Assembly (NCBI GenBank): GCA_037445915.1
Contig: JBBIJQ010000047.1
Span: forward strand, 1 to 15,715
Source: Planctomycetales bacterium
GTDB taxonomy: Bacteria > 4484-113
Length of the DNA: 15,715 bases
Direction: 5' to 3'
Shown in pieces: positions 1-15,715 of this stretch. Within the stretch, counting starts at the first letter, position 1, and every line of letters starts with the position of its first letter. The position numbers and the translations under genes were made by a program. A model generated the notes under the pieces. That model did not search any database. It worked only from the letters and a program-made list of their open reading frames with translations, and was not told where the DNA came from.

Positions 1-498
1 CTGCTTCCAGGAAAGGAACTGCGCGAGCACCTTGCTTCCGTCCAGCGGCGGGATTGGCAGCAGGTTGAACAGCATTAGCATAAAGTTGATGAGCATCCCC
101 AGGCCGAGGATGTAGGCCAACGTGCTACCCGCGGGCGCGTTAGTGATGAACATAAAGTAGAGGACGCCCATACAGAGGATGAGCAGGGAAAAGTTGGCGA
201 AGGGCCCGGCTAAGGAAGTCGTAAGCATGCCCTGGCGGTAATTGCGGAAGTAGGATGGGTTAATCGGCACAGGCTTCGCCCATCCGAAGAAAGGCACGCT
301 CGTGAAAACGATGATGATGATGAACAGCGTGCCCAGCGGGTCTAGGTGAGCGAGGGGATTCCATGTCAGCCTTCCGGCAAGGCGCGGAGTAGGGTCGCCA
401 TTGGCGTCTGCGGCTGCAGCGTGCGATAGCTCGTGCAGCACGACGCTAAACAGCAGCATTAAGAGAACGGCGATCTTAGTTGAGAAACCTTCAATCAT
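1..498 (-). CDS. Site-2 protease family (peptidase M50) intramembrane zinc metalloprotease; 3' end runs off the window
   Basis: Not in the ORF track; translated by hand from ATG 498: MIEGFSTKIAVLLMLLFSVVLHELSHAAAADANGDPTPRLAGRLTWNPLAHLDPLGT...FNLLPIPPLDGSKVL. Contains HExxH (HELSH, 421-435), GDPTP..GRLT.NPL.HLDP.GT and NLLPIPPLDG (about 37-66), all hallmark M50 motifs. Confidence 0.93.
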   Translation of the reverse strand, partial: MIEGFSTKIAVLLMLLFSVVLHELSHAAAADANGDPTPRLAGRLTWNPLAHLDPLGTLFIIIIVFTSVPFFGWAKPVPINPSYFRNYRQGMLTTSLAGPFANFSLLILCMGVLYFMFITNAPAGSTLAYILGLGMLINFMLMLFNLLPIPPLDGSKVLAQFLSWKQ

Positions 499-518
499 TT
501 GCGTCAGCCCTTGGCCCG

Positions 519-529
519 GCTATTATAGC
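519..529 (-). promoter_or_regulatory. Putative -10 element (TATAAT) for the site-2 protease gene
   Basis: Minus-strand GCTATAATAGC with TATAAT at 527-522, 23 nt upstream of ATG 498. A weak SD (AAGGG) lies between them. No convincing -35. Confidence 0.5.
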
Positions 530-592
530 TGAACATGCGCACAAGCTTGCGTGCAAGTCCGCAACGTTTGGAGGCAGTGCGACTGCAAAGCG

Positions 593-1663
593 TCACTTCC
601 CTGATGCGCCTTCGCTGCCGGGAGGAATTTCGGGCGAAGCAGGCGGGGCGGTCGGCGCTGCAGGGCTTTCAGGCGCAGAAGGCTTATCCCCGTTGGAAGC
701 GGTCGTGGGCGGAGCTTCTTCAGCCTTCACATAGTCCTTGCGCTCAACCTTTATGCCATCCACAGCAGCAGCCGAGATTTCATAAGCCTGGTTTAGCTCG
801 GAATTGCGGACGTAGCGCTTGCCATGGACGTCACTTGAGATAGTAATCACCGTCTTTCTTGAACCGATTGCCAAGCCGAATTCATATTCAGGCTGGTCAA
901 GCTTCATATCCGGCGTAACCGCATCAACGATCTGCAATCCAACCAGGCCGGTGAGCCGCGAAACAAGCGAAACGACAAGTTCTTGGTTGACCTGGCTAAC
1001 CGCGTCATCTGCGAACTTCCAGAAACCAGTCTCATCGCGCTTCAGCGTGAACGATGAGCCTTTGGCATTGATGGTGATTGTGTTGAAATCATCGCGGTTT
1101 TCGCGCAGCGGGTATTTGTCGCGCCAGAGGCGCACATCGCGGGTCCACAGCGTGGACTTGTTCTGGGCGACTTGGAATACAGCATTGATGCCGCCCTTGC
1201 GCACGTAAATGCTGTAGTAGTCAGAGCCGCTTTTTCCCATGAACATTTCAAGCAACGGCTTCTGCTCGCCTTTTTTCCCGTAGAGCCGGACGGAGACTGC
1301 ATTCACGTCGTCGACCTCGTATTCCGCGTAGCTTTTGTCCCCTTCGTCAACCAGGTTCTCTGGCGTAAGCCCGCAGAAGTAATCAAGCAATTCCTTCACA
1401 TCGTCGGGCGGCGCGGGGAAAAGTGTGTCCGGAAGCTGCACATACCAACGGCTGTCTTTGTTTTCCAGCTCCACGAGGTTTTGGCCTTTGCTGATTGCGA
1501 TATAGCCGACATCGCTGGGCTTGCCTGTAAAGAACGGGGCCAGCGTGGCTTCGCGGCGTGTTTCAATAGCTTTCTCCTGCATCTTCGCGTAAGTGAAGAA
1601 AAGCAGGAGAAGGGCGATTGCGCCTGCCATATACGAAAAGCGGATGATGTCATTCTTCTTCAT
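593..1663 (-). CDS. DUF4340-like membrane-anchored protein (356 aa), last gene of the Gld-like ABC operon
   Basis: Start moved to ATG 1663 (MKKNDIIRF), just after the upstream stop at 1668 and preceded by GAAGG. One N-terminal TM helix, two similar modules (W...A....V..LL and W...VNQELV..LV..L), GKS/Y.RK and RYVR....Y.I motifs, and a Pro/Ala-rich tail. Position directly after a GldG-family gene is typical of DUF4340. Confidence 0.75.
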   Translation of the reverse strand: MKKNDIIRFSYMAGAIALLLLFFTYAKMQEKAIETRREATLAPFFTGKPSDVGYIAISKGQNLVELENKDSRWYVQLPDTLFPAPPDDVKELLDYFCGLTPENLVDEGDKSYAEYEVDDVNAVSVRLYGKKGEQKPLLEMFMGKSGSDYYSIYVRKGGINAVFQVAQNKSTLWTRDVRLWRDKYPLRENRDDFNTITINAKGSSFTLKRDETGFWKFADDAVSQVNQELVVSLVSRLTGLVGLQIVDAVTPDMKLDQPEYEFGLAIGSRKTVITISSDVHGKRYVRNSELNQAYEISAAAVDGIKVERKDYVKAEEAPPTTASNGDKPSAPESPAAPTAPPASPEIPPGSEGASGK

Positions 1664-1667
1664 TGCC

Positions 1668-3356
1668 CTAACCTTCAGTGGCAGTTGGAGTTGTTGGGTT
1701 GGCCGGAGGCTGGTAGCGTTGCTTAACGACCTGGCGGCGTTTGATGCGCATGAAATACCTGAACAGGCCAAACAGGACTATAAGCAGCGGCAATAGGCCG
1801 GTTATGCCGTACTTGATGAGGTTCTTAACCGGTTCCGTCGGCTCAAACTTAAATGGCCGCGCGGAAATGCTGCGCGAGCGGATGCCGATGAGTTGGTTGT
1901 TGTCCAACATCCAGTCGCCCAAGTTCTCCACGAATAGGAGGTTGTCGGGAAACTGCCTGACGAAGTTGTCTTCAAGGAACGAGCCGTTGGAAACCACAAC
2001 CAAATTGCCCGGCTTTTGGCTCTCGGCGATATGCTTCGCCGGGTCAAGCTTGGCAGCGGTCAGTGCAAGGCGTTCGGGCGTCGCAGTATCCGCTGCTTTC
2101 GGCGGGCTGCTGAAAGCCGATTGGAACTCGCCGGCAAGTAAGTAACCTAGAACGAAACGGCCTTTCTTCGGCGAGTTTGTGCGCTGTGCCTGCCAGTCTT
2201 GTTGGGGATTAAGGTCAAATGGCGATTCGACCGCCCATCCTTCCTGCGTCGTAGTCACGAGAGCTGTGGGCTCGACTTTGCCGGGAAGCTCGTCAGCAAG
2301 CGCAAGGTATCCGGTCCAGGGCATTACAAGCCTATTAAGCGGTGCGGTCGGCGCAAAGCCGCTGCTAAAACCGGACGGCAGAATCTTGATCCACTGCGGG
2401 TATTGCATCTGGATTACCATTGGCCCGGCGGAGAAACGCGCCATCTCAGAGGAGCGGTCAAGGACAAGCATCTTCTTAAGTTCAAGGCCGTATTTCTGGA
2501 ACACGGTTTCAAAACCGGGAAGCGCGGGGTAGCCTTGCATCTGCTGCTGGGAAATCATCAACGCTTCCGTCGGCGCGAAGATGTTGCCTCCACGCATAAG
2601 GTATTGGTCAAGGACATACTTGGCCTCTTCAGACATTCCGAGTGGCTGGAGGAGAATGACCGCCTGCACGTCTCCGGGTATCTCCAGCTCTTCTTCAAGT
2701 TTAATGTCTTTTACTTCAAACCGCGTGCCAAGCGCTTGCTTGATGACATTGAAGCGGGATTCGTTTTGCTGCTGGGGGTTGTTGAAGTTGAAGTTGCGCG
2801 AAAAGTCAACTATGCCCAGCACTGGGGCTTTCTCCCGCGTCAGCTTGAGTATGCGCGAAGTAAGGTCGTACTCTAGGTTGTCAGGGTTTTGGACAATCGG
2901 GATTATCTCGCTCTTGTCGCGGTAAGTCAGGGCGAGCCCGAAAAAGACTTTTTTCACCTGAAGCTGGTCTTTCTGGGTAACCTGCATCTGGACTTCAGGG
3001 ATGCCGATTTCTTGCGCGCGCTGCTTAGCGTCGGGGTTATTGGTCGGGTCAATAATCTGGATGCGGAAATGGCTTCCGCCGTGCGCTTCGTACTCTGCTA
3101 GGATGTCCTTTATGCGCTCGGCAGCGGGAAGAACATCAGCGGTCAAGTCGCGCGAAAGATAGAACTTGACGTTTACAATCCCCTTAACATTGCGCAGCAC
3201 CTGCTTGGTTGCAGGCGTCAGCGTGAATACCTTGTCCTTAGTGAGGTCGGCGCGGGTATAGAAGTAGTTGGACACAAGTCCCGCGAGGACGAAGATAATG
3301 ATGACGAGGAATATCTCTAGCGAGTGTTTCTGCCAGTAGGTCTTCCGTGATTCCAT
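1668..3356 (-). CDS. GldG-family ABC transporter auxiliary protein (ABC_transp_aux / GIFT-like domain)
   Basis: N-terminal TM followed by RADLTKDKVFTLTPATK, LEYDLTSRILKL, LDQYLMRGG, N..FVENL.DW and LIGIRSR...RP, then a C-terminal TM followed by basic residues. This matches the GldG-family layout. Confidence 0.85.
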   Translation of the reverse strand: MESRKTYWQKHSLEIFLVIIIFVLAGLVSNYFYTRADLTKDKVFTLTPATKQVLRNVKGIVNVKFYLSRDLTADVLPAAERIKDILAEYEAHGGSHFRIQIIDPTNNPDAKQRAQEIGIPEVQMQVTQKDQLQVKKVFFGLALTYRDKSEIIPIVQNPDNLEYDLTSRILKLTREKAPVLGIVDFSRNFNFNNPQQQNESRFNVIKQALGTRFEVKDIKLEEELEIPGDVQAVILLQPLGMSEEAKYVLDQYLMRGGNIFAPTEALMISQQQMQGYPALPGFETVFQKYGLELKKMLVLDRSSEMARFSAGPMVIQMQYPQWIKILPSGFSSGFAPTAPLNRLVMPWTGYLALADELPGKVEPTALVTTTQEGWAVESPFDLNPQQDWQAQRTNSPKKGRFVLGYLLAGEFQSAFSSPPKAADTATPERLALTAAKLDPAKHIAESQKPGNLVVVSNGSFLEDNFVRQFPDNLLFVENLGDWMLDNNQLIGIRSRSISARPFKFEPTEPVKNLIKYGITGLLPLLIVLFGLFRYFMRIKRRQVVKQRYQPPANPTTPTATEG

Positions 3357-3357
3357 G

Positions 3358-4083
3358 TTAGCCCACCTTGCTCGCTTGGATGGATTTCACAGTCAGGTAA
3401 AGCGGCAGCGCGGTCAGTAGCAGGTAGTAGAGGATGTCGCGGCTGTCTAGCACACCGCGCGAGATGCTAAGGAAGTGGTTGGCCATGCCTAGCCACTCCG
3501 CATATGGGACCAGCACAGTTAACGGCCCCTGCAAGAACAACGTTACCAGCGGCTGGCCGACGACGGTCAGCGCGGCCACTACAAGCACGCTCAATATAAA
3601 CGCGACGATCTGGTTAGTCGTGAGCGAGCTGATGAAAGTCCCGATGGCGAGTATCGCCGCACCCATAAGCAGCGCGCCGACATAGCTTCCGGCGATGACG
3701 CCCCAATCGGGCGAGCCGATAATGCCGACGACTATCGCTAGCGGGAGCGTCAGCAGGATGGTAATGGCGTAGACGGTGAACGCCGCGAGGTACTTGCCGA
3801 GCACGACTTCAGATTCTTTGACCGGCAAGCTCATCAGAAGCTCGTTGGTTCCGGTCTTGCGCTCCTCCGCCCACAGGCGCATTGATACTGCAGGGATGAA
3901 AAAGAGGCACATCCAGGGGATCATCGCGAAGAATCCGCGCATCGTGGATATTTTCACCAGGAAGAAAGTGCGGAAGAAAAGCCAGCTCGTCACTATAAGG
4001 AAGACGACGATGAATATGTAGGCGATAGGGCTGTCAAAGTACGCCTTCAGTTCCTTGCGGTAAATAGCAGCCATTGCTTTCAT
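3358..4083 (-). CDS. ABC-2 type permease, GldF-like
   Basis: KELKAYFDSPIAY, PAVSMRLWAEERKTGTNELL, VVLGKYLA, SSLTTNQIVAF and HF.SISRGVLDSRDILYY, with about 6 TM segments. Its ATG overlaps the ATPase stop (TAATG). Confidence 0.9.
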   Translation of the reverse strand: MKAMAAIYRKELKAYFDSPIAYIFIVVFLIVTSWLFFRTFFLVKISTMRGFFAMIPWMCLFFIPAVSMRLWAEERKTGTNELLMSLPVKESEVVLGKYLAAFTVYAITILLTLPLAIVVGIIGSPDWGVIAGSYVGALLMGAAILAIGTFISSLTTNQIVAFILSVLVVAALTVVGQPLVTLFLQGPLTVLVPYAEWLGMANHFLSISRGVLDSRDILYYLLLTALPLYLTVKSIQASKVG

Positions 4084-5012
4084 TACGCCTTTCCCCCTTT
4101 CGTCAGCCGGAGGAAGACTTCCTCAAGGCTCGCTTCTTTTCGGTTCATCCGCAGCAGCTTGCAGCCTGTGTTTGCCGCGAGGTCAAACAGCTCTTCGCTG
4201 TGGTCTGCGGCAACGGAGGATGTAAGTTCCAGCAGGACGCGGTCGCCTTCCGATCTTCTGCCGGCAAGCTTGTACGTTTCCGGCAGCTCGGAGATGAATG
4301 CGTCGGCATCGCCCTTCAGTTCAAGGCTGTATGCCGACTCTCCGGTAGCCATTTCAATCAAGTCTTGCGGGCTTCCCTCTCCAACAAGCCTGCCGTCGCT
4401 GATGATGAGGATGCGGTCGCAGGTCTTGCTAGCCTCGTCAAGGATGTGGGTGGAAAAGAGGATAGACTTGGTCTTGCCCAGATCGCGCACAAGCTTGCGG
4501 ATTTCAAGAATCTGTGTGGGGTCAAGGCCGCTGGTCGGCTCGTCAAGGATGAGCACTGGCGGGTCGTGAATGAGCGCCTGGGCAAGCCCGACGCGCTGGC
4601 GGTAGCCGCGCGAAAGCTCGGAGATATCTTTATGCGCCATTGATTGAAGCGAGCACGCCTCAATCATCTCATCTATCTTTGAGGCTGCCTGCTTCGGGGG
4701 TATGCCGCGCGCCGATACGATAAAGCGCAAGAAATCGGTAACGCACATCTCTTCGTAGAGTGGCGTGGTTTCAGGCAGGTAGCCCAGCGAGCGGCGCACC
4801 TCAAGCGGGCTCTCCCAGATATCATGCCCATTAACACGGGCTGTGCCGGATTGCGGAAGGATGAGGCCGGTTATCACACGCATAGCCGTGGTCTTCCCAG
4901 CGCCGTTAGGCCCTAGAAAACCGACTACTTCTCCCGGCATTACAGTGAAGCTAACGTCGTTCACCGCTACCGTCGCTCCAAAGCGTTTTGTTAGGTGTTC
5001 AACCTCAATCAT
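4083..5012 (-). CDS. ABC transporter ATP-binding protein, GldA-like
   Basis: Walker A GPNGAGKTT, signature LSRGYRQRVGLAQAL, Walker B LILDEPTSGLDP, H-loop STH and C-terminal SLEEVFLRLT. AGGAG SD upstream. Confidence 0.95.
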   Translation of the reverse strand: MIEVEHLTKRFGATVAVNDVSFTVMPGEVVGFLGPNGAGKTTAMRVITGLILPQSGTARVNGHDIWESPLEVRRSLGYLPETTPLYEEMCVTDFLRFIVSARGIPPKQAASKIDEMIEACSLQSMAHKDISELSRGYRQRVGLAQALIHDPPVLILDEPTSGLDPTQILEIRKLVRDLGKTKSILFSTHILDEASKTCDRILIISDGRLVGEGSPQDLIEMATGESAYSLELKGDADAFISELPETYKLAGRRSEGDRVLLELTSSVAADHSEELFDLAANTGCKLLRMNRKEASLEEVFLRLTKGGKA

Positions 5013-5045
5013 AGGCGCACGCTCCTGAAAGTTATGCAGCGCAGT

Positions 5046-5073
5046 ATTTTAAGCTGCTCACAGAGATAGTCAA
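5046..5073 (-). promoter_or_regulatory. sigma70-type promoter for the ABC operon
   Basis: Minus-strand TTGACT (5073-5068), 16-nt spacer, TAAAAT (5051-5046). Confidence 0.6.
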
Positions 5074-5160
5074 CCCGTGCATTATGCCCGTTACGGGCGC
5101 TGACATTTAGATACTGACGCAGGCAGCAGTAACCTGTTCAAAACGGCCGCGCCCGCCTCG

Positions 5161-5169
5161 TGCTATAAT
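5161..5169 (+). promoter_or_regulatory. Extended -10 promoter for lemA
   Basis: TGCTATAAT matches TGnTATAAT. SD GAGGTG follows at 5191-5196. Confidence 0.6.
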
Positions 5170-5203
5170 GGGCGACGGCAAATACGCCGTGAGGTGCATG
5201 CAT

Positions 5204-5761
5204 ATGGGTGGGTTATTCCTCCTTATCATTATCGCGATTGTCGTACTCGTGCTATGGTTCATTGGCATCTACAACGGGTTTATCGTGTTGAGGAACCGGG
5301 TGCAGGGAAGCTGGGCGCAGGTTGACGTCCAGCTTAAGAAGAGGTACGACCTTGTCCCCAACCTCGTTGAGACGGTCAAGGGCTATGCCGCCCACGAAAA
5401 GGGCGTCTTTGAGAACGTGACCAAGGCGCGGGCGCAGGCGATTAACGCCCAGGGCGTTGACGACCAGGCCTCAGCGGAAAACATGCTTTCCGGCGCGCTG
5501 AAGACCCTATTCGCCGTGGCCGAGGCATACCCTGACTTGAAGGCGAACCAGAACTTCCTCGCATTGCAGGAAGAGCTTTCCTCAATTGAAAACAAGATCG
5601 CCTACGCAAGACAGCACTACAACGAAGTTGTCCTCGCCTTAAACACCAAGCGCGAACGCTTCCCCGACAACATTGTCGCCAGCATTATGGCGCTTCAAGC
5701 GGCGAAGTATTTTGAGATTGAGGAAGCAGCGAAGGAAGTGCCAAAGGTCAGCTTCAGCTAA
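5204..5761 (+). CDS. lemA: LemA family protein (185 aa)
   Basis: N-terminal TM followed by YN....RN....W..VDVQLKKRYDLVPNLVETVKGYAAHEK, AVAEAYPDLKANQNFL.LQEEL, ENKIAYARQ.YN and FP.NIVA. Start ATG 5204 was chosen from SD spacing (7 nt); the track's ATG 5168 overlaps the -10 box. Confidence 0.95.
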   Translation: MGGLFLLIIIAIVVLVLWFIGIYNGFIVLRNRVQGSWAQVDVQLKKRYDLVPNLVETVKGYAAHEKGVFENVTKARAQAINAQGVDDQASAENMLSGALKTLFAVAEAYPDLKANQNFLALQEELSSIENKIAYARQHYNEVVLALNTKRERFPDNIVASIMALQAAKYFEIEEAAKEVPKVSFS

Positions 5762-5882
5762 CCGAGGCGGTTTGGTTGGGCAAGCCGCAACCATGAGGCG
5801 TAGGGCGCGCAAGCGCGGGTCGCTTTCTGCTGGCTATCTCCGCATTAGTGCCGGCGCGGTCACTTCATAGTAGAATTACGGA

Positions 5883-7253
5883 GTGAAATATAGCCTTGTC
5901 CTACTCCCGCTGCTGCTAGCCGCAGCGATTTCCTGCGCAAGCGATACGGAAACGCGCGCTGAACGAAGCGGCGACTTGGCGGCTAAGTGGGCTTTCTTCG
6001 CGCGCCCAGAAGGGCTGACCGCTGTTAACTTGGATACAGGCGAGGTGGATGCAGGCGCACATACTAAGCCAGCCATCCCTTACATCGCCACGCCCACCGG
6101 GGAGGGAAGAAATGTTCTCTCATATGTGGATTGGGACCTTAACTGCGGGTTTAGCGTGCATGACCGCTTCGGAGTCGCGAAGGCTCGGCTGCAAGGGTAT
6201 GTGGCATACAGGCTAGGGGACAACGCGATTCTTGGAGTAATGGTCAGCGAAGTCCTGGAGAACCTGGCGGGGAGTAGCAGTGTTGCGCTGGTGAAGACGG
6301 GGTCGGCGCTAGGGGTGGAGATAATGGACAAGACAACCCCTCTCGCACCGCAAGGGATGCTGCTCAATGGCGATGCGATGGGGTTGCCATTGCTGATGAC
6401 TTACCGCCCGAGGCGGTCGCTCACAGACTTGTATTACCGCTGGCAGCGCGAAGTTAAGTTCACGGCGATTAGCAGTAGCGCCGAGAAATTGTGGTCAGTG
6501 AATGCGAGCACCGCGATGCCGGTAGCCGACATGGAGCTAATCGGCGAATGCGGTGGCGTGATGCTGCTTTACGCGCGCTATGATTACGTTCACGGCGAGT
6601 ATATCGGGCTTGATGCGGGAAGTGGAGAAGTCCTGTGGCAGCGCGCGTCCACAATCATCCCGATATCGCAAAATGAATATCCTTACGCAGATTTCGCCTA
6701 CCAAATTCAGCTGGAAATTGAGGGCGGGAGGGCTTTCTTTCCAGCATACGATTCGCGCTTCAGCGATAGGGGTAAGTGCGCGCTTGAGCTGAGCACAGGC
6801 GAAGCGCGGCTGGAAGACGATGCTGCGTGGCTGAAGCGCGCCGATGCCGCCTGGCTTGCGGGGCAGCTTCCAGCAGAAGTTACTTTGCCAAAGTCGCGGG
6901 ACATCGGCGGAGGCGAAAAGCTGAGCATTGGCGATGGAATGCTGCGGTTAACCAGTGGCGGCAAAACCGTTTGGGAACGAAAGCTGTTTCCGCATTTCGG
7001 GGCAGGCCTGGAGCTTGAGCGCGCAGGGAAGAAGCTGCTGCTGCTTGTTGAAAAGCCGGCCATTCAAAGCCGCACCGGCGCTCAAGGAATAGCGCACATC
7101 CTTGAGCGTGCAAGCGGAAACGAAACGATGCCGGAGCTTGAGCAAGGCGCGCAGTATTTTCAGCCGCTAATAATTGGCGGCAAGGTGCTGCTGCTCACGC
7201 CGGAAGGTTCGCGTCTATGCCGGATGCCCGAAGCAAGCCAGCCTGAGGCTTAG
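5883..7253 (+). CDS. Putative lipoprotein with PQQ-like (BamB-type) beta-propeller repeats
   Basis: GTG start, signal MKYSLVLLPLLLAAAISC (Cys18). Recurrent blade-like motifs: AVNLDTGEV, KLWSV, GLDAGSGEVLWQR, ALELSTGEA, GKTVWERKL and ILERASGNE. Confidence 0.65.
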   Translation: MKYSLVLLPLLLAAAISCASDTETRAERSGDLAAKWAFFARPEGLTAVNLDTGEVDAGAHTKPAIPYIATPTGEGRNVLSYVDWDLNCGFSVHDRFGVAKARLQGYVAYRLGDNAILGVMVSEVLENLAGSSSVALVKTGSALGVEIMDKTTPLAPQGMLLNGDAMGLPLLMTYRPRRSLTDLYYRWQREVKFTAISSSAEKLWSVNASTAMPVADMELIGECGGVMLLYARYDYVHGEYIGLDAGSGEVLWQRASTIIPISQNEYPYADFAYQIQLEIEGGRAFFPAYDSRFSDRGKCALELSTGEARLEDDAAWLKRADAAWLAGQLPAEVTLPKSRDIGGGEKLSIGDGMLRLTSGGKTVWERKLFPHFGAGLELERAGKKLLLLVEKPAIQSRTGAQGIAHILERASGNETMPELEQGAQYFQPLIIGGKVLLLTPEGSRLCRMPEASQPEA

Positions 7254-8359
7254 GCCAGCGGAATCCTGACTTCAATTATCTCGCCGGCAGCGTCTTTCAA
7301 CAGCCGCTGGAAAGAGCCAACAAGAACGCCGGGAAAGACCCCGCCCGGGCTGCTTGCCAGTTCCAGCTTATACGCTCCGGGAACGAGGTTCAGCGTGATA
7401 TCAGCGATGCCGTCTGCGCTGGTGCTGGCGACATTTGCCTCGCCCGCCACTGGGTGCATCGCGATAATTTCCTCGCTGGTTATACCGCTGAAAAGGCTGG
7501 CGTCACGCACAGCCGTCGCGACTTGCGTAGAGAGGTTGTAGGTTGGAGTGAGCTTAATCTTGAAGCGAAAATCCACGGGCAGGATGGTGTTGGCAAGCGG
7601 CTCAGAAGCCGTATTCAGCACGCGGACGCGGACGGGAATAGGTGTCTTGCCGGGCAGCGTTACAGTTCCACCTGCGTTCACGGAAGATGGCGCGTCAATG
7701 TAGTAATAGCCAAAGCCAAGGCTGGGGCTAAAGCCTGCGATGAGAAGCGGCGAGCCAAATACATTTTCAATGAGATATACGCCCGTGTTATTGGTGAGCA
7801 TATAGGCCGTCTTGCCTTCAGCGTTTTTCACAAGCGTGTCAGGCGTGTCCCCAAGCGACTGCGGCCTCGCCACGCAAACGAATGCCTGGGATGAAGCCGC
7901 GCCTGCACCGTCAACTACTGTGCCTGAAACGGCTACCGTAGAAACCGTGGGAACCTGTATGTCGCGGGTCTGGTTCTGGTAGAAGACGGGCCCGATATTG
8001 TCGTGGTAAACGGTCGTGTTCTGGTAGTAGACAGAAATCTCATATGCGGCTACCTGGTACCACATTATAGCGACGCTGTATTGCCCCGTGTCGTTTGTAA
8101 CAGCAGACTTTCGCTCGTCACTGGCGGGGTCGGGGCGGTTGGCGAGTATCTCCACGGTATAGCCTTTGAGCGGCTTGTTTGTACCGTCAGTTACAACGCT
8201 CGACCAAATCATTTTCTGGCTGCTGCTACCGTTGTTGAGAAGCTGTTGATAAAGGTAGTAGCCGAGTAGAAGCTCTCCGCCGCCGCCGCATGCGCTAAGC
8301 GAGAGGGCAACCGTCATAGCCGCCAGAACGAGGGCAATTCTCTTTTTTATTCGTCCCAT
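7250..8359 (-). CDS. Putative lipoprotein (369 aa) with about three carboxypeptidase-regulatory-like beta-sandwich repeats
   Basis: Start ATG 8359 with AAGGAG 6 nt upstream. Signal MGRIKKRIALVLAAMTVALSLSAC-GGGG. Repeats: VVTDGTNKPLKGYTV...VTNDTGQY, GTVVDGAGAASSQAFV...LTNNTGVY and VRVLNTASEPLAN...STSADGIA...PGAYKL. Its stop overlaps the convergent gene's stop. Confidence 0.7.
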   Translation of the reverse strand: MGRIKKRIALVLAAMTVALSLSACGGGGELLLGYYLYQQLLNNGSSSQKMIWSSVVTDGTNKPLKGYTVEILANRPDPASDERKSAVTNDTGQYSVAIMWYQVAAYEISVYYQNTTVYHDNIGPVFYQNQTRDIQVPTVSTVAVSGTVVDGAGAASSQAFVCVARPQSLGDTPDTLVKNAEGKTAYMLTNNTGVYLIENVFGSPLLIAGFSPSLGFGYYYIDAPSSVNAGGTVTLPGKTPIPVRVRVLNTASEPLANTILPVDFRFKIKLTPTYNLSTQVATAVRDASLFSGITSEEIIAMHPVAGEANVASTSADGIADITLNLVPGAYKLELASSPGGVFPGVLVGSFQRLLKDAAGEIIEVRIPLA

Positions 8360-8384
8360 CGCCAACTCCTTAAGTAGGTAGCTG

Positions 8385-8395
8385 ATTCTAACACA
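8385..8395 (-). promoter_or_regulatory. Extended -10 promoter for the 369-aa lipoprotein gene
   Basis: Minus-strand TGTG-T-TAGAAT (TRTGn plus -10), upstream of the AAGGAG SD. Confidence 0.55.
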
Positions 8396-8462
8396 CCGCA
8401 GCATCCGCGCGCTGGCGCAGTCCGACAACTGCATTTTGGGCGTAGCGGGGGGATAGGGTTAG

Positions 8463-8471
8463 TGCTATAAT
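8463..8471 (+). promoter_or_regulatory. Extended -10 promoter for the fumarase-beta/sdh cluster
   Basis: TGCTATAAT at 8463-8471, with 8 nt between it and ATG 8480. Confidence 0.65.
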
Positions 8472-8479
8472 CCCCCGTC

Positions 8480-9037
8480 ATGTCACAGACTTTTCAGGCT
8501 TCGCCTCCGCTTACTTCCGAAGATGTGGCTCTATACCGCGCTGGGGATATCATCAACCTCAACGGGACTGTTTTCACCGCTCGTGATGCAGCTCACAAGC
8601 GCATTGTGGATCTGTTGGATAAGGGCGAGGCGCCTCCCTTCAGCCTACTCGGCGCAGCCATTTACTATGTCGGCCCTACGCCTGCGAAACCGGGGCAAGT
8701 CATTGGCTCCGCAGGCCCTACTACTTCCAGCCGCATGGACCCCTACACGCCGCGCATGCTTGAAGGCGGTGTGAAGATGCTCATCGGCAAAGGCGCGCGC
8801 GGTCCAGAGGTGCGCGAAGCGCTGCGCAAGCACCAGGGGGTTTACTGCGCGGCCATAGGCGGCGCGGCGGCAGTAATTTCTAAGAGCATTACCGCCTGCG
8901 AAGTAATCGCCTTCCCGGAGTTGGGGGCTGAGGCGGTGCGCAAGCTGACAGTCTTGGATTTTCCGGTCATCGTCGTGAATGATGTTGAAGGCAACGATTT
9001 GCACGAGTTGGGTATCAGCAAGTATAGGAGTATTTGA
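8480..9037 (+). CDS. Class I Fe-S hydro-lyase beta subunit (two-subunit fumarate hydratase / tartrate dehydratase beta)
   Basis: GD...LNG..FTARDAAHKR, IYYVGPTP, GSAGPTTSSRMDPYTP, IGKG.RG, GGAAA, ELG.EAVR.L.V.DFP.IV.ND..GNDL. Adjacency to sdh favours fumarase. Confidence 0.92.
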   Translation: MSQTFQASPPLTSEDVALYRAGDIINLNGTVFTARDAAHKRIVDLLDKGEAPPFSLLGAAIYYVGPTPAKPGQVIGSAGPTTSSRMDPYTPRMLEGGVKMLIGKGARGPEVREALRKHQGVYCAAIGGAAAVISKSITACEVIAFPELGAEAVRKLTVLDFPVIVVNDVEGNDLHELGISKYRSI

Positions 9038-9103
9038 TTGGCAGCGGCGTTTGCGTTGCGCTTCCGCTAAGGCCGGGTGCGGATGCATTCGGCGGTGAAA
9101 CTT

Positions 9104-9727
9104 ATGAGCACTAATGTATTCGTAAGCAACTACTACTTTATTAAGCGGCTTCACAGCCTGTTGGGGATTATCCCGCTCACTTTGTTTCTCACGGAGCACT
9201 TGCTGGTGAATTCGCTTTCCACCGTCGGTTCCTCACAGTTCAATGCGGCCGCAAGCGTGCTCCGGAGCATGCCTTACCTCATCGTGATTGAGCTGGCGGT
9301 CATCATCGTGCCGTTGTACTTCCACGGCATACTTGGCGTGTGGATCGCTTTTCAAGGGTCGGTTGAAGTGCGGGTGCCCTACATGCGCAACTGGCTTTAC
9401 ACCCTCCAGCGCGCGACCGGCCTCATTTTGCTCTTGTTCGTCACTTACCACATTTACGCCGCCCGCATCTTTAGCGATTTGGCTGGCAAGCACGACTTGT
9501 ACGCGCTGATGGCGGAATACCTTGCCAGCCCGCTAATCTATGCGGTTTATGTTGTAGGCATCGCCTGCGCAGCGTTTCACGCCGGCAACGGCATCTTCAA
9601 CTTCGTTTACAAGTGGGGCATTACCGTCAGCGAGCGCTCGCAAACCTGGGCGATGGCGCTAGGGCTGCTTATTGGCCTTGTGCTTTTTGCCGCAGGGATG
9701 GGCGCGCTCTACGGCTTTACCCGCTAG
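9104..9727 (+). CDS. sdhC: Succinate dehydrogenase cytochrome b558 subunit (Bacillus type, 5 TM, diheme)
   Basis: RLHSLLGIIP, EHL..NS, FHGILG, NW.YTLQR.TG, YHI, FH..NG and KWGITVS.RSQ, giving four candidate heme-ligand His. Start ATG 9104 follows GGCGGTGA. Confidence 0.9.
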   Translation: MSTNVFVSNYYFIKRLHSLLGIIPLTLFLTEHLLVNSLSTVGSSQFNAAASVLRSMPYLIVIELAVIIVPLYFHGILGVWIAFQGSVEVRVPYMRNWLYTLQRATGLILLLFVTYHIYAARIFSDLAGKHDLYALMAEYLASPLIYAVYVVGIACAAFHAGNGIFNFVYKWGITVSERSQTWAMALGLLIGLVLFAAGMGALYGFTR

Positions 9728-9746
9728 CAGTATTTAAAGGTGCATT

Positions 9747-11483
9747 ATGTCTGACCGTGCAATCATCATCGTCGGTGGAGGCCTTGCAGGCCTGATGGCC
9801 ACTATCCGCGTATGCGAGGAAGGCCACCCCGTTAAGCTCTTTTCTTACGTCCCCGTAAAGCGCAGCCACAGCGTGACAGCGCAGGGAGGCATCAACGCTT
9901 CCATCAACATTAAAGGGGAGGGCGACAGCCCGCAGGTCCACTTTGAGGAGACCATTGTCGGCGGCGACTTCCTTGCCAACCAGCCCCCGGCAAAGGGAAT
10001 GTGCGACGACGCGCCGAACATCGTCTATCTGCTTGACCGCATGGGAGTGCCGTTCAACCGCACGCCCGAAGGCAACCTGGACTTTCGCGGCTTTGGTGGG
10101 ACGCTCTACCATAGGACTGCCTTCGCCGGCGCGACCTCCGGCCAACAACTTGTGTATGCGCTGGACGAGCAGGTCCGGCGCTACGAGGCGCAGGGGCTTG
10201 TGGAGAAGTTTGAGTATTGGAGCATGCAGGGAATCATCAAGGACTCCGCAGGGCGCTGCCGGGGCATCACTGCGCTGAATATGCCGACGATGGAGGTCAG
10301 GGCGATTCCCGCGCCGGCAGTTATCCTTGCGCTGGGCGGTGCCGGACTCATCTTCGGCAAGTCAACGAATTCAATGATAAACACCGGCTCGGCGATTATT
10401 CGCGCGTTCAAGGCCGGCGCGCGCTTCGGCAACCCAGAATTCTACCAGGTGCACCCCACCGCTATCGCTGGAGTGGACAAGCGCCGCCTTATCTCCGAAA
10501 GCGTGCGCGCCGAAGGGGGGCGGGTCTGGACATTCAAAGACGGGAAGCCGTGGTACTTTTTTGAAGAGATGTATCCTGCCTACAAGAACCTTGTCCCGCG
10601 CGATATCGCATCGCGTGTAATCTACGATGTGGTCATCAACCAGGGGCTGGGCGTGAACGGGCAGCGTTATGTCTATTTGGATGTGTCGCACCTTGACGAA
10701 GACATGCTGCGGCGCAGGCTCGGTGGCGTGCTGGAGATATACGAAAAGTTCATGGGCGAAGACCCCTACCACAATCCAATGAAGGTTTATCCTGCTGTCC
10801 ATTATGCAATGGGCGGGATGTGGGTTGATTACAAGCATATGACAAGCATGCCTGGGCTGTTCGCCGTGGGCGAATGCGACTACCAGTATCACGGCGCGAA
10901 TAGGCTGGGCGCAAACTCGCTGTTGTCCTGCATCTACGCAGGCCGAGTCGTCGGCAAGCCGGCTGTTGAGTATGCTAAGGAACTGCTGCCTGCGCTGACG
11001 GAGGCGAACATAGGCGAAGCGGTGCAGGGCGAAATTAAAGCTTTTGAAGAAGTGTTTGCTTCCGAGGGCGGCGAAAACGCTTATGTAATACAGGACGAGA
11101 TGGGCGAGTTGATGGACCAGAACGTTACCATCGTCCGCGACAACAAAGTGCTTGACAGCGTGGCATCCAAGCTGTACGACCTTGAGGCGCGCGCATCCAG
11201 GATCGGGCTGCGAGACAAGGGGCGGCGGATGAACGCCGAAGCGGTATTCGTGCGTGAGCTGCGCGACCGCCTGTTATACGCAAGGCTTATCGTGCAGGCC
11301 GCAAGGCTGCGCGATGAGAGCCGGGGCGCGCACTACAAGCCGGATTTCCCTAAGCGCAACGACCAGGAATGGCTCAAGACTACGCTTGCGGACTACACTC
11401 CTGACGGAATCGATATATCTTACGAGCCTGTTGACACATCACTGCTGCCATTGCGCGAGCGGCGCTACGACGTTAAACACTAG
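9747..11483 (+). CDS. sdhA: Succinate dehydrogenase/fumarate reductase flavoprotein subunit
   Basis: GGGLAG FAD-binding motif, RSHSVTAQGGIN (covalent-FAD His), QVHPT, SES.R.EGG, HYAMGG, HGANRLGANSL and RDESRGAHY. Confidence 0.97.
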   Translation: MSDRAIIIVGGGLAGLMATIRVCEEGHPVKLFSYVPVKRSHSVTAQGGINASINIKGEGDSPQVHFEETIVGGDFLANQPPAKGMCDDAPNIVYLLDRMGVPFNRTPEGNLDFRGFGGTLYHRTAFAGATSGQQLVYALDEQVRRYEAQGLVEKFEYWSMQGIIKDSAGRCRGITALNMPTMEVRAIPAPAVILALGGAGLIFGKSTNSMINTGSAIIRAFKAGARFGNPEFYQVHPTAIAGVDKRRLISESVRAEGGRVWTFKDGKPWYFFEEMYPAYKNLVPRDIASRVIYDVVINQGLGVNGQRYVYLDVSHLDEDMLRRRLGGVLEIYEKFMGEDPYHNPMKVYPAVHYAMGGMWVDYKHMTSMPGLFAVGECDYQYHGANRLGANSLLSCIYAGRVVGKPAVEYAKELLPALTEANIGEAVQGEIKAFEEVFASEGGENAYVIQDEMGELMDQNVTIVRDNKVLDSVASKLYDLEARASRIGLRDKGRRMNAEAVFVRELRDRLLYARLIVQAARLRDESRGAHYKPDFPKRNDQEWLKTTLADYTPDGIDISYEPVDTSLLPLRERRYDVKH

Positions 11484-11496
11484 GAGCTGGACGATA

Positions 11497-12246
11497 ATGC
11501 CAAAGACAGTTCTACTGCGGATAAGGCGGCAAGCTGGACCCCACGAGCCATCCCGATGGGAGGAGTTTGAGTTGCCCCACGAGGAGCGGATGAATGTTAT
11601 CCGCTGCCTCCAGCTAATTCAGCGAAACCCTACGAACAGGATGGGTGAGGCTTCGGCCGCGCCGGTCTGGGACCAGTCGTGCCTGGAAGAGGTCTGCGGC
11701 GCCTGCACAATGATTATCAACGGCGGCGTGCGCCAGGCGTGCACCGCGCTGGTTGACGATTACTCACAGCCTATCACGCTTGAGCCGCTCACCAAGTTTC
11801 CGCTGGTCAAAGACCTCATCGTTGACCGCCAGCGTTTCTTTGTGGACTTAAAGAAGGCGAAGGTGTGGGTTGACATTGACGGGACTTATGCGCTTGGCGC
11901 AGGCCCGAAATACAGCGAAAAGGTTCAAGCTGTCCGCTACGAGCTGTCGCGGTGCATGACCTGCGGGTGTTGCCTTGAAGTTTGCCCACAGTACGGAGAG
12001 GAACGGGCGTTTGTCGGCGCGGCTGTCATCTCGCAAGTAAGGCTGTTTAACCTACACCCCACTGGCGCGATGCAGGCAGACATGAGGCTTGAGGAGCTAA
12101 CCAAGCCCGGGGGCATCGCAGACTGCGGCAATGCCCAGAATTGCGTGCGCGCCTGCCCGAAGGAAATCCCGCTCACCGAATCCATCTCAGCGACCGGCCG
12201 GCAGATGGTCGGATATGGCTTGCGCAAGTTCCTTGGCAGCCGATGA
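11497..12246 (+). CDS. sdhB: Succinate dehydrogenase iron-sulfur subunit (249 aa)
   Basis: Start ATG 11497 (MPKTVLLRIRRQ), after AGGAG overlapping the sdhA stop. Cys clusters CLEEVCGAC...C, CMTCGCCLEVCP and CGNAQNCVRACP. Confidence 0.96.
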   Translation: MPKTVLLRIRRQAGPHEPSRWEEFELPHEERMNVIRCLQLIQRNPTNRMGEASAAPVWDQSCLEEVCGACTMIINGGVRQACTALVDDYSQPITLEPLTKFPLVKDLIVDRQRFFVDLKKAKVWVDIDGTYALGAGPKYSEKVQAVRYELSRCMTCGCCLEVCPQYGEERAFVGAAVISQVRLFNLHPTGAMQADMRLEELTKPGGIADCGNAQNCVRACPKEIPLTESISATGRQMVGYGLRKFLGSR

Positions 12247-12288
12247 TTTGCGGCGGCCGCCGGAGCTGTAAGCTGGTAGTTGTTAAAT

Positions 12289-12316
12289 GAAAGGGACCCC
12301 CGAAGGGGTCCCTTTC
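12289..12316. terminator. Bidirectional intrinsic terminator
   Basis: Perfect 12-bp inverted repeat GAAAGGGACCCC-cgaa-GGGGTCCCTTTC between convergent sdhB and the peptidase gene. The minus-strand loop is C(UUCG)G, with short T-rich tails on both strands. Confidence 0.85.
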
Positions 12317-12335
12317 TATTGCCCGAGAAGGGAAG

Positions 12336-14381
12336 CTAGTCGTTAGGGAATGTCAAGCCTTCAATAATCTGTGCGCGGTTTGTGCTGGTATCAAAGCTGA
12401 CCGGCAGCAGATAGAACCGGTAGTTCGGGTCTGCGTAGAGGGTTAGGTTGAGGTCGCGCCCGTCGCCGTTTCCAATGAGGGTGTAGTGCGCGCAATACGG
12501 CGCAACAGGGATGAGAGAGCGGGTAACCGGGTAAGTATCGCCTTCGCCCGGCAGGCGCAGTATGGGAACGCCAGGCAGGCGCTGGCTTTCCTCCATGCCA
12601 ACAGTGCTGCGAACGTCAAAGGTAAGGTAGTGCAGCCACGGGTTGTTCCGAATACTTAGCGGCGATTCGTCGGAGACGTAAATGCCGTCTATGAGGTTGG
12701 CTAGCATAAACTTGGTGTGCAGGACATCAAATCTGTCGCCGGTAGCGGCTTCAAGCATAGCAATTGGGTTAGACCCGCCATCGGTGTAAAGCTTGCGGAT
12801 TGTCCCAGGCCCGTAGTGCTCGGCGATATAGAGGAAGAATAGGAAGCGCGCGCCGTGGGAGGCGTCTTCATCCACGCCGGTCATGCGCTCTGCGTCACAG
12901 GGGACAGGGATGCTGTTAATATTGTTAAGGTAGTTGCGAACCTGGTCCACCAGGAGCTGCGCAGTGCGGCCGCTCTGAAGTGTGTAGCCGGCCTGGTAGA
13001 CCGCAAGCTGAGACAAGCCTTCGTTGAGCCAGATGCTGTCAGGAAGCTGGTGGTCGGCATAAAGCTTGTGCTGGAACTCATGCGCAAGTACGGCGTAAGG
13101 CTGGCTCCAGTCGTCGGAGTCAGCGGGGAAGATGCGGGTGTCCAGGAACAAGGTTGACCAGGCGTAAGACTCCTGCTGCTGCTGGCCTTCTTCTTCAAGG
13201 GATGGACGGTTAATACCACGCGTCCAGTTCTGGTAAAGGCCGGCTGCGCCTTGAAGGTTCATTATCGCGACTATTACGCGGTTATCGCGACCGATGGAAA
13301 GGTCAGGCTCTCCAGGCAGCGTACGGATGAGGTTGCCGTTGCTATCAAAGTCGTTGCCGGTCAGGGTTATGTTGCGGTCAATGTTCTTCCATATCGGACC
13401 GTCATCGGTGCCCGGCCCGGAGTTGTTGTAGCCAAGTATACTGCCGAATGCAGCCTGGACCTTCGGGAAGATGTTAATGTCAAACTCCTGAGCGAAGGCA
13501 GCAAGTCGGCGCTCGGTGAAACGAACCCCATCGGGAAAGCCTTGGTTGTTTTCACACGTAAGGAACACATAGCTATGTGCGCCAATGGCGACCAGGCGGG
13601 CATCCTGTCCATCGTAATTGTCAGGCCAGCGAAGTTCATCGATATCCTGCTGATCGTCATCGCCGGGCTGGATTGGAGGCAGCGGGATTGTGCGCGGGAT
13701 TTCGGTGAAAGTGCGCACTTCGCCCTTGCTCAAAAGCGATGCGGATTTCACGACCGCTTCCACATCGTAGCCAGTCGTAGCTTTCAGGTGGTCGCGCTCG
13801 CGTTCATAAAGCGCGCTTACAGGCAACTTATCCTTGGTCATCGGCAAGCCCTTGTAGTTTGCAGGGTCCATATTAAGGTCTGCCGGCGCAAGGGCAGGAG
13901 TGCTGTTCACCGAGGAAACGCCGCGCGAGACCAGGCTAAAGACCAGCGAGAACGAAAATGGCGGGAAATACTGGAGCTGAGTTTGCAAGGGGTGCCAGTC
14001 CAGATATGCCTTGTTAACGTTCATGGTCACCAGCGCGACTTTTTGGTTAGGCTGGAAGCTGCTCACAGAAAGGAAGCCGTTTCCGCCGCTGTCTACGGGC
14101 AGCGAGAAAATGGAATCCCCAGGAACCCATGGCGGGAAGACATTAGGCGTACCCGGGTTGCCTGAAGGCGGGGAAGGCGGCACGTATCCGTTGTAGCCGG
14201 GAAGTGAGCCCGGCGGGTTCAACGGAGGCGTATTACTACCAGGTATGTAAGTATTGCCACCTGTGCTCGTGTTCGGCGTATCAGTGGGCGTAGGCGTTGT
14301 GCCGCCGCCACCGCCGCCGCATGCCGAAAAGGCCGCCAGTGCAAAAAGCAACACAATCAACGGCAGAAAGACTTTCTTCAT
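12336..14381 (-). CDS. Lipoprotein zinc metallopeptidase (681 aa), gluzincin, clan MA (M30-like)
   Basis: Start ATG 14381 with AAGGAG 7 nt upstream. Lipobox FSAC-GGGGGG, then a Pro/Thr/Gly linker. LAHEFQH (HExxH at 13082-13068), WLNEGLSQLA and FLFFLYIAEHYG. Confidence 0.78.
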   Translation of the reverse strand: MKKVFLPLIVLLFALAAFSACGGGGGGTTPTPTDTPNTSTGGNTYIPGSNTPPLNPPGSLPGYNGYVPPSPPSGNPGTPNVFPPWVPGDSIFSLPVDSGGNGFLSVSSFQPNQKVALVTMNVNKAYLDWHPLQTQLQYFPPFSFSLVFSLVSRGVSSVNSTPALAPADLNMDPANYKGLPMTKDKLPVSALYERERDHLKATTGYDVEAVVKSASLLSKGEVRTFTEIPRTIPLPPIQPGDDDQQDIDELRWPDNYDGQDARLVAIGAHSYVFLTCENNQGFPDGVRFTERRLAAFAQEFDINIFPKVQAAFGSILGYNNSGPGTDDGPIWKNIDRNITLTGNDFDSNGNLIRTLPGEPDLSIGRDNRVIVAIMNLQGAAGLYQNWTRGINRPSLEEEGQQQQESYAWSTLFLDTRIFPADSDDWSQPYAVLAHEFQHKLYADHQLPDSIWLNEGLSQLAVYQAGYTLQSGRTAQLLVDQVRNYLNNINSIPVPCDAERMTGVDEDASHGARFLFFLYIAEHYGPGTIRKLYTDGGSNPIAMLEAATGDRFDVLHTKFMLANLIDGIYVSDESPLSIRNNPWLHYLTFDVRSTVGMEESQRLPGVPILRLPGEGDTYPVTRSLIPVAPYCAHYTLIGNGDGRDLNLTLYADPNYRFYLLPVSFDTSTNRAQIIEGLTFPND

Positions 14382-14423
14382 AGCCGCACTCCTTGTAGAC
14401 ATGTGCGTATTACGCATCAGCCT

Positions 14424-14429
14424 ATTATA
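14424..14429 (-). promoter_or_regulatory. Putative -10 element for the peptidase gene
   Basis: Minus-strand TATGGGTATAATAGG in the short intergenic gap, upstream of the AAGGAG SD. No clear -35. Confidence 0.5.
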
Positions 14430-14442
14430 CCCATATTAACGA

Positions 14443-14958
14443 CTAAGATTCTGGCTCAGTCTGGTTCGCCGAGCTTTCAGCCTGGTCGTCCTCAAGCATC
14501 CTCTTGATTAGCCTGCGCCCGTTGTTCACTGATTCAAGCGACTGAGTGAACGAGTCGGCAAGCTTAGCAAGATTTTCATCAGTATAAATCAGGGATTCGC
14601 GCCTGATATCATTGGCTTTCTCCCTTGCGTTTTCCACCAGCCGGTCAGCTTCAAACTGAGCTTCGCGGACAATGGACTCTTCGCTTACCATGTCGCGCAG
14701 CCGGTCTTCGGCGGTCTGGAGAATGCGGCGGTGTTCGCGTTTAGCATTCTCAATGATGTTGTTGCGCTCCCCAACAATTTCCTGCGCTTCCTTAAGGATA
14801 GCGGGTATCGCTTCCCTTAGTTCCATGCAGATGCGGAAGAACTCCTGGTCGGGGATGAGGATTTTATGCGGCAGTAGGAACGAGCTTTTCTGGGCGAACC
14901 CTTCAAGTTCGTCTAATAGCCGCTCAATTGTCTCGAGTCGTTCCCTTTCGTCAACCAT
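14443..14958 (-). CDS. DivIVA-like / ATP synthase subunit b-like coiled-coil protein commonly encoded after coaD
   Basis: LLDELE......KILI...E......ELREAIP..LKEAQEIV.ER..II..AK.E..RI...AE and EESIVREA..EA. The pattern and the position right after coaD match this family. Confidence 0.7.
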   Translation of the reverse strand: MVDERERLETIERLLDELEGFAQKSSFLLPHKILIPDQEFFRICMELREAIPAILKEAQEIVGERNNIIENAKREHRRILQTAEDRLRDMVSEESIVREAQFEADRLVENAREKANDIRRESLIYTDENLAKLADSFTQSLESVNNGRRLIKRMLEDDQAESSANQTEPES

Positions 14959-14980
14959 AAGCGGTTTGCTTCTCCGGGGA

Positions 14981-15460
14981 TTACTTCAAGCGATGAATTA
15001 TAGCATCTTCTACGGCGGAAGGCACGAAAGGCGAAATATCAGCCCCCAGCCGCGCGATTTCCTTAACCAGCGACGAGCTTAAGTAAAGGTGTTCCAGGCT
15101 TGCGACGAAGAAAACGGTCTGTATTCCGGAATCCAGCCGCGAGTTCATCGCCGCCATCTGAAATTCGTAATCAAAGTCGCTAGTTTGCCGCAAGCCACGG
15201 ATGAGAATGTTCGCGTTGATGGACTTTGCATAGTCAACGAGCAAGCCGTGAAAGGAAGTAACGGTAACCCCTTCCATTCCCGCCGTGACGCGCTGCATCA
15301 GCTCAAGGCGTTCCTCAAGCGTGAATGTGCAGTCCTTGGCGGCAGGCTCTGCGACCGCAACGAGCACTTGCGGGAAAACGCATAACGCGCGGCGCAGGAT
15401 GTCTAAATGGCCGTTAGTGACCGGATCAAAAGTGCCAGCGTAGATTGCAGGTTGTGTAAT
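14981..15460 (-). CDS. coaD: Phosphopantetheine adenylyltransferase (159 aa), probable ATT start
   Basis: The frame extends 5' of the track ORF to give (I)TQPAIYAGTFDPVTNGHLDILRRA. Also F..EER, GLLVDYA, RGLR..SDFDYEFQMA.MN and SSSLVKEIA. An in-frame TAG lies at 15481-15479. Confidence 0.95.
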   Translation of the reverse strand: MTQPAIYAGTFDPVTNGHLDILRRALCVFPQVLVAVAEPAAKDCTFTLEERLELMQRVTAGMEGVTVTSFHGLLVDYAKSINANILIRGLRQTSDFDYEFQMAAMNSRLDSGIQTVFFVASLEHLYLSSSLVKEIARLGADISPFVPSAVEDAIIHRLK

Positions 15461-15480
15461 AGCCCCTCCTAAAGGCTCCT

Positions 15481-15509
15481 AGTTTATAGTTAAGAGGTTA
15501 GGCTGTCAA
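15481..15509 (-). promoter_or_regulatory. sigma70-type promoter for coaD
   Basis: TTGACA (15509-15504), 17-nt spacer, TAAACT (15486-15481). SD AGGAGG at 15470-15465. Confidence 0.7.
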
Positions 15510-15558
15510 ATCCGAACATCCAAGAAAGCCCGCCGGGTAGTGTGGCGGGTTGGCAAGT

Positions 15559-15586
15559 TTGCAGGTATACTGTCTGTGGGTAGAAT
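15559..15586 (+). promoter_or_regulatory. Possible promoter for the prepilin-like gene
   Basis: TTGCAG (15559-15564), 16-nt spacer, TAGAAT (15581-15586). An alternative -10, TATACT, lies at 15566-15571. Confidence 0.4.
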
Positions 15587-15596
15587 ACCCGTGAAT

Positions 15597-15715
15597 ATGA
15601 AAAGCGCGATATCTTTTGTGCAGGATTCATCGCCGCGTATGAGGCGGGATAACGCAGGCTATTCGCTCGTAGAGCTCATGGTCGTGCTCGTTATCATAGC
15701 CATCATTATTGGCGT
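15597..15715 (+). CDS. Type IV prepilin / pseudopilin-like protein, 5' part only
   Basis: Not in the track. MKSAISFVQDSSPRMRRDNAG|YSLVELMVVLVIIAIIIG is a class III signal with Gly-1, Glu+5 and a hydrophobic helix. The start could instead be GTG 15591 or ATG 15639. Confidence 0.85.
   Translation, partial: MKSAISFVQDSSPRMRRDNAGYSLVELMVVLVIIAIIIG

Follow-up and report, generated by a model that had tools for sequence, protein, structure and literature searches.

At which codon does translation of coaD begin when its reading frame offers no canonical start before the catalytic motif of the enzyme? The gene encodes pantetheine-phosphate adenylyltransferase (PPAT) and lies on the minus strand of the window, the whole stretch of 15,715 nucleotides analysed here, which corresponds to the complete contig C47 of a draft genome (G000; 1.79 Mb, 120 contigs, 90% complete). 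The minus-strand frame opens after a TAG at 15481-15479 and reads GAG CCT TTA GGA GGG GCT ATT ACA CAA CCT GCA ATC TAC, followed by GCT GGC ACT TTT GAT CCG GTC ACT AAC GGC CAT. Reading of the minus strand confirmed an earlier observation, made from the letters alone (the sequence-only reading), that ATG, GTG and TTG are missing between the in-frame stop and the catalytic N-terminal motif AIYAGTFDPVTNGH (15407..15448, minus strand). The first canonical in-frame start is a GTG (15365..15367, minus strand; 15367 being its first base), 31 codons past the ATT and 3' of AIYAGTFDPVTNGH. As that reading had also stated, a start at this GTG deletes the motif: it is the codon used by gene callers, and it gives a product of 128 aa that lacks TNGH. 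Direct reading found no ATG, GTG or TTG in any frame from the -10 box described below to position 15429, and a frameshifted start is therefore ruled out. Only two near-cognate codons occur in the coaD frame between the stop and the motif, an ATT at 15460-15458 and an ATC at 15445-15443. We propose the ATT (AUU; 15458..15460, minus strand) as the initiation codon, which gives a coding sequence at 14981..15460 of 159 codons plus the stop TAA (14983-14981).

Putative initiation signals surround this codon, as the sequence-only reading had described them. An AGGAGG Shine-Dalgarno (SD) sequence, read directly at 15465..15470 on the minus strand, lies 4 nt 5' of the ATT, downstream of a sigma-70-type promoter, TTGACA-N17-TAAACT (15481..15509, minus strand), which was found by a promoter scan with 10/12 matches. 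The scan returned 3 sites in the window, against 0.7 expected from shuffles. The end of the promoter is separated from the ATT by 20 nt, and the last T of the -10 box is also the T of the in-frame stop TAG. Across 43 unambiguous starts in this genome the spacing between GGAGG and the start codon is most often 5 nt (range 3-11 nt) and is 4 nt or less at only three of them; the spacing of coaD is thus at the short edge for this genome, and the concern raised earlier that 4 nt is short was well founded. The 16S rRNA gene was not found in the assembly, and hence the anti-SD is not readable from this genome. Folding predicted no structure in the coaD 5' region beyond that of shuffled controls (z=0.70), and a small hairpin touching the SD was not significant against the same kind of controls. 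No Rfam family reached its gathering score anywhere in the window.

Other features flank the gene. A second promoter-like site, TTTGCA-17-TAGAAT, was seen at 15558-15586 of the window, and a prepilin-type protein, divergent from coaD, is encoded at 15639-15713 on the plus strand (PF07963, the N-terminal methylation motif, at 36.2 bits), in a gene cut off by the end of the contig. Two genes lie 3' of coaD on the minus strand, one at 14443-14958 (171 aa) and the other at 12336-14417 (693 aa, with a lipoprotein-like N-terminus), and neither had a Pfam match. With its start 22 nt past the stop of coaD, the 171-aa gene probably shares a transcript with it.

The identity of the protein is clear when it is read from the ATT. 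It scored 189.8 bits with TIGR01510 (cut-off 103.3), and PF01467, at 81.5 bits versus 21, covers residues 12-140 of the stop-to-stop frame. The best PPAT match in the PDB was found at E=2e-46, with 34 PDB sequences at E<=1e-20. Family, length and the motifs TNGH and SSSLVKE are common to this protein and canonical CoaD/PPAT (TIGR01510; PDB 1b6t, 3l92, 1vlh), and AIYAGTFDPVTNGH aligned identically to the solved PPAT chains; the (T/H)xGH that follows the GTFDP strand is what we take to be the N-terminal nucleotidyltransferase motif. The protein is 58-68% identical to its nearest family relatives; among named proteins the nearest, with 71% identity, carries the label Candidatus Riflebacteria. In the alignment with 1b6t, a chain of 159 aa, residues 4-158 pair with residues 10-164 of the stop-to-stop frame, such that the ATT, residue 7 of the frame, corresponds to residue 1 of 1b6t, in agreement with the prior claim that it aligns with the initiator Met.

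We compared 110 coaD loci, 30 of them from genomes and 80 from metagenome contigs. An ATG, GTG or TTG precedes the motif in 107, the motif was not found in two, and the locus described here is the only one without any canonical start, which sets it apart from canonical CoaD/PPAT loci and indicates that a start-less coaD is not a common chance event. Relative to the Tyr of the motif, the nearest canonical start is at -5 in 48 of the 107 homologues and at -6 in 32. The ATT, at -6, therefore occupies the second most frequent start position.

We consider it likely that coaD starts at a conserved AUU (ATT 15460) which depends on the Shine-Dalgarno site. This is the start put forward by the sequence-only reading, and it is supported by the alignment with residue 1 of 1b6t, by the frequency of starts at -6, by the same bases in three samples and by the relatives of this gene (the last two are described below). 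The mRNA would begin a few bases past the TAAACT -10 box, a transcription start site placed from the promoter, and would carry the AGGAGG within a leader of approximately 13-15 nt. The AGGAGG would set the 30S subunit over the AUU 4 nt downstream, where fMet-tRNA could pair with the AUU despite the mismatch at the third position, and the full 159-aa CoaD would be made at a low rate, with (M)TQPAIYAGTFDPVTNGHLDILR as its predicted N-terminal peptide. A low output is to be expected from E. coli reporters, in which AUU, AUC, AUA and CUG gave 1-2% of the value for AUG, according to a preprint (10.1101/063800). The further suggestion that the start is sensitive to IF3 and limits CoaD is a conjecture. 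The infC gene is present (141.7 bits), and its own 5' region offers ATG, TTG and ATA options that leave its start ambiguous; as an internal guide to AUU use it gave no clear answer.

Close relatives are represented here by protein calls (18 near-full calls at 79-100% identity); in a scan of metagenome contig DNA, none among the matches listed exceeded 55% identity to the window coaD. Ten of the 18 calls are 128, 132 or 141 aa long, start at a downstream GTG or TTG and lack the catalytic motif (P0122, P0126, P0123, P0127, P0128, P0014, P0132, P0015, P0134 and P0133). P0122 is the window's own 128-aa call, identical to it and present in public protein sets. Six calls begin M(L)HLDL...GGVITEPAIYAG (P0001, P0121, P0124, P0125, P0129 and P0130) and two begin MEGLIPVPAIYAG (P0002 and P0131), and none of the 18 starts at -5 or -6. 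When the six-member group is placed on the window DNA, its first Met falls in the -35/-10 spacer and its 'LD' over the -10 box, which indicates that these six calls are over-extended, if the conserved promoter is used.

All eight calls that show the N-terminus have an Ile at the position of the ATT, a result at the protein level, where the codon may be ATT, ATC or ATA. The residues flanking this Ile vary, with A, V or L before it and T or P, then Q, E or V, after it, and the Val next to this Ile in the P0001 group might conceivably be a GTG codon. Across the 31 N-terminal residues, the window protein differs at two from P0001 (96% identity overall) and at four from P0002 (81% overall). The start-less state thus appears to be common to a genus-level clade of diverged sequences, whose protein stays under purifying selection over its full length, N-terminus included.

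More distant relatives were available as DNA. A coaD match was obtained in 38 of 41 related genomes, and 5' ends were read for the best 30 of these loci. G001, a genome of the same genus (62% complete), and G003 (77% complete) gave no match with this query, a result that says nothing on absence. A GTG start at -5 from the motif Tyr was present at all six same-family loci. The other 23 loci have an ATG at the expected place in 21 cases, a GTG in one (L029) and both a GTG and an ATG in one (L019). The promoter is conserved, as TTGAC[AG]-N17-TA[GA]ACT was found 5' of coaD at seven of seven family loci, with an equal distance from promoter to motif at four loci of genera g1 and g5. Promoter, leader and start of the window align without gaps to three genus g5 loci; in this alignment the window ATT is opposite ATC, ATC and GAA, and the window ACA is opposite the GTG of the g5 loci. 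At four of the six family loci the position aligned with the ATT is CCG, ACA or GAA, and the Ile codon is thus not conserved family-wide.

On the question put by the sequence-only reading, whether ATT or other near-cognate codons are conserved in related coaD 5' regions, the Ile is kept in the close clade, at the protein level, and the family loci use GTG. The presence of GTG at six of six family loci indicates that the ancestral state was a weak canonical GTG behind this promoter, which was lost in this genome. Weak initiation of coaD would in that case be ancestral in the family, with sister genera using a GTG one codon downstream under the same promoter, and the genus-level clade of this genome would have lost the GTG and come to rely on the adjacent Ile codon.

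We looked for other genes of this kind in the genome. Open reading frames with at least 15 codons before the first canonical start (441 in number) were ranked by upstream coding score, and the top 100 were compared with Pfam. In two genes other than coaD, a domain extends 5' of the first canonical start, and neither a gap nor a stop accounts for this. One is a metallo-beta-lactamase (MBL)-fold gene (G000:C7:20878-21729, plus strand; relatives L233-L239), in which no canonical start precedes the ASGSGGN strand and an ATC at 20950 lies exactly opposite the ATG of order-level relatives. This ATC is found in six genomes from three genera (G000, G001, G005, G008, G002 and G006); the start region is ATT-GTG in G003 and ATG in G004. 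A TGnTATACT box lies 6-7 nt 5' of the ATC in all six ATC genomes, a distance that suggests an apparently leaderless MBL mRNA beginning with AUC. With its apparent ATC start, the MBL-fold gene is a precedent for a non-canonical start within the lineage. The other gene is fmt, for methionyl-tRNA formyltransferase (G000:C46:12563-13576, plus strand), in which no ATG, GTG or TTG precedes the LRIIYW strand. A CTG at 12602 is opposite the TTG of three relatives, an AAG at 12581 is opposite the upstream ATG of four relatives, and the gene 5' of fmt has its stop 4 nt before the CTG.

Several high-scoring candidates of the screen were rejected as alternative starts, some because they proved to be N gaps (rho, aspartokinase, plsX and a CarboxypepD_reg protein) and others because they proved to be in-frame stops. 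A release-factor gene with PCRF and RF-1 domains (G000:C76:3308-4420, plus strand), which has no start in its main frame, fits the programmed +1 frameshift of prfB and was rejected as well. The first canonical start of coaBC (G000:C7:54098-55348, minus strand) is a TTG two residues before the GVSGGIAAYK strand; this start is ambiguous, as a CTG two codons further 5', which has an AAGGA 4 nt ahead of it, is an alternative. Among 341 G000 starts, a roughly chosen 'unambiguous' set, the share of non-ATG starts is high (ATG 206, GTG 74, TTG 61), a figure that may be biased by how the set was selected.

The initiator tRNA of this lineage (G000:C46:14951-15024, plus strand) is itself unusual, with U1:A72 and with A29:U41 at the first of the three G:C pairs conserved in the anticodon stem. 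Both features extend to the family: among the tRNA loci compared (L246-L275), A29:U41, and U1 or C1 opposite A72, were seen in all eight family genomes read. G29:C41 was found in ten of ten genomes of the sister family and in 11 of 12 that are more distant, and the sister-family genomes have ATG for coaD and the MBL gene where read. In PMC5389676, initiator tRNAs with A29:U41 are described for all alpha-proteobacteria and a few mycoplasmas; since the variant is not unique to this family on that account, we did not adopt it as the explanation of the coaD ATT. A link between the initiator tRNA variant and start-codon use is only a hypothesis, the genomes that share both being kin and thus a single evolutionary event. 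We regard it as rather unlikely that the ATT of coaD is a symptom of start-codon selection relaxed across the family, with a machinery that would tolerate AUH or CUG, and perhaps do so where the codon stands first in the mRNA.

The bases of the proposed start could be compared with public data. Four runs from one subsurface metagenome study carry 70-91% of the sampled words, with small shares in runs X5-X20, and Logan contigs of X1-X4 were compared with the window over 14400-15715 (word depth 5-7 for X1, X2 and X3). Those from X1 to X3, which represent three samples of the one study, are identical to the window at 15458-15460 and show no indel across 14400-15715; the X4 contig does not reach the ATT site. 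The run contigs differ from the window at 14635, 15425 and 15591, and X1 additionally at 15434. Two of these differences fall in the N-terminal coding part, GAT>GAC at 15425 and GGC>GGA at 15434 (X1), and both are synonymous, which suggests that the stretch 5' of the first canonical start behaves like coding sequence.

The defects seen elsewhere in the assembly are of several kinds. The grpE gene (G000:C8:7656-8350, minus strand) is split over two frames and seems to lack part of its middle, which would reflect an assembly frameshift or an assembly deletion. Stops in frame, flanked by coding sequence, were seen in lpxA (TAA), an SBBP-repeat protein (TAA) and a membrane protein (TAG), and the in-frame stop sites G000:C24:3422 (plus strand), C25:16255 and 16873 (minus strand) and C45:2832 (plus strand; a TAG) are each a real lesion or a consensus error. 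An in-frame TGA at G000:C67:5417 (plus strand) lies inside a Pyr_redox_2/4Fe-4S protein whose frame is coding on both sides, and may be a selenocysteine codon. Global recoding of a stop codon as the source of such odd frames was rejected, because most of 64 same-frame stop junctions are adjacent genes; the terminal stops of the genome comprise 590 TAG, 585 TAA and 429 TGA.

Could coaD simply have lost its start codon? In that event the gene would be inactive or decaying, and CoA or 4'-phosphopantetheine would be obtained from elsewhere or made by an unrecognised enzyme. The replacement of the ancestral GTG by ACA in the gapless alignment with genus g5 is what such a loss would look like, and the genome is small (1.79 Mb) and has interrupted genes (the TAA of lpxA, the TAG at C45:2832 and the frameshifted grpE). 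Against this, the coaD frame is intact over 159 codons with all motifs kept, the strong SD has been retained, and in the N-terminal part the strains differ by synonymous changes. Across lineages with 81-96% identity the N-terminus is no less conserved than the remainder of the protein, and the state without a canonical start is common to many diverged sequences, in which a dead gene would not stay intact; the apparent purifying selection across the clade is the strongest argument against decay of coaD. The rest of the pathway also speaks for a need of the enzyme, as coaBC (312.9 bits) and coaE (140.3 bits) are present. A second intact copy elsewhere in the genome, which the sequence-only reading had named as a sign that this copy is decaying, did not emerge: the 90%-complete genome yielded a single coaD, and two further PF01467 matches, on other contigs, gave no match to the coaD query at E<=0.01. 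We therefore judge decay to be improbable.

A start at a different non-canonical codon, either the ATC at 15445-15443 (giving M-YAGTFDP) or a codon outside the near-cognate set, has less in its favour still. The ATC is the sole other in-frame near-cognate codon before the motif, but it is 19 nt from the SD, beyond the range of 3-11 nt seen in this genome, and a start there would remove residues aligned with the first strand of solved PPATs. In addition, only one of the 107 homologues has its nearest canonical start at this position (-1). We give this codon a slim chance compared with the AUU at 15460.

Finally, a sequencing or assembly error that conceals a true ATG, or an indel that hides the real start, is very unlikely and scarcely credible at this locus, even though the draft was assembled from a metagenome, is fragmented, contains N gaps and has one or more frameshifted genes, and the depth of the public runs is low (5-7x), since contigs from three other samples share the bases without an indel yet differ from the window at other sites, which speaks against a one-off error such as the G>T change that the sequence-only reading had held to be the main alternative, and since the gene calls for P0126, a variant strain, and for several relatives at greater distance are truncated as well. 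It is on account of the assembly defects elsewhere that we keep a low probability for decay and a marginal one for error.

Initiation of coaD at the AUU would have consequences for annotation as well as for the biology of this lineage. Public gene calls for the clade are wrong, with 10 of 18 shortened to forms without the catalytic motif, and pathway reconstructions that use such calls could wrongly score CoA synthesis as broken. A replacement of GTG by AUU within the family, under a promoter that stayed conserved and with a strong SD, points to a long tolerance of, or selection for, very low translation of CoaD. The ATT of coaD and the ATC of the MBL gene together make the family a candidate for studying variation in start-codon stringency among bacteria.

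To our knowledge, the bacterial genes accepted as starting at AUU, AUC, AUA or CUG are a handful, mostly from model organisms. The coaD described here would be one more case on the short list of ATT-type starts, in this instance for an essential CoA enzyme of an uncultivated subsurface lineage; literature searches on phosphopantetheine adenylyltransferase, coaD and start codon found no report of a non-canonical coaD start. In E. coli, infC and pcnB are given as the only two confirmed non-canonical starts in bioRxiv 10.1101/063800, which agrees with the statement of the sequence-only reading that AUU initiation is known for these two genes. Both are encoded on the chromosome and start at AUU without a canonical alternative, as is proposed here for coaD. 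Unlike the case of infC, no autoregulatory logic of the infC type is evident for coaD. In Enterococcus faecalis, an ATT start 5' of the annotated ATG of ebpA attenuates expression (PMC4447247); the product of ebpA is a pilus protein, the host is a cultured Firmicute and the start was tested experimentally, whereas coaD encodes an essential metabolic enzyme and its start is proposed from sequence. Further parallels are offered by Deinococcus, where the starts of dnaA (ATC), rpsL (CTG) and infC (ATA) are conserved within the clade (PMC2830850). Those starts have N-terminal proteomic proof, while that of coaD is proposed from comparative sequence in an uncultivated lineage. The Deinococcus genes and coaD are alike in being essential housekeeping genes with near-cognate starts, a probable one in the case of coaD, that automatic annotation has misplaced.
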